In this document: positions 1 to 64,000 of the stretch, one piece after another
How the letters are laid out: each line of letters begins with the position of its first letter
How positions within the stretch are numbered: position 1 is the first letter of the stretch
Origin: a virus
Reading direction: 5' to 3' (one strand)
Length of the DNA: 64,000 nucleotides
IMG/VR virus record: IMGVR_UViG_3300028569_001145
Coordinates: 1-64,000 of that record
The notes under the pieces: model-generated
The model's input: only the letters and a program-made list of their open reading frames with translations
Told to the model about the DNA's origin: nothing
Database searches by the model: none
Made by a program: the position numbers and the translations under genes

Positions 1-2
1 GA

Positions 3-341
3 GCAATCTCTTTAATGTGGAATCAACGTTCAGTAGATACATTCTTAGGTTTACCGTTCAACATTGCTTCTTATGGATTACTACTTGAAATCATTGCTAA
101 GATGATTAATATGGTACCTGATGAATTGATTGGTAACTTAGGTGATACACATTTATATTTGAATCACATTGAACAGGCAAAAGAACAAATTGGTAGAACC
201 TCATTTAAATTACCTACTTTGAAAATCGAGGATGAAGTAAAATGGAAAGAAGGAGATTGTTTACCATCTTATTCAATTACTGATTTTATATTAGAAAATT
301 ACCAATCACATCCATCAATTAAAGCACCATTATCAAATTAA
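3..341 (+). CDS. thyA: Thymidylate synthase, C-terminal part (starts before the window)
   Basis: QRSVDTFLGLPFNIASY and GDTHLYLNH motifs; ends HPSIKAPLSN. Confidence 0.95.
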   Translation, partial: AISLMWNQRSVDTFLGLPFNIASYGLLLEIIAKMINMVPDELIGNLGDTHLYLNHIEQAKEQIGRTSFKLPTLKIEDEVKWKEGDCLPSYSITDFILENYQSHPSIKAPLSN

Positions 342-346
342 AAGTT

Positions 347-643
347 ATGACATACGAAAATTTTTTAAAAGTAATTACACAATTACAAGAACAAGACAAA
401 ATTCTAGACAATCTCTACAAAAACAAATTTGACTTGACTGAATTTGTTGATCCTTACCATGCAATAGTCACTATACTAATTAAGGAAATTTATGGAGAAG
501 AAGGATGCGATTGGTTTAGTTGGTATTGTTATGAGAATGACTTTGGAAATAAAGGACTAGTGGCATGGGATGCTGATAAAAATCCAATATGTCATAGTCA
601 TGAAACACTTTGGGAATATTTAGAAGAACTAAAAAATAAGTAA
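347..643 (+). CDS. Hypothetical phage protein
   Basis: 98-aa ORF packed between thyA and hpt; loosely resembles 25152..25550 (PY...WY pattern). Confidence 0.7.
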   Translation: MTYENFLKVITQLQEQDKILDNLYKNKFDLTEFVDPYHAIVTILIKEIYGEEGCDWFSWYCYENDFGNKGLVAWDADKNPICHSHETLWEYLEELKNK

Positions 644-644
644 T

Positions 645-1151
645 ATGGTTTTATTTACAGAACAAGAAATTCAAGAACGAGTTAAATCACTAGGCATTCA
701 GGTTTCGTACCAAGCCAACCCGGAAGGTAAGCCCAGAGTCATGATTGGAGTCTTAAATGGAGCATTTATGTTCTTTAGTGACTTAGTTAGGAATATGGAG
801 GTTGATTGTGAAATTGACTTCATTCAGGTTAAATCTTACCAAAACCAACAGCAGTTTGATATTAAACTTTTAAAGGATATCAACGTTGAAATTGCCGGGA
901 AAGATGTCTATGTAGTAGATGATATTTTTGATTCGGGTAACACTATGAGATACTTGATAACCCATCTTCAAACCAGGAAACCTAAGTCAATTACTCCGGT
1001 TACCTTATTCAAAAGTAATTATTCTTATATGGAAAACCTAATTTACGGGTTTGAGTTAGCTGAGGAGTATTGGATTAGAGGGTATGGGTTAGATAATGTA
1101 GATGGTACTAAGAGAAACTTACGACACGTGGAAGGAACTATTTTCGAATAG
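645..1151 (+). CDS. hpt: Hypoxanthine phosphoribosyltransferase-like protein
   Basis: GVLNGAFMFFSDL, PRPP-binding VVDDIFDSGNT, GYGLD, RNL. Confidence 0.9.
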   Translation: MVLFTEQEIQERVKSLGIQVSYQANPEGKPRVMIGVLNGAFMFFSDLVRNMEVDCEIDFIQVKSYQNQQQFDIKLLKDINVEIAGKDVYVVDDIFDSGNTMRYLITHLQTRKPKSITPVTLFKSNYSYMENLIYGFELAEEYWIRGYGLDNVDGTKRNLRHVEGTIFE

Positions 1152-1176
1152 TAAAGTGGGTTATGGGCTAGACAGA

Positions 1177-1185
1177 CTATTTATA
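1177..1185 (+). promoter_or_regulatory. Phage late-type promoter motif (C)TATTTATA, representative copy
   Basis: Found ~5-25 nt before ATGs at 1190, 2542, 9513, 11269, 23196, 29861, 31875, 42874, 44465, 47655, 50398, 53098, 59052 and 63875. Confidence 0.75.
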
Positions 1186-1189
1186 ATAG

Positions 1190-1999
1190 ATGGCATATGT
1201 TTATAGGCATATTAGATTAGATAAAAGAACCCCGTTCTATATCGGAATAGGATCTGACGAAGAGAAAAAATACTACCGTGCAAATACGAAAAGCGGTCGA
1301 AATAAAATTTGGAAAGACATTACAGATAAAACAGCCTATGAGGTGCAGGTAGTATTGGAGGGACTTACTTGGGAGGAAGCTTGCCTAAAAGAGGTTGAAT
1401 TTATAGAACTATACGGTAGGATAGACAAAAAAACAGGTACATTAGCTAATATGACGAAAGGCGGAGATGGTGTATTAGGCAGAGTAGATACAGAAGAAAG
1501 AAAACAAAAATGGAAAGAAAGCAGGAAAGGTTTTCGACATTCGGAAGCAGCCAAGCAGAAAATGAGTATGCAACATACCGGGAAAACACACTCCAGGGAA
1601 ACTAGGGAAAAGATAAGAGTAAACAAAAAACAAGATTGGCAAAACTTAAAACACCCCTTTAATAGCTTAGAATACAGGGAGCAAAAAAGAGAGCATATGA
1701 TTAGAAACAACCCAATGGCAAACCCGGAAATACGAACTAGGCATAAACAGGCTGTTGAAAAAAGAGAGTGGAAAGGAGGGACAGTTTTGAAAGACTTAAA
1801 TACAAAGCAAGTAACCTGTCCACACTGTAAAAAATCAGGAGGTTATATGAGTTTCAAGCAATTTCATTTTGATCGATGTGAAGCTTTTACTGGCATTAAG
1901 CATACAAAACCAGAATATACTTGTCCATATTGTAACAAAACTGGGAAAGGAGCTTCTAATATGCAACGGTGGCATTTTGAAAATTGCAAATACAAATAA
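1190..1999 (+). CDS. Free-standing GIY-YIG-like homing endonuclease with NUMOD3-like repeats and C-terminal Zn fingers
   Basis: YVYRH...FYIGIG, NMTKGGDG, HSEAAKQKMS/HSRETREKI repeats, CPHC/CPYC; own TATTTATA promoter at 1178. Confidence 0.85.
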   Translation: MAYVYRHIRLDKRTPFYIGIGSDEEKKYYRANTKSGRNKIWKDITDKTAYEVQVVLEGLTWEEACLKEVEFIELYGRIDKKTGTLANMTKGGDGVLGRVDTEERKQKWKESRKGFRHSEAAKQKMSMQHTGKTHSRETREKIRVNKKQDWQNLKHPFNSLEYREQKREHMIRNNPMANPEIRTRHKQAVEKREWKGGTVLKDLNTKQVTCPHCKKSGGYMSFKQFHFDRCEAFTGIKHTKPEYTCPYCNKTGKGASNMQRWHFENCKYK

Positions 2000-2017
2000 A
2001 ATTTCTTATATTAAAGT

Positions 2018-2524
2018 ATGTTAACAGCCAAGCAAATATTAGACCAAGGGATTGTAATCCCATCCCCCTATTCAAAACCAGCACAGGTTGGTATTGATTT
2101 ATCATTAGCATCAGTTCATAAATGCACTGCCGGATCTTCTGTCTACCAAGATAAGACTCATATTGACCCAACTGGGTTCTTTGAAGAGAAAACTTACATG
2201 GTTGATGGAAAGGAATGTTGGATGCTTGAACCAGGCACTTATGCAATTACCTTTAACGAAGGGTGTAAAATTCCTGCTAATGCAGCAGCATTTATTATAC
2301 ACCGAAGTAGTCTTTACAGGACAGGTACTTCAATCACCTCCCCGGTCTGGGATCCAGGTTTTGAAACTGAGAAGATGGGCACTGTTATGATTGTGAATGT
2401 TAAGCTCATAGTTGAAAGAAATGCAAGAGTAGCTCAAATGATTGTTCACGAAACACAAGAAGATGCTAACCTCTATCAGGGGCAGTGGCAGGGCGGTACT
2501 CATTCATGGGAAAAAGCAAAATAA
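2018..2524 (+). CDS. dCTP deaminase / trimeric dUTPase family protein
   Basis: GIDL, RSSLYR, VWDPGF, RVAQM, YQGQWQG motifs. Confidence 0.85.
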   Translation: MLTAKQILDQGIVIPSPYSKPAQVGIDLSLASVHKCTAGSSVYQDKTHIDPTGFFEEKTYMVDGKECWMLEPGTYAITFNEGCKIPANAAAFIIHRSSLYRTGTSITSPVWDPGFETEKMGTVMIVNVKLIVERNARVAQMIVHETQEDANLYQGQWQGGTHSWEKAK

Positions 2525-2541
2525 TAAGCTATTTATAACAT

Positions 2542-2922
2542 ATGAAACTTTCAGAATTTAAACAGCTTATTAAGCAGTCTATACTAGAAGAAAAAGAAAA
2601 AGAAAAGAACGCTTCTGGTGCAATGACTCCTGAGGAAGAAAAAATGGTTGCTGATTATGAAGAAGAGCAAGATGCTAAGCATACTTTAGGTAAAGAAGAA
2701 CCTATGGAAGAAGCTAGGGTATCTCCTGATATCCGTGTTGCTTATTTAGTACAAATTTTAGATCGTGTTTGGTATATGGGTAAAGGTAATAATACTATCG
2801 ATTTTGAATCTTTAGCTCAATCACTTATTAACGATATGTTTGATGAAGAGACTATGGAAGAAGATGTTATTGCTGAAGCAGAAAAAATCGTTACTGCCTG
2901 GAATTCTAAAAAGCAATTATAA
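2542..2922 (+). CDS. Acidic hypothetical protein (late promoter)
   Basis: CTATTTATA at ~2529; N-terminus (LKQLIK type) resembles 50398. Confidence 0.7.
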   Translation: MKLSEFKQLIKQSILEEKEKEKNASGAMTPEEEKMVADYEEEQDAKHTLGKEEPMEEARVSPDIRVAYLVQILDRVWYMGKGNNTIDFESLAQSLINDMFDEETMEEDVIAEAEKIVTAWNSKKQL

Positions 2923-2946
2923 AAAATAAAGTCAAAATTATCCTGA

Positions 2947-2975
2947 AAGAGCCCTTGCAAGTTGAGGGCTTTTTT
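2947..2975 (+). terminator. Intrinsic terminator overlapping the polA promoter
   Basis: AAGAGCCCTT-loop-GAGGGCTTTT plus T run, followed by TTCATATATTTAG. Confidence 0.75.
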
Positions 2976-2989
2976 CATATATTTAGTCA

Positions 2990-5326
2990 ATGGTTATCGA
3001 AAAAAAGTACTACCTTGTTGATGATAAAGAGAAAGTAAATCTACTCATCCAACATATTAACGAAAAAGAAATAATTGCTTACGATACAGAAACTACTACT
3101 CTTAACCCACGTAAAGGAAAGATAGTAGGATTTTCAGTATCCGGAGAAGAAGGAGTAGGCTTTTATATGCCTACTATGGTTTGGAATGTAGAATCAGAAT
3201 CCTTAGAAGAATGTACCATTGAAGGTGTTGGTTGCAATAAAATAGCTAAGAAACTTATTGCAATGCTGGTTGGAAAGAAGCTTGTGATGCATAATGCTTC
3301 ATTTGACTGCCGGTATACTCAGAACTTTTACGGGGTTAACTTACTACCCTCTCTATGGGTTGATACTGCCCTTCTGGTTCATACAGTGAAAGAAGAAGGA
3401 GCATTTGGATATGGAGCTAGTCCTTTTGGATTAAAAACAATTGCAATCATGATTCAAGATAAGATTGGATTGAATGTGGCAGAAGCAGCCAACCAAGAAC
3501 AATTAAACCTAAAAGCTTCTATTAAAGAGAATGGCGGGGCAATCACTAAAGATAATTTTGAAATTTATAAAGCAGATATTAACCTCTTAAGTGAGTATGC
3601 TGCTGCAGATACAGACTTAACCTTGCGTATCTGTAATTACTTTCTACCGGTTTTAAAAGGGGAAGGCCTGGAGAAATTCTTTTTTGAAGAGGAGGTTATG
3701 CCCCTTTATAGAGAAGTAACTGTGCCGATGGAGATCAAAGGGATAGCCCTTGATATACCTCTGATAGAAAAGACTAGGGATGATATTATGGCCGATCAAG
3801 AACGTTACCGTAAGTTAGTTCTAGAAGAGCTTTTAAAACTACCTAAGGTTAAGGAATGGGTCATTGATACTGCCTTAAAAGAGTTTCCTCCTGGACATAA
3901 AGGCAAATGGGCACAGACTTTGGTTGAGCTTTACGGCCTACCTATGCCTAAGACTGCCCGGGGAGTATCTTTGAAAGAAGCTAATATTTTAGCTCTAGAA
4001 GAACATCCGGTAAGAGAGTACCTACTTACAGCAGACTTGAGCCATTTACAAGAAGAAGTTGTGGTTAGAGTATCTATGAAGCTTTGGAAAGACTCTAACG
4101 ACGGGGAGTTTATTAATATACAATCTAAAAAGCAGTTGGGTGAGATTGCATTTAACTACTTGAAAGAGAAGCCGTTATCTAAAACTGCTAAAGGACAGCC
4201 TCAATTTGACGACGATGTCATTCAAGTTTTATCAGACAAATACGAGTGGTGCAAGAACCTACGTATCTACAATAAGCTTTTAAAGATTAAATCTACCTAC
4301 ATAGATCGATTTTACCAAGCAGCCGAAGATGGACGCTTCTACCCGTACTTTAAACAGAATGGAACTGTGTCTGGAAGATACGGTTCAGACCTACAACAGT
4401 TACCTAAGCCTAAAGAGGATGGGGAAGCTGATCCTCTAATCGTTAAGTATAACAACGAAATTAGAGCATTTTTTATTGCAGATGATGGATATTTATTTAT
4501 TGATAATGACTTTGAGTCTCTTGAACCTCACATCTTTGCCTCTATTTCAAATGATGCAAACCTTCAAGAGATCTTCAACCAAGGACACGATTTCTACTCT
4601 ACTGTCGCTATTCGAACTGAAAAGCTAGACGAGCAGAGAGACAAGTACCCCGACGGAGTTTCAGCCGATAAAAAGGCTCCTAACTTCCTAAAGAAGCTTG
4701 ATGCACCTAAAAGGAACCAAGCAAAAGCATATTCCTTAGGAGTTGCTTATGGAATGTCTCCTTATGCATTAGCAATGTCTTTAGGAGTATCTCAAGAAGA
4801 AGGAAACAGGCTTCACCAAGGTTACATGGAAGGATTTCCTGGGGTTGCTCAATGGGTTGAAAACTCAAGAGCATTGTTTAAAAAGCACGGTTACATTAGA
4901 AACCAAGTAGGACGAATCAGACACTTAGAAAGAGGGAAAGTTGTTTACGACAAATTCGGGGAAAAGATTATGGACTGGAAGTTTAGAAACGAACTAGCTA
5001 AAGAAGCAGGAGGAGAGCAAGTAAAGCAATACTACGGTGATTATAAAAACGCACTTAATAACTGCTTAAACTTCCAGATTCAATCACTAGCAGCTTCTGT
5101 AGTTAACCGAGCAGCTTTGAACATCAACAGGGAGTTTCAAGCCCGGGGATGGGATGGGCAGGTTATAGCCCAGATACATGACCAGTTGATTATTGGCATT
5201 AAGGAAGAATTAGCCGAAGAAGCTAAATGGGTTGTAAAAGACATTATGGAGAATACAACCAAACTTCCAGGAGTGACTTTAAAAGCACCGCCAGAAATTT
5301 CTAAAAATTTCCGCGATGGACATTAA
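2990..5326 (+). CDS. polA: Family A DNA polymerase with 3'-5' exonuclease and no 5'-3' exonuclease domain
   Basis: ExoI DTET, HNASFD, YAAAD; TVSGR; motif A DFESLE; motif B RNQAKAYSLGVAYG; motif C IHDQL. Confidence 0.95.
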   Translation: MVIEKKYYLVDDKEKVNLLIQHINEKEIIAYDTETTTLNPRKGKIVGFSVSGEEGVGFYMPTMVWNVESESLEECTIEGVGCNKIAKKLIAMLVGKKLVMHNASFDCRYTQNFYGVNLLPSLWVDTALLVHTVKEEGAFGYGASPFGLKTIAIMIQDKIGLNVAEAANQEQLNLKASIKENGGAITKDNFEIYKADINLLSEYAAADTDLTLRICNYFLPVLKGEGLEKFFFEEEVMPLYREVTVPMEIKGIALDIPLIEKTRDDIMADQERYRKLVLEELLKLPKVKEWVIDTALKEFPPGHKGKWAQTLVELYGLPMPKTARGVSLKEANILALEEHPVREYLLTADLSHLQEEVVVRVSMKLWKDSNDGEFINIQSKKQLGEIAFNYLKEKPLSKTAKGQPQFDDDVIQVLSDKYEWCKNLRIYNKLLKIKSTYIDRFYQAAEDGRFYPYFKQNGTVSGRYGSDLQQLPKPKEDGEADPLIVKYNNEIRAFFIADDGYLFIDNDFESLEPHIFASISNDANLQEIFNQGHDFYSTVAIRTEKLDEQRDKYPDGVSADKKAPNFLKKLDAPKRNQAKAYSLGVAYGMSPYALAMSLGVSQEEGNRLHQGYMEGFPGVAQWVENSRALFKKHGYIRNQVGRIRHLERGKVVYDKFGEKIMDWKFRNELAKEAGGEQVKQYYGDYKNALNNCLNFQIQSLAASVVNRAALNINREFQARGWDGQVIAQIHDQLIIGIKEELAEEAKWVVKDIMENTTKLPGVTLKAPPEISKNFRDGH

Positions 5327-5371
5327 TTAAGTTGCATTTAAAAATAAAAGTTCCTATATTAATATTAAGTT

Positions 5372-5659
5372 ATGAGTAATACAGAAAAAAATTCAAACAT
5401 TTTTACAATTACAGATCCTGTTTTAGAACCATACTACATTCAGTATGATCAATCTTGCTACACAGCAATCAAGAAAATTACAGCAGGCAATTCAGGCCGG
5501 GTACGTGACTCTATCTTAGGGTACTACGGCGGGTTAGACAGATGCTTAAATGCTATTGCGGAAGATTCTATTAAGAATCAGAACTATGACTCTATAGCAT
5601 CTTATGTTACTACCTACAAAAATCGCATTGAAGAAATAAAACAAATTAAAATACAATGA
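5372..5659 (+). CDS. Hypothetical protein
   Basis: 95-aa ORF, ATGA-coupled to groES. Confidence 0.7.
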   Translation: MSNTEKNSNIFTITDPVLEPYYIQYDQSCYTAIKKITAGNSGRVRDSILGYYGGLDRCLNAIAEDSIKNQNYDSIASYVTTYKNRIEEIKQIKIQ

Positions 5660-5973
5660 AGTTAAACGCAATTTATAACGCAGTCATTCTCAAACCTTAT
5701 GAGTTTGAAGAAGAAAAGTACGGTAACATTATAGTACCGGACTTAGGAAATGAAAAGAACAAAATTGGCCAGGTAGTCTCTGTAGGAGATGGAGTTACTG
5801 TCGCAGGAGTAGGTTTTGTATCAACCAAAGTAAAAATTGGGGATATTGCCGTCCTTCCGACTATGGGCTTTACTCGCTTTGAATTTAAAGGTGAAGAATA
5901 CTTTATTGGCCCTGAGAATCAGCTTCTAGCTATTATTACAGAAGAGGAACTTGAAATAACAACACCATTTTAA
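5656..5973 (+). CDS. groES: Co-chaperonin GroES
   Basis: GNIIVPD mobile loop, GQVVSVGDG, VKIGD; adjacent to groEL. Confidence 0.9.
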   Translation: MKLNAIYNAVILKPYEFEEEKYGNIIVPDLGNEKNKIGQVVSVGDGVTVAGVGFVSTKVKIGDIAVLPTMGFTRFEFKGEEYFIGPENQLLAIITEEELEITTPF

Positions 5974-7592
<1,619 letters not shown>

Positions 7593-7593
<1 letters not shown>

Positions 7594-7901
7594 TGGTTAC
7601 AATTGGAAAACTAATTCAAATTCAGGGAGAATTTTTCGAAGTAGTACGTATTCTAAGAATAGGTATCGGTAAGGTTCTCCCTCTTGAATTGATTGAAGAA
7701 GGTAAGAGGTTCTGGCATGCTGAAAAAGTATTTAAACAGCAGGACCATTACTACTTTGTAAATGAAGTTAAATCAATAGAACCGATCACAGATGACGAAG
7801 ACAGAAATACAAGAGAAACTACAACTGATAGCACAGAGAACACCGCCGGGGGACAGATGGACCTTGGAAGGGGAGACAGAGATCAGGAAGAGCATAACTG
7901 A
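7593..7901 (+). CDS. Hypothetical protein
   Basis: TAATG-coupled to groEL; 3' end overlaps the next ORF. Confidence 0.55.
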
Positions 7902-8058
7902 TGCTTTGGAGGCTTATTACCAAAAAGCTACTGTAAAACCAATTGCCTATCGCCTGGAGCCTTTGCAGGGGAAGCTATTTGCAATAAGAACCAGTGAGGT
8001 AGAAATACCAGAAGAACAACCAAAGCAATATTCAATTTACGGAGATTACGAATTATAA
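7792..8058 (+). CDS. Hypothetical protein
   Basis: 88-aa ORF within the operon. Confidence 0.65.
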   Translation: MTKTEIQEKLQLIAQRTPPGDRWTLEGETEIRKSITDALEAYYQKATVKPIAYRLEPLQGKLFAIRTSEVEIPEEQPKQYSIYGDYEL

Positions 8059-8065
8059 AAACATT

Positions 8066-8311
8066 ATGAAGAATCAAGATTTAAAAATTAACATTGACTT
8101 AAAAAACACTCGCCCGGTAACCTCACCAGAAGGCAATCACGTCTTTGCTGAAGGAATGATCCTACGGAAAGTATCCCGCTTTGTAGCCGGAACTGATGAA
8201 GATGCTGTAATGCCTATCCCGGTATTCTACGATGTACAGACAGGGAAGATCTTATTAGATACCTTACCTAAGGATTTAAGAGAGGAGTACGAGAGTGAGC
8301 AGGAAGATTAA
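8066..8311 (+). CDS. Hypothetical protein
   Basis: 81-aa ORF with A-rich leader. Confidence 0.7.
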   Translation: MKNQDLKINIDLKNTRPVTSPEGNHVFAEGMILRKVSRFVAGTDEDAVMPIPVFYDVQTGKILLDTLPKDLREEYESEQED

Positions 8312-8555
8312 TTACACAGGCTTTACACCAGACTCAGTAGTTGATTCTATTTTAAATAAGTTTGTTGATAGAGCTGAGATGGGCTTTACTAAATACAACA
8401 ATACCTTAGATAGAAAAGACTTATCTAAACTTGAATGGATTAACCATGCCCAAGAGGAACTTATGGATGGGATCCTTTACCTACAGAAATTAAAGCAAGA
8501 GGTTTTAAATGAGCAAGAAGATTCCGGCAGTAGTCAAGCAAATACAGAAGCATAA
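8295..8555 (+). CDS. Small MazG-like / dNTP pyrophosphohydrolase-fold protein
   Basis: G..KY..TL and HAQEELMD..LY (EExxD) pattern. Confidence 0.5.
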   Translation: MSRKINYTGFTPDSVVDSILNKFVDRAEMGFTKYNNTLDRKDLSKLEWINHAQEELMDGILYLQKLKQEVLNEQEDSGSSQANTEA

Positions 8556-9459
8556 ACTAGCCGAAATAGACTATAAGACTCAAAAGAACATTTCTTTTTC
8601 ACAACTGCAGATGTATTACCAGTGTCCCCATCAGTGGGACCTGGTATACAGGCAGGGTCATAAAGTCTACCGGCCAACCATTCACACGGTTTTTGGAACA
8701 TCGTTTCACGAAACAGTTCAAAACTGGTTGACTGTTATGTATGAAACTACTGCAGTGGAGGCAGATAAGATTGACCTGCATGAGTATCTTTATGAAAAAT
8801 TAAAGACAAACTACGTTTTAGAGTTAGGTAAGAATGAAAATAATCATTTTACTACCAAAGAAGAACTAGCCGAATTCCTAGAAGACGGAATAAAGATTCT
8901 AGATTTTTTAAGAAAGAATAGAAAAGCTTATTTTAACATCAAAGGATGGCATCTAGTCGGAATTGAAATACCAATCCTATTAACACCTAATTCAGATTAC
9001 CCGAATACCCTCTATAAAGGATTCCTTGATTTAGTTCTTTATAATGACAATACAGAATCATTCTACATTTACGATATCAAGACCTCAACCAGAGGATGGA
9101 CTGATAAAGAGAAAAAGGATGAGGTTAAGCCCATGCAGTTAATATTCTATAAGGAATATTTTAGCCAACAGTTTGGAGTTCCAACCGACAAAATAAATGT
9201 GGAATTTTTTATTGTTAAGAGGAAGATTTGGGAAGAGTCAGAGTTTGTTCAAAAGAGGGTGCAGCAATGGGTACCCCCCTCCGGCCCAATTAAGACTAAG
9301 AAGGCATTAGGGGTTATAGATGAGTTTATCAAAACCTGTTTTAACCTTGATGGCACAATGATAGACAAGGTGCATGATAAGAAGCCTTCGGACACAGCTT
9401 GTCGTTGGTGTGCATTCAAAGACCGGCCGGATTTATGTGACCGGGGGCAGGGAAAATAA
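8509..9459 (+). CDS. PD-(D/E)XK nuclease (RecB/Cas4-like)
   Basis: SFSQL...CP, GTSFH, GFLDL...YDIKT, QL.FY, C-terminal CRWC...C. Confidence 0.85.
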   Translation: MSKKIPAVVKQIQKHKLAEIDYKTQKNISFSQLQMYYQCPHQWDLVYRQGHKVYRPTIHTVFGTSFHETVQNWLTVMYETTAVEADKIDLHEYLYEKLKTNYVLELGKNENNHFTTKEELAEFLEDGIKILDFLRKNRKAYFNIKGWHLVGIEIPILLTPNSDYPNTLYKGFLDLVLYNDNTESFYIYDIKTSTRGWTDKEKKDEVKPMQLIFYKEYFSQQFGVPTDKINVEFFIVKRKIWEESEFVQKRVQQWVPPSGPIKTKKALGVIDEFIKTCFNLDGTMIDKVHDKKPSDTACRWCAFKDRPDLCDRGQGK

Positions 9460-9512
9460 TCGAAATTTAGACCGCATTTTTCTACCCCTATATATTTATA
9501 TGTATAGACATT

Positions 9513-9704
9513 ATGAGTACAGTTACTAAAAAAAAGCCCACAGTCCTAACCTCGGTGAAGGTCGACTCGGACAAGTTCAATGACTTTAAAGTAGAATGTG
9601 TGAGAGATAAATTCACACTAACACAATTGGTGAACAAATGCATGGACCTTTATTTGAATGATGAGTCATTCAAGAACGCTATTTTAAATTACAAAGAAGG
9701 TTAA
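9513..9704 (+). CDS. Small ribbon-helix-helix-like DNA-binding protein
   Basis: TSVKVD strand followed by two helices; TATTTATA promoter upstream. Confidence 0.55.
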   Translation: MSTVTKKKPTVLTSVKVDSDKFNDFKVECVRDKFTLTQLVNKCMDLYLNDESFKNAILNYKEG

Positions 9705-9749
9705 AAAGAATTTGCCTTCGGACAAAAATTAGTTATATTTAAGTAAATT

Positions 9750-11186
9750 ATGAAACAAGGTTATATACCAAAAGACAAAAGAAAGAAAATCTTATTGCTG
9801 TGTGATGACATTAGAGTTCATTCCGGCATCGCGCACATGGGTAGGGAATTGGTTATGAACACCGCCCACCATTACAACTGGGTTAATCTAGGAGGTGCAG
9901 TTAAACATCCGGAGGCCGGTCAAAGGTTTGACCTGTCTGAGGATACCAACAAACAGGCTCAGATTGAAGATTCGTCAGTGATGTTATACCCGACCGATGG
10001 GTACGGGAATCCAGATATCATCCGTCAGTTAATTCAGATGGAAAAACCAGATGCTTTATTTTTGATTACCGACCCTAGATATTGGGTTTGGTTATTCCAA
10101 ATGGAAAATGAAATTAGAAAGCATTGCCCGATTATATATTTGAATATTTGGGATGATTATCCGGCACCGTTGTACAATGAAACATTCTATGAATCTTGTG
10201 ATGCATTGTTAGGTATTTCAAAACAAACCGTCAATATCAATAAATTGGTGTTGGGTTCAAAGTCCGAAGGTAAACTTATTGAGTATGTACCTCACGGTGT
10301 GAATGAGAAGAACTTTCGTCCTTTGTCTAAGGAAGAAAAATCGTCTAGTGAATTTTTGGAGTTTAAAAATCAAATATTCCAAGGAAAGGAATTTGAGTTT
10401 GTATTATTTTTCAATTCAAGAAATATTCGCCGGAAACAGATTCCGGATGCAATCCTGGCCTTTAGGCATTTTGTTGATAGACTTCCTAAGGAACAGGCTA
10501 AGAAATGTCTCTTCCTTCTTCATACCCAACCGGTGGATGAACATGGAACTGATCTACCGGCTGTAATAGACCTACTATGTCCGGAGGAGTATTGTAATGT
10601 ATTCTTTACCGGTGGTATGTACGACCCCCAAAGAATGAATTGGTTATATAATCTAGCCGATTGCCAGATTCTTTTAACCTCGAACGAAGGGTGGGGTTTA
10701 AGTTTGACCGAAGCCTTGCTTGCTGGTCTGCCTATAATTGCCAATGTTACTGGAGGGATGCAAGACCAAATGCGTTTTGTTAAGGATGGTAAATGGGTTG
10801 ACTTTGATGAGGACTTCCCGTCCAATCATCGCGGTACCATTAAGGAACATGGTGAATGGGCATTCCCAGTATTCCCAACATCTCGTTCATTAGTAGGTTC
10901 AGTACCAACACCTTACATCTTTGATGATAGATGTGAACCAGAGGATGCAGCCGATCAAATTGAGGCAGTTTACAACCTAGGTCCTGAGGAAAGACAGAGA
11001 AGAGGTAATACCGGACGTGAGTGGGCTTTAGGTGATGAGGCTGGATTTACATCTGAAAAAATGGGTAACCGTGTAATTGAATACGTTGATGAATTATTTG
11101 ATACTTGGGAACCAAGAGAAAAATATGAATTCATTCTAGCAGGTGATTATAAGAAAAAAGTTTTAAACCATAAATTAATATATTAA
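9750..11186 (+). CDS. GT4-like (GT-B) glycosyltransferase
   Basis: PHGV, RNIRRK, EGWGLSLTEA...GLPII motif. Confidence 0.9.
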   Translation: MKQGYIPKDKRKKILLLCDDIRVHSGIAHMGRELVMNTAHHYNWVNLGGAVKHPEAGQRFDLSEDTNKQAQIEDSSVMLYPTDGYGNPDIIRQLIQMEKPDALFLITDPRYWVWLFQMENEIRKHCPIIYLNIWDDYPAPLYNETFYESCDALLGISKQTVNINKLVLGSKSEGKLIEYVPHGVNEKNFRPLSKEEKSSSEFLEFKNQIFQGKEFEFVLFFNSRNIRRKQIPDAILAFRHFVDRLPKEQAKKCLFLLHTQPVDEHGTDLPAVIDLLCPEEYCNVFFTGGMYDPQRMNWLYNLADCQILLTSNEGWGLSLTEALLAGLPIIANVTGGMQDQMRFVKDGKWVDFDEDFPSNHRGTIKEHGEWAFPVFPTSRSLVGSVPTPYIFDDRCEPEDAADQIEAVYNLGPEERQRRGNTGREWALGDEAGFTSEKMGNRVIEYVDELFDTWEPREKYEFILAGDYKKKVLNHKLIY

Positions 11187-11230
11187 TGAAACCGTTATTT
11201 GTAATAAGTTGTCCTATTGATACCTACTCT
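11186..11230 (+). pseudogene. Truncated duplicate 5' end (MKPLFVISCPIDTYS) of the glycosyltransferase at 11885
   Basis: Matches KPLFVMSAPVDTYS of the downstream gene; TAATG-coupled to the upstream gene. Confidence 0.85.
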
Positions 11231-11268
11231 ATAAGGATTTTAGTAGGGCAACTATTTATAAATAAAGT

Positions 11269-11892
11269 ATGGGATGTAAAACAGGTAACTACGTATCTTG
11301 TGCTTATTGCACAAAGGAGGTTTATAAATCTAAATGGGAACTACGCAAAGCCACCAGGTACTTCTGCAGCAGAGAATGTGCAAGCAGGGGCCATAGTTTA
11401 TTTTTAACAAAACATGAATACACAAAAATACTATGTCCAGAATGCGGTTCTGAATTTCAGCAACACTGGAAAGGAGCAAAAAAATACTGCTCTACAAAAT
11501 GTGCAGCACGGCACAGCCTTTCTGTTATTAATGCAAAAGAGCCAAAAAAGAGAGGAACTAAACCTGAAAAATTATTTGCAGAGAAGTTGGAGGAGTGGGG
11601 GATTGCTTTTATTTTTCAAAAAAGTTTACCGTGGAAAAAAGGCTGGAAGAAATGGTTTGATTTTTACATCCCGGAATGGAATATGCTCATTGAAGTAGAC
11701 GGTGAATATTGGCATGGCAAAGACATAAAGACTAAAGACTTAAATAAACAACAATGGAATACTCGAAAAAACGACAGGTTAAAAAGCTACCTTGCAAAAA
11801 AACAAAACTACAAACTGCTCCGGGTATGGAGCTTAGAAGTACAAAAACTAACATATGAACAATTAAAAACTTACAATGCAGAATATGAATAA
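11269..11892 (+). CDS. Putative homing endonuclease: Zn-ribbon repeats plus a Vsr/DUF559-like nuclease domain
   Basis: CxxC...FCSxxC repeats; FDFY...IEVDGEYWH...D...LRVW. Confidence 0.8.
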   Translation: MGCKTGNYVSCAYCTKEVYKSKWELRKATRYFCSRECASRGHSLFLTKHEYTKILCPECGSEFQQHWKGAKKYCSTKCAARHSLSVINAKEPKKRGTKPEKLFAEKLEEWGIAFIFQKSLPWKKGWKKWFDFYIPEWNMLIEVDGEYWHGKDIKTKDLNKQQWNTRKNDRLKSYLAKKQNYKLLRVWSLEVQKLTYEQLKTYNAEYE

Positions 11893-13201
11893 CAAACCCT
11901 TGTTTGTGATGAGCGCGCCTGTGGATACCTACTCAGGGTATGGTGCCCGTTCTAGAGATTTAGCCAAAGCAATCATCCAAACAGATAAGTATGATGTGAA
12001 AATCATACCTCAGAGATGGGGTAATACTCCTTGGAATTTTATTCAAGACCATCAGGAAAAATGGGGCTTTTTAAAAGACCATTTCCTACAACAGCAGTTA
12101 CCAAAACAGCCTGAAATTTGGGCTCAAGTAACTATCCCAAATGAATTTCAGCCAGTAGGTAAATTTAATATCGGCTTTACTGCCGGTATTGAATCTACAG
12201 TATGTGCTGCTGATTGGATTGATGGAATGAATAGAATGAATGTAAACTTTGTTTCTTCTGAACATTCTAAAAAGGTATTTCAAGAATCTTCATTTGAACA
12301 ACGTGATCAAAATACCCAACAGTTGATTCGTACTATTAAGCTTGAAAAACCAGTTGAAGTGTTATTTGAAGGAGCAGACCTGGATGTATACAAGGCATTA
12401 GAATCATCAACAGAATCAGTTAAAACCTTTGATAAACTTGCTAGCATTAAGGAAGACTTTGCTTACCTATTTGTTGGCCATTGGTTAAATGGGGATTTAG
12501 GGGAGGATAGAAAGAATGTTGGATTATTAATTAAAGCCTTCTACGAAACGTTTAAAAATAAGATGAAAAAACCTGCCCTAATACTAAAAGTATCTATGGG
12601 CGGTACCTCTTATTTAGATAGAGAAGAAATGTTGAAACGAATTGCCTTGATTAAAAAGACAGTTAATTCAACTAACCTACCTAACATTTATTTGTTACAT
12701 GGTGAATTCTCTGATGAGGAAATGAACTTACTCTATAATCACCCTAAAGTAAAAGCAATGGTTTCTTTAACTAAAGGTGAAGGATTTGGTAGACCATTAT
12801 TGGAATTTACTTTAAGTAAAAAACCAATCCTAACTACAGGATGGTCAGGCCATATGGATTTTCTAGATCCAGAATATACTACTCTGCTTTCAGGTCAATT
12901 AACTAATGTTCATCCAAGTGCTGCTAACGACTGGTTGTTAAAAGAAGCTCAATGGTTCTCTCCTGATCACGGCCAGGTGGGAAACTCACTAAAAGAACTA
13001 TTTGAAGAATATAAAAAATATATTCCCTTAGCACGTAAACAAGCTCATAAGTCTAAGACTGATTTTTCATTCGATAAGATGAAAGAATTACTAGAAGGGA
13101 GACTAGCAGCATTAGTACCTGAATTTCCTAAAGAGGTTAAACTTCAACTACCTACTCTAAAGAAAATCGAATTACCTAAATTAAAAAAAGTAAATGGATA
13201 A
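11885..13201 (+). CDS. GT4-like glycosyltransferase
   Basis: SGYG N-terminal loop, RKNV, GEGFGRPLLE, TGWSGH. Confidence 0.9.
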   Translation: MNNKPLFVMSAPVDTYSGYGARSRDLAKAIIQTDKYDVKIIPQRWGNTPWNFIQDHQEKWGFLKDHFLQQQLPKQPEIWAQVTIPNEFQPVGKFNIGFTAGIESTVCAADWIDGMNRMNVNFVSSEHSKKVFQESSFEQRDQNTQQLIRTIKLEKPVEVLFEGADLDVYKALESSTESVKTFDKLASIKEDFAYLFVGHWLNGDLGEDRKNVGLLIKAFYETFKNKMKKPALILKVSMGGTSYLDREEMLKRIALIKKTVNSTNLPNIYLLHGEFSDEEMNLLYNHPKVKAMVSLTKGEGFGRPLLEFTLSKKPILTTGWSGHMDFLDPEYTTLLSGQLTNVHPSAANDWLLKEAQWFSPDHGQVGNSLKELFEEYKKYIPLARKQAHKSKTDFSFDKMKELLEGRLAALVPEFPKEVKLQLPTLKKIELPKLKKVNG

Positions 13202-13634
13202 TCTAACTAAATGCAATAGATGCGGAGGGGATGCCTGCTACACCCAGCAGGTGACCCCCCAGCTTAAAACCTACTGGTGCTACGGTTGTGGTTTTATTTC
13301 TAACGATCTTATGAAAGAAGGCGAAGAGTATTTTGCACAACAGACCTCTAACTTACCAGATCTTTACTTAGATCTTCTTTATAAGGATTCTGAAGACCGT
13401 TATTGGATGCCTTCTACGGTTAATATTGAAGATAAAGGAATGATCTTTGCCCAAGGTGTTAACCCGCAAGACTGGCGATGGACAGCAGTTAAAGCAGTTG
13501 AACGATTTGAGGAAGATTTAAAAAAGAATCCAAAAAATAAAGCCAAGTACAAAATGGATATGGTCAATCAAAAACATTTCCATGAAAAAGATTACATGGA
13601 TGCTTTAGATCATATTGGCATCTTTAAAAAATAG
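13194..13634 (+). CDS. Zn-ribbon hypothetical protein
   Basis: CNRC...C...CYGC. Confidence 0.7.
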   Translation: MDNLTKCNRCGGDACYTQQVTPQLKTYWCYGCGFISNDLMKEGEEYFAQQTSNLPDLYLDLLYKDSEDRYWMPSTVNIEDKGMIFAQGVNPQDWRWTAVKAVERFEEDLKKNPKNKAKYKMDMVNQKHFHEKDYMDALDHIGIFKK

Positions 13635-13650
13635 TTCGTATATTTACTTT

Positions 13651-14277
13651 ATGAAAATCAGTTATGCTGTTACTGTCTGTAATGAAGAGGTAGAACTTCA
13701 AAACTTATTATACCATCTCCTCAGGTTTAAAAAGCCTCAAGATGAAATAGTAATCTTATTTGATTCTAAGAATGGGAGTAAAGGAGTAGAAGAATACCTC
13801 CGATCACATTCAGTAACAGCAGATGCTGGCTTCACCTGGCACTCAGGTGAATTCGATGGTCATTTTGCTGACTGGAAGAATAAACTTAATACCTTATGCT
13901 CAGGTGATTTTATCTTCCAGATTGATGCTGATGAATACGTGATCGGTGAATGCATTGATTTAATGCATGAAATAATAAAAGCTAACCCCGAAGTTGATCT
14001 GTACTATGTTCCTAGAATTAATACCGTAAGCGGCATCACTCAGGAGCATATACAGAAATGGGGGTGGAGGGTTGACGATGGAAAGGTTAACTGGCCTGAT
14101 TATCAGACTAGACTTTATAGAAACTCTTCAGACATTAAATGGAAAAATAAAGTTCACGAAGTAATTGAAGGCTTTAAACAATACTCAGTATTACCAGCAG
14201 TGGATGAGCTGGCTTTAATCCACCACAAGACAATTGAAAGACAAGAAAAACAAAACGCTTACTACACTACATTATGA
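13651..14277 (+). CDS. GT2 glycosyltransferase
   Basis: ISYAVTVCNE, IDADE, WPDYQTRLY, VHE; ATG at 13651 follows a TTCGTATATTTA promoter. Confidence 0.85.
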   Translation: MKISYAVTVCNEEVELQNLLYHLLRFKKPQDEIVILFDSKNGSKGVEEYLRSHSVTADAGFTWHSGEFDGHFADWKNKLNTLCSGDFIFQIDADEYVIGECIDLMHEIIKANPEVDLYYVPRINTVSGITQEHIQKWGWRVDDGKVNWPDYQTRLYRNSSDIKWKNKVHEVIEGFKQYSVLPAVDELALIHHKTIERQEKQNAYYTTL

Positions 14278-14900
14278 TAGAAAATTATAAAATAACTCAG
14301 GACGGTGTCATTGAACAGATTCACAAAGAACTTTTTAACTACGACCAAGAATATTCAGATAGTAGGTACTCTGTCTTTTCAGACAGGGGTAATATACTTA
14401 ATTTGAGACTCGGTTACGTTATAGGATCGATTGGGAGAATTCCAACCTCTTTACTGGATGTTGGGTACGGCAATGGAGATTTCTTGGAAAGTTGCCGTAA
14501 TCTAATACCTACCCTGTACGGTAATGATATTCAACCAGCATACCCTTTGCAGGAAGGAATTACTTTTGTAGAGAATATAACAGATATAGAAGTGGATGTA
14601 GTTACTTTTTTTGATAGTTTAGAGCATTTCCACAACATAGAATGGGTTAAGGATTTAAAATGTAGTTATGTGGTTATTAGTTTACCATGGTGCACTAATG
14701 GAGAAGATGATGCATGGTTTACTGCTTGGAAGCATAGAAAGCCGAATGAACACCTGTATCATTTTAATGAACATAGCCTACAAGCATTCATGAAGAGACA
14801 AGGTTACGAATTACTAAACTACTGTAATATTGAAGATAAAGTTAAGATTGATGCAAACTTAACCCCTAACATACTTACGGCGTGTTTTAAGAAGATATGA
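14274..14900 (+). CDS. Class I SAM-dependent methyltransferase
   Basis: LDVGYGNGDF, FDSLEH, EHLYHF. Confidence 0.85.
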   Translation: MIENYKITQDGVIEQIHKELFNYDQEYSDSRYSVFSDRGNILNLRLGYVIGSIGRIPTSLLDVGYGNGDFLESCRNLIPTLYGNDIQPAYPLQEGITFVENITDIEVDVVTFFDSLEHFHNIEWVKDLKCSYVVISLPWCTNGEDDAWFTAWKHRKPNEHLYHFNEHSLQAFMKRQGYELLNYCNIEDKVKIDANLTPNILTACFKKI

Positions 14901-15850
14901 ATAAACTTAATTTATATTCTTTTCATAGGAATATTGCCGATTATAGGTTTGATAATCATAACACTAAGCAACTAATTAGCGAGTTATCAAAAAAATACAT
15001 AGTTAATCAATATGATTTAGACGGAGGAGATGGCTTTATTTTCAATGAAGTCAATATCAACCACGGATCTATTTTAATATTTGAAGATGATAATACCAAA
15101 CAATTTAAGGTATTTGATTTTGGTGATAATCCATACCTAGTTAATGACCTAAAAAACCACCCTAAGTTTGCTAAAGCAGCATTAGGTCAATATAATCCAC
15201 ATTTGTGGAAAGATGACACTAAGGTAGTTCCTGGCACTTACCCGGAGACTATCTGGGATTTTGGCAACCTAAATTACAAAGCTGTTACTGCTTACAGAGC
15301 AGCCAATACTTTAAATTCAAAATTATACTGGAGAGGAAGTTTATATAATAACCCAAACTTAGGGTATGGAACCTACCTAGGAGCTCGAAGAGCAGTAGAA
15401 CTGCTACCTAACCTACTTGGTAATAATTTTTTCTACGGCAACTATCCCATCGATTTTAACTCCTATATTCAAGAAGCTCTTAACTATAAAGTAGCTTTGT
15501 CAATAGGAGGCGGAGGGGGTGTTGTAGGAGCTAGGTGTGGAGATATATGTTTCCGAGATATTGAAATGTTCGGACTAGGTATACCACTACTAAGACCGCA
15601 GTATGTTATAGAGATGCAAGATAGATTGGTACCAGACACTCACTACATTTCAGTAGATGTAGATTTCGATGATTTATTCAAATACAGTGATCATGAACTA
15701 CTGGCAGAGAAAATAGCAGACAAGTACCAGAAGGTTATCAATAATACGGAGTTTTTAGAATACATTTCCAGTAACGCAAGAGACTGGTATTGTCGTAATG
15801 TAGCACCTCCTAGCATCACAAGTAGAATATTAAAAGCTTTAGATTTATAA
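14897..15850 (+). CDS. Glycosyltransferase-like protein (GT90-like C-terminus)
   Basis: LYWRGS, CFRDIEMFGLG, LVPDTHYI. Confidence 0.55.
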   Translation: MNKLNLYSFHRNIADYRFDNHNTKQLISELSKKYIVNQYDLDGGDGFIFNEVNINHGSILIFEDDNTKQFKVFDFGDNPYLVNDLKNHPKFAKAALGQYNPHLWKDDTKVVPGTYPETIWDFGNLNYKAVTAYRAANTLNSKLYWRGSLYNNPNLGYGTYLGARRAVELLPNLLGNNFFYGNYPIDFNSYIQEALNYKVALSIGGGGGVVGARCGDICFRDIEMFGLGIPLLRPQYVIEMQDRLVPDTHYISVDVDFDDLFKYSDHELLAEKIADKYQKVINNTEFLEYISSNARDWYCRNVAPPSITSRILKALDL

Positions 15851-15851
15851 A

Positions 15852-16649
15852 ATGAACAATTTACTTATAGGAGCAATAAGTGCTAACTACTCTGTTAAAG
15901 ATATTGAGAATTGGGTCAAGACATCCAACTTTGAAGATACTAAGAGAGCGCTCTACCTATACAACGGAGATGAAAACTCACCCTTAGTGTCGTACCTAGC
16001 TGAAAATAATGTTGATGTTTACCTTCCACAGGTTAACTTCTTTGGAGAATCGCAGGATGAGTTTTTAACAGATACTGGAAGAGTAACTCCGGAGAGTTCT
16101 TATAACTTAGTCCATAATGTTCGGTTTTTGCATATTGCTAATTTCCTGAGGGATTCTAACTACGGGAAAGTTTTTATAACAGACGTTAAAGATGTTATAT
16201 TTACTCAATCACCTTTCCCTAGAGTACCTAAAGAAGGAATTATAGCAACAGGAGAGGTTATTAAATATAAAGACCATGCATGGAACTTAGAACACCTCTA
16301 TACCAATTTAGGGTTCTTAGGATTAGATTTGGTACAGGAGGAAGTTTTGAACGTTGGAGTCTTTGGAGGAGGGAAAGAGGATGTTGAAGCTCTATGTAAA
16401 GACATCTATTTAATGTCCTGCGGTAAATTTAAAGTTGCCGATCAGACTTCTTTTAACTATCTTACGAGAAATTCTTACAAACATAAGACAGTCTTTACTA
16501 CCCTGGAAGATAAATTTGCAATTCACTTGCATGTTATTAAAGAAGGGGCAGTTAAGTTTGATCTGAACAATTTAAAAGATTACACAATTATTCACCAGTA
16601 CGATAGATTTGGAGATGAAATACTCAATTATTATACCCTACCGCAATAG
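15852..16649 (+). CDS. GT-A fold glycosyltransferase-like protein
   Basis: TDVKDVIF, NVGVFGG, DQTSFN, IIHQYDR. Confidence 0.7.
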   Translation: MNNLLIGAISANYSVKDIENWVKTSNFEDTKRALYLYNGDENSPLVSYLAENNVDVYLPQVNFFGESQDEFLTDTGRVTPESSYNLVHNVRFLHIANFLRDSNYGKVFITDVKDVIFTQSPFPRVPKEGIIATGEVIKYKDHAWNLEHLYTNLGFLGLDLVQEEVLNVGVFGGGKEDVEALCKDIYLMSCGKFKVADQTSFNYLTRNSYKHKTVFTTLEDKFAIHLHVIKEGAVKFDLNNLKDYTIIHQYDRFGDEILNYYTLPQ

Positions 16650-17343
16650 AGAGGAGCATTTGGAAGTTTTACTTCCAAGATTGCAAGATAAGTTCGCCGA
16701 CAAGGATTATGAAATTATAATCTCAGAACAAGGTAACGAAGATAACTTTCAGATTGCTATTGTAAATAATATAGGCTTTAAAGAAGCAACAGGGGATGTT
16801 ATTATCTTACATCAGGTAGATTATTATCCTGCTGATGATCTAGATTATACTTTCACCGGAACAGCTACCTTAATGGGGGCAAAAGCATTCTTCTTGGATA
16901 AAGATAATGCAAGCCTTAGACCTGAACATGATATCCCAGGAGGTTATAGAAGCTTCTCTCAAGCAATCGATCCTAACTTCTACGGAGGAGTTGTGATGAT
17001 GTCAAGACAGCAATTCAAGACTATTAACGGCTTGAATCCCTTATATAGAGGATGGGGCAACGAAGATGAGGACCTTAGAGAAAGACTAAGATGGGCTGGC
17101 ATTCCTGTAATAAGACAATCAGAAGGTACTTATTTTTGTCTGTACCATAATGATAATGGAGCAATTCATCTAAAACCAGAGCAGCATCAAAAAGATTTTT
17201 ATGAAGGTAAAATGTTATACCAAAGAGCTTATGAGTACAGACATGTTGGGTATGATAATATTGAATATACTTTAGAGGAGATACCAACAGAGTTACCAAA
17301 TGTAAAATGGGTTAAATCAGACAATTATAAAATAAATTTATGA
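16615..17343 (+). CDS. GT7/GT2 galactosyltransferase-like protein
   Basis: IIIPYRNREEHL, YGGV, INGLNPLYRGWGNEDEDL. Confidence 0.85.
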   Translation: MKYSIIIPYRNREEHLEVLLPRLQDKFADKDYEIIISEQGNEDNFQIAIVNNIGFKEATGDVIILHQVDYYPADDLDYTFTGTATLMGAKAFFLDKDNASLRPEHDIPGGYRSFSQAIDPNFYGGVVMMSRQQFKTINGLNPLYRGWGNEDEDLRERLRWAGIPVIRQSEGTYFCLYHNDNGAIHLKPEQHQKDFYEGKMLYQRAYEYRHVGYDNIEYTLEEIPTELPNVKWVKSDNYKINL

Positions 17344-17717
17344 AAGTAGAAATATCAGACGGCGAATTACTAGACAAAATCAGTATCCTACAAATTAAGT
17401 TAGAGCGCATCTCAGATGAAAGTAAGTTAATTAACATACAAACTGAGTATACCGCATTAACTGAGGTAGGAGCTAAGCTGTTACAAGACGGGCAAGTTTT
17501 TAATTTATATAAAAAGGTTAAAGAAGTGAATGAAGTACTTTGGAATTTAGAAGACGGTATCCGGATGAAGGAAAAAACTAAAGCTTTCGATCAGGAGTTT
17601 ATTCACCTAGCAAGAGAAATTTATAAAACAAACGACAGGAGAGCAGAGGTGAAAAAAGAAATTAACTTATTAACTGGTTCCATATTTGTAGAAGAAAAAT
17701 CCTATGAACAGTACTAA
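17340..17717 (+). CDS. Conserved small protein (DUF6165-like)
   Basis: GELLDKISILQIK...LWNLED...ND.RA..K.EIN...EEKSY pattern. Confidence 0.65.
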   Translation: MKVEISDGELLDKISILQIKLERISDESKLINIQTEYTALTEVGAKLLQDGQVFNLYKKVKEVNEVLWNLEDGIRMKEKTKAFDQEFIHLAREIYKTNDRRAEVKKEINLLTGSIFVEEKSYEQY

Positions 17718-18594
17718 TTGTCTGGTAGTAACTTTTGGCTTTTTTGGAGATATTATCTTTGCAACATCTTTAGCTGAAAAGCTAAAAAAGCAAGGATATT
17801 CTCAGGTGGACTACCTGATTGGCTTTCCGCAGGTAGCTCAGTTAGTTGAAAATAATCCTAATATAGATAAAGTACTAATATCACAGCACCCAGGTCCTAA
17901 ACCCTATTATTCTTTGGACTTAACACATTATACAAGAGTCATTGAACTAGGTCCTTTAGACTATAAAATTACCCCTTGTGCACAATATCAGCAACAGGCA
18001 GGGCTAGGTGATCTATCCTCACATTACAAAATATACACCACTCCGGAATACGATGCAGTCGCTGAACAAGTAATCGAAGAGCTTAGAGCAACTTACAATA
18101 AGCCGGTTCTTGCCCTTATGACTAATTGGCAACCAAAGACTTACCTTTTTACTCCTGAGCAGTACAAAGCAGGTATTGATGTTCCTAACTTAGGGTATGG
18201 TGGAGCACATAGAGATATACAATATATCGTAGATGAGTTACAGGAACATTTTACTCTATACCCGGTGGGTGTAGGTGAAGCAAATCAACAACAGACCCTG
18301 CACCTACCTGATGAAGATCAAAAATCACTTCTTTTTGAAGCTTCAATAATGAAGTATTGTGATGCTTTTGTCGGAACAGATGGAGGGTTAGCTACAATCG
18401 CTGCCGGGGTTGGAACTAAGACAGTTATTACAGGTGATTTTAATTTACAGCTTTATGGATGGAATGGAGTGTTAAAAAAGATTCAACATCCACGTCTAGG
18501 TCCTAGAGAGTATTTTGGCGATCCTCATATTGTTCTAGACCCGTACCTAACTGATCATGAAGTTACACAAGAATTAATAAAAACATTACTATGA
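17704..18594 (+). CDS. GT9 (heptosyltransferase-like) glycosyltransferase
   Basis: FGDII, NPNIDKV, FVGTDGGLATIAAGVG. Confidence 0.75.
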   Translation: MNSTNCLVVTFGFFGDIIFATSLAEKLKKQGYSQVDYLIGFPQVAQLVENNPNIDKVLISQHPGPKPYYSLDLTHYTRVIELGPLDYKITPCAQYQQQAGLGDLSSHYKIYTTPEYDAVAEQVIEELRATYNKPVLALMTNWQPKTYLFTPEQYKAGIDVPNLGYGGAHRDIQYIVDELQEHFTLYPVGVGEANQQQTLHLPDEDQKSLLFEASIMKYCDAFVGTDGGLATIAAGVGTKTVITGDFNLQLYGWNGVLKKIQHPRLGPREYFGDPHIVLDPYLTDHEVTQELIKTLL

Positions 18595-19253
18595 GACATA
18601 CAACTTTTTTAGACACTAAACTATACCTACATCCAGAGGGTGATGTAGTCTGCGACAATATTGCCAGGGGAACACCGGCAGAAGAACATCTAGTACACTA
18701 CTTTAAGAAGTTTATTAAACCTACAGATATTATTGTGGAAGGTGGGGCATATGTAGGGTTACATACCGTTAGGTTTTCACAACTTGCTTATGAAGGGCAT
18801 GTATACTCTTTTGAAGCAAGTAAAAGAAACTATGATTTAACTTCTAAAACATTGAACGATAATAATATTACAAACGTCTCTCTATACAATAAAGCACTTT
18901 ACTCAACAGTAGGGAACATTTATCTAGCAGAAAGCTGGACTCCGGATCAAGATTCAGTCACAAATACACCAACCGGTAAGGAGGTTGAATGTGTATCTAT
19001 TGATAGTTTAAATTTAGCAAAAGTAGACTTTATAAAGTTAGATATTGAAGGAGGTGAATTAGAAGCTTTGAAGGGAGCAATCAATACTATTAAAGCTCAT
19101 CAGCCTATTATAACTTTTGAATATCTAAAACACTTAAACCACCCAAGTCCTATAGGTATTTTAACAGAGTGTAATTATAGTGTTTACCAAATAGAAAACC
19201 ATTGGGACTATGTTGCAATCCCAGCGAATAGTGTTTATGAAACTACCCTATGA
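18591..19253 (+). CDS. FkbM-family methyltransferase
   Basis: EGGAYVG, YSFEA, FIKLDIEGGE. Confidence 0.9.
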   Translation: MRHTTFLDTKLYLHPEGDVVCDNIARGTPAEEHLVHYFKKFIKPTDIIVEGGAYVGLHTVRFSQLAYEGHVYSFEASKRNYDLTSKTLNDNNITNVSLYNKALYSTVGNIYLAESWTPDQDSVTNTPTGKEVECVSIDSLNLAKVDFIKLDIEGGELEALKGAINTIKAHQPIITFEYLKHLNHPSPIGILTECNYSVYQIENHWDYVAIPANSVYETTL

Positions 19254-19275
19254 TTCAAGAAACAGTGTAAATAAA

Positions 19276-20034
19276 ATGAAAAAAATAGCTATATGTTTTT
19301 CCGGACACTTGAGAAATTTTATCAGTGTAGAATTATCTGAATTTACAGAACATGTTAGAAATTTAACCGATAGTGGTTATGAGGTTGATTGCTTCTTTAG
19401 TATATGGGATACGTACAACACCCAAATGGCAAGGCGCGGCAACCCGGGCAACTGTGATAATATCGATTTAAACCACATTCAAGAGTCTTTCAAGATTTTA
19501 AATGTAAAAGCTTTAGAAGTCGAGAGTTATGAAGATGTAAAACATAACTTTTACTTAAAGAATTTTCACCCAACTATTGAACCAGAGCTACCAGGTATTA
19601 TGAACCTGGATGGGGTATTGCATAGCACTCCTATGTTTTATAAGATATATAAATGCAATCTGTTAAAAAAGAACTATGAACTTGAGCATAACATTCAGTA
19701 TGACGTTGTAGTTAGATATCGTGCAAATATTAAACTTATAAACCTGTTAACAATGACACAAATTGAAAATAATACAATATACAACCAAGGCCCTAATAGT
19801 ACCCCCTATACTAGAGGTCTTGGCTATACGCATGAAAGTTTAATGACACACGATATGTTTTTTTACGGCATTTCCGCTACGATGGATATCATATGTGATG
19901 TGTACCCTAACCTAAGTAGAATCATATCAAATCATGGCTCAACAGGACCAGAGCGTATTTTTTACGATTGGTGTTTCTTAGAAAATAAACTAAAACACCA
20001 AACATCAATTAACCAGATAGACTATAGACAATAA
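19276..20034 (+). CDS. Glycan-modification / glycosyltransferase-like protein
   Basis: IAICFSGHLR, MFY, YDVVVRYR, D.FFYG; start uncertain (ORF open from 19210). Confidence 0.55.
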   Translation: MKKIAICFSGHLRNFISVELSEFTEHVRNLTDSGYEVDCFFSIWDTYNTQMARRGNPGNCDNIDLNHIQESFKILNVKALEVESYEDVKHNFYLKNFHPTIEPELPGIMNLDGVLHSTPMFYKIYKCNLLKKNYELEHNIQYDVVVRYRANIKLINLLTMTQIENNTIYNQGPNSTPYTRGLGYTHESLMTHDMFFYGISATMDIICDVYPNLSRIISNHGSTGPERIFYDWCFLENKLKHQTSINQIDYRQ

Positions 20035-20036
20035 GT

Positions 20037-21389
20037 ATGAAGCTGGTAATATTTGATCTTGATGGTGTACTGGTAGAGGCTAAGAAAATACACTACGAAG
20101 CTCTCAATAAAGCTTTAGGTGAGGAGTATGCTATTGACTGGCATGAACATCTTTTAACCTACGATGGGCTAAAAACAAATCAGAAACTAGATATGTTACA
20201 TACACGTAAGGGATTGCCTAAAGAATCTTTTAAGCCGGTATGGGACAGTAAGCAAAAGTATACTTTGGAAGCTTTAAAAAATCTTGAACCTAATAAACAA
20301 CTGCAAGAATGTCTTGACTTTTTATTAAAAGATGGGTACAAGCTAGCGGTATGTTCTAATAGCATCCGTAAGACAGTCCTTACAGTATTGTCTAAGTTTG
20401 ACATAATAGATAGGTTTGATTTAATTCTATCCAACGAGGATGTACAAAATGCTAAACCCCACCCGGAGGTATACTGGAAGGCTATGTCTCTTTTAGGATA
20501 CTTGCCGGAAGAATGTCTAGTGGTAGAGGATTCGCCGTGTGGATTACTAGCTGCAAGTAGGAGTAAAGCTAATGTAATGAGAGTTGGTTCTCCTAAAGAA
20601 GTAACGTATATTAACATCACAAACCAAATAAACAAACACAATATGAACAGTACACCTAAGTGGAAAGACAGTAAGTTAAATATCTTGATACCAATGGCAG
20701 GAGCCGGGTCGAGGTTTGAACAAGCCGGATACACTTTCCCTAAGCCGTTAATTGAAGTGAAAAATAAACCTATGATACAGGTTGTTGTTGAAAATCTAAA
20801 TCTTGACGCTAATTTTATTTACGTTGTTCAGAAACAACATAGGGAAAAGTATAACCTAGATACGTTATTAAATTTAATAACTCCAAACTGTACGATAGTA
20901 GAAACAGAAGGCTTAACTGAAGGTGCTGCGTGTACTGCATTATTAGCTAAGCAATATATTGATAATAGTAACCCGCTGTTCTTTGCCAATTCAGATCAGT
21001 TTGTTGAATGGGACTCAAATGAGTTTATGTATAAAATGCAGGAAACAAACGCAGATGGCGGCATAGTAACCTTTACTGCCACACACCCTAAGTGGTCTTT
21101 TGTTAAAGTGGATGAGCAAGAACTAGTAACCGAAGTAGCTGAGAAAGATCCTATATCTGATATTGCAACCGTTGGGTACTATTACTGGAAGCAAGGTTCA
21201 GATTTTGTTAAGTATAGTGAGAAAATGATTAGTAAAGACATCCGTATAAATAATGAGTTTTATGTCTGCCCGGTATTTAATCAAGCAATTCAAGATAGTA
21301 AGCAAATTAGAATCTTTCCTGTTAAACAAATGTGGGGTTTAGGTACACCTGAAGATTTGGATACTTTTTTAAAAAATAAACAAGATTAA
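20037..21389 (+). CDS. Fused HAD phosphatase and sugar nucleotidyltransferase-like domain
   Basis: FDLDGVL, KPHP, EDS in the N-terminal half; IPMAGAGSRF...PKPLI and LGTPEDL in the C-terminal half. Confidence 0.88.
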   Translation: MKLVIFDLDGVLVEAKKIHYEALNKALGEEYAIDWHEHLLTYDGLKTNQKLDMLHTRKGLPKESFKPVWDSKQKYTLEALKNLEPNKQLQECLDFLLKDGYKLAVCSNSIRKTVLTVLSKFDIIDRFDLILSNEDVQNAKPHPEVYWKAMSLLGYLPEECLVVEDSPCGLLAASRSKANVMRVGSPKEVTYINITNQINKHNMNSTPKWKDSKLNILIPMAGAGSRFEQAGYTFPKPLIEVKNKPMIQVVVENLNLDANFIYVVQKQHREKYNLDTLLNLITPNCTIVETEGLTEGAACTALLAKQYIDNSNPLFFANSDQFVEWDSNEFMYKMQETNADGGIVTFTATHPKWSFVKVDEQELVTEVAEKDPISDIATVGYYYWKQGSDFVKYSEKMISKDIRINNEFYVCPVFNQAIQDSKQIRIFPVKQMWGLGTPEDLDTFLKNKQD

Positions 21390-21395
21390 CTATTA

Positions 21396-22010
21396 ATGAA
21401 AAAAATTTTATTTGATATAGGGGCTAATAACGGTAATCAGTGGCTAAACGAACTAGCAGTAGATCAAGAAAATACGTTTGTTTTTATGTTCGAACCGACA
21501 CCCTACCTGTGCGGTGTAGTACTAGAAAAGTACAAGCATCTTAAAAACTGGATACTCGTAGAAAAAGCAGTGTCTAATTACAAAGGGACCAGTCAATTTA
21601 ATATAGCAGGGCACGCAGACTGGGGGTGTAGTTCTTTAATGAGTTTTAGGCAAGAGAGGGAACAAACATGGCCAAGCGATAGAATAGATTTAAACTTCAC
21701 AGATACTTTAGATGTAGAAGTTATAACACTTGCAGAATTCCTAAATGACAACCCTTGGGTAACTCATATAGACTATTTGCATATTGATGCTCAAGGATCA
21801 GACCTAAACGTATTAAAAGGTTTAGGAGATTTTATAGATATTGTAAAACAGGGGCAGATAGAAGCAGCATTTAACGCCCCTCTATATACCGATTCTCCTA
21901 CCCATACGGAGTGTATTGAATGGTTAGAGGCAAAAGGATTTACAGCAGAAGTACGTAATGCAAACCATGAATGCGATATCTACTTTAGTAATACAAGATT
22001 TTATAAATAA
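21396..22010 (+). CDS. FkbM-family methyltransferase
   Basis: FDIGANNG, FEP, LHIDAQGSD. Confidence 0.85.
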   Translation: MKKILFDIGANNGNQWLNELAVDQENTFVFMFEPTPYLCGVVLEKYKHLKNWILVEKAVSNYKGTSQFNIAGHADWGCSSLMSFRQEREQTWPSDRIDLNFTDTLDVEVITLAEFLNDNPWVTHIDYLHIDAQGSDLNVLKGLGDFIDIVKQGQIEAAFNAPLYTDSPTHTECIEWLEAKGFTAEVRNANHECDIYFSNTRFYK

Positions 22011-22012
22011 AG

Positions 22013-22465
22013 ATGTTATTAATATCACATAGAGGTAATATAGAGGGCCGGGTACCGGAATTGGAAAACAGTCCAAATTATGTAAGTCAAGCTGTATCCT
22101 TAGGGTATGATGTTGAGGTTGATTTATGGGTAGATAACAACCTCCTCTATCTAGGTCATGATAAACCTCAGTACCCGGTAAACGATCTATGGATAGCTGA
22201 GTTTTTTTATAGTTTATGGATACACTGCAAAAACCCGGAAGCTATAACCTACATGCAAGAAACCCACCCAGAGGTAAATTATTTTTGGCATGAAAAAGAT
22301 ACCTTAACGCTAACATCTAAAAATTACCTTTGGACCTACCCGGGTAAACAACCGGTTAAAAATAGCATAGCAGTAATGCCTGAACTGTATGGTGACGATA
22401 TATCTGAATGCTTAGGGCTATGTAGTGATTATGTTAAAAAATATAAAAATGAAAATAATTTATAG
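22013..22465 (+). CDS. PLC/GDPD-like phosphodiesterase fold protein
   Basis: ISHRGN, EN, VEVD, LGHD, WIHCKN. Confidence 0.75.
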   Translation: MLLISHRGNIEGRVPELENSPNYVSQAVSLGYDVEVDLWVDNNLLYLGHDKPQYPVNDLWIAEFFYSLWIHCKNPEAITYMQETHPEVNYFWHEKDTLTLTSKNYLWTYPGKQPVKNSIAVMPELYGDDISECLGLCSDYVKKYKNENNL

Positions 22466-23144
22466 AATATCGGACACAGGATACAGTAAAGTAAAACCAG
22501 CTTACATAAACAACGAAGCTTGTTTAAAAAATGCTATTAAAATATTTCCCTGGCAAGAACATGACTGGTCTATCATTGCTGATAATATTTCGGAAGAGAC
22601 TAATGATATGATTCAAAAATATATTCCTAGGGGCCATATTAATTATGTTTCTGTTGGACATGGTGCTGGTACTTTTAATCTAGCTTTGGATGAAGCACTA
22701 CAAGAACCAGATTGGCAGGTTGTTTATTTTTTAGAGAATGATTATCTACATAAAACAAACTCAGATAAAATTATTCTAGAAGGTTTGGAATTAGGGGCAT
22801 CGTTCGTATCTTTATACGACCATCCAGATAAGTACATACCCCCAAGTCAAGGAGGTAATCCATACTGTGAAGGAGGGGCGGAAGATACTCGAGTTTATTT
22901 AACAGAATCAACTCATTGGAAAATAACAAACTCAACAACAATGACATTTGCAAGCACAGTTTCAACCCTAGTAAGAACAGAAAAAACTCTCCGGAAGTAC
23001 ACTCAAGGAAGTTACCCGGAAGATTTTAAAATGTTCTTAGATTTAAGGGAACAAGGTGAGCTGTTAATAAGCTCGATCCCAGGATATTCAACTCATGGAG
23101 AGACGGCTTGGTTAACACCCTTAACAGATTGGAGTCAAATATGA
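22449..23144 (+). CDS. GT2-like glycosyltransferase
   Basis: YFLENDYLH, LYDHPD, STTMTF, STH. Confidence 0.7.
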   Translation: MKIIYRISDTGYSKVKPAYINNEACLKNAIKIFPWQEHDWSIIADNISEETNDMIQKYIPRGHINYVSVGHGAGTFNLALDEALQEPDWQVVYFLENDYLHKTNSDKIILEGLELGASFVSLYDHPDKYIPPSQGGNPYCEGGAEDTRVYLTESTHWKITNSTTMTFASTVSTLVRTEKTLRKYTQGSYPEDFKMFLDLREQGELLISSIPGYSTHGETAWLTPLTDWSQI

Positions 23145-23164
23145 TCTCAGTAATAATACCAACC
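23141..23164 (+). pseudogene. Truncated duplicate 5' end (MISVIIPT) of the GT2 at 23893
   Basis: ATGATCTCAGTAATAATACCAACC versus downstream MSISVIIPT; ATGA-coupled to the upstream gene. Confidence 0.8.
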
Positions 23165-23195
23165 CCGGGTCTATTTATAATAAACATAAAAAGGC

Positions 23196-23891
23196 ATGGA
23201 AAAAATAACAGGTATATACAAAATCACAAACCCGCAAGGAAAGATCTACATAGGGCAAAGCATTAACATAAACAGACGCTGGTATGCATATCAAAATTTA
23301 GAAAGAAAAAGCATGGGATTAAAATTGTACAACAGCTTAAATAAATACGGGCCGGAGAATCACATCTTTGAAATTATAAAAGTATGTGAAGTAGCAGAAC
23401 TGCGAGAGCAAGAAACCTACTATAAACAGCTTTATGATAGTGTTTTAACCGGGTTAAATACTAAACCAGTAGATGACCGGTATGGTCCTCATAGTCAAGC
23501 AACAAAGGAGTTAATCTCTAAAAAATGCAAAGATGTAGCAAAAAAAAGAATTTATACAAAGGAGTGGAAGGCTAATATGAAACAGAAAAAAACAGGGCAT
23601 CCTTGTTACAAATCAAAAGAACGGAGTCAAAAGATAGGAGCTGCACATAAAGGCAAAGTAATACCTCAGGAAGTAAAAGATAAAATATACACCGAATCTT
23701 GGCGAATTAAAAACAAGGAAGCACATAAACACCAAATGAAACAAGTAGCACAAATAGATAAAACAGGTAAAGTAGTTGCAGTATGGGAAAGCATCACAGA
23801 GGCAAAAGCTCAGACAGGTATAAAAGGTATAAGTAATGTATTAACCGGCTTAGCAAAAACTGCAGGAAGCTACACATGGAAGGTTATTTAA
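23196..23891 (+). CDS. GIY-YIG homing endonuclease with NUMOD3/NUMOD1-like domains
   Basis: GIYKIT...YIGQS...R; C-terminal WESITEA...KTAGSYTW. Confidence 0.9.
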   Translation: MEKITGIYKITNPQGKIYIGQSININRRWYAYQNLERKSMGLKLYNSLNKYGPENHIFEIIKVCEVAELREQETYYKQLYDSVLTGLNTKPVDDRYGPHSQATKELISKKCKDVAKKRIYTKEWKANMKQKKTGHPCYKSKERSQKIGAAHKGKVIPQEVKDKIYTESWRIKNKEAHKHQMKQVAQIDKTGKVVAVWESITEAKAQTGIKGISNVLTGLAKTAGSYTWKVI

Positions 23892-23892
23892 T

Positions 23893-24669
23893 ATGAGCAT
23901 AAGTGTAATCATACCTACATACAAAGAGCCTGAAGTGCTTGATGTTTGTCTAAAATCAGCCATCACCGGTCAGAAGTTAAATAACCAGATTATAGTAGTG
24001 GTTGATGGGTTCTACGAGGTTAATAGAGAGGTTCTTGAGAAATATAAAGACTCTATACAGATCTTAGTTTTGGAAGAGAATGCCGGGCTTTGTCGGGCAA
24101 CTAACTTAGGAGTCTATAATGCTGAGTTTGATAAGGTTCTAATTGTAAATGATGATAATGTATTCCCAGAGGCATGGGATCAAGTATTACTTGAGCAGTA
24201 TAAACCAGGAAGTGTATTAGCACCTAACCAAATAGAACCCACCCCTTCTATGTTCAGACAATTTCACATTAGAGATTTAGGTAGAGATCCTAAGACGTTT
24301 AACATAAACGATTTTTGGGAATATGATTTTAGTATTGCTGAAGATAAGACAGACGAGACTGGATCAACATTACCAATCTTCATGTCTAAAAAAGACTACT
24401 TGAGGGTAGGAGGTTGGGATGAATCTTACCCCGGTGCTTGGGTAGTAGATTGGGACTTCTTTCTTAAATGTGAATTATCAGGAATGAAGATGCTTAGAAC
24501 TTATGCTTGTCACTTCTATCATTTCGTTTCAGTAGGCACAGAAGCTACTCCGGAAGAAAAACAAAACAAAGCAATTAAAGAACAAGCATGTCATGAATAT
24601 TTTAGATACAAATGGGGGCAGTATGCTCAACATAACACTGCCAATAATTCAAAATTAATCAATTTATAA
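23893..24669 (+). CDS. GT2 glycosyltransferase
   Basis: SVIIPTY, VVVDG, NLG, VNDD, VGGWDE. Confidence 0.9.
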   Translation: MSISVIIPTYKEPEVLDVCLKSAITGQKLNNQIIVVVDGFYEVNREVLEKYKDSIQILVLEENAGLCRATNLGVYNAEFDKVLIVNDDNVFPEAWDQVLLEQYKPGSVLAPNQIEPTPSMFRQFHIRDLGRDPKTFNINDFWEYDFSIAEDKTDETGSTLPIFMSKKDYLRVGGWDESYPGAWVVDWDFFLKCELSGMKMLRTYACHFYHFVSVGTEATPEEKQNKAIKEQACHEYFRYKWGQYAQHNTANNSKLINL

Positions 24670-24671
24670 TA

Positions 24672-24989
24672 ATGGAGAAGCTTACAGGTCCAATCTACTT
24701 AGAACTTGTCTTCGATGAAGATGAAGATCTAAAACCAGCTTTAGAGCGTATATTAAAATCATCGGACTTTAGCGGTGTAATTAAAACAGAGGTTTACCCT
24801 AGACTGGAGTATGCTATTGAGCAGAACAAAAAAGAGTTTACCCTTTTCAGATTAACTTATTACGGAGCAGATTTAGTGTTAGAGAAAAAGTACTATAAGG
24901 ATTTGCTGAATAAAGTACTGTCTTTATATGAGACAGAAGAGGATTATTTAAAATGTATCGAAATTAAAAAACTAATAGATATTTTATGA
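24672..24989 (+). CDS. Hypothetical protein with a UVR-like C-terminal motif
   Basis: EEDYLKCIEIKK. Confidence 0.65.
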   Translation: MEKLTGPIYLELVFDEDEDLKPALERILKSSDFSGVIKTEVYPRLEYAIEQNKKEFTLFRLTYYGADLVLEKKYYKDLLNKVLSLYETEEDYLKCIEIKKLIDIL

Positions 24990-25165
24990 TTTTTGGATTT
25001 TATAGAAAAAATGACAGCAGTAGGGAGATAGTAAAATCAGGAGAGTTTGCTGAGTTAAATCAAGCATTAGATTTTTTCTCTGCTATGAAAGGACTAACAC
25101 CAGAAGCTTTTCTGGAGTTGTTTGTAATAATACCGGTTAAAAGAAGACAGGATGGAAGATTTTAA
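24986..25165 (+). CDS. Small hypothetical protein (59 aa, below the ORF-track cutoff)
   Basis: ATGA overlap with the upstream gene; fills the gap to 25152. Confidence 0.55.
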   Translation: MIFGFYRKNDSSREIVKSGEFAELNQALDFFSAMKGLTPEAFLELFVIIPVKRRQDGRF

Positions 25166-25550
25166 TATCATAAAACAGACTTTGGAACAGGTCCTTAAGG
25201 TTAAATTTAAGGTAGTTGAGGCTAGAGAAGAGGAAATTTTCGATGAAGAGAAGATTTTATTTATAAAACTAATTAATCATTTAGAGAGACTAGAAAATCA
25301 CGAACATAAACTCTTTGAAGATTTTAAAATAGACTTATCTACTATTACGGAACCTTATTGGGACCTAATTGCTGAATGTTTAAATTTTTCTTTTGACCAG
25401 GATGTACAGGAATTAATTTGGTGGTACATCCGGGATAGGAAAAATGCAGCAGGTACCGTACTTGCCTGGGAGGATGAAACCGGTACTGAGTATAAGTTTA
25501 ATACGCCGGGAGACTTGTACGAATATATTATATTCAAGTTTGATCGTTGA
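25152..25550 (+). CDS. Hypothetical protein
   Basis: 132-aa ORF within the operon. Confidence 0.7.
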   Translation: MEDFNIIKQTLEQVLKVKFKVVEAREEEIFDEEKILFIKLINHLERLENHEHKLFEDFKIDLSTITEPYWDLIAECLNFSFDQDVQELIWWYIRDRKNAAGTVLAWEDETGTEYKFNTPGDLYEYIIFKFDR

Positions 25551-25590
25551 GAATATTTTCGTATATTTAGGCATCAAAATAATTATAGTT

Positions 25591-25842
25591 ATGACAAAAC
25601 TTTGTAACAAATGTAGAGAAGAGATCCCAGCTGGACGCCTGAAGGCATTACCTGGGGCGACAACCTGTGTAGCTTGTTCATCCTCCAAAATGAAGAGAGC
25701 AGTTACCATTACAGCAGGAGCAGGAGAAGATACATACAATGATATTATCATTATAGAAGCTGATGACTTCGAAAAAGCTTTTAGTAAACAAATCAGGAAT
25801 ACATCTCCCTTCCAGGATGATATGGATACTGATCAGGCGTAA
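25591..25842 (+). CDS. DksA/TraR-type C4 zinc-finger protein
   Basis: CNKC.EEIP..RLKALP.ATTCVAC; ATG follows the promoter at ~25558. Confidence 0.8.
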   Translation: MTKLCNKCREEIPAGRLKALPGATTCVACSSSKMKRAVTITAGAGEDTYNDIIIIEADDFEKAFSKQIRNTSPFQDDMDTDQA

Positions 25843-25847
25843 GTGTA

Positions 25848-26477
25848 ATGAGTAAACCGAAACCATTGTCAAAAGAAATGATAGTAGCGGCTATGGCCCG
25901 GACTCAATCAAACCGGGCTGCTGCTAGATACTTATCAGTTTCCTTTGTACATTATAAGAAGTGGGCTAGGTTATACAAAGACGAATCTTCAGGATTATCC
26001 TTATGGGAGAAGCATAAGAATCAAGCAGGTACCGGTATACCCAAGTTTCTAACCGGTAAGACTAATGAACCTGCTTTAATTGATATTATCGAAGGTAGAG
26101 CTACTCCGGCATCCTTTACTCCGGAAAAAGTAAAGAATAGGTTTATTATAGAAGGGTATCTAGCCGAAGAATGTACTAGATGTAAATTAGCAGACAGGAG
26201 GGTTGTCGATTATAAAATGCCCTTGCTGTTGCATTTTAAAGATAGAAATAAAAAGAATTACCGCCTAGAGAATTTAGAGCTTTTATGTTATAATTGCTAC
26301 TTTTACACAGTAGGGGATGTGTTCGAAAATAAACAAATCCAGGGAATGGAGGATCATGTTACTATTTATAAACAAGAAGAACCGGATTGGCAGTTAGATG
26401 AATACCATCTAGAACGGTTACGTGAACTGGGATTAACTGATGAAGAAGATCCTGATGAATTTATTAGTAGAATATGA
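25848..26477 (+). CDS. HTH plus HNH-like Zn-binding protein
   Basis: N-terminal HTH; CTRC...LH.KD....N..LENLELLCYNC. Confidence 0.65.
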   Translation: MSKPKPLSKEMIVAAMARTQSNRAAARYLSVSFVHYKKWARLYKDESSGLSLWEKHKNQAGTGIPKFLTGKTNEPALIDIIEGRATPASFTPEKVKNRFIIEGYLAEECTRCKLADRRVVDYKMPLLLHFKDRNKKNYRLENLELLCYNCYFYTVGDVFENKQIQGMEDHVTIYKQEEPDWQLDEYHLERLRELGLTDEEDPDEFISRI

Positions 26478-26679
26478 AAAATAAAAAACACGACAAGGTA
26501 GTAGACAACAAGGAAAAGGAGAAGCGCAAAACTTTAGATAGACTTGCTACTCAAATCTTAAAACAAGACGAACATAACCAGAAGATGAAAGGATATGTTC
26601 TTAAAAAAAACCCATTAGATTTATTTTGAAGTTGCTTATTAAAGAGCAAGTTCGTATATTTAGCTTAAATTAAGAAGTT

Positions 26680-27177
26680 ATGCTATACAAATTAAACAAA
26701 AATCTAGAATTAAAAAAAGCACCTTGGTTCTATAAACTATCCAAGTTATCATTTGTATTTAATCTTGGCCTTGTATTAGTTTTTATCTACGGATCATTCA
26801 CACCAGTAAGAATAACTAAATACATAACCAAGTATGATACAATAACTGTACCTGAGGATATAAAATTAAACGATCAGGAGCTGGTTAAGGAATTAGTTAA
26901 GAATGATGTGATGCAAATCAATGTTGCTCTAGCTCAAGCAAAATTAGAAACAGGCTATTATAAGTCCAAAGTATGTAGAGAAAATAAGAACTTGTTTGGT
27001 ATCAAATATCATAAATGTAAGTATGTAAAAAGCAACTTAAACAACCATGCCTCTTACCATACCTACAAAGATAATATTAAATGCTATGCCCACGTACAAA
27101 AAAGATACCTTCAGAACATAGATGGTAAGTATGCAGAGGCACCAGACTACATTCAGACTTTGAAAAAAATGAAATAA
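26680..27177 (+). CDS. Glucosaminidase (GH73-like) peptidoglycan hydrolase with N-terminal TM segment
   Basis: AQAKLETG, NLFGIK, YAEAPDY; hydrophobic residues ~25-40. Confidence 0.8.
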   Translation: MLYKLNKNLELKKAPWFYKLSKLSFVFNLGLVLVFIYGSFTPVRITKYITKYDTITVPEDIKLNDQELVKELVKNDVMQINVALAQAKLETGYYKSKVCRENKNLFGIKYHKCKYVKSNLNNHASYHTYKDNIKCYAHVQKRYLQNIDGKYAEAPDYIQTLKKMK

Positions 27178-27453
27178 AATTATATGAGCAAGACAAGTAA
27201 CAATTTAAAGTTAGCAGTTTTAAAAATCTGGTTAGAAGATTTAAAGAAAAAGCAGAAGCCTAAGAGAAAAACTTACTATGCCGAAGAAGAAACAGCAGAG
27301 TAAGAGAAAAATTTCTGAGACTATTCCTAACATGTTTGATAATTTAGAGGAAAGTTTTTTTAGTAGACCTTGCCTTATATTATCCAGATCAACTAAAAAT
27401 TATGTGCATGTTAAGTAGCTTAGATGTTCAAATGATTAAAGAAGGAAAAAGTT

Positions 27454-27660
27454 ATGACATTGAAGGAAAAATATAAACTAGGTAGAAAGTACCTAAAAGA
27501 AGGTAAATCAGAATTAGCAGACAGAATGTTTGATTTATGTATTGTACATTTATCAAAAGCAACTATTAACGGAGAGGAAGTTATAGACGGCGTCTCTTTA
27601 GATAGATGGAAGATAAGAGTTTGGACTCAAATAGAAAAAGCTGGCTTCCTTCCAGATTAA
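27454..27660 (+). CDS. Hypothetical protein
   Basis: 68-aa ORF. Confidence 0.55.
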   Translation: MTLKEKYKLGRKYLKEGKSELADRMFDLCIVHLSKATINGEEVIDGVSLDRWKIRVWTQIEKAGFLPD

Positions 27661-27675
27661 TTCGTATATTTAGGC

Positions 27676-28002
27676 ATGAGTGAAAAAAGAGGCTTTACTG
27701 GCAAACTAAAGTATGATTTTAATACCGCTTGGGTATGTGAAATTCTAATGAACGACAAATGGTTCCGTGTTATTGAAAGGGATTTTAGATCCTTCAACGG
27801 ACCTAGAAGACTAACTAAACCTAACGCACCTGTTTTAGGTAACGTTCATGTAGGTAGTGAGACTTTTGACTATGAAGGTCCTTACTACTATTGGAATACT
27901 AATCAGCAGTATAATCCTAAAGATCATGTAGAGGGCAAGGTTATTCAGTTAGCAGACATGCAGAAGCTAAAAGCAGAAAGAACCTCAGTAGCTGGTTTAT
28001 AA
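27676..28002 (+). CDS. Hypothetical protein (probably leaderless)
   Basis: TTCGTATATTTAGGC immediately before the ATG. Confidence 0.7.
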   Translation: MSEKRGFTGKLKYDFNTAWVCEILMNDKWFRVIERDFRSFNGPRRLTKPNAPVLGNVHVGSETFDYEGPYYYWNTNQQYNPKDHVEGKVIQLADMQKLKAERTSVAGL

Positions 28003-28037
28003 GTTGCCTCTTTTAAAAAAAGTTATTATATTAAAGT

Positions 28038-28712
28038 ATGGATCAAAAAATATTTTCAGACGGTCTTGAGCTTGCAGACATGGGTTTTGCAAACGGCAAG
28101 GCACCCGGTTATCCATTCACCGAAAAAGAGAAATGGAGCATGGTTGACAGAGCAGAAGAAGCTTACGGTTTATTCCTAGATGCCTTAGGGTGTGATTGGA
28201 GAAACGATCCTAATTCCTCCGATACGCCTAGACGAGTGGCTAAGGCTTATGTCTTTGATTTATGGAAAGGTCGTTATGATCTAATGGACGATGTTACAGC
28301 ATTCCCTTCTGATGGGTATGACGGACTAGTTCAAGAAAGTAATATACCATTAACCTCTATGTGTTCACATCACCACCAGACCATTCAAGGTACTGTTAGC
28401 ATAGCTTATGTTCCTGGTAAAGAGGGTAAGGTAGTTGGTCTTTCTAAGCTGAATCGTATAGTTGAGTATTTTGGCCGCAGAGGTTCTATCCAAGAACAGC
28501 TTACTGTTGCTATTCATAATGCAGTACATAAAATCTGCGAAGGTAATCAAGGAGTGGCTGTAATGGTAAGTGCAACACATAATTGCGTATCTTGTAGAGG
28601 AGTAAAGCATAGCGGAGCTTCTATGCAGACAGCTAAGCTTTCTGGATGCTTCCTATCAGAAGATTCAGCAAGAGCAGAATTTTACAAAAATATTGAGATT
28701 TCAAATAAATGA
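28038..28712 (+). CDS. folE: GTP cyclohydrolase I
   Basis: TPRRVAK, SMCSHH, GLSKLNR, QEQLT, HNCVSCRGV. Confidence 0.95.
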   Translation: MDQKIFSDGLELADMGFANGKAPGYPFTEKEKWSMVDRAEEAYGLFLDALGCDWRNDPNSSDTPRRVAKAYVFDLWKGRYDLMDDVTAFPSDGYDGLVQESNIPLTSMCSHHHQTIQGTVSIAYVPGKEGKVVGLSKLNRIVEYFGRRGSIQEQLTVAIHNAVHKICEGNQGVAVMVSATHNCVSCRGVKHSGASMQTAKLSGCFLSEDSARAEFYKNIEISNK

Positions 28713-29500
28713 TTAAGATAGCCCATGAGTCTCCGACTGAATTGTTTTTTTACGTTCAGTCGAAGACTGATTATGATTATTGCCTTGTACACCTTTTAGA
28801 AGAAGATGAAACCTATAAGCATCTATTTACACAAGCCTGTAAGGAACGGGAGGTTATTCTAGATAATTCAATCTTTGAATTAGGAGAGGCTTTTGATATG
28901 AAAAGATTCTTTGAATGGAACAACCAACTTGAACCTACCTGGTATATTATTCCAGATGCTTTAGAGGATGCAAAGAAAACAATCTACAATGCTTATGTAT
29001 GGAACCAGTTCCACAGGTCAACAGCTAAGGGTAAAAGCATTGCAGTAGTACAAGGAAAAACCTACGACGAGATTGTTGAATGCTACCAGACTTTAGATGA
29101 AAAACTAGATGTGGATATGATTGCAATCTCATTTGACTATTCTTTCTATGAGAAGTTAGTTCCTAATCCCAACAAGCTTGTTAGCTGGATGTTAGGCAGG
29201 GTTGCTTTACTAGGTATGTTAGAAAGGGATGGTATAATCAATAAAAAGAAACCGCACCATTTACTAGGATGTGCTCTACCTCAGGAGGGACTCTTCTATA
29301 AAGGTTATGATTGGATCTATTCAATGGATACTTCAAACCCGGTAGTGCATGCAATTAAAGAAGTGATGTACCCTTCACGCGGTTTGTTTACAAAAGAGTC
29401 GCAGAAACTCTATGAATTAATAAGCTACCCTGCCTCTAAAATTGACAAAGGAGTATTGCATTGGAATATTACAACCTTTAAAGAGTGGTGGCAGGGATGA
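28709..29500 (+). CDS. tRNA-guanine transglycosylase-like protein, probable DNA 7-deazaguanine insertase (DpdA-like)
   Basis: ILDNS, IIPD, AVVQG, HHLLG, SMDTS motifs; lies between folE and queF. Confidence 0.7.
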   Translation: MIKIAHESPTELFFYVQSKTDYDYCLVHLLEEDETYKHLFTQACKEREVILDNSIFELGEAFDMKRFFEWNNQLEPTWYIIPDALEDAKKTIYNAYVWNQFHRSTAKGKSIAVVQGKTYDEIVECYQTLDEKLDVDMIAISFDYSFYEKLVPNPNKLVSWMLGRVALLGMLERDGIINKKKPHHLLGCALPQEGLFYKGYDWIYSMDTSNPVVHAIKEVMYPSRGLFTKESQKLYELISYPASKIDKGVLHWNITTFKEWWQG

Positions 29501-29548
29501 TCTGGCTAGTTCCTTTTTCTGTTCTTATATTCAAATATATTTATTAAT

Positions 29549-29812
29549 ATGGATAACTTCGATTTAAGAAAGTATTTAGCTGAACAAAAAAATATTCAAG
29601 AATTAGAAAAAGGGTCTAAGGAATTTGATATAGCTAAAACTTTAAAACTTATGTACGATATTGGGACAGAGCATATTAAAAGCCCTCAAGCAGCTTTAGT
29701 TTTTGTAGATGCATATAGAGCTATCAACCAGAAACTTCAGGATATAGAAGATGAAAGAAGAGTAGATGTTGCTGAACCACCGTCGTGGGCTCCTAGAGCA
29801 ATAGCAGAGTAA
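29549..29812 (+). CDS. Small late protein (MDNFDLRKYL N-terminus)
   Basis: TATTTAT promoter ~10 nt upstream. Confidence 0.65.
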   Translation: MDNFDLRKYLAEQKNIQELEKGSKEFDIAKTLKLMYDIGTEHIKSPQAALVFVDAYRAINQKLQDIEDERRVDVAEPPSWAPRAIAE

Positions 29813-29860
29813 TAAACATTCTCGGAACCGGTTTGGGAAAGAACAGACTATTTATAATAG

Positions 29861-30646
29861 ATGTTAGTCTATAAAATAGTTGATTTACAAACGGGAAACG
29901 GGTATGTAGGAAAAACAACAAAAACTGTGGAGGAAAGGTTTAAGGAACACTTAAAACTATTGCATCTAAAGAGGCACCATAATCCATGGCTGCAAAACAT
30001 ATATAATAAAGATCCGAACCGGATTAGCACTATTGAAGTATTGGAGGATGGTATATCTTGTTTAGAGTTTTTAAATGAACGAGAATGTTACTGGATAGAA
30101 CAACAAGGTTCTTTCAATATAGCTAGAGGAGGAACTGGCGGAGATACTTTATCAAAACATCCAGATAAGAAACGTATTATGAAAGCGAGGTTAGAAAAGT
30201 ACCCAATGAAAAAAGGAAAAGATAATCCGACATACATACATTTAACAAAAGAGCAGGAAGAGTTATTAGAAGAGGTGTGGAATAACTTAGAGATACAAGC
30301 TATAAAATTCCTTGCCGAAAAAACAAATATTTCAAGGCATAAGTGTAAACAGTACTTGCTTGAAAAAGGATATACAATACCTAATAGGCACGAAGTACAA
30401 AAGAAAATGTTTAAAAAAGGCCTTATAAAAGGGTCTCGGGACCCTAATCTTACAGATGAGCAAATAGAGTACGTAAAAAAAGCTTACGTCGAAGACTGGA
30501 AGTCCTGTAAACAAATAGGTGTAGAATTAGGCTTCAAAGGTGAAGAAACAGCTCTAAGGATTATTAAAGAAGCAGGTCTGTTAAGGAGTACCGGAGAGTG
30601 GACTACTTATAAGAATTTGAACAGAGGCAAGAAAAAAGAAGTATAA
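29861..30646 (+). CDS. GIY-YIG homing endonuclease
   Basis: VYKI...YVGKT...RF..H, E..WI, NIARGGTGGD; HTH-like C-terminus. Confidence 0.85.
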   Translation: MLVYKIVDLQTGNGYVGKTTKTVEERFKEHLKLLHLKRHHNPWLQNIYNKDPNRISTIEVLEDGISCLEFLNERECYWIEQQGSFNIARGGTGGDTLSKHPDKKRIMKARLEKYPMKKGKDNPTYIHLTKEQEELLEEVWNNLEIQAIKFLAEKTNISRHKCKQYLLEKGYTIPNRHEVQKKMFKKGLIKGSRDPNLTDEQIEYVKKAYVEDWKSCKQIGVELGFKGEETALRIIKEAGLLRSTGEWTTYKNLNRGKKKEV

Positions 30647-30685
30647 GTTGCATTTACACACATAAGTTCTTATAATAATATCAAT

Positions 30686-31271
30686 ATGAACAGTAATTAT
30701 AAAAACCCTATAAAGTGGGTAGTTTTTTTTTTCGCAATCAGGTTCAGAAATAGTAGCACTATCGAAGAAGCTGGGTAGAGTACCTGATGTTGTTATAACT
30801 AACAATAGACCTCCCGAGGTACGTGCCTTTAATCCGGAACTAATCAGTACAGTTGATTTGATTCATCTAGTACCTAATAAACCAGATTTACTAGACTATG
30901 TAAGAGTACTGAAAGAGACTAACGCAGCACCTGCGGAAACCTTGATAACCCTACACGGTTGGTTAAGGATAATACCTAAGGATATAATCGCAGAGTATCC
31001 CTACATATTTAATGGACATCCGGGTCTTATTAGTAAGTACCCAGAACTGAAAGGAAAAGATCCTCAAAAGAAAGCTTGGGATTTAAATTTGAATACCTCC
31101 GGATGCGTCATTCACCAAGTTACAGAGGGTGTTGATGAGGGAGCTATTATACGTTCAAAAGAAATACCTATACGTAATTTAAGTATGGATCAGTTATTTG
31201 AAAGGCTGCATGAAACTTCTGTGGAACTTTGGGTAAGTTTTTTAACAAGGCATTTTGATCTTAGGAAATAA
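30686..31271 (+). pseudogene. PurN-like formyltransferase (DpdN-like), frameshifted at a T10 tract (30723-30732)
   Basis: Removing one T joins MNSNYKNPIKWVVFFSQSGSEI to the frame containing HGWLRII, NGHPGL and HQVTEGVDEG. Confidence 0.8.
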
Positions 31272-31288
31272 ATTCATATATTAAGGGA

Positions 31289-31837
31289 ATGAAAATATCA
31301 TTTACAGGAGCTCAATCAACAGGTAAAACTACTTTACTTGAAGCAATTAAACAGAACCAGGAGTTCCGGTACAAGTATGAATTCATCGATGAGATTACTC
31401 GCCGAATGGTTAAGAAGGGTTTAAAGATAAACGAAGCCGGTAACGATACTACCCAGTTGCTTATAATAAATGAACATATTAAAAACCTACTTTACGAAAA
31501 TGTAATTATGGATAGGTGCATTGTAGATGGTGCAGTCTATACCGACTGGTTACATTGGGAAGGTAAGGTCAGTAATTGGGTATGGCAATACTCTTTGAAT
31601 GTATTTGATCAGTATGTAGACCGTTACGATATTATATTCTACCTTAAGCCTGAATTTGATATTGTAGATGACGGGGTAAGGTCCATAAATACTACTTTTA
31701 GAGACGGTATTGTAGAGACGTTTGAACGTTACATTAAACATGTTAAAACCCCGGTAGTAGTATTAACAGGCTCGGTAGAGGAAAGATTAGAACAATTTTA
31801 TAATACAATAAAGAACCATAGTGCTACAATTGCGTGA
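31289..31837 (+). CDS. P-loop nucleotide kinase / AAA_28-like ATPase
   Basis: GAQSTGKTT, MDRCIVD, DDGVR. Confidence 0.8.
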   Translation: MKISFTGAQSTGKTTLLEAIKQNQEFRYKYEFIDEITRRMVKKGLKINEAGNDTTQLLIINEHIKNLLYENVIMDRCIVDGAVYTDWLHWEGKVSNWVWQYSLNVFDQYVDRYDIIFYLKPEFDIVDDGVRSINTTFRDGIVETFERYIKHVKTPVVVLTGSVEERLEQFYNTIKNHSATIA

Positions 31838-31874
31838 AAACAGAGGTTAATTCTATTTATACTGAAATAAGCTC

Positions 31875-32531
31875 ATGTATTACCTTTACTTAAAAACATC
31901 TCCACTGGGTTTAAAATACCTGGGAAAATTTACTAAACGTGTTAATAGGCCTAACTTTACAGTTTACGATTACCTAGGGTCTGGTAAAATATGGAAACAG
32001 CATATACAAAAATATAGACTGACCTCTAAGGATATCCAGACACAAGTTTTGTTAGAGACAGATGATTACGAAGAATTGAAAAAAGTTGCATTAGAGTATA
32101 GTATGGAATTACATATTGCACTTTCGCCACAGTTTGCAAATTTAGTGCCAGAAGATGGCGCCTGTCCGGTGAAGTACTGTGATTTTAGTAAAAGAGCGAC
32201 ACCGGAATATAGATCTAAAATAAGTCAAGCTTTAACAGGAAAGCCTAAATCCAAAGAACACGTGAGTAGAGTTGTAGAAACTAGAAAAACAAAAGGATAC
32301 ACGCCCTGGAATAAAGGCTTGGTACAGCCTTATACACGTACAGATGAAACTAAGCAAAAAATGCAAAAAAGCCACCGGGAAAGATCTTTAAAAATTTTTA
32401 AAGAAAAGTTGGACCCTATAATAGAAAATCTTATATTAGACAGTACACAACACAAGGGAAGAGATTTACAACGAAAATATAAACTAACATATGCACAATT
32501 TAGAAGAGCAAAAAAAGTCTATGGGTTTTGA
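31875..32531 (+). CDS. Seg-like GIY-YIG homing endonuclease with NUMOD3-like repeats
   Basis: YLYLK...KYLGK...YLGSG..W; PWNKG, ETKQKM; own CTATTTATA promoter. Confidence 0.8.
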   Translation: MYYLYLKTSPLGLKYLGKFTKRVNRPNFTVYDYLGSGKIWKQHIQKYRLTSKDIQTQVLLETDDYEELKKVALEYSMELHIALSPQFANLVPEDGACPVKYCDFSKRATPEYRSKISQALTGKPKSKEHVSRVVETRKTKGYTPWNKGLVQPYTRTDETKQKMQKSHRERSLKIFKEKLDPIIENLILDSTQHKGRDLQRKYKLTYAQFRRAKKVYGF

Positions 32532-33438
32532 CAGCAACCAAGAAGCTGTTAAGTCCATAGCAGCAAAACACCTAGGGAAAGTAGGCGGAGAAGGGTACAA
32601 AGCAACTTACGACCCGGAATTGTTAGTAGCAATTCCACGTCATTTTAATCGAGAATCTTATAACATTAAAGAAGGAGACTTACCTTTTGTAGGAGGGGAT
32701 GTCTGGAATGCTTATGAAGTTTCTGCTATCACTAAAAAAGGAAGACCGGTAAGTGGTATGATGAAAATCTACTACTCTTCTGATTCACCTTTGCACGTAG
32801 AGTCTAAATCAATTAAGCTCTACCTTAACTCATTCAATATGACTCCATTAGGGGAGACAGGTGCTGAGTGTGTTGAGATTGTTGAAAAGATAGTAGCTGA
32901 AGATTTAAGCAAGGCTTTGCAGACAGACGTTCAAGTAAGTTTCCATACCGGCAGTAACGACACAGAAGTTATTTTTGGATTGGAGTATGATTCTTTGAAT
33001 GACATTATCGATCTAGATACAGTAGAGTTTAATACCTACCATTCAGACGCCTCTCAATTAAAGACCGGTACCCAGAATGAAAGGATTTTAGAATTAAAAA
33101 TTCACTCAGATCTACTACGTTCAAATTGCAGGGTAACTAATCAACCAGACTGGGGGGATGTTTATATTCACCTAGTAGGTAAGAACATGCCTGACTTGCC
33201 ATCACTAGCCCGTTATATTGTGTCACACCGTCAGGTGAGTCACTTCCACGAGGAGATTTGCGAGATGATGTTCGTTCACCTATTAGAGGCTTATGATCCT
33301 GAAAAGCTGATGGTTACTTGCTTATATACCCGCAGAGGGGGTCTTGATATTAATCCTATAAGAGCAACTCATGCAGATATGATACCAGGAGTATTTATAG
33401 ATGTACATACCAGAAATGCAAAAACATTAAGACAATAA
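32521..33438 (+). CDS. queF: NADPH-dependent preQ0 reductase (two-domain QueF)
   Basis: DVWNAYEVS, VESKSIKLYLNSF, SNCRVTNQPDWG, FHEE, YTRRGGLDINP. Confidence 0.92.
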   Translation: MGFDSNQEAVKSIAAKHLGKVGGEGYKATYDPELLVAIPRHFNRESYNIKEGDLPFVGGDVWNAYEVSAITKKGRPVSGMMKIYYSSDSPLHVESKSIKLYLNSFNMTPLGETGAECVEIVEKIVAEDLSKALQTDVQVSFHTGSNDTEVIFGLEYDSLNDIIDLDTVEFNTYHSDASQLKTGTQNERILELKIHSDLLRSNCRVTNQPDWGDVYIHLVGKNMPDLPSLARYIVSHRQVSHFHEEICEMMFVHLLEAYDPEKLMVTCLYTRRGGLDINPIRATHADMIPGVFIDVHTRNAKTLRQ

Positions 33439-33439
33439 T

Positions 33440-33763
33440 ATGGGAGATTTAGTAATCGCAATTCTTGTACTAGGTATTATGGCAAGCACTCTTGCTTTTA
33501 TACTTTGGTACTCTAACAAAACACGTCAACGGATGATTGATGAGATGGAAAAAAACCAGGTAGACTGGGAGGCAGATCTTGATGCTCAATATGAGCATAA
33601 GAATCCTGTTCCGGTCGAAGATGAGGAACCTAAAAAGCAAGCCACTATTACCGACATTATGGAGGTTTTAGAAAAAGCAGCTGAGGTAGCTGAAACAATA
33701 GAGATACACCAGCCGCCTAAAAAGAAACGACGCGGCAGGCCTAAAACTAAGAAAAATTCTTAA
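33440..33763 (+). CDS. Membrane-anchored hypothetical protein with an AT-hook-like tail
   Basis: N-terminal TM segment; C-terminal KKRRGRPK. Confidence 0.65.
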   Translation: MGDLVIAILVLGIMASTLAFILWYSNKTRQRMIDEMEKNQVDWEADLDAQYEHKNPVPVEDEEPKKQATITDIMEVLEKAAEVAETIEIHQPPKKKRRGRPKTKKNS

Positions 33764-33770
33764 AATTTTC

Positions 33771-33798
33771 AGGGGAGTAGTTGTCTACTCCCTTTTTT
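33771..33798 (+). terminator. Intrinsic terminator fused to the next promoter
   Basis: GGGAGTAG-TTGT-CTACTCCC plus T6, then TTCGTACATTTAG. Confidence 0.8.
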
Positions 33799-33826
33799 GT
33801 TCGTACATTTAGGTATAATAGAAAGT

Positions 33827-34090
33827 ATGAAACTATACACAGAAGAACAGATGAAATCGTTTTACGAACTTGGTAAATTTGATGGTATTGTAGCAAGAGA
33901 AAAAGATGTAGACGTAGAGATTAAAAACTATACCCCCATCGAACTACCAAGTGATGAGGAGATAGAAGATAAAGGTAAATGGGCATTTAATGATGCTGGA
34001 CATACTATCTTTACCCATTATAACACAGTACCAAGTTGGGTAGATGGAGCAAAATGGATGCGTGATAAAATACAAGGAGGTAACAAATGA
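33827..34090 (+). CDS. Hypothetical protein, paralog 1
   Basis: MKLYTEEQ...TPIELPSDEEI...GAKWMR shared with 34259. Confidence 0.7.
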   Translation: MKLYTEEQMKSFYELGKFDGIVAREKDVDVEIKNYTPIELPSDEEIEDKGKWAFNDAGHTIFTHYNTVPSWVDGAKWMRDKIQGGNK

Positions 34091-34272
34091 AAATCACGAC
34101 AAGAGTAAAAAGTAGTTGGGTAGAATTAACTATTGAAAATAGTAGCGCAACAATCAATTACGACATTTGGAAAAATGAATTAGTTGAAGTTAAAGCAATG
34201 TTAGAAAATGCTATTGATGACATCAATCACATGATTAAAGAAACACAAGAAGGTAACAATGAGCAACAATAA
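34087..34272 (+). CDS. Hypothetical protein
   Basis: 61 aa, overlap-coupled to neighbours. Confidence 0.55.
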   Translation: MKITTRVKSSWVELTIENSSATINYDIWKNELVEVKAMLENAIDDINHMIKETQEGNNEQQ

Positions 34273-34693
34273 ACAAAGTATGAAACTATACACAGAAGAA
34301 CAATTAAAAGAGATATATTTTAAAGGGGTACATAATGGCAGAATGCAAATTGAAGGAAAATGTAGCGATGAAATTAATTCATTAACCCCCATCGAACTAC
34401 CAAGTGATGAAGAGATATGGGATAAGGCAGATGAAGAAGATAATAATGGAAAACATTACGCTTTTACAAGAGGCGCAAAATGGATGCGTAATAAAGTACA
34501 AAGAGGTAACAATAAACAGTACCATATTGAAAACGGTTCAGAAATTTGGAATGATACAGTTAATCCACCAACTGTAGAAGTGGTTTCTTATTGGGTAATG
34601 GAAGAAGACCAAATGATAGAAATTTGTGATACTTATGAAGAAGCTGTTGAATATATTAATCAATTAAACAAAAACAATGAGCAACAGTATTAA
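34259..34693 (+). CDS. Hypothetical protein, paralog 2
   Basis: Same motif blocks as 33827. Confidence 0.7.
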   Translation: MSNNKQSMKLYTEEQLKEIYFKGVHNGRMQIEGKCSDEINSLTPIELPSDEEIWDKADEEDNNGKHYAFTRGAKWMRNKVQRGNNKQYHIENGSEIWNDTVNPPTVEVVSYWVMEEDQMIEICDTYEEAVEYINQLNKNNEQQY

Positions 34694-34920
34694 TAGCTGT
34701 TGTTAGTTGTATAACATAATAAGAAAGAATATGGAAATATTATTTGAAATGCTTGCTACAATTTTTGCTTCAGTTAATGGTAAAGTAGCAATTTTTATAG
34801 GTATATCATTAATAGGGTTAATGTTATGCTTACTCTTGTAAAAAACGAAACATTTGCAAAATAGTAGTTGCTTGCTCTAAACAGAGTTCGTATATTTAGG
34901 CATATTAAAAAATAAGAGTT

Positions 34921-35697
34921 ATGAAATTTTTAACAAAAGAAGAAATTCAAGCACAAGCACCAGCAGTAGCTTCAATGGAAGCAGCAACTAATGTATCTGG
35001 TAAGTACGTTCACGTTCCTACTATGGAATTGATTGATGACATGGAGAAACTAGGTTGGAAAGTATCTGATGTAAAGCAGGTAGGTTCTAAAAAAGGAATG
35101 CAAGCTTACAAGAAGCATTTAGTAGTCTTCAGAAACCCTGAAATCGTTATTCAGAGTAGTGACGGAGAAACTGTTTACCCACAGCTTCTATTAAGCAATT
35201 CCCATGACGGGTTATCATCCTTCCAGTTCCGTGCCGGGTTATTTAGACTGGTTTGTACTAATGGGCTAGTAATCTCAACTAAGGATTTTGGTTCTATGTC
35301 TATTCGCCATAAGGGATATTCCTTTGAGGAACTTAAAAAGACTGTGTTGGAGCTTGTAGAGAAGCTTCCGGTAACGATTGAGACTCTAAATAAATTTAGA
35401 GAGGTTACTTTGTCTGAAGAGCAGAAGGTTGAATTTGCTTTAGCAGCAATCGGAGTACGTTTTGGGGAGAATGGAGCTGAGGTAGAGGTTCAGGAGCTTC
35501 TAAAACCTATACGTAAGGAAGACGAGGGTAATGAACTATGGCAGGTCTTTAATGTCATTCAAGAGAAGCTAACAAGAGGAGGCTTCAAATATAAAGCATC
35601 TACTGGTCGAAATAAGACAGCACGGTCCATTAAGAACTTCAACAGAGACATTCAATTGAATGAGCAGTTGTATGAACTAGCAGAATCGTATGTCTAA
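34921..35697 (+). CDS. DUF932/DUF945 family protein
   Basis: NSHDG.SSFQFRAGLFRLVCTNG, LW.VFNVIQE. Confidence 0.85.
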   Translation: MKFLTKEEIQAQAPAVASMEAATNVSGKYVHVPTMELIDDMEKLGWKVSDVKQVGSKKGMQAYKKHLVVFRNPEIVIQSSDGETVYPQLLLSNSHDGLSSFQFRAGLFRLVCTNGLVISTKDFGSMSIRHKGYSFEELKKTVLELVEKLPVTIETLNKFREVTLSEEQKVEFALAAIGVRFGENGAEVEVQELLKPIRKEDEGNELWQVFNVIQEKLTRGGFKYKASTGRNKTARSIKNFNRDIQLNEQLYELAESYV

Positions 35698-35704
35698 ATT
35701 GGAT

Positions 35705-35726
35705 AGGGGCTTCGGCCCCTTTTTTT
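35705..35726 (+). terminator. Intrinsic terminator (UUCG loop)
   Basis: AGGGGC-TTCG-GCCCCT followed by a T run. Confidence 0.85.
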
Positions 35727-35731
35727 GTTTG

Positions 35732-36247
35732 ATGGAGAGTAAGTTTAATCTAGTTGAAGAGTTGAGGCTTGGCTCCAACCAAGCTAAGGAACTTGTGTTT
35801 AGGGAATACTACGAGTACTTTATAAGCATAGCTATTAAAATAGTTCAATCAAAAGAGGATGCAGAGGATGTTGTTAGTGATTGTATGAATAAGATCTTTA
35901 ATAAGGTAGGGCAATTAAAAGACCCTTCCCAATTTTTAAGCTGGTGTAGGTCTATTATAACCAGAGACTGTTACAACTATATAAAAGCCAGGAAGGTACA
36001 TAGCGGTATAGAAACATATAATTCAGGATACCAGAGTGATTATTATAAAGCTTTTGATTTAAATTTAGTAAAGAAAGAGATTGAAAGACTATCCCCAGGG
36101 TACAGGCAGATATTAGAACTACATTGTATACAGGGTCATGATGGACTAGAGGTAGCAAAGATGCTAAAGATACATCCTGGAACGGTACGTTCTCAACTTT
36201 CTAAAGCCCGGAGAGTATTACAAAAGAGATTACATTATGAATACTGA
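35732..36247 (+). CDS. ECF-type RNA polymerase sigma-70 factor
   Basis: Region 2 DAEDVV...F.SW..SI; region 4 LSPGYR...EVAKML.I.PGTVRSQLSKAR. Confidence 0.85.
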   Translation: MESKFNLVEELRLGSNQAKELVFREYYEYFISIAIKIVQSKEDAEDVVSDCMNKIFNKVGQLKDPSQFLSWCRSIITRDCYNYIKARKVHSGIETYNSGYQSDYYKAFDLNLVKKEIERLSPGYRQILELHCIQGHDGLEVAKMLKIHPGTVRSQLSKARRVLQKRLHYEY

Positions 36248-36285
36248 AAGGTTGGTACTATAATTAGAAGTTCATATCTTTAGGC

Positions 36286-36414
36286 ATGAAAGAAAAACAT
36301 ACACCTGAAATGAGACGAATGGCACAATTGATACGTCGAAAGATGCTACAAAAAAACCATGGTGCTAAAAGAACCTATAACCGGAAAGATAAAACCTGGA
36401 AGAAAGAACCATAA
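36286..36414 (+). CDS. Small basic protein (42 aa)
   Basis: TTCATATCTTTAGGC promoter directly before the ATG. Confidence 0.5.
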   Translation: MKEKHTPEMRRMAQLIRRKMLQKNHGAKRTYNRKDKTWKKEP

Positions 36415-36504
36415 ACCTAAACCTAAAAACAAACAGGAGAGTGGTTATAAGAGGTGTTATTAATATAATTCAGAGTATACAATATAAGATAATCTATGAT
36501 AAAA

Positions 36505-36635
36505 AGAAAACCGTAGAGACAACCGTATAACTAGTAAACCGTAAGATAGTAAACTGTAGAGAAAATTGTAGAAGTAAACCGTAGCATAGTAAACCGTAGG
36601 AGAAAACCGTAAGATAGTAAACTGTAGAGAATGGG
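36505..36635. repeat. Purine-rich iteron-like repeats (AACCGTA x6; 27-bp direct repeat at 36536-36562 and 36604-36630)
   Basis: AAACCGTAAGATAGTAAACTGTAGAGA occurs twice; region is non-coding. Confidence 0.8.
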
Positions 36636-36829
36636 AAGTGTAGAAATAAGAAAAGGGTGTGTGGTGTTAAATTGAAAGTATTATGGAAAGGATATGGAAT
36701 TAGGGTAGGTTGTGTAGAAAGAGTAGAGAGTATGTAGAGGAGAGTTTGGATAGAAATTACGGAAATGTACCGCCCCAAATTCATCCCCCATGAATCTCAA
36801 GGGTATAAGAGGTGGTGCCCCACTCAAGA

Positions 36830-37045
36830 CTAGCCGGACTGTCCTGCTAAGACCCGGGGAGAGACTTGGGCAGAACCTTGGAGGACCTTGGAGAACCTAC
36901 CCCGCAGGGTGGGGGGCGGACCGGGGGGAGTACCGCCGGGGGAACCGGGGGGGGGCAAGGGGAGAGGCTCCGGCCGCCGGGCCGGGGGGCCGGGGGTACC
37001 GCTAAGGGAGGCTGGGAGAGTGGTACCTGGAAAGGTACCGGAATG
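36830..37045 (+). other. Extremely G/C-rich non-coding tract with G-quadruplex potential and many CCGG sites
   Basis: Many G4-G9 runs between 36907 and 36996 in an otherwise AT-rich genome. Confidence 0.85.
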
Positions 37046-37053
37046 AGCATGGT

Positions 37054-37137
37054 CCAAACTACGTCTGATCTCTTCAACCCCTTGGGAGCCGCCCTTCGTA
37101 CTAGATATTATCTTTCCGACACTCTAAATATACGAAC
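37054..37137 (-). ncRNA. Putative small RNA, copy 1, with minus-strand promoter
   Basis: Shares sequence blocks with 37852-37928; reverse-strand GTTCGTATATTTAG. Confidence 0.5.
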
Positions 37138-37379
37138 TTTCTTTCAGGGGCCAAGCCTTTTTTTTATTTTGTTGATATTTATTAATGTAGGCTACAGAGA
37201 CAGTAGATGTTACATAAGGCAACGAGCTTAGGGCACATAATAAAATAACAATCTCAGATTCATTAGAACCTACAGAAACATTGTATTAGACTTCGTTTAG
37301 CCACAAAAAATGCTTTGGATGGTTAAAATTTTTTTTTGTCAGAAGTTGGCGCTTCAGCCTCTTGTTCGTATCTTTAGGT

Positions 37380-37769
37380 ATGGAAATGAAAGAATTTAAA
37401 GTAAATGTTGAGACAGTGGTTACTGCTGACATGATTGAGAACATTATTGTTGGAGCTTTAGAAGGTGGTTCTAACTATTGGTATCTATTGGGAGAGGGTA
37501 TTCCTCCTTCTGATGGTACTCCTATTGCTGAGAGAATCCTTAATGCATTATTAAATGATTCAGATTACAAATTAGAAATTTTAGATTTGGAAGATGAAGA
37601 AGGTGAACCATTAGGGTATTTGACATTAGAAGGATTGCTTAATGCATTCCAGATTGTCTCTAAAAACTACCCCGAGCATTTTTACAACCTGCTGACTGGG
37701 AATGATGATGCTGAGACTGCTGATGTATTTTTTCAATGTGCTGTAATGGGGGAGGTGGTATTTGGGTAA
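37380..37769 (+). CDS. Early hypothetical protein
   Basis: ATG right after TTCGTATCTTTAGGT; GGSNYW and D..ADVFFQ...GEVVFG. Confidence 0.75.
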   Translation: MEMKEFKVNVETVVTADMIENIIVGALEGGSNYWYLLGEGIPPSDGTPIAERILNALLNDSDYKLEILDLEDEEGEPLGYLTLEGLLNAFQIVSKNYPEHFYNLLTGNDDAETADVFFQCAVMGEVVFG

Positions 37770-37851
37770 ATACTAAATTGTTTTAATTAGGTGATAACAT
37801 GGACTGCTCCCGAGAGGGAGTGGTTCCTTTTTTACCCGCTTTCTCCACAGC

Positions 37852-37928
37852 CCAAACTACGTCCGATCTCTTCAGGTTTTTACCCCGCCCTTCGTACTCC
37901 ATCTTTCCGACACCCTTAATATACGAAC
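37852..37928 (-). ncRNA. Putative small RNA, copy 2, with minus-strand promoter
   Basis: CCAAACTACGTC.GATCTCTTCA...CCGCCCTTCGTACT...ATCTTTCCGACAC...AATATACGAAC. Confidence 0.5.
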
Positions 37929-38024
37929 ATTACTTTCAAAAGCCAACAGAAAAAAAAATTATTTTTTAGTTGCCTCATAAGCGGCTAGTTCGTATATTTA
38001 GGTATCAAAATAAAAATAAAGGTT

Positions 38025-38372
38025 ATGCAAAAACAAATTCAAAACACAATCGAAAAGGTTTCAAACAGTTTCCCTTCACTATTCTCAAGAGAGGATGTAA
38101 TCAAATTGTTAACAGACTTAAATGCAGAAATGCAACTTGAATCTCCAAAACCTCAAATTGAAAAAGAACGATTAATGGAAATCTTCAAAGAGGTTCTTCG
38201 GGATAAGGAGTTTGGGGATGTTGTTAATAGCGATGATATTGAACTCAGTTTGAATTATGATAATAGAATCGAAATCGAATCGGCTCCAGTTGATGAAGAT
38301 TTTATCGTTGATACGGCGATGGACGCTTTAGATGCTGCTTGGGACGTTTTAGCATCTGCTGAAGAAGATTAA
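38025..38372 (+). CDS. Early acidic hypothetical protein
   Basis: Own promoter at ~37990. Confidence 0.75.
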   Translation: MQKQIQNTIEKVSNSFPSLFSREDVIKLLTDLNAEMQLESPKPQIEKERLMEIFKEVLRDKEFGDVVNSDDIELSLNYDNRIEIESAPVDEDFIVDTAMDALDAAWDVLASAEED

Positions 38373-38424
38373 AAAAAGTTTGGGGGAGGGTTTGGTCTCT
38401 CCCTTTTTATTCGTATATTTAGGT

Positions 38425-38712
38425 ATGGAAATAAAAAAGGTTATCGAATTGTTAGGTGATAAAATCTTCACCGTTACCTTCACAAAAAAAGATGGGTCTA
38501 TTAGAGTCATGAATGCAAGAAGGGGAGTTAAAAAAGGAGTTAAGGGAGTAGGGATGTCCTACAATCCAACAGAAAAAGATTTAGTTGTTGTCTTCGATAT
38601 GCAGAAGGAAGCATTTAGAATGATTAATGCTAAAACAATTTTAGAGATTAAAGCTGATAAAAAGGTTTATAAGTTCTCAGAAGAAGGATTATTATTAGAG
38701 GAAACTAATTGA
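38425..38712 (+). CDS. Small SH3/WYL-like phage protein
   Basis: FTVTFTKKDGSIR.M...VFD....FR pattern; leaderless start. Confidence 0.7.
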   Translation: MEIKKVIELLGDKIFTVTFTKKDGSIRVMNARRGVKKGVKGVGMSYNPTEKDLVVVFDMQKEAFRMINAKTILEIKADKKVYKFSEEGLLLEETN

Positions 38713-38764
38713 AAATAATTTAGGGGAGGGTTGGCTCCCTCCCTTCTTATTCGTATATTTAGGT

Positions 38765-38884
38765 ATGGAAAAGATGATAATGTATAAGGACTTAATCAAG
38801 ATGGCACATCAGTTAGGAATCCACACCAAAGGACAAACTTACTCTACGATCCTCAAACACGTTCAAGCAAAGCAAAAAAAATAA
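38765..38884 (+). CDS. Small early protein (39 aa)
   Basis: Promoter cassette directly before the ATG. Confidence 0.5.
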   Translation: MEKMIMYKDLIKMAHQLGIHTKGQTYSTILKHVQAKQKK

Positions 38885-38944
38885 AAAAACAGTTGCTTCC
38901 TTAGAAGCTTACTCGTATATTTAGGTATTAAAGAAATAAAGGTC

Positions 38945-39109
38945 ATGAAAAAAGAATTAAAACAATTAGTAAGAGTATTGGAAAATTTCCAAGCCAAGTT
39001 GAATGCTTTTGATGAAGATGTTGTAAGGACTTGGAGTATTGAAAGTTTGTGTGAAGAGTTAGATGAATTGATAGCTCAAACAAATGATGAACTTTCGGAT
39101 GAAGAGTAG
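38945..39109 (+). CDS. Small acidic early protein (54 aa)
   Basis: Own promoter at ~38913. Confidence 0.55.
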   Translation: MKKELKQLVRVLENFQAKLNAFDEDVVRTWSIESLCEELDELIAQTNDELSDEE

Positions 39110-39162
39110 AAAAAGTCTAAAGGGAGGGTTGGTTCCCTCCCTGCTTATTCGTATATTTAGGT

Positions 39163-39657
39163 ATGAAAGAAGTAATAAAGGTTTCGATTAAAGTTGCTAA
39201 GGATGCAATCATCGGTTATTCAGATTCTAAAATAGCTCAATCAGAAGCTAATGATTGTTTTGTTAGAGCAGTTGCCGGAGCATTAGAAGTAAGTTATGAT
39301 GATGCTCATGAGTATGTAGCAAAAGAATTTAACAGAAAAGACAGAGAAGGAACTTACGGAGTTATACCTACGTTAAGAAAGAAGCAAGAGATATTAGGCA
39401 GACGGATAGAGCAATTAGGAGAAGAAGGCAAATACGATTTAGGTAAGAGGCTTATAATGAGATATAAATGCTATGGAGAGATAGTAGAAAGAGAAATGAC
39501 ATTCAAAAGCTTTATAAGAAACTACCCAGAAGGAACTTATATAATGATTGTAAAGAATCATGCCTTCTGTTTAAAGAACGGAGTAGTAGTGGGAGGTAAT
39601 TATTCTGATTCTGAACAATTGAGAAAGAGAGTATGGGCGGCGTTTAGAATATCATAG
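39163..39657 (+). CDS. Early protein with a papain-like C...H pattern
   Basis: NDCFVRA...HAFC..NG. Confidence 0.65.
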   Translation: MKEVIKVSIKVAKDAIIGYSDSKIAQSEANDCFVRAVAGALEVSYDDAHEYVAKEFNRKDREGTYGVIPTLRKKQEILGRRIEQLGEEGKYDLGKRLIMRYKCYGEIVEREMTFKSFIRNYPEGTYIMIVKNHAFCLKNGVVVGGNYSDSEQLRKRVWAAFRIS

Positions 39658-39714
39658 CAGCTTTTTTTTATTTACCATAAGGAGGGAGCCGGCCGTAGGG
39701 TTGGCTCTCCCTGT

Positions 39715-39965
39715 CAGTAGACCGTACGTAGTACCGTAGTATATACGTAGTACGTATGTATGTAGTACATCATCAATACAAGTGACATTATTATCACTAT
39801 AGAGTATCGTACGGTATACGTAGGCCTAAGTAACGCGCAGAATTCCGACAGAATTCACTCTATACGGGTATATATTTATATTTAAACCCATAGGTAGTGC
39901 TTTTTTCCAAATCCCAAACCCATCATAGAATCCAGAACCCCCGGGGAAATTTTCCGGAAAAATTT
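39715..39965. repeat. TACG/CGTA-rich and palindrome-rich non-coding block
   Basis: CGTACGTAGTACCGTAGTATATACGTAGTACGTA, GAATTC x2, CCCCGGGG, TTTCCGGAAA. Confidence 0.7.
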
Positions 39966-40009
39966 TAGTCTATAAGTGATTATATAAGTATATTTTCGTA
40001 TCTTTAGTT

Positions 40010-40645
40010 ATGAGAGTGAAGTATATGCCTTTGGAGGAACTCCTAGAGTTAGAATCTAGAGGGTTTGTTACCATCTACACCAGTCATAGCCCAACAACCG
40101 ACCAGGAAACCTACACCAAGTTAAACCTAAAGAAGTACCATACTAACTTTCAGGACCTTGCCTTCAAATACCGCAAAGTAAACCTAGGTGAAATCTTAGG
40201 TTTTATCGACTGTGAATACTATTCTGATGTAATCAGTCATGTCAATAAAGAAACTAGGTCTATTACTTGGATATACTTGTATGCTAAAGATATTTCACGT
40301 TTATCTTCTTATGATCTTTCACAATCAAAGGGCAAGTATGTTTACATATTAACAAATGAGGCATATCCTGATATATGTAAGATAGGCAAGGCAGTCAATC
40401 CGTCCGATAGGATCAATCAAATAAACGGTGCCGGAACAGTATCGGAATGGGTTCTTAGGTATGCCCTACCGGTAACAAACGACTATAAGGTTGAGAATCT
40501 GGTTCACCGTCATTTGGCTAATGTCCGTAAGGACTCCGACCAAGGCCATGCCCGGGAGTTCTTTGAGGTGTCTTTGGAGGATGCTATAGAGGCTTTGAAT
40601 TACTACGGTAGGGATTTTTTAGACGGGGAGGCTATTTTTTATTAA
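40010..40645 (+). CDS. T5orf172/MUG113-like GIY-YIG domain protein
   Basis: GKYVYIL.N...KIG.A..P..R...E..VH...REFF. Confidence 0.8.
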   Translation: MRVKYMPLEELLELESRGFVTIYTSHSPTTDQETYTKLNLKKYHTNFQDLAFKYRKVNLGEILGFIDCEYYSDVISHVNKETRSITWIYLYAKDISRLSSYDLSQSKGKYVYILTNEAYPDICKIGKAVNPSDRINQINGAGTVSEWVLRYALPVTNDYKVENLVHRHLANVRKDSDQGHAREFFEVSLEDAIEALNYYGRDFLDGEAIFY

Positions 40646-40719
40646 AAAAAGCTTGCCTCTAGCTTTAAGTGTTCGTATATTTAGTCATATTTATATATGG
40701 TGGATCGAAAAGCACCGGC

Positions 40720-40732
40720 AGTTCTTTGACAT
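40720..40732 (+). promoter_or_regulatory. boxA-like antitermination element at the head of the tRNA cluster
   Basis: AGTTCTTTGACAT just downstream of a promoter; repeated at 43496. Confidence 0.55.
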
Positions 40733-40746
40733 ATTAGAAAAAATTT

Positions 40747-40829
40747 GCAGATGTGGCGAAACTGGTAGACGCACTAGACTTAGGATCTAGCGTTGTAATG
40801 ACATGGGGGTTCGATTCCCTTCATCTGCA
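40747..40829 (+). tRNA. tRNA-Leu (TAG)
   Basis: GCAGATG/CATCTGC acceptor, CTAGA-CTTAGGA-TCTAG anticodon arm, long variable arm, GTTCGAT. Confidence 0.92.
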
Positions 40830-40835
40830 CAATAA

Positions 40836-40911
40836 GCCCCCTTAGCTCAGTTGGTAGAGCTTCTGATTTGTAATCAGACGGTCGCAGGTTCGAGTCCTGC
40901 AGGTGGCTCCA
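40836..40911 (+). tRNA. tRNA-Thr (TGT)
   Basis: TCTGA-TTTGTAA-TCAGA anticodon arm; encoded CCA. Confidence 0.92.
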
Positions 40912-40914
40912 AAG

Positions 40915-41110
40915 TGAAACTTTTCCTACATAGGACGGATAAGCACCGTTGAAAGAGAACTTGGCTTCGTGGGAGTAGCTACCCAATGAAGTAATCATGT
41001 CCCAAGTTGTAATGTGATGGACCCTGCTCTATGGTGCACTCATAACAGGTGAACAGTAAACTATGTTCAGTCAAATCCACAACTACGGTGAGCGTAGAGG
41101 ATTAGTTTCA
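40915..41110 (+). ncRNA. Unassigned structured RNA (~195 nt)
   Basis: Terminal pairing TGAAACT/AGTTTCA and TCCT/AGGA; internal AACTTGG/CCAAGTT and CACCGT/ACGGTG. Confidence 0.55.
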
Positions 41111-41117
41111 TTTAAAT

Positions 41118-41188
41118 GGCGGATTGGTGTAATGGTAACATATTGGGCTCATAACCCAAAGTTTATAGTTCGAGTCTATAGTCCGCAA
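41118..41188 (+). tRNA. tRNA-Met (CAT), initiator-like
   Basis: TTGGG-CTCATAA-CCCAA (three G-C pairs); 1:72 mismatch. Confidence 0.85.
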
Positions 41189-41320
41189 CTAAACGTACTT
41201 AGTATCATACCATAAGAACTGCTACTAGGTCTTTTTACAACCTGTACCCTTGAAAAACTCGTATTTAAAGATAAGCAGGTTGGTTCCGAAATAAAAGGGT
41301 AAGAGAATAAGGAACAAAAT

Positions 41321-41393
41321 AGTCAGGTAGCTCAATGGTAGAGCGGGTCCGTAACAGGAGATGCCGTAGCAAGTTCGATTCTTGTCCTGACTA
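41321..41393 (+). ncRNA. tRNA-like element 1
   Basis: AGTCAGG/CCTGACT-A acceptor, D and T arms present, non-canonical anticodon arm. Confidence 0.75.
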
Positions 41394-41498
41394 CAAAAAA
41401 AATTAAAAAATAAATGTTATGAAAGATTATTACATTGACAACAGAGAGTATTACTTATGGTGTATTGAAAATAATGTAATACCATATTGTTAAAATAT

Positions 41499-41581
41499 AG
41501 TCAGGTGGCGGAATGGTAGACGCTCCGGGGAATGGACACCGGTTAGAAACCATGTTGCAGGTTCGAATCCTGTCCTGACTA
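41499..41581 (+). ncRNA. tRNA-like element 2
   Basis: Same scaffold, different insert. Confidence 0.8.
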
Positions 41582-41665
41582 CAAAGTGTTGTTCCATTGA
41601 GAACGGAATGTATAAGAGTAAGACTAAACGTTGCTACAACACAGAGGATTTCTCACCCTCAACAT

Positions 41666-41762
41666 AGTCAGGTGGCGCAATTGGCAGACGTTGTTCCGAA
41701 GTACAAGGAATGTAAAATGGGTTCATACTCATAGCATGCAAGTTCGAATCTTGCCCTGACTA
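41666..41762 (+). ncRNA. tRNA-like element 3
   Basis: Same scaffold; compensatory T-stem CAAG/CTTG. Confidence 0.8.
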
Positions 41763-41816
41763 CAAATTCAGTTATCGGTGGGCAAGTCTGAATTAAAACA
41801 AAATCTTGCCCAACAT

Positions 41817-41980
41817 AGTCAGGTGGCGGAATTGTTTGGCGCTGGGATAAAAACTGGGGCCTGAGACATTGGTAGACGCTATTATCTGAGACGCTGGGCG
41901 TGATTCTCGTTCGATTCGAGAAGTAGACTCTGGTGGGAGTAGGCGCAGCTCACTTACAGGTTCGAATCCTGTCCTGACTA
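41817..41980 (+). ncRNA. tRNA-like element 4 (inserts in both the D loop and the anticodon region)
   Basis: Same scaffold, 164 nt, with an extra internal GTTCGAT hairpin. Confidence 0.8.
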
Positions 41981-42058
41981 CACAGAGTTATCTTATAATT
42001 TATTCTACTCTTTCCAAAAACGGTATAAATTATGGCAGCTTGGAAAGACAAGCAATAC

Positions 42059-42185
42059 AGTCAGGTGGCGGAATGGTAGACGCAGGTTGGTATTAAGTGT
42101 CGGTAATCAAGACGGGTGTATAAGCAATAGAAGCCCTGAGAGAAAAGCACACCTCATCACACAGGTTCGAATCCTGTCCTGACTA
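42059..42185 (+). ncRNA. tRNA-like element 5
   Basis: Same scaffold, ~78-nt insert. Confidence 0.8.
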
Positions 42186-42246
42186 CGGTTCTGTGCTGCC
42201 TAAACGTACAGGAGGATGTCAACTTTCCTCTAACAATAGTTGAGTT

Positions 42247-42319
42247 AGTCAGGTGGCGCAACGGTGACGCTGTGGAGTCGCTCTCTGCATTGATACAGGT
42301 TCGAATCCTGTCCTGACTA
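42247..42319 (+). ncRNA. tRNA-like element 6
   Basis: Same scaffold, short hairpin insert. Confidence 0.8.
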
Positions 42320-42372
42320 CAAAAATACATCAACGTATTGGGGATCAAACCTCGTTAGGCTCTGGGTATTTT

Positions 42373-42507
42373 AGTCAGGTGGCGGAATTGGTAGACGCTC
42401 ATAAAGTTGTGGAATAGCACTTTGAAAAGAGAAAGCTCACATTATAGTTAGAAGCTATTTATGGATAGTTGCAAATAATACAGGTTCGAATCCTGTCCTG
42501 ACTACCA
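42373..42507 (+). ncRNA. tRNA-like element 7 (encoded CCA)
   Basis: Same scaffold, ~80-nt insert, ends ACCA. Confidence 0.8.
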
Positions 42508-42581
42508 AAAAAAATCGTAGTACCGAAAGGGAACAATGTAGAAGGAACATCTACAGCAGGTTAAGCGATATCCTGTATTTT

Positions 42582-42654
42582 GGACTTTTAGCTTAATTGG
42601 CCAGAGCGTGACACTGATAAAGTCAAGATACAGGTTCAAGTCCTGTAGAGTCCA
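42582..42654 (+). tRNA. tRNA-Ile (GAT)
   Basis: GGACTTT/AGAGTCC acceptor; CTGATAA loop; one mismatch in the anticodon stem. Confidence 0.8.
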
Positions 42655-42765
42655 CACCTTAAAACCGATTCGGGTTCGTGAACAAGGGAGGCCCGTTCTT
42701 CTCGTGCAAGAAAGAAATCACGTTAAATCTCCTCATTCCAGGTGGCGGCGGTGACCTGGTAATAT

Positions 42766-42837
42766 TACCTCCTCGTCTAACGGCAGGACAAGTGGTTTTG
42801 GTCCACTTAATCGAGGTTCGAATCCTTGGGAAGGTAG
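42766..42837 (+). tRNA. tRNA-Gln (TTG)
   Basis: AGTGG-TTTTGGT-CCACT anticodon arm; U1-A72; GTTCGAAT. Confidence 0.88.
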
Positions 42838-42873
42838 CAATAGAGTTTTTGATTTTTGGACTATTTATATTAA

Positions 42874-43491
42874 ATGGTTAACATATCAAAGCTTAGAAAA
42901 TATCATTTCCTATACAAGACTACTAATCTTGTAAATGGGAAGTACTACTATGGAATGCATTCAACAAATAACCTTAAAGACGGTTATTTAGGCAGTGGAA
43001 AGTACTTATGGTATGCGATTAAAAAATACGGGAAAGAAAATTTTTACATTGAAATTTTAAAGTTCTTTGAAACAAGGGAAGCTTTAATAGAAGCAGAAAA
43101 GAAACTTGTAACTGTTGTCGAAGTTAATAATTCAAATTGTATGAATTTAAAACCCGGAGGTAAGGGGGGATTTAAAGACTCTAAACATAGGGAAGCTTTT
43201 GTTAATAGTATACCTGTAGATAAAAAAAGAGAATATGCATTTAAAAGACATAAACAAGGTGTTTTCGGTTTTAAAGGTAAAAACCATAAACCTGAAACTA
43301 TTGAAAAGATGAAGTTACATAAAGGTAAACAAGCAAAAGAAAAGAATTCTCAGTTCGGAACAAAATGGATTACAAATGAGATTGAAAATAAAAAAATAAA
43401 AGTTACTGATCAGATTCCAGAAGGATGGAGAGCGGGTAGAAAAATAAAGTTGGATTTTAAGCAAGAAGTTCGTATAATTATAGCAACATAA
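42874..43491 (+). CDS. Seg-like GIY-YIG homing endonuclease inside the tRNA cluster
   Basis: LYKTTN..NGKYY.GMH...DGYLGSG; NUMOD3-like HKPETIEKM; WITN...PEGW. Confidence 0.88.
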   Translation: MVNISKLRKYHFLYKTTNLVNGKYYYGMHSTNNLKDGYLGSGKYLWYAIKKYGKENFYIEILKFFETREALIEAEKKLVTVVEVNNSNCMNLKPGGKGGFKDSKHREAFVNSIPVDKKREYAFKRHKQGVFGFKGKNHKPETIEKMKLHKGKQAKEKNSQFGTKWITNEIENKKIKVTDQIPEGWRAGRKIKLDFKQEVRIIIAT

Positions 43492-43535
43492 AGGGAGTTC
43501 TTTGACATTTTAAAAACAAGAAAGGAAAAAACAAA

Positions 43536-43817
43536 ATGGAAATTACATCATTCGTTTTAGGTATGCTTACGGTTACAGGTTTGGCAATTGCTGTACTTGT
43601 AGTTTTAGGTATAGTTAAGATTTACAACCAAGGCAAGAAAATTGCAGAATTAAAACAATCAATTGGATTAGTTGAAAACAATTCAAACGATTGGATTATG
43701 CAACTAGAAGAACAAATGTGCAGGAATTTTGATGACATTAGACGTGAGTATTCGTCTTATGTAGATTCACGTATTGACAGGCTTCAGTCAAATAAAAAGG
43801 AGGCAATAACTAAATAA
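43536..43817 (+). CDS. Membrane-anchored coiled-coil protein
   Basis: N-terminal TM segment followed by an amphipathic helix. Confidence 0.65.
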   Translation: MEITSFVLGMLTVTGLAIAVLVVLGIVKIYNQGKKIAELKQSIGLVENNSNDWIMQLEEQMCRNFDDIRREYSSYVDSRIDRLQSNKKEAITK

Positions 43818-43850
43818 TCATTAACCCGTCAAAGAACTTTTCCTTTATTT

Positions 43851-43924
43851 GGACCTTTAGCTCAGCAGGTTAGAGCAGCGCTCTCATAAAGCGAAGGTCT
43901 CTGGTTCGAATCCAGAATGGTCCA
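43851..43924 (+). tRNA. tRNA-CAT (elongator Met or lysidine-type Ile2)
   Basis: CGCT-CTCATAA-AGCG anticodon arm; GGACC/GGTCC acceptor. Confidence 0.85.
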
Positions 43925-43955
43925 CAACGCAGTCAGATGCCCGTAGCTACGGTTT

Positions 43956-43988
43956 AAGGTCTATCATTAATTTGGTAGGCCTTTTTTT
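43956..43988 (+). terminator. Terminator closing the tRNA cluster
   Basis: AAGGTCTATC...GGTAGGCCTT plus T run. Confidence 0.7.
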
Positions 43989-44009
43989 ATTTTACTATTT
44001 ATCAATGTT

Positions 44010-44162
44010 ATGGCACCAGCAAAAGGAAAATCAAAAACCACTTCAGTTATTACCAGGATTGAAAAGCCTAAAGTACGTCGTCCAGGAGTTCATGCAAAAT
44101 CTAAAACATCTAAACTTAAACAAAGTAGAAATTACAAGAAGCTAAATAGAGGGCAAGGTTAA
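44010..44162 (+). CDS. Very basic 50-aa late protein (not in the ORF track)
   Basis: MAPAKGKSK...RRPGVHAKSK...RGQG; CTATTTAT upstream. Confidence 0.7.
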   Translation: MAPAKGKSKTTSVITRIEKPKVRRPGVHAKSKTSKLKQSRNYKKLNRGQG

Positions 44163-44198
44163 TTGCTTTCTTCTTATTTTATTCGTATATTTACTGTT

Positions 44199-44429
44199 AT
44201 GAATAGTAGTTGGAGGATTATTGCTTTAAACCCTGATAAGAAGATAGGGGGTGTCTGGAGATTGAAAGATGATAAAAGGTTTTATTTAGGTGATTCTACT
44301 TCTTTCGGCTATATTGCAGAATTTTCAGTACGTAGTGGTTATATGTGGGCAAAGTGCGGTGGATCTAAAGTATACGGTATTCCAGAATTAAGAAGGTTTG
44401 AATACGTTCTTTTAGAAGCTCTTTCCTAA
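44199..44429 (+). CDS. Hypothetical protein
   Basis: Promoter TTCGTATATTTA at ~44182. Confidence 0.6.
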   Translation: MNSSWRIIALNPDKKIGGVWRLKDDKRFYLGDSTSFGYIAEFSVRSGYMWAKCGGSKVYGIPELRRFEYVLLEALS

Positions 44430-44464
44430 GATACTACCTATTTATATAAAAGCGCTTTTTTAAA

Positions 44465-44998
44465 ATGAATAAACAATTTAACAGAATGCAGAAACTTGCC
44501 GGTATACTTACCGAAGGTTTATACACTACTCAAATGGATTTTGAATCTCCTGTTGCTACGGAAGGAAATGAAGTTCATGAGGAGGCGATGGATAATGTAG
44601 AGGGACCTATGCCCGAAGCTAGAAAGATGACCAAGGAGGAATTCAAATCTAAGATCCGTGAGATGATCTTGGCGGAAAGATCTCTTAGTGAAGCTAAGAA
44701 AAAGAAAGATAAAGAAGAGGATACTGCAGAGGAAGATGTTAATGTTGATATGGAACCTACCGGAGAAGAGGATGTTGATATGACTATGGATGTTCCACAG
44801 CCTGGTGATACTTCTATCGATATTAACGGTGACGGTGTTACTGATATTGATGCAGGATCTTCAGAAGCTAAAAAAGCCTTTGGTGATTTAACTGATGCTT
44901 TTCAAGCTGCTAAAGCTTTGGGAGATGAGAAGTTGATCCGTCAAATTGCAAACACAATTACATACTTTAATAAGAATATTATTCTAAAACAGGGTTAA
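44465..44998 (+). CDS. Acidic late protein (RMQKLAGI motif)
   Basis: CTATTTATA promoter; DINGDG Ca-binding-like loop. Confidence 0.7.
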   Translation: MNKQFNRMQKLAGILTEGLYTTQMDFESPVATEGNEVHEEAMDNVEGPMPEARKMTKEEFKSKIREMILAERSLSEAKKKKDKEEDTAEEDVNVDMEPTGEEDVDMTMDVPQPGDTSIDINGDGVTDIDAGSSEAKKAFGDLTDAFQAAKALGDEKLIRQIANTITYFNKNIILKQG

Positions 44999-45018
44999 TC
45001 AAAATATCTGTGTTAGAT

Positions 45019-45048
45019 TAAGGGGATATCTTAGGGTATCCCTTTTTT
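45019..45048 (+). terminator. Intrinsic terminator
   Basis: GGGATATC-TTAG-GGTATCCC plus T run. Confidence 0.75.
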
Positions 45049-45093
45049 ATTTAGGTTTTACGTTACTATCTTCTTATTTATATACAAACTACT

Positions 45094-45525
45094 ATGAATG
45101 CTGATAATGTGTTTGGTCTGTTTGATTCTGAAGAAGTAGGCCCTGATGTTAAGAAGATTACAGATGTAACTCAATACCCTACTATTTTCATAAAGTTATT
45201 TGTTAAGTTTGTTAATAATATAGATCCTCTGAATGAGGTTATGGCTAAGACTTTGAAGAAGATGGGCGGTGATGCTGATCTTGAGAAATTAAAATACGCT
45301 AACAAACTAATATCAGTAGCTAGAGCTTACGAAATAATACAGGAGTTCGATTTCCAGGATAACACACACGTTGAAGCTCTCCTTGAGGAAGATGCAGAAG
45401 AAGTACTTGCTGCTTGTACTTATATGCTACAGGTACTTACTCGATATGAGGAATATGAAAAATGTGCTTTTATTAAAGATTTGAAAGATTTTATAACTTT
45501 TTCTCAAAAGAAGTTGCTTTTGTGA
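45094..45525 (+). CDS. Hypothetical protein with a UVR-like motif
   Basis: EEYEKCAFIKD. Confidence 0.7.
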   Translation: MNADNVFGLFDSEEVGPDVKKITDVTQYPTIFIKLFVKFVNNIDPLNEVMAKTLKKMGGDADLEKLKYANKLISVARAYEIIQEFDFQDNTHVEALLEEDAEEVLAACTYMLQVLTRYEEYEKCAFIKDLKDFITFSQKKLLL

Positions 45526-45614
45526 TTCCCTGTTCCTATATTAAGAACATGGGGTTTGAAAAAAAAGTTTGAAAAGAGGTTGGATAAAAGGATGTAAGTT
45601 ATTATATTAAGTAT

Positions 45615-45809
45615 ATGAGATATAGAAATCAAGTAAATGTTAAGTTAGATGTATTAGAAAATAATTTAAGGACATTAGAGCAGATTGTTCAAAGACAGTT
45701 ACCAGTCAAGGAGTATTTAGATACTTTAGAGAAAACTAAGAAAATATTAGAAGATGTGAAAGGTTTGATTAGTATTGAACCAACCACTAATGATGAAATC
45801 TCAAACTAA
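45615..45809 (+). CDS. Small coiled-coil hypothetical protein
   Basis: 64-aa ORF. Confidence 0.6.
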   Translation: MRYRNQVNVKLDVLENNLRTLEQIVQRQLPVKEYLDTLEKTKKILEDVKGLISIEPTTNDEISN

Positions 45810-45823
45810 CCTAAATTAAAGTT

Positions 45824-46612
45824 ATGAACTTAGCAGCAGAACAAATTCAAGCAAATTGGGAAGAATTCTTAGGGTATATTGACCGTTATATTGAATCTCC
45901 TAGAAAAGAGCAATTAACACAATTTTATTTAGACAGACAGGGTAGATTTATTTTGATGCCTGCTGCTAATACTACTAAGTACCATAACTGCTTCCCTGGC
46001 GGTTATGTTGAGCATGTTAATCGAGTAGTTAAAGCTTCTCTACATTTTGCAAAACTCTGGGAGAAGTTTGGATGTGATATGTCTACTTTTACTATTGAAG
46101 AATTAGTTTTTGCTGCTCTCAATCACGATCTAGGTAAGGTAGGTGATACTGAGAATGATTTATATATTCCAGGTCAAGATGAGTGGAGAAGGAAAAACCT
46201 AGGTGAAGTTTATACATATAATACCCAGGTTGCTTTCATGACAGTACCGGACCGTTCTCTATTCTTATTACAGGATGCAGGTATTAGGGTTTCTATGAAC
46301 GAAATGCTTGCGATCAGAACTCATGATGGTCTTTATGATGAAGCAAATAAAGGATATTTAATATCTAGAGTTCCAGAGAGCAGACCTAAATCAGCAATCG
46401 TTTATATCTTACACCAAGCCGACTTAATGGCTTCAGTGGTTGAATTAACTATCAACCCAGTTGAACAACCAAAGTCAAAGCAGTTTGCAATCGCAAAAGA
46501 AACTACTCAAAAGAACCCAGTAACTCATCAACAACAAGCAAAAAATAAAGCTCTTTCAAATGTGCAAAGTGAAGGCTTAAAAAATGCAATGTCTAACTTT
46601 TTTGAAGCATAA
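45824..46612 (+). CDS. HD-domain phosphohydrolase
   Basis: PA...YH..FPGGYVEH, NHDLGK, HDG, HQAD. Confidence 0.88.
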   Translation: MNLAAEQIQANWEEFLGYIDRYIESPRKEQLTQFYLDRQGRFILMPAANTTKYHNCFPGGYVEHVNRVVKASLHFAKLWEKFGCDMSTFTIEELVFAALNHDLGKVGDTENDLYIPGQDEWRRKNLGEVYTYNTQVAFMTVPDRSLFLLQDAGIRVSMNEMLAIRTHDGLYDEANKGYLISRVPESRPKSAIVYILHQADLMASVVELTINPVEQPKSKQFAIAKETTQKNPVTHQQQAKNKALSNVQSEGLKNAMSNFFEA

Positions 46613-46902
46613 TGGGACTACTTGTAAGCATATTAGGGATACTTGTTTTAGTTTTAGGGTATACAACCTTTAACCTTTTACGTAAAAATGAGAAACAGGA
46701 AGATGTGCTTGCACAATACCTAACATACATGGATAACATATCTAAACAGATAGAATATTCTGATGTAAAGTTAAATCAAATAGACGCTAAGGGTATCTTT
46801 AAATCTGATGATGAAATAGGTTGGTTTTTTGAACAGATAAAGAATCTGCAATTACAGTTAAATAATTTTAAATTACTCGATGACGGCAGAAGCAAAAAAT
46901 AA
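46612..46902 (+). CDS. Single-TM membrane protein
   Basis: Hydrophobic N-terminus; DDEIGWFF. Confidence 0.7.
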   Translation: MGLLVSILGILVLVLGYTTFNLLRKNEKQEDVLAQYLTYMDNISKQIEYSDVKLNQIDAKGIFKSDDEIGWFFEQIKNLQLQLNNFKLLDDGRSKK

Positions 46903-47617
46903 AAATTACTTTACTCATGATACTGAACTTGCTATTATAAAATATAACATAACAGAAGATCTAGGGGAACGTAATAAGATATACCGGGAAGAGATTCATT
47001 ATCCGTTATTTAAGTTAACGCAGAACCTAATACATACGTTTAAATTCTATTATACAGAAGAAACAAATCTAGAAGATCTTCAACATGAGGTCATTACCTT
47101 TTTGCTAACCAAACTGGATAAGTTTAATCCTGAGAAAGGAGCTAAGGCATATTCATACTTTGGAACGATAGCAAAAAGATACTTGATTGCATCTAATCAG
47201 AAAAACTATAAAAAGAGGTTAGAACTACTATCATTAGATAGTTTAAATATCGAACAAGAGGATGGTGAATTCGTATATGGAGATACTTTAGATACCTCCG
47301 AGATTACCCCAGAGACCTTACTAACTCAAGAATTAGAAGATATAACAGAATTTCTAAACGCTTATATTGAGCATTGTACAGAGAATATCTACATTATATT
47401 TCCCAACAGTGATGACGCTAAGATAGCAGATGCTATTTTAAATCTATTTAGAAGAAGAGATAAAATTTCAATCTTTAATAAAAAAGCACTCTACATTTAC
47501 ATAAGGGAGCAAGTTGATATTAAAACTCCTAAGATCACTAGGATTGCTAACGAATTGCGAGATATCTTTAATAGAGAGTATGTTTTTTATCTAGAGAATG
47601 GGTATGTTAATTTCTAA
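46880..47617 (+). CDS. Phage sigma factor-like protein (candidate late sigma)
   Basis: Region-2-like EDLQHE...KFNPEKGAKAYSYFGTIAK; lies upstream of the structural genes. Confidence 0.65.
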   Translation: MTAEAKNKNYFTHDTELAIIKYNITEDLGERNKIYREEIHYPLFKLTQNLIHTFKFYYTEETNLEDLQHEVITFLLTKLDKFNPEKGAKAYSYFGTIAKRYLIASNQKNYKKRLELLSLDSLNIEQEDGEFVYGDTLDTSEITPETLLTQELEDITEFLNAYIEHCTENIYIIFPNSDDAKIADAILNLFRRRDKISIFNKKALYIYIREQVDIKTPKITRIANELRDIFNREYVFYLENGYVNF

Positions 47618-47654
47618 AAGTCTTTAGTTTCTATTTATAAAAAATAGACTTACT

Positions 47655-47990
47655 ATGAGCTTAGATAAGATTATATTCAAGAATAAAAAATTCTCAGACC
47701 TTCTAGAAGAAATATATGATAACCAGAAAAAGAAGGAAAAGCAGATTACTGGCCTGATCGGAGAACTCAGACCACTGGTTCAAGATACCGGAGACGCTAC
47801 CTTGATTGTACCTTTAATCAAAGAGTATTTAGAAATAGGAGTAAAAAATGACGAACAGTTAATTAAAGTAGCTACTATTCTTCAACGAATCTTCCAGAAC
47901 CAAGAATCAGGTGGAGAAGGGTTAGGTATAACAGAAGAAGAAAGAGAACAGTTAATGCAATCAATTGATACCTTAGTTAAAAAAGATTAA
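47655..47990 (+). CDS. Conserved hypothetical late protein
   Basis: CTATTTATA at ~47631; helical composition. Confidence 0.7.
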   Translation: MSLDKIIFKNKKFSDLLEEIYDNQKKKEKQITGLIGELRPLVQDTGDATLIVPLIKEYLEIGVKNDEQLIKVATILQRIFQNQESGGEGLGITEEEREQLMQSIDTLVKKD

Positions 47991-49225
47991 TGTCAGTACT
48001 TGGTTTTGCAGCTATAAATGATGGAACTAAAGCATCTCTAGCCGGTAATAGCCAGGTATTAGATGCTTTAAAGGCTTCTAAACTTATTGCAACTGGGAGA
48101 GTACTTTCTGTGATCTTAGATGAGACACACCCAAGGTATAAAGAGTTAGGAGGACCTAAAGCTATCGGTGCAGTTGAAATTATAGACATAGCCGGAGGTA
48201 CAGCAGACTATTCTACAACCTCTCAAAATCAAAACTACACAGTAGCTTATCCACTATACCCAGGAGTCAAAAACTATCCATTAATTAATGAGGTTATCTA
48301 CTTAGTTTCACAGCCGAGTAAACAGACTCAAAATAAAACTACAGCATTCTCATTATACTACATTAGTGTAGTTAACCTCTGGAATCATCCACATCATAAC
48401 GCAATACCGTATTCTGCAGGATCAACAACACCTCAGAATTCAAAAAATTACCAAGATGTTGCCGCTGGAAGTGTAAATAAGTTGACAGACTCTTCCGGCA
48501 CTATTAAATTCGGTAATTATTTTAAAGAACGTACGGATATTAACCCGTTAAAGCCTTTTGAAGGAGATCATATACTAGAAGGTAGATTTGGTAATAGTAT
48601 ACGTTTAGGGAGTACCGGAGGCACTAGCCCTTGGTCAACAACCGGGGAACAAGGTAACCCTGTTATGATTTTAAGGAACGGGCAAGGTACTATTGCACCT
48701 GATTCTTGGACCCTACTGCCGGAAGATATCAATCAAGACCTGTCCTCAATTTACCTAACATCAACTCAGAGAATCCCTTTCCTGCCAGCGAGTATAAATT
48801 ACTTTTCGTATAAGCAGAACCCTCCTGAAACTCCAAATCAATTCACAGGAAATCAAATAATACTAACCTCAGGAAGGTTACTCCTCAATGCCTCCGCAGA
48901 CCATCTATTATTAAGCTCAGCTAAAAGTATAAATCTAAGTTCAAACTCATCTGTAAACATAGACACCCAGGAACTAGTGATGCAGACAGGTAATATTTAC
49001 CTAGGTTCTAAATCAGCAAAAGAGCCTTTACTATTAGGAGATACAACTACAGCTCTACTAGATGATTTGATTTCAATAGTAAGCAAACTATTAGAAGCAT
49101 CACTTCAAGCCAATAATGGAGGAGGTCCTATACCTAGTTTAAACAAAGCGGGAGCTGATTTACTAATTAGGTTGCAGAGATTACAAACCTCTGAATTAAA
49201 ATCGAAGTATAATTTTACTGTATAA
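47990..49225 (+). CDS. Baseplate hub/spike-like structural protein
   Basis: N-terminal OB-like P.INE.I; GD..LEGRFGNSIRL; EPLLLGD. Confidence 0.6.
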   Translation: MSVLGFAAINDGTKASLAGNSQVLDALKASKLIATGRVLSVILDETHPRYKELGGPKAIGAVEIIDIAGGTADYSTTSQNQNYTVAYPLYPGVKNYPLINEVIYLVSQPSKQTQNKTTAFSLYYISVVNLWNHPHHNAIPYSAGSTTPQNSKNYQDVAAGSVNKLTDSSGTIKFGNYFKERTDINPLKPFEGDHILEGRFGNSIRLGSTGGTSPWSTTGEQGNPVMILRNGQGTIAPDSWTLLPEDINQDLSSIYLTSTQRIPFLPASINYFSYKQNPPETPNQFTGNQIILTSGRLLLNASADHLLLSSAKSINLSSNSSVNIDTQELVMQTGNIYLGSKSAKEPLLLGDTTTALLDDLISIVSKLLEASLQANNGGGPIPSLNKAGADLLIRLQRLQTSELKSKYNFTV

Positions 49226-50385
49226 TGACTCCGGAAGAACTAGAAAAACAACGTCAACAAGAACAGGCAAAAAGAGAGCAGTTTAAGAGGCGAATTAAAC
49301 TCGCAACCTCTATCGCTACAGCCGGAGGAGCAATTGCAGTATCTCAAATCAAAGGTTTAGATAAAATAAATCAAACAATAAACGATAAAGTAGCATCCCT
49401 CCAGAGTAAAGCAATAGGCCAGCTATTAGTACTTGCTTCCGATTTAGGAATTGAGGGTTTAGAAACCGGAATACCTACACTACCTAACCTATGCCCCCCT
49501 GCTGCACTCCTAGATAAAGCACTCGCTATTAGAAATAATTTAGGGGATTCTATTAATATAACAGCAGCTTATATCAATACAGTAAACGCATCTTTAAGAA
49601 TAATTTCAGACTTACTTAATGGAACTATCACAACACTAACTGCTTTAAACCTGCTAAAAACAGTAACATCAGTAGGAGTAAAAGTAATACCGCCAGGTGC
49701 AGTACCTGGAGCAGTTACAGCACTTCTAGCAGACTTAGATGATACCAGAACATTACTTACATTTAAAACAGACGGTACTCCAAAACTACCAGAATTAAAA
49801 AGAGCAGTTGAGATAGGATCAACATACATAAATCAAGCAGCTGTTACTCTAAGTACTATTATAACTCTCCTGGATTTTGTAGATCAAATTTTAATTAAGT
49901 GCGGTAAGAATCCAAATAATATAGGAGATCAAATCAATACCTTACTAGCAACTAAAAAAGCAGAAGATACAACATACAAAGGATTTACATTCAGAATAAT
50001 AGAAAAGCCATTCTCCCCCACCGTTTCCCAGAAGATTGGACAAGCTTTAAATAAAGAAGGTATAGTCTTATTGCAGACAGCACCATCCTTTACTCTAGAC
50101 CCCCAAGTTTTAATTGAGGAATTAAAATTAATAATAGATAGGGATAATCTTACTGCAGACCCTTATACACTGAATGATATAAGTCAAAGCATAAATAACC
50201 CACCGCCCCCAACTACTAAACAAACACCTACTAACCCTGCTGTAAATCAAGACGTTACCCCGCTAGGCTATGCTGGAAAGGTAGTAGGTGAAAAAGGGAA
50301 CCTACCGGTAGGCAACGGATCTTTTGAAGAAGTATATCAATGGACTGGAGATAAGTGGGTATACGTAGAAACTATCAGCATTTAA
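49225..50385 (+). CDS. Structural hypothetical protein
   Basis: Lies in the baseplate operon; helical. Confidence 0.6.
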   Translation: MTPEELEKQRQQEQAKREQFKRRIKLATSIATAGGAIAVSQIKGLDKINQTINDKVASLQSKAIGQLLVLASDLGIEGLETGIPTLPNLCPPAALLDKALAIRNNLGDSINITAAYINTVNASLRIISDLLNGTITTLTALNLLKTVTSVGVKVIPPGAVPGAVTALLADLDDTRTLLTFKTDGTPKLPELKRAVEIGSTYINQAAVTLSTIITLLDFVDQILIKCGKNPNNIGDQINTLLATKKAEDTTYKGFTFRIIEKPFSPTVSQKIGQALNKEGIVLLQTAPSFTLDPQVLIEELKLIIDRDNLTADPYTLNDISQSINNPPPPTTKQTPTNPAVNQDVTPLGYAGKVVGEKGNLPVGNGSFEEVYQWTGDKWVYVETISI

Positions 50386-50397
50386 TATTTATAAACA

Positions 50398-50811
50398 ATG
50401 GACGTTAAAGGACTTAAAAAACTCATTAAGGAAACTGTCAGAGAAGCTATTCAAGAAGAATTAAAGGATATCCTTTTAGAAGCCGTTCGTGCACCTAGGT
50501 TGACATTAGAAGGTACGCCGGTAGGCATCGGCGGATACGGTACTCCTAATCAAACTATGACCGAGACAGTCTTGCATAAAACCGCAACAACCCCTTCATT
50601 AAATACTAGAGAGCAGTATGCCTCTCTACTAAACGGTATGATGGAATCTAGAAACGGTAACCTAAATCTAAATTCAAATAACGCAATGTCGTTCGGAGCC
50701 AGTCAAGAATATAGACCACCAGCAACAATCAACACTGCAGGGGAAGGTTCCTCCTTACCGGCAGGAGAGGTTAACCTAAGCCAGATAATGGGCTTGATGA
50801 CTAAAAAATAA
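50398..50811 (+). CDS. Late hypothetical protein
   Basis: TATTTATA promoter; LKKLIKE.VRE N-terminus. Confidence 0.7.
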   Translation: MDVKGLKKLIKETVREAIQEELKDILLEAVRAPRLTLEGTPVGIGGYGTPNQTMTETVLHKTATTPSLNTREQYASLLNGMMESRNGNLNLNSNNAMSFGASQEYRPPATINTAGEGSSLPAGEVNLSQIMGLMTKK

Positions 50812-50815
50812 ATAA

Positions 50816-51229
50816 ATGACCTTCCAAACTAGAAAGATAAATCCTTTAGATATTGACCCTAATACCGGGGTAGGAGTCGGTTTGGAATTTCAAAGTAAAG
50901 GTGTTTTTCAAACAACCTACACCACCCAACAAGCAATCAAGAATAACCTAATCAACTACCTACTAACCGGGCCAGGGGAGAGGTATTTGAATCCCAACTT
51001 TGGATTAGGTTTGCAAAAATACCTCTTTGAACAACTTACCAGTAATACTGAAACTAGCATTGAAGAAGATATTCAGACAGCAGTAAGAGAATATTTTCCA
51101 TCAATTACTATTCAGAATCTAACCATTACACAAAACCCAGATACTTACCAAATTTATATTCAATTAACTTACGTTATAGGCCCTGTAAATTTAGGAGTAC
51201 CAGATACTTTAGAAATAACACTAGGATAA
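50816..51229 (+). CDS. Baseplate wedge gp25-like protein
   Basis: NL...LLT.PGER..NP.FG..L..LFE. Confidence 0.88.
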   Translation: MTFQTRKINPLDIDPNTGVGVGLEFQSKGVFQTTYTTQQAIKNNLINYLLTGPGERYLNPNFGLGLQKYLFEQLTSNTETSIEEDIQTAVREYFPSITIQNLTITQNPDTYQIYIQLTYVIGPVNLGVPDTLEITLG

Positions 51230-51230
51230 A

Positions 51231-53081
51231 ATGGCTACCAATAAAGATATTAAATATTTAAATAAGGATTTTACTACCCTTAGAAGCCGGTTGATTGATT
51301 ACGCTAAAACGTATTTCCCAACAACCTATAACGACTTTACTCCCGCCTCCCCCGGTATGATGTTTATGGAAATGTCTGCCTACGTAGGAGATGTAATGTC
51401 ATTTTACCTAGACAACCAAATACAGGAAACCTACCTACAGTATGCTCGACAGACTGACAATCTATTTGAATTAGCATATATGTTCGGATACCGTCCCAAA
51501 GTTACTGGGGTCGCTACCGTACCTGTTGACTTCTACCAGCAAGTACCATCAAAACTTTCAGGTTCAGTTTATATACCTGATTTCGATTATACTTTATTAG
51601 TAGCAGAGAATTCAACCATAACTTCTACATCGAATAATACAGTCTCTTTTTTGATCCAAGACAGTGTAGATTTTTCAGTATCATCTTCACAAGACCCAAC
51701 TGAAATTACAATCTATCAAACAGCTGGATCGAATCCGGTCAGCTACTTATTAAAGAAAAGTAGACAAGCAATATCAGCCACCATTAATACAGTAACCTTT
51801 GCCTTCACTACTCCAACACAATTCGATATACGAACTATCACCGGGGATAATATTGTAGGTATTTTAGATATAGTAGATGCTGATGGCAATACCTGGTATG
51901 AGGTAGATTATTTAGGGCAAGATATGGTGTATAAAAAAGTTAAGAACACAAACCCTAACATACCAACTAATTCAGATCCCGATACCGCTTACACCTTAAA
52001 ACTCGAACAAGTACAGAGGAGGTTCACTAGCAGGTTCTTAGACTCAGCAACACTTCAAATTCAATTTGGAGCAGGCACTACAGCAGACTCTGATGAAAAT
52101 ATTGTACCTAATCCAAACAACGTAGGAATAGGCTTACCCTTTGAGCAAAATAAATTAACAACTGCATATTCACCTACTAATTTTATTTTTACAGATACCT
52201 ACGGTATTGCTCCGGCAAACACTACACTAACTGTAAGATACTTAACCGGAGGTGGAGTTCAAGCAAACGTACCTGCCAATGACCTTTTAACATTAGCAGC
52301 AACCGTCAATTACCAAGCAACCAACCTTAATACAAGCACAGCTAATACTTATAGAGCAACTCTAGCAGTTAGTAACCCATTAGCAGCATCAGGAGGAGGT
52401 TCCGGAGATACAATCGAGGATATTCGTCAGAATACTTTAGCAACATTCCCAACACAGTTAAGAACCATAACCCCAGACGACTATTTAATTAGAGCACTAT
52501 CACTACCCTCCAATTACGGTACCGTAGCAAAAGCTTATATTGAACAATCAAAACTAGCTAACCTATTACCTGGAGAGACTCCATCCACTTTAGATCTTTA
52601 CATATTAACTTACGATGTAAATCAAAACCTAGTAACTGCATCTGATACACTAAAACAAAACCTAAGTACGTATTTATCACAATATAGAATGCTAGGAGAC
52701 TCTATTAAAATCAAAGATGGTTTCGTAGTTAATATAGGTATAGATTTTAGCATAACCGTAGATCCTAATTTTAATAGTAGTGAAGTATTATTAAGATGTA
52801 TTCAAGAACTACAAAATTACTTTAAAATAGATAACTGGCAAATTAACCAGCCAATCCTGTTAAAAGATCTTGGAATTCTATTAGACAAAGTAACCGGGGT
52901 ACGTACAGTTAAGACCTTAACTATTAATAATCTAGCTGGAGGATCAATAGGATATTCTAACTACGCTTACGATGTTCAAGGTGCAACCATAGATAACGTA
53001 GTATACCCTTCAATTGATCCAATGATTTTCGAAGTGAAATACCCAAGCACTGATATTAAAGGTAGGGTAGTTTCTCTATAA
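51231..53081 (+). CDS. Baseplate wedge protein (gp6 / baseplate J-like)
   Basis: KDF..LR, G.MF.E..AYVGD..SFY, FG.G, Y..GGG..AN, R.IT..DY. Confidence 0.85.
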   Translation: MATNKDIKYLNKDFTTLRSRLIDYAKTYFPTTYNDFTPASPGMMFMEMSAYVGDVMSFYLDNQIQETYLQYARQTDNLFELAYMFGYRPKVTGVATVPVDFYQQVPSKLSGSVYIPDFDYTLLVAENSTITSTSNNTVSFLIQDSVDFSVSSSQDPTEITIYQTAGSNPVSYLLKKSRQAISATINTVTFAFTTPTQFDIRTITGDNIVGILDIVDADGNTWYEVDYLGQDMVYKKVKNTNPNIPTNSDPDTAYTLKLEQVQRRFTSRFLDSATLQIQFGAGTTADSDENIVPNPNNVGIGLPFEQNKLTTAYSPTNFIFTDTYGIAPANTTLTVRYLTGGGVQANVPANDLLTLAATVNYQATNLNTSTANTYRATLAVSNPLAASGGGSGDTIEDIRQNTLATFPTQLRTITPDDYLIRALSLPSNYGTVAKAYIEQSKLANLLPGETPSTLDLYILTYDVNQNLVTASDTLKQNLSTYLSQYRMLGDSIKIKDGFVVNIGIDFSITVDPNFNSSEVLLRCIQELQNYFKIDNWQINQPILLKDLGILLDKVTGVRTVKTLTINNLAGGSIGYSNYAYDVQGATIDNVVYPSIDPMIFEVKYPSTDIKGRVVSL

Positions 53082-53097
53082 TTCATATTTATAACAA

Positions 53098-54198
53098 ATG
53101 GCTGTTTACAAACTCTTTCCTGAAAAAGACGCTACTCTGTATAGCGAGTACCCGGTTATGAATTCCGGTATCGATGAGATAATAGAAGCTACTACAGCAA
53201 CCAATATAGCCGGACAACAAACCACCAGTCGATTTTTAGTTCAATTCAACCAAGCGCAAATTCAAGACGTATTTAGTAGCAAAATTACCGGATCCTATGA
53301 TGCATACTTAAGGTTGTTTATGGCTAAAGTTGAAGGATTGGCACAAGATACTTTAATATACTGCTACCCAGTTTCAGGATCATGGGCTAACGGTACCGGT
53401 AAATACTTAGATAACCCGGCAGTAACCGACGGAGTAAGTTGGACTTACAAAATAACATCAGGTTCTGGAGCATGGGATACAATCTTTTCAGAAGGAAATG
53501 CAACTGGATCTTGGTCCGGAACTAATACAGGAGGGGGTAATTGGTATACTTCAAGTCTTTATGCTCAAAGTGCTTCCTTGCAGTATAGATCAACTTTTGA
53601 CCTTAACTTAGAAGTTACTAATGTAGTTAATGCTTGGAGCGGTAGTATTATCGAGAATAATGGGTTTATAGTTAAACAAGAAAATGCTGCAGAATTTGAC
53701 CCTAGCCGGAATGTTGAATTTAAATATTTTTCAACAGACACTAATACCATATACCCACCACAGTTAGAATTCAGATGGGACGACTATATCTTTAATACCG
53801 GATCATCTACACAAACTATTATAAATACCTCCAATATAGTTGCTACACTGCCCAACAATCCTGGAGTATATCAACCAGATTCTATTCAAAGATTTAGAAT
53901 CAATTGTAGACCTCAATTCCCAACCAGAGTCTTTACTACCTCCTCCCTATATACAACTAATTATTATCTACCAACAGCATCATACTGGGCAATCAAAGAC
54001 CTAGATACTGATGAGTTCGTAGTTGATTTTGACACAGTATATACAAAGGTTTCTGCTGATGCTAACAGCAACTACTTTGATGTGTATATGAATGGGTTAG
54101 AACCTGAGAGATACTATAAGATCCTAATTAAAACTACTATTGACAATAGTGTTAAGATTTTAGATGACGACTACTACTTTAAAATAGTAAACGGGTAA
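53098..54198 (+). CDS. Virion structural protein
   Basis: Late promoter at ~53086; beta-rich; KDATLY, PPQLE. Confidence 0.7.
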   Translation: MAVYKLFPEKDATLYSEYPVMNSGIDEIIEATTATNIAGQQTTSRFLVQFNQAQIQDVFSSKITGSYDAYLRLFMAKVEGLAQDTLIYCYPVSGSWANGTGKYLDNPAVTDGVSWTYKITSGSGAWDTIFSEGNATGSWSGTNTGGGNWYTSSLYAQSASLQYRSTFDLNLEVTNVVNAWSGSIIENNGFIVKQENAAEFDPSRNVEFKYFSTDTNTIYPPQLEFRWDDYIFNTGSSTQTIINTSNIVATLPNNPGVYQPDSIQRFRINCRPQFPTRVFTTSSLYTTNYYLPTASYWAIKDLDTDEFVVDFDTVYTKVSADANSNYFDVYMNGLEPERYYKILIKTTIDNSVKILDDDYYFKIVNG

Positions 54199-54551
54199 TG
54201 AGTGAGCAAGTTTCAATATCTAAACAAGTCTTTGAAAGCCGACAATACCGTCAGATTATAGATACGAATTTTACACAACTGACTGTCGGAGATGGAGCCA
54301 CAACAACTACTCCTGCCCCCTTGCCTACTGTTTCTGAATTTTTTGAGTATTATTCGGATTTATTTTTTCAAATACCAAAACAAGGAGAAATTAACTCACA
54401 CGAATACTTAATACAACAGAGTAGTGAGTATGTAGGAGGTCAAGCAGTCAATCAAGATATCCTTGCTCTGCAGCAAGAAATAACAGCTTTAAGAGAAGAG
54501 AACTTGCAATTACAGGAACAATTACTTAACTTATCAAGAACAAATGGATAA
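54198..54551 (+). CDS. Structural hypothetical protein with C-terminal coiled coil
   Basis: Overlap-coupled within the operon. Confidence 0.7.
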   Translation: MSEQVSISKQVFESRQYRQIIDTNFTQLTVGDGATTTTPAPLPTVSEFFEYYSDLFFQIPKQGEINSHEYLIQQSSEYVGGQAVNQDILALQQEITALREENLQLQEQLLNLSRTNG

Positions 54552-57500
54552 AACAGTATACATTGAGAACATACCGTCTATTGAACTAGGAGGTCAAACA
54601 TACCAATCCTCAGATACTGCATTAATATCCTCTTTTGATACTGAGAATGCTTTTGACTCTACAGTCAACTATATTGAGTATCACATATACAACGGGAATA
54701 AATTTCTTATTGATACTATTGAGAATCTAGATTCTTATAGGATTTATAACAACCAGGTTTATATAGATCCTGAGCAGGATTTAGAATCTAGGGTATTCCA
54801 ACCAGGGCAATATTATAGCGTCTATAATTTCCTAACCCCGGTACTATCATCAAGCTTTCAAGAAACTTTTTACATCTCAGAAATATCAACAGATAGAACT
54901 GAATTAAGACTTGCAAGCACTGATATACTAGGAGGTGATATTATAGACAGTACAGAAGCACTCAAAACCTTAATAGACTCCTCACCATACTATCAGGATT
55001 TTTATTTAAATTTTGGCAATAATAATTTAGTTATTGCTAACAATATTTTATTAGATGATTCTGATCCGGAGAATATAACTGTTTTAATTAAGCTATACGA
55101 ACCGCTTGCAGATTCGTTTCAATTAAATTCACAGTGTTGGGCTGTTCAAAAGATTGCTGAATCTTTAGCTTATCTTTTCAACGTACAGATGTCTTTTGAT
55201 TCAGTAGATGAATTAATAAGAATTAAAGGACCCAACACAAACATACTAGCTCTAGAATCAGGTAATAAATCTACAGAGATTGTAGCAAGTTCTGATTTAC
55301 TATATACTACTGAGGATAGTCTTAAAAATCAACTGCAGAGTTACTTACAAGAAGCAGGTAGTGATTTAAATATAGACTACTCAGAATATACTAATTTTGT
55401 TTTCTTCTCTAAAGCAGAAACCAGATTAGAGAATTTTTACTATAAACTAGGTTTAATAGAAGAGTATGCATATAGTGCTAGTCTATATACAGACACTACT
55501 AATTTTTACAATTCAGGAAGTTCAACATACTGGGAGAGCAAACTCAAGGAAGTTATAACCAACTTCGATGGATATGAATACTACTTGTATTTTGAATCAG
55601 GATCAACAACCTGGCCAAAATCAAACAGCACACCTCCATACACCAACTACCCGACTACATCCTCACAGGCAGTAGCATGGTTAAACACACAACTAGCAAC
55701 TGCAAGTATTTACGATACTGAGAATAAAGACTCTTTAATAAACTCAGTACCTCTCTATATTAGAGAAAATTCTGACAACCTAAATTACCTACTATTTGTA
55801 GAGATGGCCGGACAGCATTTTGATGATATCTGGCTCTACATTCAAGCAGTTACTGAAAAGTACAACAATATTAATGGAGTAAATAAAGGGCTATCTAAAG
55901 ACTTAGTAGGGATAGCTTTAAGAGATTTTGGAATTAAACTATACCAGAATAACTTTACATCCGATAACTTATACAGTACATATTTGGGAATTACCCCATC
56001 CGGAAGCCTGTTACCGTATACCGGCCAAGAATTAATAAATACCTACGTTACTGCATCAGCAACCGGTTCATTAATACCGGTAAATGACCTTTCTTCTGAG
56101 ATACACAAGAGGTTATATCACAACCTACCCCTATTAGTGAAGAAAAAAGGAACGGCAGCTGGATTGAGGATACTAGCCAATATTTACGGAGTTCCAGCTT
56201 CAATCTTAAGAATCAATGAATTCGGAGGAAAAGATAAAAATACAAATACCTGGGACTATTGGCAGAATACTTTCGACTACAGTTTTAATACTCAAGGTAT
56301 AAATTACTTAACATCTTCTTTTGCTGTAAATACAGCCTGGGGAGCTATTAATAATGTACCTAGTGCTGTTGAATTTAAGTTTAAAACCACAGGACTGCCA
56401 GCAGCTTCTAACTATTCTCAAAGTTTATGGGCCACCGATAAAAACGTGGGGCTAAGGTTAAAATACACCGGTACTGGATTAACCTCTGGATCATATTCAG
56501 GATCTATTGTAGACCCGTACTTCGAATACGGTTACCTAGAATTCTTCCCAGACATTACAGATTTAAATTCAAGTGCTAGTATTTACTTGCCGTTCTTTGA
56601 TGGGGGTTGGTGGTCTGTTTTAGTTAATAAGAACTCTAATAGTGACTATACTCTGTATGTAGGTAATTCATTATATAGCGGCAATGATGGTAATACCTTA
56701 GGGTTTACATCAAACTCAACTGTAAATAAGTTAGGAAACTGGTCAGGAAGTGCTGTATCTTATTTCGGAACATCTTCTTTGAATGCAAGCACATTCTCAG
56801 GATCTTTACAAGAGATTAGGTATTATAAAAATGCACTGAGTCAATCAGTATTTAATGACTTTATAATGAATGGAAGTTCAATTGAAGGCAACGGTATAAA
56901 CTCCGCACCGGATCAATTAATCTTCCGAGCATCTTTAGGAGGTGAGCTTTATACTAGTTCAATTTCAATACACCCTAAAATATCCGGAGAGTGGGTAACT
57001 ACATCTTCATTCGCTTCTGACAGTACTTTTTATTTTAATACAACTCCGGTTTTTACTGCTAATAATTTAATTTCTTTCTACGATCAACCAGTAACAGGTA
57101 TTAAAAACCCAGTTTCTGATAAAATTAATATTCAAGGTAAAACAGTATACGGAAACGTACTTTCTACTTTAACAACCCTACAGCAAAGCTATCCAGCAAG
57201 TTCATCATTTACACGTGACGTAAATTATTTAGAAGTAGGATACTCTCCTCAGAATGAAATCAACGAGGATATTACGGATTCAATTGGGTATTTTAATATC
57301 GGAGACTATATTGGAGATCCAAGGCAATTCTCATCCTCAACATTATCTTACCCTGAGCTAGATTCTTTAAGAGATTCTTATTTTGAAAAGTACAATAAGT
57401 CTTACGACTACCAAGATTATTTCAGGTTAATTAAATTCTACGATAATTCACTGTTTAAGTTAATCAAAGATTTTATACCTGCTAGAACTGCTGCAGCTAC

Positions 57501-59007
57501 TGGTGCTATCGTTAAACAGCATTTACTAGAAAGAAACCGCCAAAGATCTGCTCAAATTACCTACTCAGAACCTTATTATACAGCATCAGTTACTTCGCTA
57601 CCTAGAGACTATGAGACTGGATCTATCGGAGTATTTGATGGAGGGTCTGGAGGATCAGTTAATCAGTGGGTAAACATAAGCCAATCATACACAGCATCAG
57701 TTTTAGGTTTAGCAGGACTGGTAACCTTTATTGAATCCTCCGAGTATGAATTTTATAACGGGCAATATTCAGGATCAAATATTGAGTGTCAATTATCGCA
57801 TTCTATCAACACTACACCGTTGTTAAATAATGTAAGTTCAAGCAGACTTTCAACCGTTTACGAAGATGTTGATTACAATTCAGATGCTTTAAACCCAACT
57901 AACCTACCATTCATACAATCAGGTTCTGCATTCAAAGCAGCTGTACAAGATTCAAATTATGCTTCCGGCAGTGTTTGGAATATACCAAGATATGAAGGAT
58001 CAGAAAATACCGGACAGTACAACTACACTATTAATTTCCCGAGCACATCTATTGCACCAGGCTATCCAATAGATGACTTTTCAGAATACATTGCATACTT
58101 TGATTGGGTTGGAGGATCAGATCCACAGTACCCAGGTGGTGGTAATGTTCACATTATAAGTTTAATTAAAACCGACGGAACAGTAATTGGATTAGATACT
58201 GCAAACAAGAATTTAGATATTGTCGAGAAAATATTCAAAGCAGGTACGTCTCCTACAATATACATACAAACTTATAGTTCAATTGAACCCACTACACCAA
58301 CCACAGTAGTAGAAGGAGGGGCCTTGTACCAAACAATTATGTTCGGTACCGGGAGTGATATTAGAGGTATTTCTGTAGAAAGTAACGGTAACAATAATGC
58401 AGTAAACGTTTTATTTACAACCAGTAGTATAAATACCCTAGTTGATAGTGCATCTATTGCAGGAGGGGATAATGGACTATACGCTCTGCAAACAGGTACA
58501 GCAAGTGTTGGTATCATAGATTTAATAGGAAGTATTTCCGACGGAGTAGGTATCTACAACAACACTCTAGGTAGTATAGCAGGGCAGAACGGAACTAGTT
58601 TATATTTCCCATACAGGGATTCTTTATTTCCTTTAAAGTATGGAGATTTTATTAGATTCGGTACAACAGGCTCATACAGTCAGAATAATATCTACGCACT
58701 CGATGGTACTTTCCAAGCTAGCGGCTTACTCCAAATAAAGCAGATAAATTTAGGACCATCTCCAGTAAGTACTTCAAGCATAGAAGTAACTCCTGTAATC
58801 ACTGGACATATAACAGGGTCTTTACAAACACCGTTCAACGGAAGTTACGTAAACCAGAACTACCGTATCTTTAGAAGAATACCTAATGAAACTTTTATAT
58901 TAATTCAGAATAAACCGGTAAACCCGGGAGCCGGTGTAATAGTACCACATAATTTTAACCCTAATTACGATCCAATACAATTGGCAAGACAAGTTGGTTT
59001 AATTTAA
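54544..59007 (+). CDS. Large baseplate/tail structural protein (1487 aa) with a LamG-like region
   Basis: K.KGT..G baseplate-type motif; FSGSLQEIRYY LamG-like motif; S/T/N-rich. Confidence 0.75.
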   Translation: MDKTVYIENIPSIELGGQTYQSSDTALISSFDTENAFDSTVNYIEYHIYNGNKFLIDTIENLDSYRIYNNQVYIDPEQDLESRVFQPGQYYSVYNFLTPVLSSSFQETFYISEISTDRTELRLASTDILGGDIIDSTEALKTLIDSSPYYQDFYLNFGNNNLVIANNILLDDSDPENITVLIKLYEPLADSFQLNSQCWAVQKIAESLAYLFNVQMSFDSVDELIRIKGPNTNILALESGNKSTEIVASSDLLYTTEDSLKNQLQSYLQEAGSDLNIDYSEYTNFVFFSKAETRLENFYYKLGLIEEYAYSASLYTDTTNFYNSGSSTYWESKLKEVITNFDGYEYYLYFESGSTTWPKSNSTPPYTNYPTTSSQAVAWLNTQLATASIYDTENKDSLINSVPLYIRENSDNLNYLLFVEMAGQHFDDIWLYIQAVTEKYNNINGVNKGLSKDLVGIALRDFGIKLYQNNFTSDNLYSTYLGITPSGSLLPYTGQELINTYVTASATGSLIPVNDLSSEIHKRLYHNLPLLVKKKGTAAGLRILANIYGVPASILRINEFGGKDKNTNTWDYWQNTFDYSFNTQGINYLTSSFAVNTAWGAINNVPSAVEFKFKTTGLPAASNYSQSLWATDKNVGLRLKYTGTGLTSGSYSGSIVDPYFEYGYLEFFPDITDLNSSASIYLPFFDGGWWSVLVNKNSNSDYTLYVGNSLYSGNDGNTLGFTSNSTVNKLGNWSGSAVSYFGTSSLNASTFSGSLQEIRYYKNALSQSVFNDFIMNGSSIEGNGINSAPDQLIFRASLGGELYTSSISIHPKISGEWVTTSSFASDSTFYFNTTPVFTANNLISFYDQPVTGIKNPVSDKINIQGKTVYGNVLSTLTTLQQSYPASSSFTRDVNYLEVGYSPQNEINEDITDSIGYFNIGDYIGDPRQFSSSTLSYPELDSLRDSYFEKYNKSYDYQDYFRLIKFYDNSLFKLIKDFIPARTAAATGAIVKQHLLERNRQRSAQITYSEPYYTASVTSLPRDYETGSIGVFDGGSGGSVNQWVNISQSYTASVLGLAGLVTFIESSEYEFYNGQYSGSNIECQLSHSINTTPLLNNVSSSRLSTVYEDVDYNSDALNPTNLPFIQSGSAFKAAVQDSNYASGSVWNIPRYEGSENTGQYNYTINFPSTSIAPGYPIDDFSEYIAYFDWVGGSDPQYPGGGNVHIISLIKTDGTVIGLDTANKNLDIVEKIFKAGTSPTIYIQTYSSIEPTTPTTVVEGGALYQTIMFGTGSDIRGISVESNGNNNAVNVLFTTSSINTLVDSASIAGGDNGLYALQTGTASVGIIDLIGSISDGVGIYNNTLGSIAGQNGTSLYFPYRDSLFPLKYGDFIRFGTTGSYSQNNIYALDGTFQASGLLQIKQINLGPSPVSTSSIEVTPVITGHITGSLQTPFNGSYVNQNYRIFRRIPNETFILIQNKPVNPGAGVIVPHNFNPNYDPIQLARQVGLI

Positions 59008-59051
59008 CAAAATAACTATATTTATAACATATAACTAATTAATTAAAAACA

Positions 59052-59708
59052 GTGGGTTACCTTAATAATGCAGCAGTCACAGTTGATGCTATTCTAACTA
59101 AAAAAGGGCGGGAGCTTTTAGCTAGAGGAGACGGTTCTTTTAGAATCACTCAATTTGCTTTATCTGACGATGAAATAGATTATACCTTGTATAATCCTAC
59201 ACAACCTTCAGGATCAGCCTTTTACGGAGAGGCTATCGAAAATATGCCCCTATTAGAAGCATTTCCTGATGAAACTCAGATTATGAAATACAAACTTGTA
59301 ACCTTACCTAGAGGTACTGCTAGAATGCCAGTATTGGATATCGGATATTCTGCAATCACTATTAAACAAGGTGCTAGTTTAGCAATCACCCCTCAGACTT
59401 TAAATTACCTATCTCAGACTTCCTTAATTGAATCCTCAGGTTATACATTTACGATTTCAGATGTGAGATTGTTTAACAGCTTCACAGGAGTAGGTATTAA
59501 CACTCCGGATGTAGTAGCAGCTAATGCAACTACAACTATCGGAACCAATGTATCTAAGACAGTGATTGGAACTACTTTAAATTTAACAGCAACCACAGTT
59601 AATACTTTATTTGGCTCTAATACTAGTTTATCTGCAACCTTGCAGGTGATTGGAAGAGATTCTGGAGCAAGATTACAAATACCAGTAACAGTAACTAAAA
59701 CGACCTAA
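59052..59708 (+). CDS. Virion structural protein
   Basis: DAILT.KGRELLA, FAL.DDEIDY; late promoter at ~59019. Confidence 0.7.
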   Translation: MGYLNNAAVTVDAILTKKGRELLARGDGSFRITQFALSDDEIDYTLYNPTQPSGSAFYGEAIENMPLLEAFPDETQIMKYKLVTLPRGTARMPVLDIGYSAITIKQGASLAITPQTLNYLSQTSLIESSGYTFTISDVRLFNSFTGVGINTPDVVAANATTTIGTNVSKTVIGTTLNLTATTVNTLFGSNTSLSATLQVIGRDSGARLQIPVTVTKTT

Positions 59709-59718
59709 TTTATAACAG

Positions 59719-60708
59719 ATGTCATTTAAAAGATTAGATCCAGAAGATTTTCTAGTAAGTGTTGATTCAATAACAGCAACTGCCTGGTCGACCAACTCAC
59801 CGACCTTAACTCAGTTTTTCACTTCATCAACTACATCTACCAACGATTCTTACTACAAGAACGTATACCAAACAGCATCTGCAAATAGTGCAGCAGCTAT
59901 TCAATTTGCAATAGCTTACGGAAACCTTAACGGATCCGGTAGTGTAAATTACAATGATTTAGTACCGGGTAAAACACCTACTAGAACAGTTTATGGACAG
60001 TACCGTAACTTAATCTACGGAGATGAAAACGCAACATTTAACTTTTCAGGAGTAACTGCTTCAGATTTCTGGGCATTATCTATTGAAAGATCTAGATATA
60101 AACAACATCTGCTAAAAGGTACTTTTAACCTACAATTAAAGAACGGAAGCTCTACTTTGGTATTAACAGATAATTCAGGTATGGTATCAACTGATACCTA
60201 TCTAGATTGTGGTAGAGTATATCAGATTATTTCTGGATCTAACGGAATAGCATATTCAGGAACAGGAAACTCACTATCATCAGGATCTTATGGATTATTT
60301 CTACCAGATATTGCAACAATTATTTTAAACCCGTTAGCATTATCGCAATCAATTAATTTAGAACCTTCTAGATCAAATGACTCTGATGGTTTGAATATTA
60401 GTAGAATGTTCACAGCAATCTCCGGAGCTGCTTCTTTTCAACTAAATAGTGAAGAAACAGTGACCTCGGATTATGTTTATGTACGAGCTAGAAATGCTGA
60501 ATTTAACTACTCAGAGAATCCATCATTCATTTCAGGTTCAACTGGAGATGTACTGTATAGTAATTTTATAAACTCACCACAGACGTATTTAACAACTGTA
60601 GGATTTTACAACGATACTAATGACTTAGTTGCAGTAGCAAAATTATCTAAGCCATTAACTAAAGATTTTACAAAAGAAGCATTAATAAGAGTTAAGCTTG
60701 ACTTCTAA
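59719..60708 (+). CDS. Tail/baseplate structural protein
   Basis: EFNYSENPSF...TTVGFYN...LVAVAKLSKP shared with 60715. Confidence 0.7.
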   Translation: MSFKRLDPEDFLVSVDSITATAWSTNSPTLTQFFTSSTTSTNDSYYKNVYQTASANSAAAIQFAIAYGNLNGSGSVNYNDLVPGKTPTRTVYGQYRNLIYGDENATFNFSGVTASDFWALSIERSRYKQHLLKGTFNLQLKNGSSTLVLTDNSGMVSTDTYLDCGRVYQIISGSNGIAYSGTGNSLSSGSYGLFLPDIATIILNPLALSQSINLEPSRSNDSDGLNISRMFTAISGAASFQLNSEETVTSDYVYVRARNAEFNYSENPSFISGSTGDVLYSNFINSPQTYLTTVGFYNDTNDLVAVAKLSKPLTKDFTKEALIRVKLDF

Positions 60709-60714
60709 GAATGA

Positions 60715-61677
60715 ATGAGTGCATTCAAAAAACTTTTAGCATCTGACGTCATAGTCACTCCCTTTGAGGTAAACAAAGGCTTTACCTTTGTAGGAGCTAG
60801 TCAATTGACAGCATCAGATGCTGGAATCAACAGATTCTTAGGACAAAACATTACCGGATTATTTAACCTTTCAGAAGCTAGTACTGGAGAAACTTATTTA
60901 GAATATAAAAGACTAATTTACAATTCAGCTAAAGAATTATACTACTCTAATACTATAGCAACAGCAAGTCTTGCTTTTACAGTACCGGGTTTAGATTCTA
61001 CAGGTAATGTATTGACCGGACCAGTAAGTTCAGCTGGAAGATACGAAAATTATCTGCAGACTACTTTAACAGTTGAGAGGTACTTTCCGACCGGTTCAAA
61101 CGATATTATAGGAGTAATTTCAATCCCATCTAAACTATATGGAGATAAAATACAACCAGGATCTTTTGTATTTACAGCAGAATCTGGCAGTGTCTCTGAT
61201 GATGGGAATGGAAACTTAATTTTTAGCCTGGATGGAGCTTATGCTGGCAATATTATATACCAACATGGTTTGATTATTTTAACCAAAGATAATGAATCTT
61301 CCGGAGGTTCCCTATACGGAACCGGTGTATACGGAACAGGTATTTATGGAGGAGATGCGAATCCCTTTATAGAAAATTTTATACTCTCTGCAAATGTAAC
61401 CTGCTCATTTTCAAGCTCAATTACACTTTTTGAAACTCAGTACAAATGTACTATCGACACCTCAGAGTTTAACTTTAGCTTAAATCCAAGCCTTATATCA
61501 GGATCAACCGAAGGCACAGTCTACGACTTTGCAACAGGTTCTTACTTTAACCCGTACATTACAACAGTAGGCCTTTATAACGAAAATCAAGACTTAATTG
61601 CTGTAGGTAAATTAGCAAAGCCACTACCCTCTAACAACACAACAGATTTAACAATACTAATTAACATCGATAGATAA
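60715..61677 (+). CDS. Tail/baseplate structural protein (paralogous C-terminus)
   Basis: EFNFSLNPS...TTVGLYN...LIAVGKLAKP. Confidence 0.7.
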   Translation: MSAFKKLLASDVIVTPFEVNKGFTFVGASQLTASDAGINRFLGQNITGLFNLSEASTGETYLEYKRLIYNSAKELYYSNTIATASLAFTVPGLDSTGNVLTGPVSSAGRYENYLQTTLTVERYFPTGSNDIIGVISIPSKLYGDKIQPGSFVFTAESGSVSDDGNGNLIFSLDGAYAGNIIYQHGLIILTKDNESSGGSLYGTGVYGTGIYGGDANPFIENFILSANVTCSFSSSITLFETQYKCTIDTSEFNFSLNPSLISGSTEGTVYDFATGSYFNPYITTVGLYNENQDLIAVGKLAKPLPSNNTTDLTILINIDR

Positions 61678-61678
61678 T

Positions 61679-62119
61679 ATGTGGTTATACGAAGGCAATC
61701 CGGTTACAAGTCTAGAACAGCTTCCGGAAAATGCCCACGGTTTTATTTATGTAATCTATAAAAAAGATACTAGAAAAACCTATGTGGGTAAGAAAAATTT
61801 ATTTAGTATTACTAATAAACCTTTAACTAAGAAGGAATTATTAGAAATAACAGATAAACGTAAATCTAAAAAAAAGCAGGTTATTAAAGAAAGTAACTGG
61901 TTATCATACTGGGGTTCTAATAAAGATCTTTTAACCGATATTAAAACTCTAGGAGAAGATGCTTTTGAAAAGCATATCTTGAAAGTCTGCTTCACTAAAA
62001 AAGAACTAACTTATTATGAAATACACTTTCAATGCGTCCTCAACGTATTACTACAAGACAGCTACAACGACAACATCCTGGGCAAATTTTACAGAAGGGA
62101 CTTGCACCCACCTTATTAA
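61679..62119 (+). CDS. Compact GIY-YIG endonuclease
   Basis: GFIY...YVGKK...ESNW.SYWGS...E...YNDNI. Confidence 0.75.
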   Translation: MWLYEGNPVTSLEQLPENAHGFIYVIYKKDTRKTYVGKKNLFSITNKPLTKKELLEITDKRKSKKKQVIKESNWLSYWGSNKDLLTDIKTLGEDAFEKHILKVCFTKKELTYYEIHFQCVLNVLLQDSYNDNILGKFYRRDLHPPY

Positions 62120-62136
62120 GTTCGTATATTTAGTCG

Positions 62137-63063
62137 ATGGTAAATCATCTACTAGTAAACTTAATGGACAGCCTTCTAGGAAAAGGCAAACCTACATCTG
62201 GGGATAATTACTCATACCACTGTCCTTTCTGCAATCACCATAAACCTAAATTAGAAATAAACCTTAGAGAGAATGAAGAGGGCTTGCATCATTGGCATTG
62301 CTGGGTTTGTAATAAAAAAGGTAAAAAACTAATTTCATTATTTAAAGCCGTTCAAGCACCAGATAATAAAATTGAAGAGTTAAAAGCTTTTGTAAAAATT
62401 TCCTACCATGAGGCAAAAGGAGTAAAAGTAGAAGCAATAACACTACCGAAAGAATTTATACCGCTATACCCAGCAGATAAGAATAATGTTTCAGTTAGAC
62501 AAGCGTTAAGGTACTTAAAGGGTAGAAAAGTAAACGAATTAGACATAAAGAGGTATAATATAGGATACTGTGAAGCTGGACCTTATAGGAATATGATTAT
62601 TATACCATCTTACGATGAGTTTGGGGTTCTTAATTATTTTATAGGTAGAAACTTCGGCCCGGCTGAAATCAAATATAAAAACCCTAAAGTCTCTAAAAAT
62701 ATTATAGCTTTAGAGAATACAATTAATTGGAATTCACCTTTGATAATATGTGAGGGTATGTTTGACGCTATTGCAATCAAAAGGAATGCTATCCCACTAT
62801 TAGGAAAAACCATACCTGAAAAACTTATGAAGAAAATAGTATCCTCAGGTGTTAAACAAATCTTTGTTGCATTAGATACGGATGCTTTAAAACAGGCGTT
62901 TGAGTATTGTATAACCTTTCTAAACCACGGAAAACAGGTCTTCTTTGTTGACTTGCAAGAAAAAGATCCATCCGAACTAGGGTTTGAGGAATTTACAAAA
63001 ACTCTCCATACAGCCGCACCATTAACCTTTAGAGATATCCTGGAAAAAAAATTAGCATTATGA
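62137..63063 (+). CDS. DNA primase (Zn finger plus TOPRIM)
   Basis: CPFC...CWVC; IIPSY; CEGMFDA; ALDTDA; KDPSE. Confidence 0.9.
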   Translation: MVNHLLVNLMDSLLGKGKPTSGDNYSYHCPFCNHHKPKLEINLRENEEGLHHWHCWVCNKKGKKLISLFKAVQAPDNKIEELKAFVKISYHEAKGVKVEAITLPKEFIPLYPADKNNVSVRQALRYLKGRKVNELDIKRYNIGYCEAGPYRNMIIIPSYDEFGVLNYFIGRNFGPAEIKYKNPKVSKNIIALENTINWNSPLIICEGMFDAIAIKRNAIPLLGKTIPEKLMKKIVSSGVKQIFVALDTDALKQAFEYCITFLNHGKQVFFVDLQEKDPSELGFEEFTKTLHTAAPLTFRDILEKKLAL

Positions 63064-63854
63064 TAGAAAAAAATACAAATATCCGTAAAGATAAAAAAAT
63101 AAACCGCATTGTAGAAGCAGATCCTACAGCCAGGCAAATAACCATTCTAGACTCTAGATACTACCAGAGAAAAGAAGGAGTCTTTTACCCGTCGGTAACT
63201 TACGTACTTTCACATTTACCTAAAGATAAATTTTTTGAATCCTGGATGAAAGATGTAGGGCATAATGCTGATATCATTATGAGAAGAGCCGGAGATGAAG
63301 GAACTCAAGTACATAATGCTGTAGAGGCTTACTTAGCAGGAGAAGAGATTACCTGGATTGACGATAACGGAAATGTAAAATATAATTTAGAAGTCTGGAA
63401 AATGATTTTAAAATTTGTTGATTTCTGGGAGACTCATAAACCCGAACTCATTGCTTCTGAAACGCATTTATTTTCTGATGAATTAATGGTAGCAGGAACT
63501 GGGGATCTAGTAGTAAAGCTAAATGATAAACTTTGGTTGTTAGATATTAAAACTTCAAATTCATTACATGAAAGCTATGATTTACAATTATCAGTTTATA
63601 GAAAAGCATGGAATGAATTATTCGATACAGAGATTGAAGAAACAGGTATCCTATGGCTAAAAGCATCTACCAGAGGTCCTGATAAGTCGGGTAAAAAGGT
63701 ACAAGGAGATGGATGGCAATTGAAACCAACCGGAGATAAGTATGAAGAAAACATTACACTTTTCAAGCATTTATTTGAAATTTTTAAAGCAAAAAACCCA
63801 GAATTAAAACCTTATAGCGAGTTACTGCCTACATCGGTCAAGTTAGAGTTATAA
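63060..63854 (+). CDS. PD-(D/E)XK exonuclease
   Basis: YPSVT, GT.VH, AGTGDL, LDIKTS, QLSVY. Confidence 0.88.
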   Translation: MIEKNTNIRKDKKINRIVEADPTARQITILDSRYYQRKEGVFYPSVTYVLSHLPKDKFFESWMKDVGHNADIIMRRAGDEGTQVHNAVEAYLAGEEITWIDDNGNVKYNLEVWKMILKFVDFWETHKPELIASETHLFSDELMVAGTGDLVVKLNDKLWLLDIKTSNSLHESYDLQLSVYRKAWNELFDTEIEETGILWLKASTRGPDKSGKKVQGDGWQLKPTGDKYEENITLFKHLFEIFKAKNPELKPYSELLPTSVKLEL

Positions 63855-63874
63855 CTATTTATATTATATAGTAT

Positions 63875-64000
63875 ATGAACATCGATCAGATAACAGAACA
63901 TTTAATAAAAAACCTACTTCCAGAAAACCTGACCCCCGTCAGAGAAGTAGGAGAAGGAAGTAGTAAAGCCTTCCCAGCTATTAAAGAACATGACGATGTC
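63875..64000 (+). CDS. 5' part of a late gene running off the window
   Basis: CTATTTATA at ~63856, then an open frame to the window end. Confidence 0.5.
   Translation, partial: MNIDQITEHLIKNLLPENLTPVREVGEGSSKAFPAIKEHDDV

Follow-up and report, generated by a model that had tools for sequence, protein, structure and literature searches.

A free-standing phage homing endonuclease gene carries, at its own promoter-like motif, a copy of an hpt motif that probably marks its target and may serve to switch the gene off

Introduction

Why should a mobile endonuclease gene carry, just ahead of its start codon, a fragment that reads like the gene next door? An uncultured lake phage (IMGVR_UViG_3300028569_001145) raises this question with a free-standing endonuclease gene, HEG1, situated between hpt and dcd and preceded by a short hpt-like stretch. 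To our knowledge, the intron-encoded I-TevI of phage T4 is the only enzyme for which an operator mimicking the target has been demonstrated. Free-standing endonucleases are far commoner in phage genomes, and their control is poorly known. We analysed the first 64,000 nt of the record (the window) and compared the locus with related loci. Among GenBank phages there was no close DNA relative, the nearest DNA match being a Flavobacterium phage, and protein matches were less than 45 % identical for hpt and less than 37 % for the endonuclease.

Results

Layout of the locus

The following features, all on the + strand, make up the locus.

645-1151, +, hpt (hypoxanthine phosphoribosyltransferase-like), 168 aa; PF00156, E 1.4e-20
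1058-1151, +, endonuclease-linked hpt 3' module, (A/N)EEYWIRGYGLDNVDGTKRNLRHVEGTIFE and stop; left edge at the conserved YGFEL codons
1071-1094, +, resident W-I-R-G-Y-G-L-D codons, TGG ATT AGA GGG TAT GGG TTA GAT
1149-1151, +, hpt stop TAG, read from the sequence
1152-2016, +, inserted mobile cassette of ~865 nt, comprising the hpt-like element, promoter-like motif, endonuclease gene and 3' spacer
1156-1173, +, hpt-like element GTG GGT TAT GGG CTA GAC (V-G-Y-G-L-D), non-coding; candidate operator or relic of a target site
1177-1185, +, CTATTTATA, late-promoter-like motif 4 nt 5' of the ATG, from enrichment and position
1190-1999, +, HEG1, GIY-YIG homing endonuclease, 269 aa; phrog_314, E 2.5e-19
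2000-2017, +, conserved cassette 3' spacer (AATTTCTTATATTAAAGT), 16/18 identical to L005
2018-2524, +, dcd (dCTP deaminase/dUTPase-like), 168 aa; PF22769, E 6.8e-14

An intron-encoded endonuclease was rejected, since hpt and dcd are both complete, the cassette is intergenic and an Rfam search of positions 500-2700 (E up to 1) gave 0 matches, whether to a group I intron or to any other RNA family.

The hpt-like element and its chance level

The preliminary description had reported a V-G-Y-G-L-D copy after the hpt stop and upstream of the endonuclease promoter motif, and its position at 1156-1173 was borne out. The copy lies in a frame different from that of hpt, 3 nt 5' of CTATTTATA and 16 nt 5' of the HEG1 ATG. 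It had also been called more wild-type than the resident gene, which agrees with the 39 distinct phage hpt alleles compared, where GYGLD is preceded by V in 30, by I in 7 and by R in 0; at every non-wobble base the codons of the copy are those of the commonest phage hpt allele.

Viewed simply as repeated DNA, the copy is not significant. It matches resident hpt at 12/15 positions, and 12/15 matches within +/-3 kb were found for every endonuclease leader of the genome; the argument therefore depends on the match between peptides and on how the loci compare. Among random 38-mers of window composition, 0.15 % gave a 5-aa match to resident hpt, and 0.011 % gave one of 6 aa to hpt, whether resident or from a relative. 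Searching all of IMG/VR for GYGLD codons followed by 1-6 nt and CTATTTATA returned only two matches outside near-identical records, namely a homologous cassette (the L018 contig, equal to L005) and an in-frame chance match inside a 663-aa ORF. A chance origin of the copy is unlikely on these figures, and the best reading of the sequences is that it derives from the VGYGLD-coding stretch of hpt, the most conserved motif of that gene. The copy was also compared with the start of dcd, as a piece left stranded (TT-ATG-G.. aligned to T-ATG-TTA-ACA); this was rejected, as it needed two gaps and was far weaker than the GYGLD reading.

Cassette boundaries and presence/absence

Had endonuclease-free relatives carried the same intergenic sequence, the copy would have been ordinary resident DNA; it was missing in every such relative. 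In L001-L004, L108-L112 and L114-L116 the hpt stop abuts or overlaps the dcd start, and endonuclease-free relatives show the order hpt stop, one T, dcd ATG. L113, with the endonuclease, and L112, without it, have flanks 97-99 % identical and are set apart by a clean 745-nt insertion, which opens with GC-GCTGGTTATGGCTTAGAC-AA-CTATTTATAATAGATG and bears the copy at its extreme 5' edge. An endonuclease-free form of the window phage was present in a 2024 metagenome, where contig X15 runs from 1054 to 2015 across only 98 letters, unlike those of the window; contig X14 has a loose end reading ...GACGAAT-AGTATG, and the joint in contig X12 is further evidence of presence/absence. An exact search of IMG/VR for the endonuclease-free junction of the window phage gave no match. 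Comparison of these siblings confirms that the copy came with the endonuclease insert and was no part of the resident intergenic DNA. Mobility with co-conversion of the flanks, a feature of GIY-YIG homing endonucleases, is seen in the L112/L113 pair, in X15 and X12 and in a recurring hpt module described below. In L138, from another lineage, an HNH-type endonuclease follows hpt and has a leader without an hpt-like element.

The enzyme and its exchangeable nuclease domain

HEG1 comprises a GIY-YIG domain (aa 1-90), a helical NUMOD3 linker (~aa 100-191) and two beta-beta-alpha zinc fingers (~aa 205-265), and thus has a modular layout of nuclease, linker and separate DNA-binding domain. Residues 1-90 of an AlphaFold model (pLDDT 82.8) matched the I-TevI catalytic domain (1LN0) with Z 8.9 and an rmsd of 2.4 over 82 residues, the next-best folds being the GIY-YIG domains of UvrC and EndoII. 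Among 71 homologues Y5, Y17, E68 and N87 never vary and R30 hardly does, giving the GIY-YIG fold together with its conserved Tyr, Tyr, Arg, Glu and Asn. In Pfam, NUMOD3 scored above the cut-off in HEG1; PF01541 found no match in HEG1 but was matched by the L005 enzyme and by HEG1 homologues. The zinc-finger units have the form CxxC...H...C and gave weak Foldseek matches to tandem zinc fingers, and a sequence search of the PDB with HEG1 returned nothing meaningful. Judged from the model, the parallel that the preliminary description drew with I-TevI appears apt, as the N-terminal fold is nearest to the I-TevI catalytic domain and the layout is similar.

The C-terminal 100 aa of HEG1 and of the 230-aa L005 enzyme are 90 % identical, whereas their N-terminal domains look unrelated, and the same C-terminal domain is paired with at least three different N-terminal domains. 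HEG1-type N-termini at other sites (L006-L009, L039 and the X13/X14 contigs) occur without the copy. Because the C-terminus and the copy are shared while the nuclease is swapped, and HEG1-type N-termini elsewhere lack the copy, the copy by this comparison tracks the DNA-binding domain and the site, not the nuclease.

Variation of the copy across cassettes

The copy was found in four endonuclease-bearing hpt-dcd loci, in each of which 15-18 hpt-like nt sit 2-3 nt 5' of CTATTTATA. L030 and L113 group with L005.

Window/L028: GTG GGT TAT GGG CTA GAC
L029: GCG GGT TAA GGC TTA GAT
L005: GCT GGT TAT GGC TTA GAC
L031: GTT GGT TAT GGC TTA GAT

The 15-nt GYGLD core has 0 indels across the four cassettes and indels occur in both flanks. 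All variable core sites (4/4) fall at the six wobble-type positions, defined as third codon bases plus the first base of Leu in the GYGLD frame (hypergeometric P ~0.011), a statistic that, like the others on conservation here, is post hoc and draws on four cassettes representing 2-3 lineages. Homing endonucleases are known to accept changes at the wobble positions of the coding sequences they target (I-AniI; PMC3943268), and such wobble-confined variation fits this. Gene conversion from resident hpt was rejected as the source of the variation, given that the copies resemble one another at 11-14/15 positions and their own resident alleles at 9-12/15. Between L005 and L031 the core matches at 14/15, above the neutral level set by endonuclease third-codon identity (65 %; binomial P ~0.02), whilst between the window and L029 it matches at 11/15, no better than neutral (third-position identity 68 %). 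In L029 the endonuclease gene is frameshifted and TAT has become TAA in the copy, so both may be decaying.

These patterns bear on whether the copy is simply an inert insertion scar. By that account an ancestral cassette entered hpt directly after the GYGLD codons through illegitimate repair, at or near its own cut site, so that GYGLD came to adjoin the promoter, and later moved ~60 nt downstream into the hpt-dcd spacer with 18 nt of its old left flank, which would now be a functionless relic. The place of the copy at the very edge of the insert suits this history, as does its frame in L005 and L031, which continues from GYGLD across the promoter motif as (N/D)-Y-L-stop, like a truncated gene end; the neutral divergence between the window and L029 is likewise in its favour, and new sites are known to be reached by illegitimate repair of double-strand breaks (PMC2988022). 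A relic without coding function ever since the cassettes shared an ancestor should, however, vary at random, and not at wobble-type positions only (P ~0.01), nor should its core be free of indels between flanks that have them, or L005 and L031 exceed neutral similarity. The scar would further require two rare events, and an endonuclease inside hpt was found in 0 of 80 IMG/VR phage hpt loci. The piece is moreover an internal motif standing 3' of the hpt stop, and no gene end in its native setting. We regard the scar as the main rival reading, but as rather unlikely.

The promoter-like motif

CTATTTATA occurs 11 times in the window against 2.3 expected, always on the + strand, and across the 104.7-kb genome 17 times on the + strand and once on the - strand. 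An ORF of at least 50 aa follows 15/17 of the + strand sites, where the motif stands 4-23 nt 5' of the ATG, and the genes behind it include endonuclease genes and large, presumably structural, ORFs. By enrichment and position the motif is a candidate promoter. Sigma-70-type promoters and intrinsic terminators were no more frequent than in shuffled sequence. An RNA hairpin masking the start codon in the manner of T4 late genes was rejected, as it was not conserved (z +0.5 in the window, -0.5 in L031 and -3.3 in L005); a strong long-range hairpin was present only in L005 among these three.

If CTATTTATA is a promoter, GGTTATGG..AGAC might be an upstream element of this endonuclease promoter family, either activator-bound or -35-like, with its likeness to GYGLD coincidental. 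Its position fits a -35-type element, and HEG2 (29861), which is not beside hpt and has another DNA-binding domain, carries cGGTT-TGGGaaAGAaCAGA followed by an identical 19-nt AGACTATTTATAATAGATG. Yet nothing similar stands 5' of the other 15 + strand CTATTTATA sites, a 6-aa hpt match in a 38-nt spacer has P ~1e-4, and the pattern is nearly unique in IMG/VR. The likeness to HEG2 amounts to 8 gapped bases, with a rough P of 0.001-0.006 before multiple testing, and may be that of a decayed relic of the same element. The chance that the copy is such an element therefore seems slim to us. The HEG2 leader (GGTT-TGGGAAAGAAC), partly similar despite a different DNA-binding domain, also counts against an operator function of the copy, since it could be a promoter-associated element or a decayed relic.

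A foreign hpt end linked to the enzyme

The resident 'WIRGYGLD...' end of hpt is a 30-codon module that accompanies the 269-aa enzyme. The same 30 aa recur in L029, directly adjacent to the endonuclease and on a different hpt background, and in P0124 and P0125, for which adjacency to endonucleases is deduced from equal contig sizes. From these sequences the module appears to travel with the 269-aa enzyme over at least two hpt backgrounds, and probably four. The window and L029 are identical over 35 nt around WIRGYGLD and differ at 14/59 sites in the remaining module. Comparing hpt with and without the endonuclease, as the preliminary description had proposed, revealed that the resident 3' end of the 269-aa type is foreign and that endonuclease-free siblings read VGYGLD; the endonuclease-free sibling P0122 and the X14/X15 contigs differ from the window from ~1055 onward. 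A foreign hpt 3' end linked to the endonuclease is as expected if a cut within that end of hpt had led to co-conversion. A cut at the hpt-dcd junction followed by leftward resection explains the linked module equally well.

It had further been suggested that the resident allele was recoded (V to R) for immunity. This does not hold in general, as cassettes of the 230-aa type, with the same DNA-binding domain, the same copy and no replacement hpt end, lie beside ordinary VGYGLD alleles. The L113 allele is identical to that of endonuclease-free L112 at the 18 VGYGLD bases, so either this allele escapes cutting or the enzyme has its target at another place, such as the hpt-dcd junction, which the insertion destroys. 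In the window, the resident core and the copy consensus are one base apart, and immunity therefore cannot rest on the core alone.

The junction itself could accordingly be the target in place of the GYGLD stretch, the insertion splitting its own site in classical immunity. The hpt module would then be co-converted only through leftward resection to the conserved YGFEL codons, and the copy would have another role or none. The insertion is the sole difference between L112 and L113, leaving the junction as the only thing that separates a possible substrate from an immune genome, and the module edge falls in conserved sequence, where crossovers would be expected to resolve. Moreover, the tract in which the window and L005 are most similar consists of the endonuclease 3' half and the first ~100 nt of dcd (identity 87-93 % over 1758-2117, compared with 53-55 % for the hpt 3' end). 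A junction target does not account for the hpt-like copy or for its conservation in a wobble pattern, however, and the junction sequences have no clear likeness to the copy; we hold it to be improbable.

Discussion

A candidate autorepression operator

We favour the reading that the copy is derived from the target and is most likely an autorepression operator in the style of I-TevI, and assign this a rough probability of 0.45. The VGYGLD stretch of hpt would be part of the recognition sequence of the enzyme in endonuclease-free phages. The enzyme would cut a co-infecting phage within the 3' end of its hpt, and repair would copy the cassette together with the donor hpt 3' end, thereby linking the 'WIRGYGLD...' module to the 269-aa enzyme. 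In the cassette, the zinc-finger domain would bind the copy, 2-3 nt from the late-type promoter motif CTATTTATA, and the bound enzyme would damp its own transcription; the copy would stay uncut for want of a suitable cleavage sequence at the right distance. What we infer from sequence is hpt as the target, the copy as the bound site and CTATTTATA as a promoter, around the observed cassette edges, presence/absence polymorphism, linked module, retention of the copy across nuclease swaps and enzyme fold. The earlier proposal that the copy marks the target of the endonuclease in the hpt of other phages stands in so far as the copy is insert-borne, present at four loci and VGYGLD-like, with the target a candidate suggested by that likeness. 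As a tentative generalization, the recognition copy of a free-standing enzyme might act as a portable operator, its variation mirroring the wobble of the target and its link to the zinc fingers persisting through at least two nuclease exchanges.

If the copy is an operator, the logic of I-TevI reaches free-standing elements in an unrelated phage group, and endonuclease targets would become predictable by sequence alone, from a neighbour-gene fragment at the endonuclease promoter. If this is true, a cis copy reveals the target of an uncharacterised endonuclease family. Were it only a scar, the copy would still record the first entry point of the element in hpt. The locus is an unusually complete natural data set, with matched siblings bearing and lacking the element, a co-converted gene end and nuclease shuffling, and nuclease engineers may find use for its tandem zinc-finger DNA-binding module, which now has a candidate site of 15 nt.

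Comparison with known systems

Edgell et al. 2004 reportedly described the autorepression operator of I-TevI in phage T4. I-TevI, a GIY-YIG enzyme of the td group I intron, shares with HEG1 the catalytic fold (Z 8.9) and a layout of nuclease, long linker and DNA-binding domain with zinc-binding elements, and the two seem alike in having a likeness of the presumed target at their own late-type promoter motif. I-TevI is intron-encoded, whereas HEG1 is free-standing, and I-TevI binds DNA through a minor-groove helix and a helix-turn-helix, in contrast to the two beta-beta-alpha zinc fingers of HEG1. The I-TevI operator is 15/20 identical to the homing site and overlaps a late promoter (PMC2988022, PMC3943268), whilst the HEG1 copy abuts its promoter motif. 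In a T4 review, operators are described for intron-encoded enzymes only (PMC2988022).

The free-standing T-even enzymes SegB, SegF, SegG and MobE, associated with 'intronless homing', co-conversion and marker exclusion, likewise lie between conserved genes, and share with HEG1 presence/absence at one site and co-inheritance of a flanking segment across backgrounds. HEG1 differs from them in its presumed cut within ~100 nt of the insertion and in the swapping of nuclease domains on a constant DNA-binding domain. SegB, SegF, SegG and MobE are not known to have a target copy at their own promoters.

Fungal mitochondrial mORFs, such as that of Allomyces atp6, are mobile endonuclease ORFs with a foreign gene terminus. 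As in the HEG1 cassette, where hpt is the presumed target gene, a foreign 3' end of the target gene and a stranded target fragment lie beside the endonuclease. The stranded piece at HEG1, by contrast, is an internal 6-codon motif and no displaced terminus; it follows the replacement end and precedes the endonuclease gene, not standing after it, and the linked foreign hpt end is found in the 269-aa type and is absent in the 230-aa type. Set beside these systems, the HEG1 locus holds a copy of an hpt motif at its own promoter-like motif that probably marks the target, and through which the enzyme may switch itself off.

Organization of the hpt locus

The genome was assembled from lake water as a viral contig of 104.7 kb and matched GenBank DNA only over a short thyA stretch from a Flavobacterium phage. 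On re-reading, the resident hpt motif, the hpt-like copy upstream of the endonuclease gene HEG1 and the promoter-like motif lay exactly where the preliminary description had placed them, and the copy was confirmed by coordinates and sequence. The features are ordered as follows:

Window start: thyA
Between thyA and hpt: 98-aa ORF
645-1151: hpt
1071-1094, inside hpt: resident W-I-R-G-Y-G-L-D codons
Between 1151 and 1190: hpt-HEG1 spacer, 38 nt
1156-1173: copy, GTG GGT TAT GGG CTA GAC (V-G-Y-G-L-D), in another frame than hpt, followed by AGA
1177-1185: promoter-like motif CTATTTATA, followed by ATAG and the ATG at 1190
1190-1999: HEG1, 269-aa ORF
Between HEG1 and dcd: spacer, 18 nt
2018-2524: dCTP-deaminase/dUTPase-like gene (dcd)
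After dcd: polA

As a plain DNA repeat of resident hpt (12/15), the copy was no better than chance, since such matches were found within 3 kb for every endonuclease leader of the genome. At the peptide level it is beyond chance: among random 38-mers of window composition, 0.15 % held a 5-aa hpt match, and 0.011 % matched hpt, or the hpt of a relative, over 6 aa. GYGLD codons followed after 1-6 nt by CTATTTATA occurred twice in all IMG/VR, once in a homologous cassette and once as an in-frame coincidence within a large ORF.

The CTATTTATA motif was found 11 times in the window, on the + strand only (expected 2.3), and genome-wide 17 times on + and once on -. Of the 17 + strand sites, 15 have an ORF of at least 50 aa beginning 4-23 nt downstream; at least six of these ORFs are endonuclease-like and several are large (545-630 aa), and the motif precedes most endonuclease genes of the genome. 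Its gap to ATG is exactly 4 nt at six genes (window 1177-1192, 2529-2544, 29848-29863 and 42861-42876; genome 70839 and 81861), whose mRNAs would therefore be leaderless or nearly so, and 8-23 nt at nine others. In behaviour the motif appears to resemble a phage late-type promoter.

Presence and absence of the cassette

Related loci with hpt 65-72 % identical (L001-L004, L108-L112, L114-L116) were without an endonuclease, and in these either a single T separated the hpt stop from the dcd ATG, or hpt overlapped dcd. The best pair comprised endonuclease-free L112 and endonuclease-bearing L113 (= L005), with flanks 97-99 % identical; their sole structural difference was a 745-nt segment cleanly inserted after the TAA stop and ahead of T-ATG, which opens GC GCT GGT TAT GGC TTA GAC AA CTATTTATAATAG ATG. 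The window phage itself was represented without the endonuclease in a 2024 freshwater metagenome, where contig X15 (397 nt) followed window 941-1054 at 96 % identity, then held 98 unlike letters, then matched window 2015-2199 without any difference. In contig X14, which reads ...TAT ATT ACG GGT ATC TTA CAC GAC GAA TAG T ATG, an hpt end YITGILHDE* abuts dcd. Contrary to the refuting outcome named in the preliminary description, the spacer is absent from endonuclease-free relatives, including L112, and from the X14 and X15 joints, as expected had it arrived with the endonuclease.

Window and L005 agree at 87-93 % across the 3' half of the endonuclease gene, the spacer and the opening ~100 nt of dcd, but at 53-55 % in the hpt 3' end, so that both cassette types share a recent right half. 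The dcd gene itself is mosaic: over its first ~100 nt (2018-2120), identity is 90-93 % for window and L005 and 100 % for L112 and L113, and identity in the next patch (2118-2234) is 57-76 %, a drop that fits a recombination boundary within dcd.

The window's lake campaign also yielded an endonuclease-free relative (X12, record 4; 80-86 % identity) in which hpt abuts dcd; it shares lake samples with the endonuclease-bearing phage, so potential recipients are present. In a different hpt lineage (L138, 3000-3060), the gene after hpt encodes an HNH/zinc-ribbon endonuclease and is preceded by TATATTTATAA and a hairpin, GGGTT...AACCC; endonucleases thus seem to have landed repeatedly in the 3' flank of hpt.

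Domain shuffling among the endonucleases

HEG1 matched phrog_314 ('homing endonuclease') and NUMOD3; the gene lies outside any intron. With 71 homologues as input, AlphaFold gave a model (pLDDT 82.8) in which the best structural match of residues 1-90 was the catalytic domain of I-TevI (1LN0; Z 8.9, rmsd 2.4 A over 82 residues), followed by other GIY-YIG nucleases, and Y5, Y17, E68 and N87 are invariant among homologues. Downstream lie a helical linker and two beta-beta-alpha units with CxxC...H...C, which by Foldseek weakly resemble tandem zinc fingers.

The 230-aa enzymes of L005 and L031 carry a different type of N-terminal domain (PF01541), distantly like that of HEG2, the second endonuclease of this genome (41 % aa identity), and a linker 39 aa shorter than HEG1's, yet their final 100 aa are 86-90 % identical to HEG1; P0009 joins a third N-terminal type to the same C-terminus. 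This conserved domain (window 1700-1996, L005 3240-3534, proteins P0003-P0009), with two CxxC...H...C units and ...WHFENCKYK, is found with two linker lengths and at least three kinds of GIY-YIG N-terminus (proteins of 269, 230 and 223 aa), which is natural domain shuffling on a constant, predicted DNA-binding module. HEG1-type N-termini elsewhere (L006-L009, L039, X13/X14 contigs) have different leaders without the copy. The copy therefore tracks the DNA-binding domain and the site rather than the nuclease; as domain and site always co-occur, their contributions are inseparable.

A WHFENC-type finger also terminates HNH-type endonucleases (L063, L066, L084, L092). HEG2 (29861-30646) is a GIY-YIG endonuclease with a different, helix-turn-helix-like C-terminus, and shares the identical 19-nt AGACTATTTATAATAGATG with HEG1. 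In its leader (29826-29863), the stretch cGGTT-TGGGaaAGAaC is partly like HEG1's, perhaps by chance or as a relic in decay. HEG2 and the L005 endonuclease have almost the same DNA over their first six codons, amid otherwise saturated sequence (third-position identity about 40 %), which suggests promoter-region exchange between the cassettes.

Conservation and possible function of the copy

The copy is kept in all four cassettes found at the hpt-dcd site.

Copies of the hpt-like element by cassette
Window and L028 (same population): GTG GGT TAT GGG CTA GAC
L029 (HEG1 type, 81 % identical, frameshifted): GCG GGT TAA GGC TTA GAT
L005 = L030 = L113 (230-aa type): GCT GGT TAT GGC TTA GAC
L031 (TARA contig, 230-aa type): GTT GGT TAT GGC TTA GAT

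Indels occur in both flanks (4 vs 2 nt before, 3 vs 2 nt after), but none in the 15-nt GYGLD core. All four variable core sites are among the frame's six wobble-type positions, namely five third positions and the Leu first position (hypergeometric P about 0.011, from four cassettes); with the V codon added, this holds for 5/6 variable sites (P about 0.013). The L005 and L031 copies agree at 14/15 positions, against 65 % third-codon identity between their endonuclease genes (P about 0.02); window and L029 copies, at 11/15, are no better than neutral. The consensus, GGT TAT GGS YTA GAY, equals the modal allele of 39 distinct phage hpt alleles (GTA GGT TAT GGT TTA GAT) at all non-wobble bases, and the L131 hpt allele matches it in full. 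Since the copies are at least as alike mutually (11-14/15) as to their own resident alleles (9-12/15), they go back to a single ancestral copy instead of having been copied anew.

We infer the function of the copy from these sequence patterns. Our preferred reading, at a probability of roughly 45 %, is a putative functional binding site, operator-like, at the endonuclease's own promoter motif. Wobble-patterned variation, the indel-free core and the position of the most decayed copy (L029) beside a frameshifted gene favour it; wobble-position tolerance is documented for I-AniI (PMC3943268). The main rival, less likely by a small margin, is a scar of ancestral entry into hpt just past GYGLD, which would explain why in L005 and L031 the copy's frame closes GYGLD-(N/D)-Y-L-stop inside the promoter motif.

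In L029 (OGWM01008195.1, about 880-905), the HEG1 homologue is frameshifted after ...CPHCKKSGG, leaving a 227-aa ORF, and the copy has TAT changed to TAA; this reflects either decay of the cassette or a mistake in assembly. In L005 (2808-2890), the copy (GCGCUGGUUAU) pairs with AUAACCGGC in the endonuclease ORF as a long-range hairpin around the start codon (z -3.3), which was not conserved in L031 or the window.

A linked hpt 3' module

P0122 and P0123 (169 aa) are about 97 % identical to window hpt over the first ~125 aa and end ...ENEAFLVGYGLDGKGGFKRNKSYITGIL(H/Y)DE, matching the X14 loose end and hence representing endonuclease-free siblings. Three other hpt backgrounds carry the window's last 30 aa, (N/A)EEYWIRGYGLDNVDGTKRNLRHVEGTIFE: L029, with an L005-like upstream part (...MEDLMFGFEL) and direct adjacency, and P0124 and P0125, which by equal contig sizes would adjoin the HEG1 homologues P0001/P0002. 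The module boundary lies at invariant YGFEL codons (~1057). These comparisons tie the resident 'WIRGYGLD' end to the 269-aa endonuclease. Such a pattern would be expected if the tract from a cut in the hpt 3' end to the endonuclease gene were co-converted, as happens with SegG, SegF and others (PMC2988022). Leftward resection from a cut at the junction would leave the same linked-module pattern.

The 35 nt around WIRGYGLDNVDG (window 1071-1105) are identical in window and L029, against differences at 14/59 other module sites, which in this single pair hints that the resident allele, presumably uncut, is constrained at the DNA level. An R preceding GYGLD occurs only in the linked module. The preliminary description had read the copy as marking the target in other phages' hpt alleles; this reading is partly supported, the copy belonging to a mobile cassette and looking like an ordinary hpt allele. 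The further claim, that the resident allele is recoded for immunity, is limited by the 230-aa-type cassettes, which adjoin ordinary VGYGLD alleles, by the 18 bases of the L113 resident allele, which equal those of endonuclease-free L112, and by the single difference between the window resident core and the copy consensus (GGG vs GGT). GGG at the first Gly occurs in 4/4 resident alleles beside endonucleases vs 5/39 alleles overall, but the four stem from no more than two or three lineages in a clade richer in G+C.

Comparison with known systems

A free-standing GIY-YIG homing endonuclease with co-conversion is already known; a target-like copy at the promoter motif, borne by the cassette and kept through nuclease swaps, appears to be undescribed. 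Its close precedent is the I-TevI operator, which is identical to the homing site at 15/20 positions, lies over the late promoter, and is bound but poorly cut (PMC2988022, PMC3943268).

Follow-up and report, generated by a model that had tools for sequence, protein, structure and literature searches.

How could a nuclease gene enter the coding sequence of a phage gene and still leave a full-length gene behind? This question is raised by a 64,000-nucleotide stretch of the virus record IMGVR_UViG_3300028569_001145 (positions 1 to 64,000; hereafter the window), in which a nuclease gene separates a 15-codon fragment of a glycosyltransferase gene from an intact version of that gene. We compared the locus with related phage loci and weighed the explanations for its structure.

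Structure of the inserted segment

The upstream gene (9750-11186, + strand) encodes a GT4-like glycosyltransferase of 478 aa (Glycos_transf_1, E 4e-11) and is a conserved neighbour in all related loci. Its stop codon overlaps the ATG of an orphan stub at 11186 (TAATG), in agreement with the translational coupling proposed in the initial annotation, which had also placed the stub, the nuclease gene and the overlapping new start correctly. The stub (11186-11230, + strand) encodes MKPLFVISCPIDTYS, the native 5' end of the downstream gene, and its frame continues past 11230, out of register, up to 11407. The downstream glycosyltransferase gene (11885-13201, + strand) is intact, and residues 4-438 of its product are 94% identical to those of L003 and L004. 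These are the closest element-free relatives, and they were used as the reference for the empty allele.

Compared with L003 and L004, the window contains 705 additional nucleotides (11230-11934, + strand), arranged as a leader, a promoter-like motif, the nuclease gene, a replacement ATG with 13 codons, and the right copy of a repeat. The non-coding part before the nuclease ORF is only 38 nt long. It contains the promoter-like motif CTATTTATA (11252-11264, + strand), which overlaps TATAAATA (11257-11264) and lies 5 nt before the nuclease ATG. The CTATTTATA/TATAAATA motif occurs 11 times, always on the + strand, where 2.3 copies would be expected, and it is kept upstream of homologous nucleases; it may represent the late promoter proposed in the initial annotation. 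A scan of viral contigs for the leader pattern (TATAAGGA..CTATTTATAA) gave 89 matches; a homologous nuclease stood beside the leader motif only on two contigs, both already known, and the remaining matches look like chance. RNA hairpins around the nuclease start were set aside, as the stems are not conserved across lineages. The window itself has a 14-bp stem between stub and leader (z -2.0), and predicted stems occlude the start codon in L083 and L087.

The nuclease gene (11269-11892, + strand) is an intact ORF for a 207-aa protein of the Vsr-like (EDxHD) family, with two N-terminal Cys4 FCS-like zinc fingers followed by the catalytic domain. A profile search against the PDB matched I-Bth0305I (3r3p, E 3.2e-5), and the Pfam Vsr score was 26.1 bits, slightly below the 27-bit cutoff. 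The AlphaFold model (pLDDT 87) had 3r3p (TM 0.70 on the target) and E. coli Vsr (1cw0) as its top Foldseek matches. In this model the catalytic domain has a Vsr-type nuclease fold, and the Vsr-like character named in the initial annotation agrees with both profile and fold. D131, E142, D144, H149, D169 and eight cysteines are invariant across 28 homologues, and Y147-W148 occupy intercalating positions. Profile alignment suggests that the conserved residues are equivalent to Vsr D51/H69/D97 plus a family-specific Glu. The protein resembles I-Bth0305I and the EDxHD family in the profile and fold of its catalytic domain and in the conserved acidic and histidine residues (PMC2677866, PMC3239194). 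It differs in being free-standing with zinc fingers, whereas I-Bth0305I is encoded in an intron and carries NUMOD DNA-binding repeats.

The nuclease stop overlaps the ATG at 11885 by 8 nt (ATGAATAA), and the two genes are in different frames. This ATG opens MNNKPLFVMSAPVDTYSGYG, and the glycosyltransferase N-terminus made from it is predicted to be MNNKPLFVMSAPV. The replacement 5' end borne by the cassette spans 11885-11934 (+ strand), with a divergent tract at 11894-11923. Both the stub and the new start contain KPLFV.S.P.DTYS and an exact 11-nt direct repeat, GATACCTACTC, which was found three times against 0.05 expected per window. Its left copy occupies 11219-11229 (+ strand), and 11229 is the last base in common with the empty allele. 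The right copy begins an unchanged 23-nt core (11924-11946), followed by three clustered mismatches at 11947, 11948 and 11950 (whole segment 11924-11950, + strand). These mismatches probably mark the end of a donor tract.

Comparison with element-free alleles

The nuclease was absent from 80 of 80 related loci in a first set and from 77 of 80 in a second, and the two glycosyltransferase genes are directly joined in most element-free loci. Because the genes mostly abut in relatives without the nuclease, the window has an insertion at the D-T-Y-S/G-Y-G codons. The initial annotation had placed the insertion at this motif, where L003 and L004 indeed join directly without the 705 nt.

The stub was identical to L003 and L004 at 30 of the 30 nt compared, and 11085-11229 had no mismatch to L004. 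The new 5' end matched the empty allele at 20/30 nt (P about 5e-8, background 3.6%), followed by 23 identical nt. The stub is therefore closer to element-free alleles than the start at 11885, which was the test set by the initial annotation itself. Among about 175 loci, the best match to the recoded tract reached at most 21/30. The same annotation had described heavily changed synonymous codons; the extent of change stood, with 10 of 30 nt altered, but these changes comprise four synonymous codon changes together with three amino-acid changes (I>M, C>A and I>V). They raise the GC content of the tract (53% vs 27%). An exact 29-mer search of viral contigs for the source of the recoded 5' end gave no match.

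With the insert excluded, a block centred on the insertion site (10860-12940) is about 96-98% identical to element-free L004, whereas identity outside the block is about 60-85% per 30-nt bin and 72.8% for 13650-14293. From this identity profile, the block looks like a recombination or co-conversion tract. In another lineage, most of the differences between L083 and its empty relative L103 (92% identical) are clustered around the insertion point. A third empty/occupied pair, L087 and L125, was only 69% identical, too low for comparison.

Origin of the insert and alternative explanations

We consider that the insert is a free-standing homing-endonuclease cassette located inside coding sequence rather than between genes, and assign this reading a probability of roughly 0.8. 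The nuclease is a separate ORF with its own promoter-like motif and lies in a region without an intron family match, and its presence is polymorphic between the window and the empty L003 and L004, whose flanks are about 96-98% identical. Its location is not intergenic: the cassette interrupts the downstream gene behind codon 15, in the conserved D-T-Y-S/G-Y-G motif, and leaves a stub. Element-free phages offer no intergenic space here because their glycosyltransferase genes overlap (TAATG). Since the cassette supplies its own ATG followed by a diverged version of the 13 displaced codons, no splicing is needed for a full-length glycosyltransferase; the protein would be made from the new start, with the native 5' end left as a dead stub.

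The steps of such an invasion can be proposed as follows. The protein, presumably an active nuclease, would cleave element-free alleles at or beside its own insertion site. The element-bearing genome would serve as the repair template for the break, transfer of the cassette presumably running in that direction. Recipient sequence left of the cut would survive as the stub, and the cassette would be copied in together with a short right-hand donor tract. The occupied allele may be immune, as the term "cleavage-resistant" in the initial annotation implied; since the functional copy retains the 23 nt across the insertion point (11924-11946) without change, any immunity must rest on the flanks. On the whole, the earlier interpretation largely holds.

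At least five other phage lineages have homologous nucleases (40-65% identical) at this junction (occupied loci L083/84/85, L087/88/91, L090 and L092). Decayed stub relics were present in three lineages (four loci: L083, L085, L087 and L090), in each case beside an intact downstream gene. In L083 and L085 the stub lacks the ATG and first codons, and in L087 and L090 it has early stops, one after three codons and the other after four. The relics adjoin the same left junction, TC/TATAAGGA (empirical p 6e-4, 7e-3 and 0.04). The decay state of the stub would record the age of invasion, being pristine in the window and decayed in older carriers. The nucleases of the nearest DNA-level relatives are only 62-65% identical, and none of the contigs retrieved held a donor whose cassette is closely related. 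Proteins with higher identity to the nuclease exist (P0001, 86%; P0002, 76%), and a viral-contig scan with P0001 gave no closer cassette relatives.

The strongest alternative, which we nevertheless regard as improbable, is an old immobile cassette inherited vertically, with L003 and L004 representing precise deletions between the 11-nt repeats that rejoined the stub to the gene body. A deletion between the copies at 11219 and 11924 gives exactly the L004 junction, the nuclease was seen at no other locus, and between lineages it has diverged about as far (about 62%) as the flanking genes have (about 50-59%), which also fits long vertical residence. However, an unselected stub would then have stayed wild-type at 30/30 positions, although stubs have decayed in other carriers. 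The clustered mismatches at 11947-11950, past the repeat, are unexpected after simple repeat deletion, and even among deeply diverged relatives the overwhelming majority of loci are empty.

Much less probable is that the nuclease is kept for a benefit to the phage, either excluding the markers of co-infecting relatives or regulating the glycosyltransferase pair, with the duplicated 5' end as a by-product of tandem duplication. In every close carrier the glycosyltransferase start is coupled to the nuclease stop, and the nuclease active site is conserved across deep divergence, both of which would agree with this explanation. Yet the nuclease is patchy and rare (< about 5% of loci), its stubs decay and its presence varies within about 96-98% identical flanks, as is usual for a selfish element; moreover, intronless homing itself has marker exclusion as its phenotype.

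Least probable of all is a group I intron encoding the nuclease, with the stub as exon 1 spliced to the gene body: removal of 11230-11934 from the RNA would restore the wild-type frame exactly and EDxHD nucleases such as I-Bth0305I are known in group I introns (PMC3239194), but an Rfam scan of 9000-14000 found no intron family at E<=1 and, at a permissive threshold, only one chance-level match to an unrelated RNA, only 38 nt precede the nuclease ORF, a complete in-frame start and N-terminus lie downstream of the nuclease, and the decayed relics beside intact genes are evidence against an intron. Splicing is therefore unlikely, as the initial annotation had proposed.

Relation to known mobile elements and significance

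The homing-cassette reading has its closest parallels in intronless homing of phages and in fungal mitochondria, where mobile endonuclease ORFs (mORFs) carry a foreign gene terminus in atp6 of Allomyces macrogynus and in atp6, atp9, cox2 and nad3 of Glomus (PMC3630166); related gene-fragment duplications occur in Tremella (PMC7315562). In fungal mORFs, as in the window, the endonuclease ORF travels together with a divergent copy of the gene end that it displaces, the orphan native end is far closer to relatives than the inserted copy, and splicing is not needed (PMC3630166). The phage case is a mirror image, with the 5' end replaced and not the 3' end or C-terminus. It also differs in its setting, a phage and not an organelle, and in its nuclease, which is Vsr-like and not LAGLIDADG or GIY-YIG. 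The phage nuclease ORF overlaps the new start instead of being joined in frame with the host gene, and the cassette also brings a promoter-like motif.

Free-standing phage endonucleases of intronless homing include SegF, SegG, SegE and MobE of T4, and Hef. The window shares with intronless homing a free-standing gene with its own promoter that adjoins the presumed target gene, as well as presence/absence polymorphism and a flanking high-identity tract consistent with co-conversion (PMC2988022). Known cases occupy intergenic positions or divide a gene into two functional polypeptides, whereas the insertion here is inside an ORF and is accompanied by a dead stub and a replacement start and N-terminus. 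Genes in pieces, or "fractured genes", also have a free-standing nuclease within a conserved phage coding region, as in Aeh1 nrdA/mobE, T4 39/60/mobA and split-intein loci with Vsr-like nucleases (PMC2988022, PMC2677866). In those, both halves function through subunit assembly or trans-splicing, whereas in the window one side is discarded and replaced. A literature search of incomplete coverage found no phage precedent for the replacement-start layout, which leaves its absence unproven.

The same genome contains a second case: a GIY-YIG nuclease at 23143-23925 has the same layout, and 17 of 17 relatives are empty. It is somewhat better than an even bet that, where phage genomes are tightly packed, free-standing homing endonucleases share a general, unrecognised route into coding sequence. 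Each cassette would consist of a promoter, a nuclease gene and target-altered first codons, and would need neither intron nor intein to land in a conserved motif. Each invasion would create the stub anew from recipient sequence, the later decay of the stub would date the invasion, and the unrelated Vsr-like and GIY-YIG nucleases would have converged on one layout in a single genome.

Replacement of the displaced gene end would add a third way of entering coding sequence to the two offered by self-splicing carriers and gene splitting. The layout would account for short orphan ORFs and duplicated gene starts that annotation pipelines would miscall, and stub decay may allow the age and direction of homing events to be read from sequence alone. 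A putative target for an uncharacterised EDxHD branch is formed by the D-T-Y-S/G-Y-G codons of a phage glycosyltransferase. These findings may also bear on the part that nuclease genes play in setting mosaic boundaries in phage genomes (PMC10448857).

The Vsr-like nuclease cassette and its promoter-like motif

The window covers the first 64 kb of an IMG/VR virus record of 104.7 kb, and every gene in it lies on the + strand. The stop of upGT, a GT4-like glycosyltransferase gene (9750-11186, + strand), overlaps an ATG at 11186 (TAATG) that opens a stub on the + strand, MKPLFVISCPIDTYS (11186-11230), the orphaned first 15 codons of the downstream glycosyltransferase gene dnGT. Beyond 11230 the stub frame was out of register and remained open to 11407. 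A 207-aa nuclease ORF (11269-11892, + strand) follows 3' of the stub, and its stop overlaps (ATGAATAA) the ATG at 11885 of dnGT (438 aa, + strand; N-terminus MNNKPLFVMSAPVDTYSGYG). Exact copies of the 11-mer GATACCTACTC were present at 11219 and 11924. The stub end (AGTTGTCCTATTGA) pairs with the cassette leader just 5' of the promoter-like motif in a 14-bp RNA/DNA stem (11207-11251; -20.2 kcal/mol, z -2.0) that was not conserved in the nuclease-bearing loci L083 or L087, where stems cover the nuclease start codon instead.

The Pfam Vsr match of the nuclease fell just under the cutoff. A profile of 28 homologues matched the catalytic domain of the I-Bth0305I homing endonuclease (3r3p; E 3.2e-5) and, weakly, FCS/MYM-type zinc fingers. 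The best PDB matches of the AlphaFold model (pLDDT 87) were 3r3p and E. coli Vsr. D131, E142, D144, H149 and D169 were invariant among the 28 homologues, as were eight cysteines arranged in two CxxC...CxxxC modules. The nuclease thus fits the Vsr-like 'EDxHD' family, which occurs in introns, split-intein 'fractured genes' and free-standing genes such as Hef (PMC2677866, PMC3239194). A weak match to its catalytic region (E 5.6e-4, 35% identity) was also observed past the window in the same record (G000:C1:86427-86639), within a 480-aa open frame.

The motif CTATTTATA occurred 11 times in the window, all on the + strand, versus 2.3 expected (1177, 2529, 11252, 23171, 26362, 29848, 31853, 42861, 44438, 47631 and 63855). 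Most copies lie 4-18 nt 5' of an ORF start, among them the starts of four nuclease genes as well as of several others, and the motif is kept upstream of homologous nucleases in other loci. It is plausibly a phage promoter motif carried by the cassette. Two further putative homing endonuclease genes stand behind it (1190-1999 and 29861-30646), one with a NUMOD3 motif and the other with a GIY-YIG domain.

Comparison with empty alleles

In a viral-contig scan, the nuclease was found in 0 of 80 loci with dnGT relatives, and in most of these upGT was directly followed by dnGT. The closest loci, L003 and L004 (dnGT 94% aa identical), were uninterrupted from the TAATG start onward. The stub matched both at 30/30 nt over the stretch compared, whereas the functional copy, the replacement 5' end of dnGT, matched at 20/30 nt (11894-11923), in agreement with the prediction of the initial annotation that the stub should be closer to element-free alleles than the new start. 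The window showed zero mismatches to L004 over 11085-11229 and diverged from 11230 on. These results therefore show that 705 nt (11230-11934) are inserted in the window with respect to the empty alleles. Over 11924-11946 the functional copy was identical to L003/L004 for 23 nt, followed directly by three clustered mismatches at 11947-11950.

Ten differences in 30 nt have a P of about 5e-8 against the local mismatch background of 3.6%. At the codon level they amount to four synonymous changes and three amino-acid replacements (I>M, C>A, I>V), and the recoding raised the GC of the tract from 27% to 53% in a genome of 36% GC. No source of the tract was found among about 175 loci (best allele 21/30), nor was a close donor of the cassette found among viral contigs. 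Window-L004 identity was ~96-98% within a block of about 10860-12940 and ~60-85% per 30-nt bin beyond it, thus placing the insertion site at the centre of an apparent localised exchange tract. The empty alleles could in principle reflect precise loss through the 11-nt repeat instead of cassette gain.

Recurrence of the insertion and stub decay

In L083/L084/L085, L087/L088/L091, L090 and L092, a nuclease of 40-65% identity separated the homologues of upGT and dnGT, and the flanking genes of these loci were only about 43-59% identical to those of the window. The left cassette end was TC|TATAAGGA or a close variant in L083/L085, L087 and L090, directly preceded by decayed yet recognisable ..CPIDTYS codons. 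The ATG and about seven codons were gone in L083 and L085; L087 kept TAATG but had only three codons ahead of the first stop, and L090 four. Scored against all other 25-mers of their own locus, with the empty relative L103 as reference for L083, the relics gave p values of about 6e-4 (L087), 7e-3 (L083) and 0.04 (L090). Differences between the functional 5' end of L083 and L103 (92% aa identical) were mainly clustered across the insertion point. The decayed stubs adjoin intact downstream genes, which shows the downstream ATG to be the working start. Together with the lack of any intron family match in an intron-model scan of the locus, this argues against splicing of the stub to the gene body.

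The upGT/dnGT junction was an insertion hot spot. It held a 192-aa ORF and an HNH-type nuclease in L064 (2662-3971), a 243-aa ORF in L018 (3254-3985), a gap of about 510-550 nt in L108, L119-L121 and L125, and a 165-aa ORF in L085 (1929-2500), whose 3' end recurs in the L108 and L119 gaps; L085 also carries a duplicated upGT 3' end. Extra DNA separated dnGT from the following gene in L083 (3252-3953), L006 (5299-6576) and L060 (5305-6158). The L083 stretch was an ORF of 233 aa whose start is GIY-YIG-like, which suggests a second site of nuclease insertion 3' of dnGT.

A second case and the proposed mechanism

A 231-aa GIY-YIG nuclease gene was located at 23143-23925, between an 8-codon stub (MISVIIPT) and a restarted GT2 gene beginning MSISVIIPTYKE (MSISVIIPT...). 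CTATTTATA precedes it, as with the Vsr-like nuclease, and the GT2 gene was uninterrupted in 17/17 related viral loci found. The arrangement is the same stub-plus-replacement layout. In fungal mitochondria, mobile ORFs bring in a foreign C-terminus and the native one stays behind as an orphan (PMC3630166); gene-fragment duplications of a related kind have been reported from Tremella (PMC7315562). The reviews and surveys of phages consulted describe gene splitting and free-standing nucleases in intergenic positions; the stub-plus-replacement-start layout was not found described in them (PMC2988022, PMC10448857).

For gain of the Vsr-like cassette, we propose that the nuclease would cut empty alleles near TACTC|AGGG. 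In repair off an occupied genome, the recipient sequence on the left side of the break would then persist as the stub, and the cassette would be copied together with a short stretch of donor DNA. This model agrees with the pristine state of the stub, with the recoded tract and with the mismatch cluster at 11947-11950. I-Bth0305I cleaves beside its insertion site, and the pseudopalindrome that it recognises has the cut at its centre (PMC3239194). A pseudopalindrome, ATACC-N7-GGTAT, was present at 11926-11942, centred one base off the insertion point, and at the L004 empty site (about 4033-4049). Because this symmetry was absent from L103, we treat it only as a lead; it would be a candidate core for cleavage by an EDxHD enzyme acting as a dimer. 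Immunity of the occupied allele, if real, would rest on flanking changes, because the 23-nt core is unchanged there. The overlap of upGT with dnGT leaves no gap between them in which a free-standing nuclease gene could lodge; the cassette would get round this by supplying the displaced codons together with a new start.

Follow-up and report, generated by a model that had tools for sequence, protein, structure and literature searches.

Homing endonuclease genes that occupy the coding region of another gene, and that repair the damage with a spare gene end, have been described in fungal mitochondria as mORF gene hybrids, namely in atp6 of Allomyces macrogynus and in atp6, atp9, cox2 and nad3 of Glomus (PMC3630166, citing Paquin 1994 and Seif 2005). 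In these hybrids an endonuclease ORF was inserted together with a foreign C-terminal gene end, and the native end persists as a remnant that matches the sister species (PMC3630166). Free-standing endonucleases of the T4 type (Seg and Mob) lie between conserved genes, cut the neighboring gene in nuclease-free phages and co-convert its flanks, and late promoters are common just upstream of their genes (PMC2988022). For T4 intron homing, one-sided illegitimate double-strand-break repair has been documented (PMC2988022, citing Parker et al. 1999).

Here we describe a phage locus in which a GIY-YIG nuclease gene lies between two copies of the 5′ end of a GT2 glycosyltransferase gene. The window, i.e., the whole stretch of DNA that was analyzed (64,000 nt), covers the opening 64 kb of an IMG/VR phage contig that is 104.7 kb long and has an estimated completeness of about 58%. 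Genes for a family-B-like DNA polymerase, for GroEL and for many glycosyltransferases are present, and Microcystis phage Mel-JY01 is among the distant kin of this phage. The features of the locus are as follows.

22425-23144, plus strand: upstream gene U, from the ORF list; no Pfam family.
23141-23164, plus strand: stub MISVIIPT, the first eight GT2 codons (ATG ATC TCA GTA ATA ATA CCA ACC).
23165-23170, plus strand: CCGGGT, filler at the left junction that separates the stub from the promoter-like motif; no counterpart in nuclease-free relatives.
23165-23199, plus strand: weak hairpin in which the motif region pairs with AAGG and AUG of the nuclease gene.
23171-23179, plus strand: promoter-like motif CTATTTATA, presumed late, 6 nt past the stub; recognized by over-representation and position.
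23196-23891, plus strand: free-standing GIY-YIG homing endonuclease gene, 231 aa, I-TevI/Seg type (Pfam, phrog_314, 1MK0).
23893-23919, plus strand: restart M-S-ISVIIPT, second copy of the GT2 5′ end (ATG AGC ATA AGT GTA ATC ATA CCT ACA).
23893-24669, plus strand: intact GT2 glycosyltransferase gene, 258 aa, opening as MSISVIIPTYKEPEV (PF00535 at 1.7e-15).

Elements that integrate into tRNA genes also carry a replacement gene end and leave a partial copy at the other junction. The GT2 locus shares with them the principle that the incoming DNA makes the interrupted gene whole again with a gene end that it carries itself, but they use an integrase and identical att core repeats, whereas the GT2 case would depend on a nuclease and recombinational repair and has diverged repeats. 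The likeness to the mORF hybrids lies in a GIY-YIG or LAGLIDADG ORF in the coding region, accompanied by a diverged replacement gene end and an unused native remnant (PMC3630166), and the GT2 locus likewise has a duplicated gene end around an endonuclease ORF together with an intact hybrid gene. In the mitochondrial cases, the replaced end is the 3′ one and the order is core, inserted C-terminus, mORF, native remnant (PMC3630166). The GT2 case, in contrast, is found in a phage rather than an organelle genome and has its 5′ rather than its C-terminal end replaced, in the order native remnant, putative promoter, nuclease, inserted N-terminus, core. Unlike a mORF, the phage version must supply a promoter and a new start codon and must respect the coupling with the upstream gene. 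By analogy, we regard the GT2 case as working like a mORF hybrid, of which it is the 5′-end mirror image in a phage. With the T4 seg and mob genes it has the nuclease type and the homing logic in common; these, however, are described as intergenic inserts, with no mention of duplicated gene ends in that account (PMC2988022), whereas the GT2 insert lies inside coding sequence and is made harmless by the duplicated allelic gene end. The literature searched, of incomplete coverage, yielded no phage description of the stub, nuclease and restart layout.

The gene upstream of the insertion, U, adjoins GT2 syntenically in about 60 IMG/VR contigs, as it does in Microcystis phage Mel-JY01. Relatives of U align only from residue 9 on, and its true start is probably the ATG at 22449. 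Its TGA stop (23142-23144) falls within the ATGA that contains the stub ATG. This ATGA overlap is retained at the stub, and translational coupling of the stub to U is, to judge from the arrangement, still in place. The stub frame reads on as a 41-codon ORF to 23266 and overlaps the nuclease start; this continued reading frame is junk.

To compare the locus with its relatives we searched IMG/VR with U and GT2 and drew 97 related loci. About 60 of the nuclease-free relatives have a U stop that overlaps the GT2 start as ATGA, followed by MISVIIPTYK. Because these relatives start GT2 at the same ATGA and with the same residues, the stub is, as we read the alignments, the native 5′ end of the resident GT2 in its native position, and not merely a target-like sequence. 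One relative, L025, has an allele that agrees with the stub at 23 of 24 nt. The insert starts directly after GT2 codon 8, and the stub marks the left insertion junction, at which no microhomology is evident. Homing endonucleases have a known preference for conserved sequence. Across the 1460-nt U/GT2 region of 59 nuclease-free relatives, the stub 24-mer ranks fourth among the conserved 24-nt stretches, a rank that fits this preference without singling out the site.

The restarted gene opens 1 nt past the nuclease TAA, with GGAAGG lying within the last nuclease codons. Its Pfam Glycos_transf_2 (PF00535) domain begins at residue 4, and the protein is 60-86% identical to the GT2 of relatives. Restart and stub share AATATGA directly before and at the start codon, but they differ in five of their seven shared codons (7/21 nt, all synonymous), and the restart has an extra Ser codon. 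Such divergence is ordinary among the relatives: the 28 distinct natural alleles of these seven codons differ by a mean of 5.0 nt per pair, with 21% of the pairs differing by at least 7, and every codon of the stub and of the restart occurs in natural nuclease-free alleles. The nearest natural allele is 1 nt away for the stub (L025) and 2 nt away for the restart (L082, L029 and L010). Since the differences are all synonymous and the codons natural, whereas a drifting duplicate would gain non-synonymous changes too, stub and restart are best read as two ordinary alleles that diverged under protein-level selection. The layout reported in the first-pass annotation (stub, CTATTTATA 6 nt further on, GIY-YIG gene, and a GT2 restart with five of seven codons synonymously changed) can be read directly in the sequence. 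Its description of the gene as “recoded” does not hold, in that a difference of 7/21 nt falls within natural allele variation and both copies use natural codons; we reject purposeful recoding of the GT2 start on this ground. A transposon-type target-site duplication was also rejected, the repeats being only 14/21 nt identical, with a 3-nt indel.

The closest relative, L003, matches the restart from codon 4 on at 44/45 nt and the stub at 20/24, so that either of the two copies may be the resident one. Sliding identity against 11 relatives gave no mosaic resolution at the GT2 locus, and a foreign patch cannot be mapped there because DNA identity to the nearest relatives is only about 80%. With respect to the native remnant and foreign inserted end of the mORF hybrids, the GT2 locus offers a remnant that agrees with a natural allele at 23/24 nt, set against relatives of only this identity.

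The nuclease itself matches Pfam PF01541 (GIY-YIG) at 7.9e-8, with 32.9 bits against a cut-off of 22.6, and phrog_314 (“homing endonuclease”) at 3.4e-24. Its alignment with the I-TevI catalytic domain (1MK0; E 0.0023) covers the GIY...YIG and RW residues. Residues G6-I7-Y8, Y18-I19-G20, R28, E73 and N88 are invariant (9 homologues), and a C-terminal ...KTAG..W.. motif is conserved among homologues. Endonucleases of the I-TevI/Seg type have C-terminal DNA-binding modules (NUMOD1, NUMOD3 or helix-turn-helix); Pfam detects only the catalytic domain in the window nuclease, and homologues at 59-60% identity have PF07453 and PF07460. The gene is intact and, from its sequence, looks active. An Rfam search of 22900-24200 returned no match at an E of 1 or better, and no intron RNA; since there is no intron or other RNA family at the locus, we count the nuclease as free-standing. 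A group I intron-encoded endonuclease was rejected on the same result and on the fact that GT2 is made whole via its duplicated 5′ end, not by splicing. The distribution of the nuclease is sporadic: it is missing from all of the related U/GT2 loci from IMG/VR (0/97), about 60 of which show U directly abutting GT2. Homologues of 55-96% identity are known as protein records. In IMG/VR no nuclease relative above 56% identity was found, and the relatives recovered in a metagenome scan with loose patterns were all at or below about 40% full-length identity.

The motif CTATTTATA ahead of the nuclease gene occurs 11 times in the window, always on the plus strand, against 2.3 copies expected; the whole contig has 17 copies on the plus strand and one on the minus strand. 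It is found ahead of the portal gene, the major head gene and seven nuclease genes of the contig (six of them within the window), and at six places in the contig (four in the window) only 4 nt separate its end from the ATG. “Late promoter” is a reasonable, putative label for this motif, given from position only. A scan for sigma-70 promoters and terminators stayed at background level. The fold of 23120-23240 is no better than that of shuffled sequences (z −0.37). By analogy with T4 (PMC2988022), the weak hairpin, its fold not being significant, could mask the nuclease AAGG and AUG on read-through transcripts.

Self-comparison of the flanks gave no flank match at four of the seven nuclease genes of the window, and the stub-type architecture is found at two further places in the contig besides the 23141 locus. 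One of these, the sister case at 11186-11945, has the same layout around an unrelated nuclease at 11269 (phrog_559 HNH, with a weak Pfam Vsr match), in the order stub MKPLFVISCPIDTYS, then CTATTTATA, nuclease and restart NNKPLFVMSAPVDTYS. The stub MKPLFVISCPIDTYS is coupled by TAATG to an upstream glycosyltransferase. Close nuclease-free relatives (L253 and L254) are available here: the sister stub and its upstream flank are identical to them at 58/58 nt, the restart shows 63% identity in its first 30 nt, rising to 87% in the following 30, and the gene body is mostly 93-100% identical. As in the mORF hybrids, then, the remnant is native (58/58) and the inserted end foreign (63%). The first 30 nt of the restart contain 11 changes; next to a gene body with mostly 93-100% identity, divergence on this scale excludes point mutation in the sister case. 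A short patch of foreign DNA, equal in extent to the duplicated segment, entered with the nuclease. This coincidence of foreign patch and duplicated segment agrees with the prediction of one-sided repair, a mechanism that may be carried over by analogy from the sister case to the GT2 locus.

To look for recurrence we assembled 110 non-identical loci with related GIY-YIG genes and compared the 150 nt upstream of each nuclease, in three frames, with the region around and after its stop, taking mismatched locus pairs as the control. Scores of at least 36 were obtained at 12 of the 110 loci, against 0.9 expected, and scores of at least 70 at seven, with stubs of 18-37 residues; the high-scoring loci represent at least five independent insertions. 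A detectable stub is retained at only about 5-10% of the loci. The first-pass annotation had noted that two different nuclease families share the layout, which is correct for the GIY-YIG gene at 23196 and the HNH/Vsr-like one at 11269, and had proposed a test for enrichment against controls, which the above counts answer positively. The layout is not the general rule that it suggested, given the low rate of stub retention and the four of seven window nucleases that have no stub.

The recurrent loci also show how the layout varies. At L132, which is of a 3′-end type, the last 16 residues of the upstream gene are repeated at the end of the nuclease ORF, and at several loci the ATG of the restarted gene lies inside the conserved last nuclease codons, in another frame. 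Eight loci, all associated with thymidylate synthase, form the thyA group. The unit that they share opens with a constant remnant coding for FPLLT, which stands about 50 nt ahead of the nuclease gene; the DNA upstream of the unit is unrelated (pairwise identity about 0.45), and the stubs have a variable 5′ part with internal deletions and stops. From the constant remnant and the variable, eroded 5′ part it follows that the junction at the right end of the stub is fixed, whereas the stubs themselves decay. Three loci (L175, L176 and L178), from three metagenome datasets, carry identical stubs. In the GT2 and sister cases the right ends of the stubs fall in strongly conserved motif-coding DNA (SVIIPT, DTYS, VGYGLD, FPLLT).

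We consider it likely that the nuclease came with a replacement gene end, through repair of a break in which only one side used homology. The stub would then be a scar in which the resident GT2 has left its original 5′ end behind, still overlapping the stop of U, and a cassette made up of the promoter-like motif, the nuclease gene and the second GT2 start now parts the stub from the gene body. The second 5′ end is a different natural allele, and it keeps GT2 intact because the first beta-strand, SVIIPT, is indispensable. The donor would have been a phage with the nuclease gene directly upstream of a GT2 allele that the nuclease does not cut. During a mixed infection, a nuclease-free GT2 allele would have been cut at or just right of codon 8. 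The gene-body side of the break would have been repaired by homology, with copying of the donor GT2 5′ end, nuclease gene and promoter, and the other side would have been joined without homology, so that U and the first eight GT2 codons of the recipient survived as the stub. We infer that the stub may also correspond to the recognition or cleavage site of the nuclease.

One-sided repair must be weighed against a local duplication, in which about 24-31 nt of one allele at the U/GT2 junction were doubled and the downstream copy then diverged synonymously, driven by selection against self-cleavage or against repeat-mediated loss, or by short-patch exchange with other alleles. A junction-spanning duplication would give the AATATGA common to both copies, and patch conversion of either copy is mechanistically possible. 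It is nonetheless an improbable origin for a stub that has no non-synonymous change or indel and lies 1 nt from an extant allele. Turning TCA into AGT would take three substitutions via non-serine intermediates, and point mutation cannot explain the sister case, with its 11 changes in the first 30 nt and a gene body mostly 93-100% identical. Chance similarity, or an assembly chimera of nuclease-free and nuclease-carrying strains, is the least credible explanation and one to which we give very little weight. ISVIIPT is a common GT2 motif, the genome is AT-rich, and the self-comparison score of the stub is only 38 against a 99th percentile of 34 in the mismatched-pair null, which by itself is suggestive, not decisive; the decisive evidence is comparative, and the exact register of the stub at the native ATGA start of about 60 relatives rules out a chance origin. 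A chimera at the junction of stub and cassette is unlikely, given that no long shared k-mer is present there to mislead an assembler and that the architecture occurs twice more in the contig and also in independent assemblies (L175, L176, L178).

Compatible with one-sided repair is the idea that the stub has been kept for a function, which we regard as doubtful. It might serve as homology on the left side, so that the cassette could home into GT2 irrespective of what stands upstream, and in the thyA group the shared mobile unit does begin inside the stub while the upstream genes are unrelated; however, 24 nt is very short for an arm, U already gives left homology at the GT2 locus, and the thyA stubs, with their internal deletions and stops, look like decaying relics. 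It might be an operator, with the nuclease binding a half-site in the stub and repressing its own promoter, much as I-TevI represses its own late promoter via an operator resembling its homing site (PMC2988022). Only 6 nt separate the stub from CTATTTATA, and the likeness to I-TevI autorepression lies in target-like DNA directly upstream of or over the nuclease’s own late promoter (PMC2988022), nuclease binding at the stub being putative; the T4 operator differs in being a similar sequence within the intron, not a leftover of the target gene (PMC2988022). It might, finally, be a re-initiation site, where the 41-codon ORF over the nuclease start damps translation on read-through transcripts; the ATGA coupling kept at the stub ATG and the overlap of the stub ORF with the nuclease start speak for a functional stub, and the non-significant hairpin and fold signal speaks against it.

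We also put forward, as a tentative generalization that we think may well prove too wide, that homing endonucleases of the free-standing kind commonly travel between phages in “gene-end replacement cassettes” that need no splicing and consist of stub, promoter, nuclease and replacement 5′ end, the new start codon often lying inside the last nuclease codons. Such cassettes would add a third route into conserved coding motifs to those offered by introns and inteins, and the stub would be a working part of them, serving as a portable homology arm on the left and perhaps also as an operator. If this cassette reading is true, the constant right end of the stub would report the insertion and cleavage site, and metagenomes could reveal what uncultured nucleases target. 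If cleavage does occur at the stub-marked site, target sites could be predicted from metagenomes in bulk.

The one-sided repair reading has implications of its own. By bringing a spare gene end, a homing endonuclease can occupy coding sequence in a tightly packed phage genome with no need of an intron or intein, and the right end of the stub serves as a positional marker of the insertion of an uncultured nuclease. The same process offers an explanation for the foreign patches seen in glycosylation and nucleotide-metabolism genes of phages, and for the mosaic boundaries there. For annotation, short “orphan” ORFs that are coupled to an upstream stop and stand ahead of a nuclease gene are to be treated as relics, not genes.

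The U/GT2 junction is also occupied by other DNA. Some relatives have an insert of roughly 630 nt between U and GT2, with no stub left. We considered this insert as a nuclease gene and rejected it as such: in some contigs it looks like an FkbM-type methyltransferase, and elsewhere it is an unknown ORF.

The layout of stub, nuclease gene and restarted gene found at the GIY-YIG/GT2 locus also occurs in the window at 11186-11945, where it encloses an HNH/Vsr-like nuclease. The stub of this locus, i.e., the native gene start left upstream of the nuclease gene, comprises 15 codons and is TAATG-coupled to the glycosyltransferase gene upstream. Stub and flank match the nuclease-free relatives L253 and L254 at 58/58 nt, whereas in the same comparison the first 30 nt of the restart, the second copy of the gene start behind the nuclease, are 63% identical, with 93-100% identity over most of the gene body.

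Homing-endonuclease-like genes are packed very densely in the window: seven nuclease-type genes lie within 64 kb (at 1190, 11269, 23196, 25848, 29861, 31875 and 42874; span 1190-43491). Seven nuclease genes in the contig, six of them in the window, are preceded by the promoter-like motif CTATTTATA. The + strand of the contig carries 17 copies of this motif and the - strand a single one, the sites being those of the window and those at contig positions 63855-84098; copies other than the nuclease-associated ones are located 5' of the portal and major head genes. At six sites of the contig, four of them in the window, only 4 nt separate the end of the motif from the ATG; if the motif is a -10-type element, there would be hardly any leader.

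At the hpt locus (1071-1192) the 3' end of the gene reads ...WIRGYGLDN...TIFE* and is followed by a second, VGYGLD-coding piece in a different frame, immediately 5' of the motif and the nuclease gene at 1190. Here the extra copy separates the complete gene from the nuclease; this order is unlike that of the 5' cases and also unlike that of the mitochondrial 3' cases, the mORF hybrids in which an endonuclease ORF is inserted with a replacement 3' gene end (PMC3630166). Like these hybrids, locus L132 (1-1000) is a 3'-end version of the layout: the last 16 residues of the upstream gene recur, in diverged form, as an in-frame continuation of its nuclease ORF.

Among freshwater metagenome contigs (L171-L181) a GIY-YIG element is associated with thymidylate synthase. 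Eight of these loci have common DNA from an FPLLT-coding remnant onward and unrelated upstream genes; their stubs are worn down to 2-26 codons, and identical stubs are present in three metagenome datasets. In L172, L174, L175, L192 and L101 the ATG of the restarted downstream gene lies, in a different frame, inside the conserved C-terminal W-K codons of the nuclease, so that the nuclease gene provides its neighbor's start codon and a purine-rich stretch.

The junction between GT2 and the gene upstream of it (U) is a hot spot for gene gain. Some relatives (L016, L020, L021, L049, L050, L089 and L090) carry a gene of ~210 codons between U and GT2, with the ATGA coupling retained and no stub; in some of these contigs the insert resembles, judging from its sequence, an FkbM-type methyltransferase, in others an unknown ORF.
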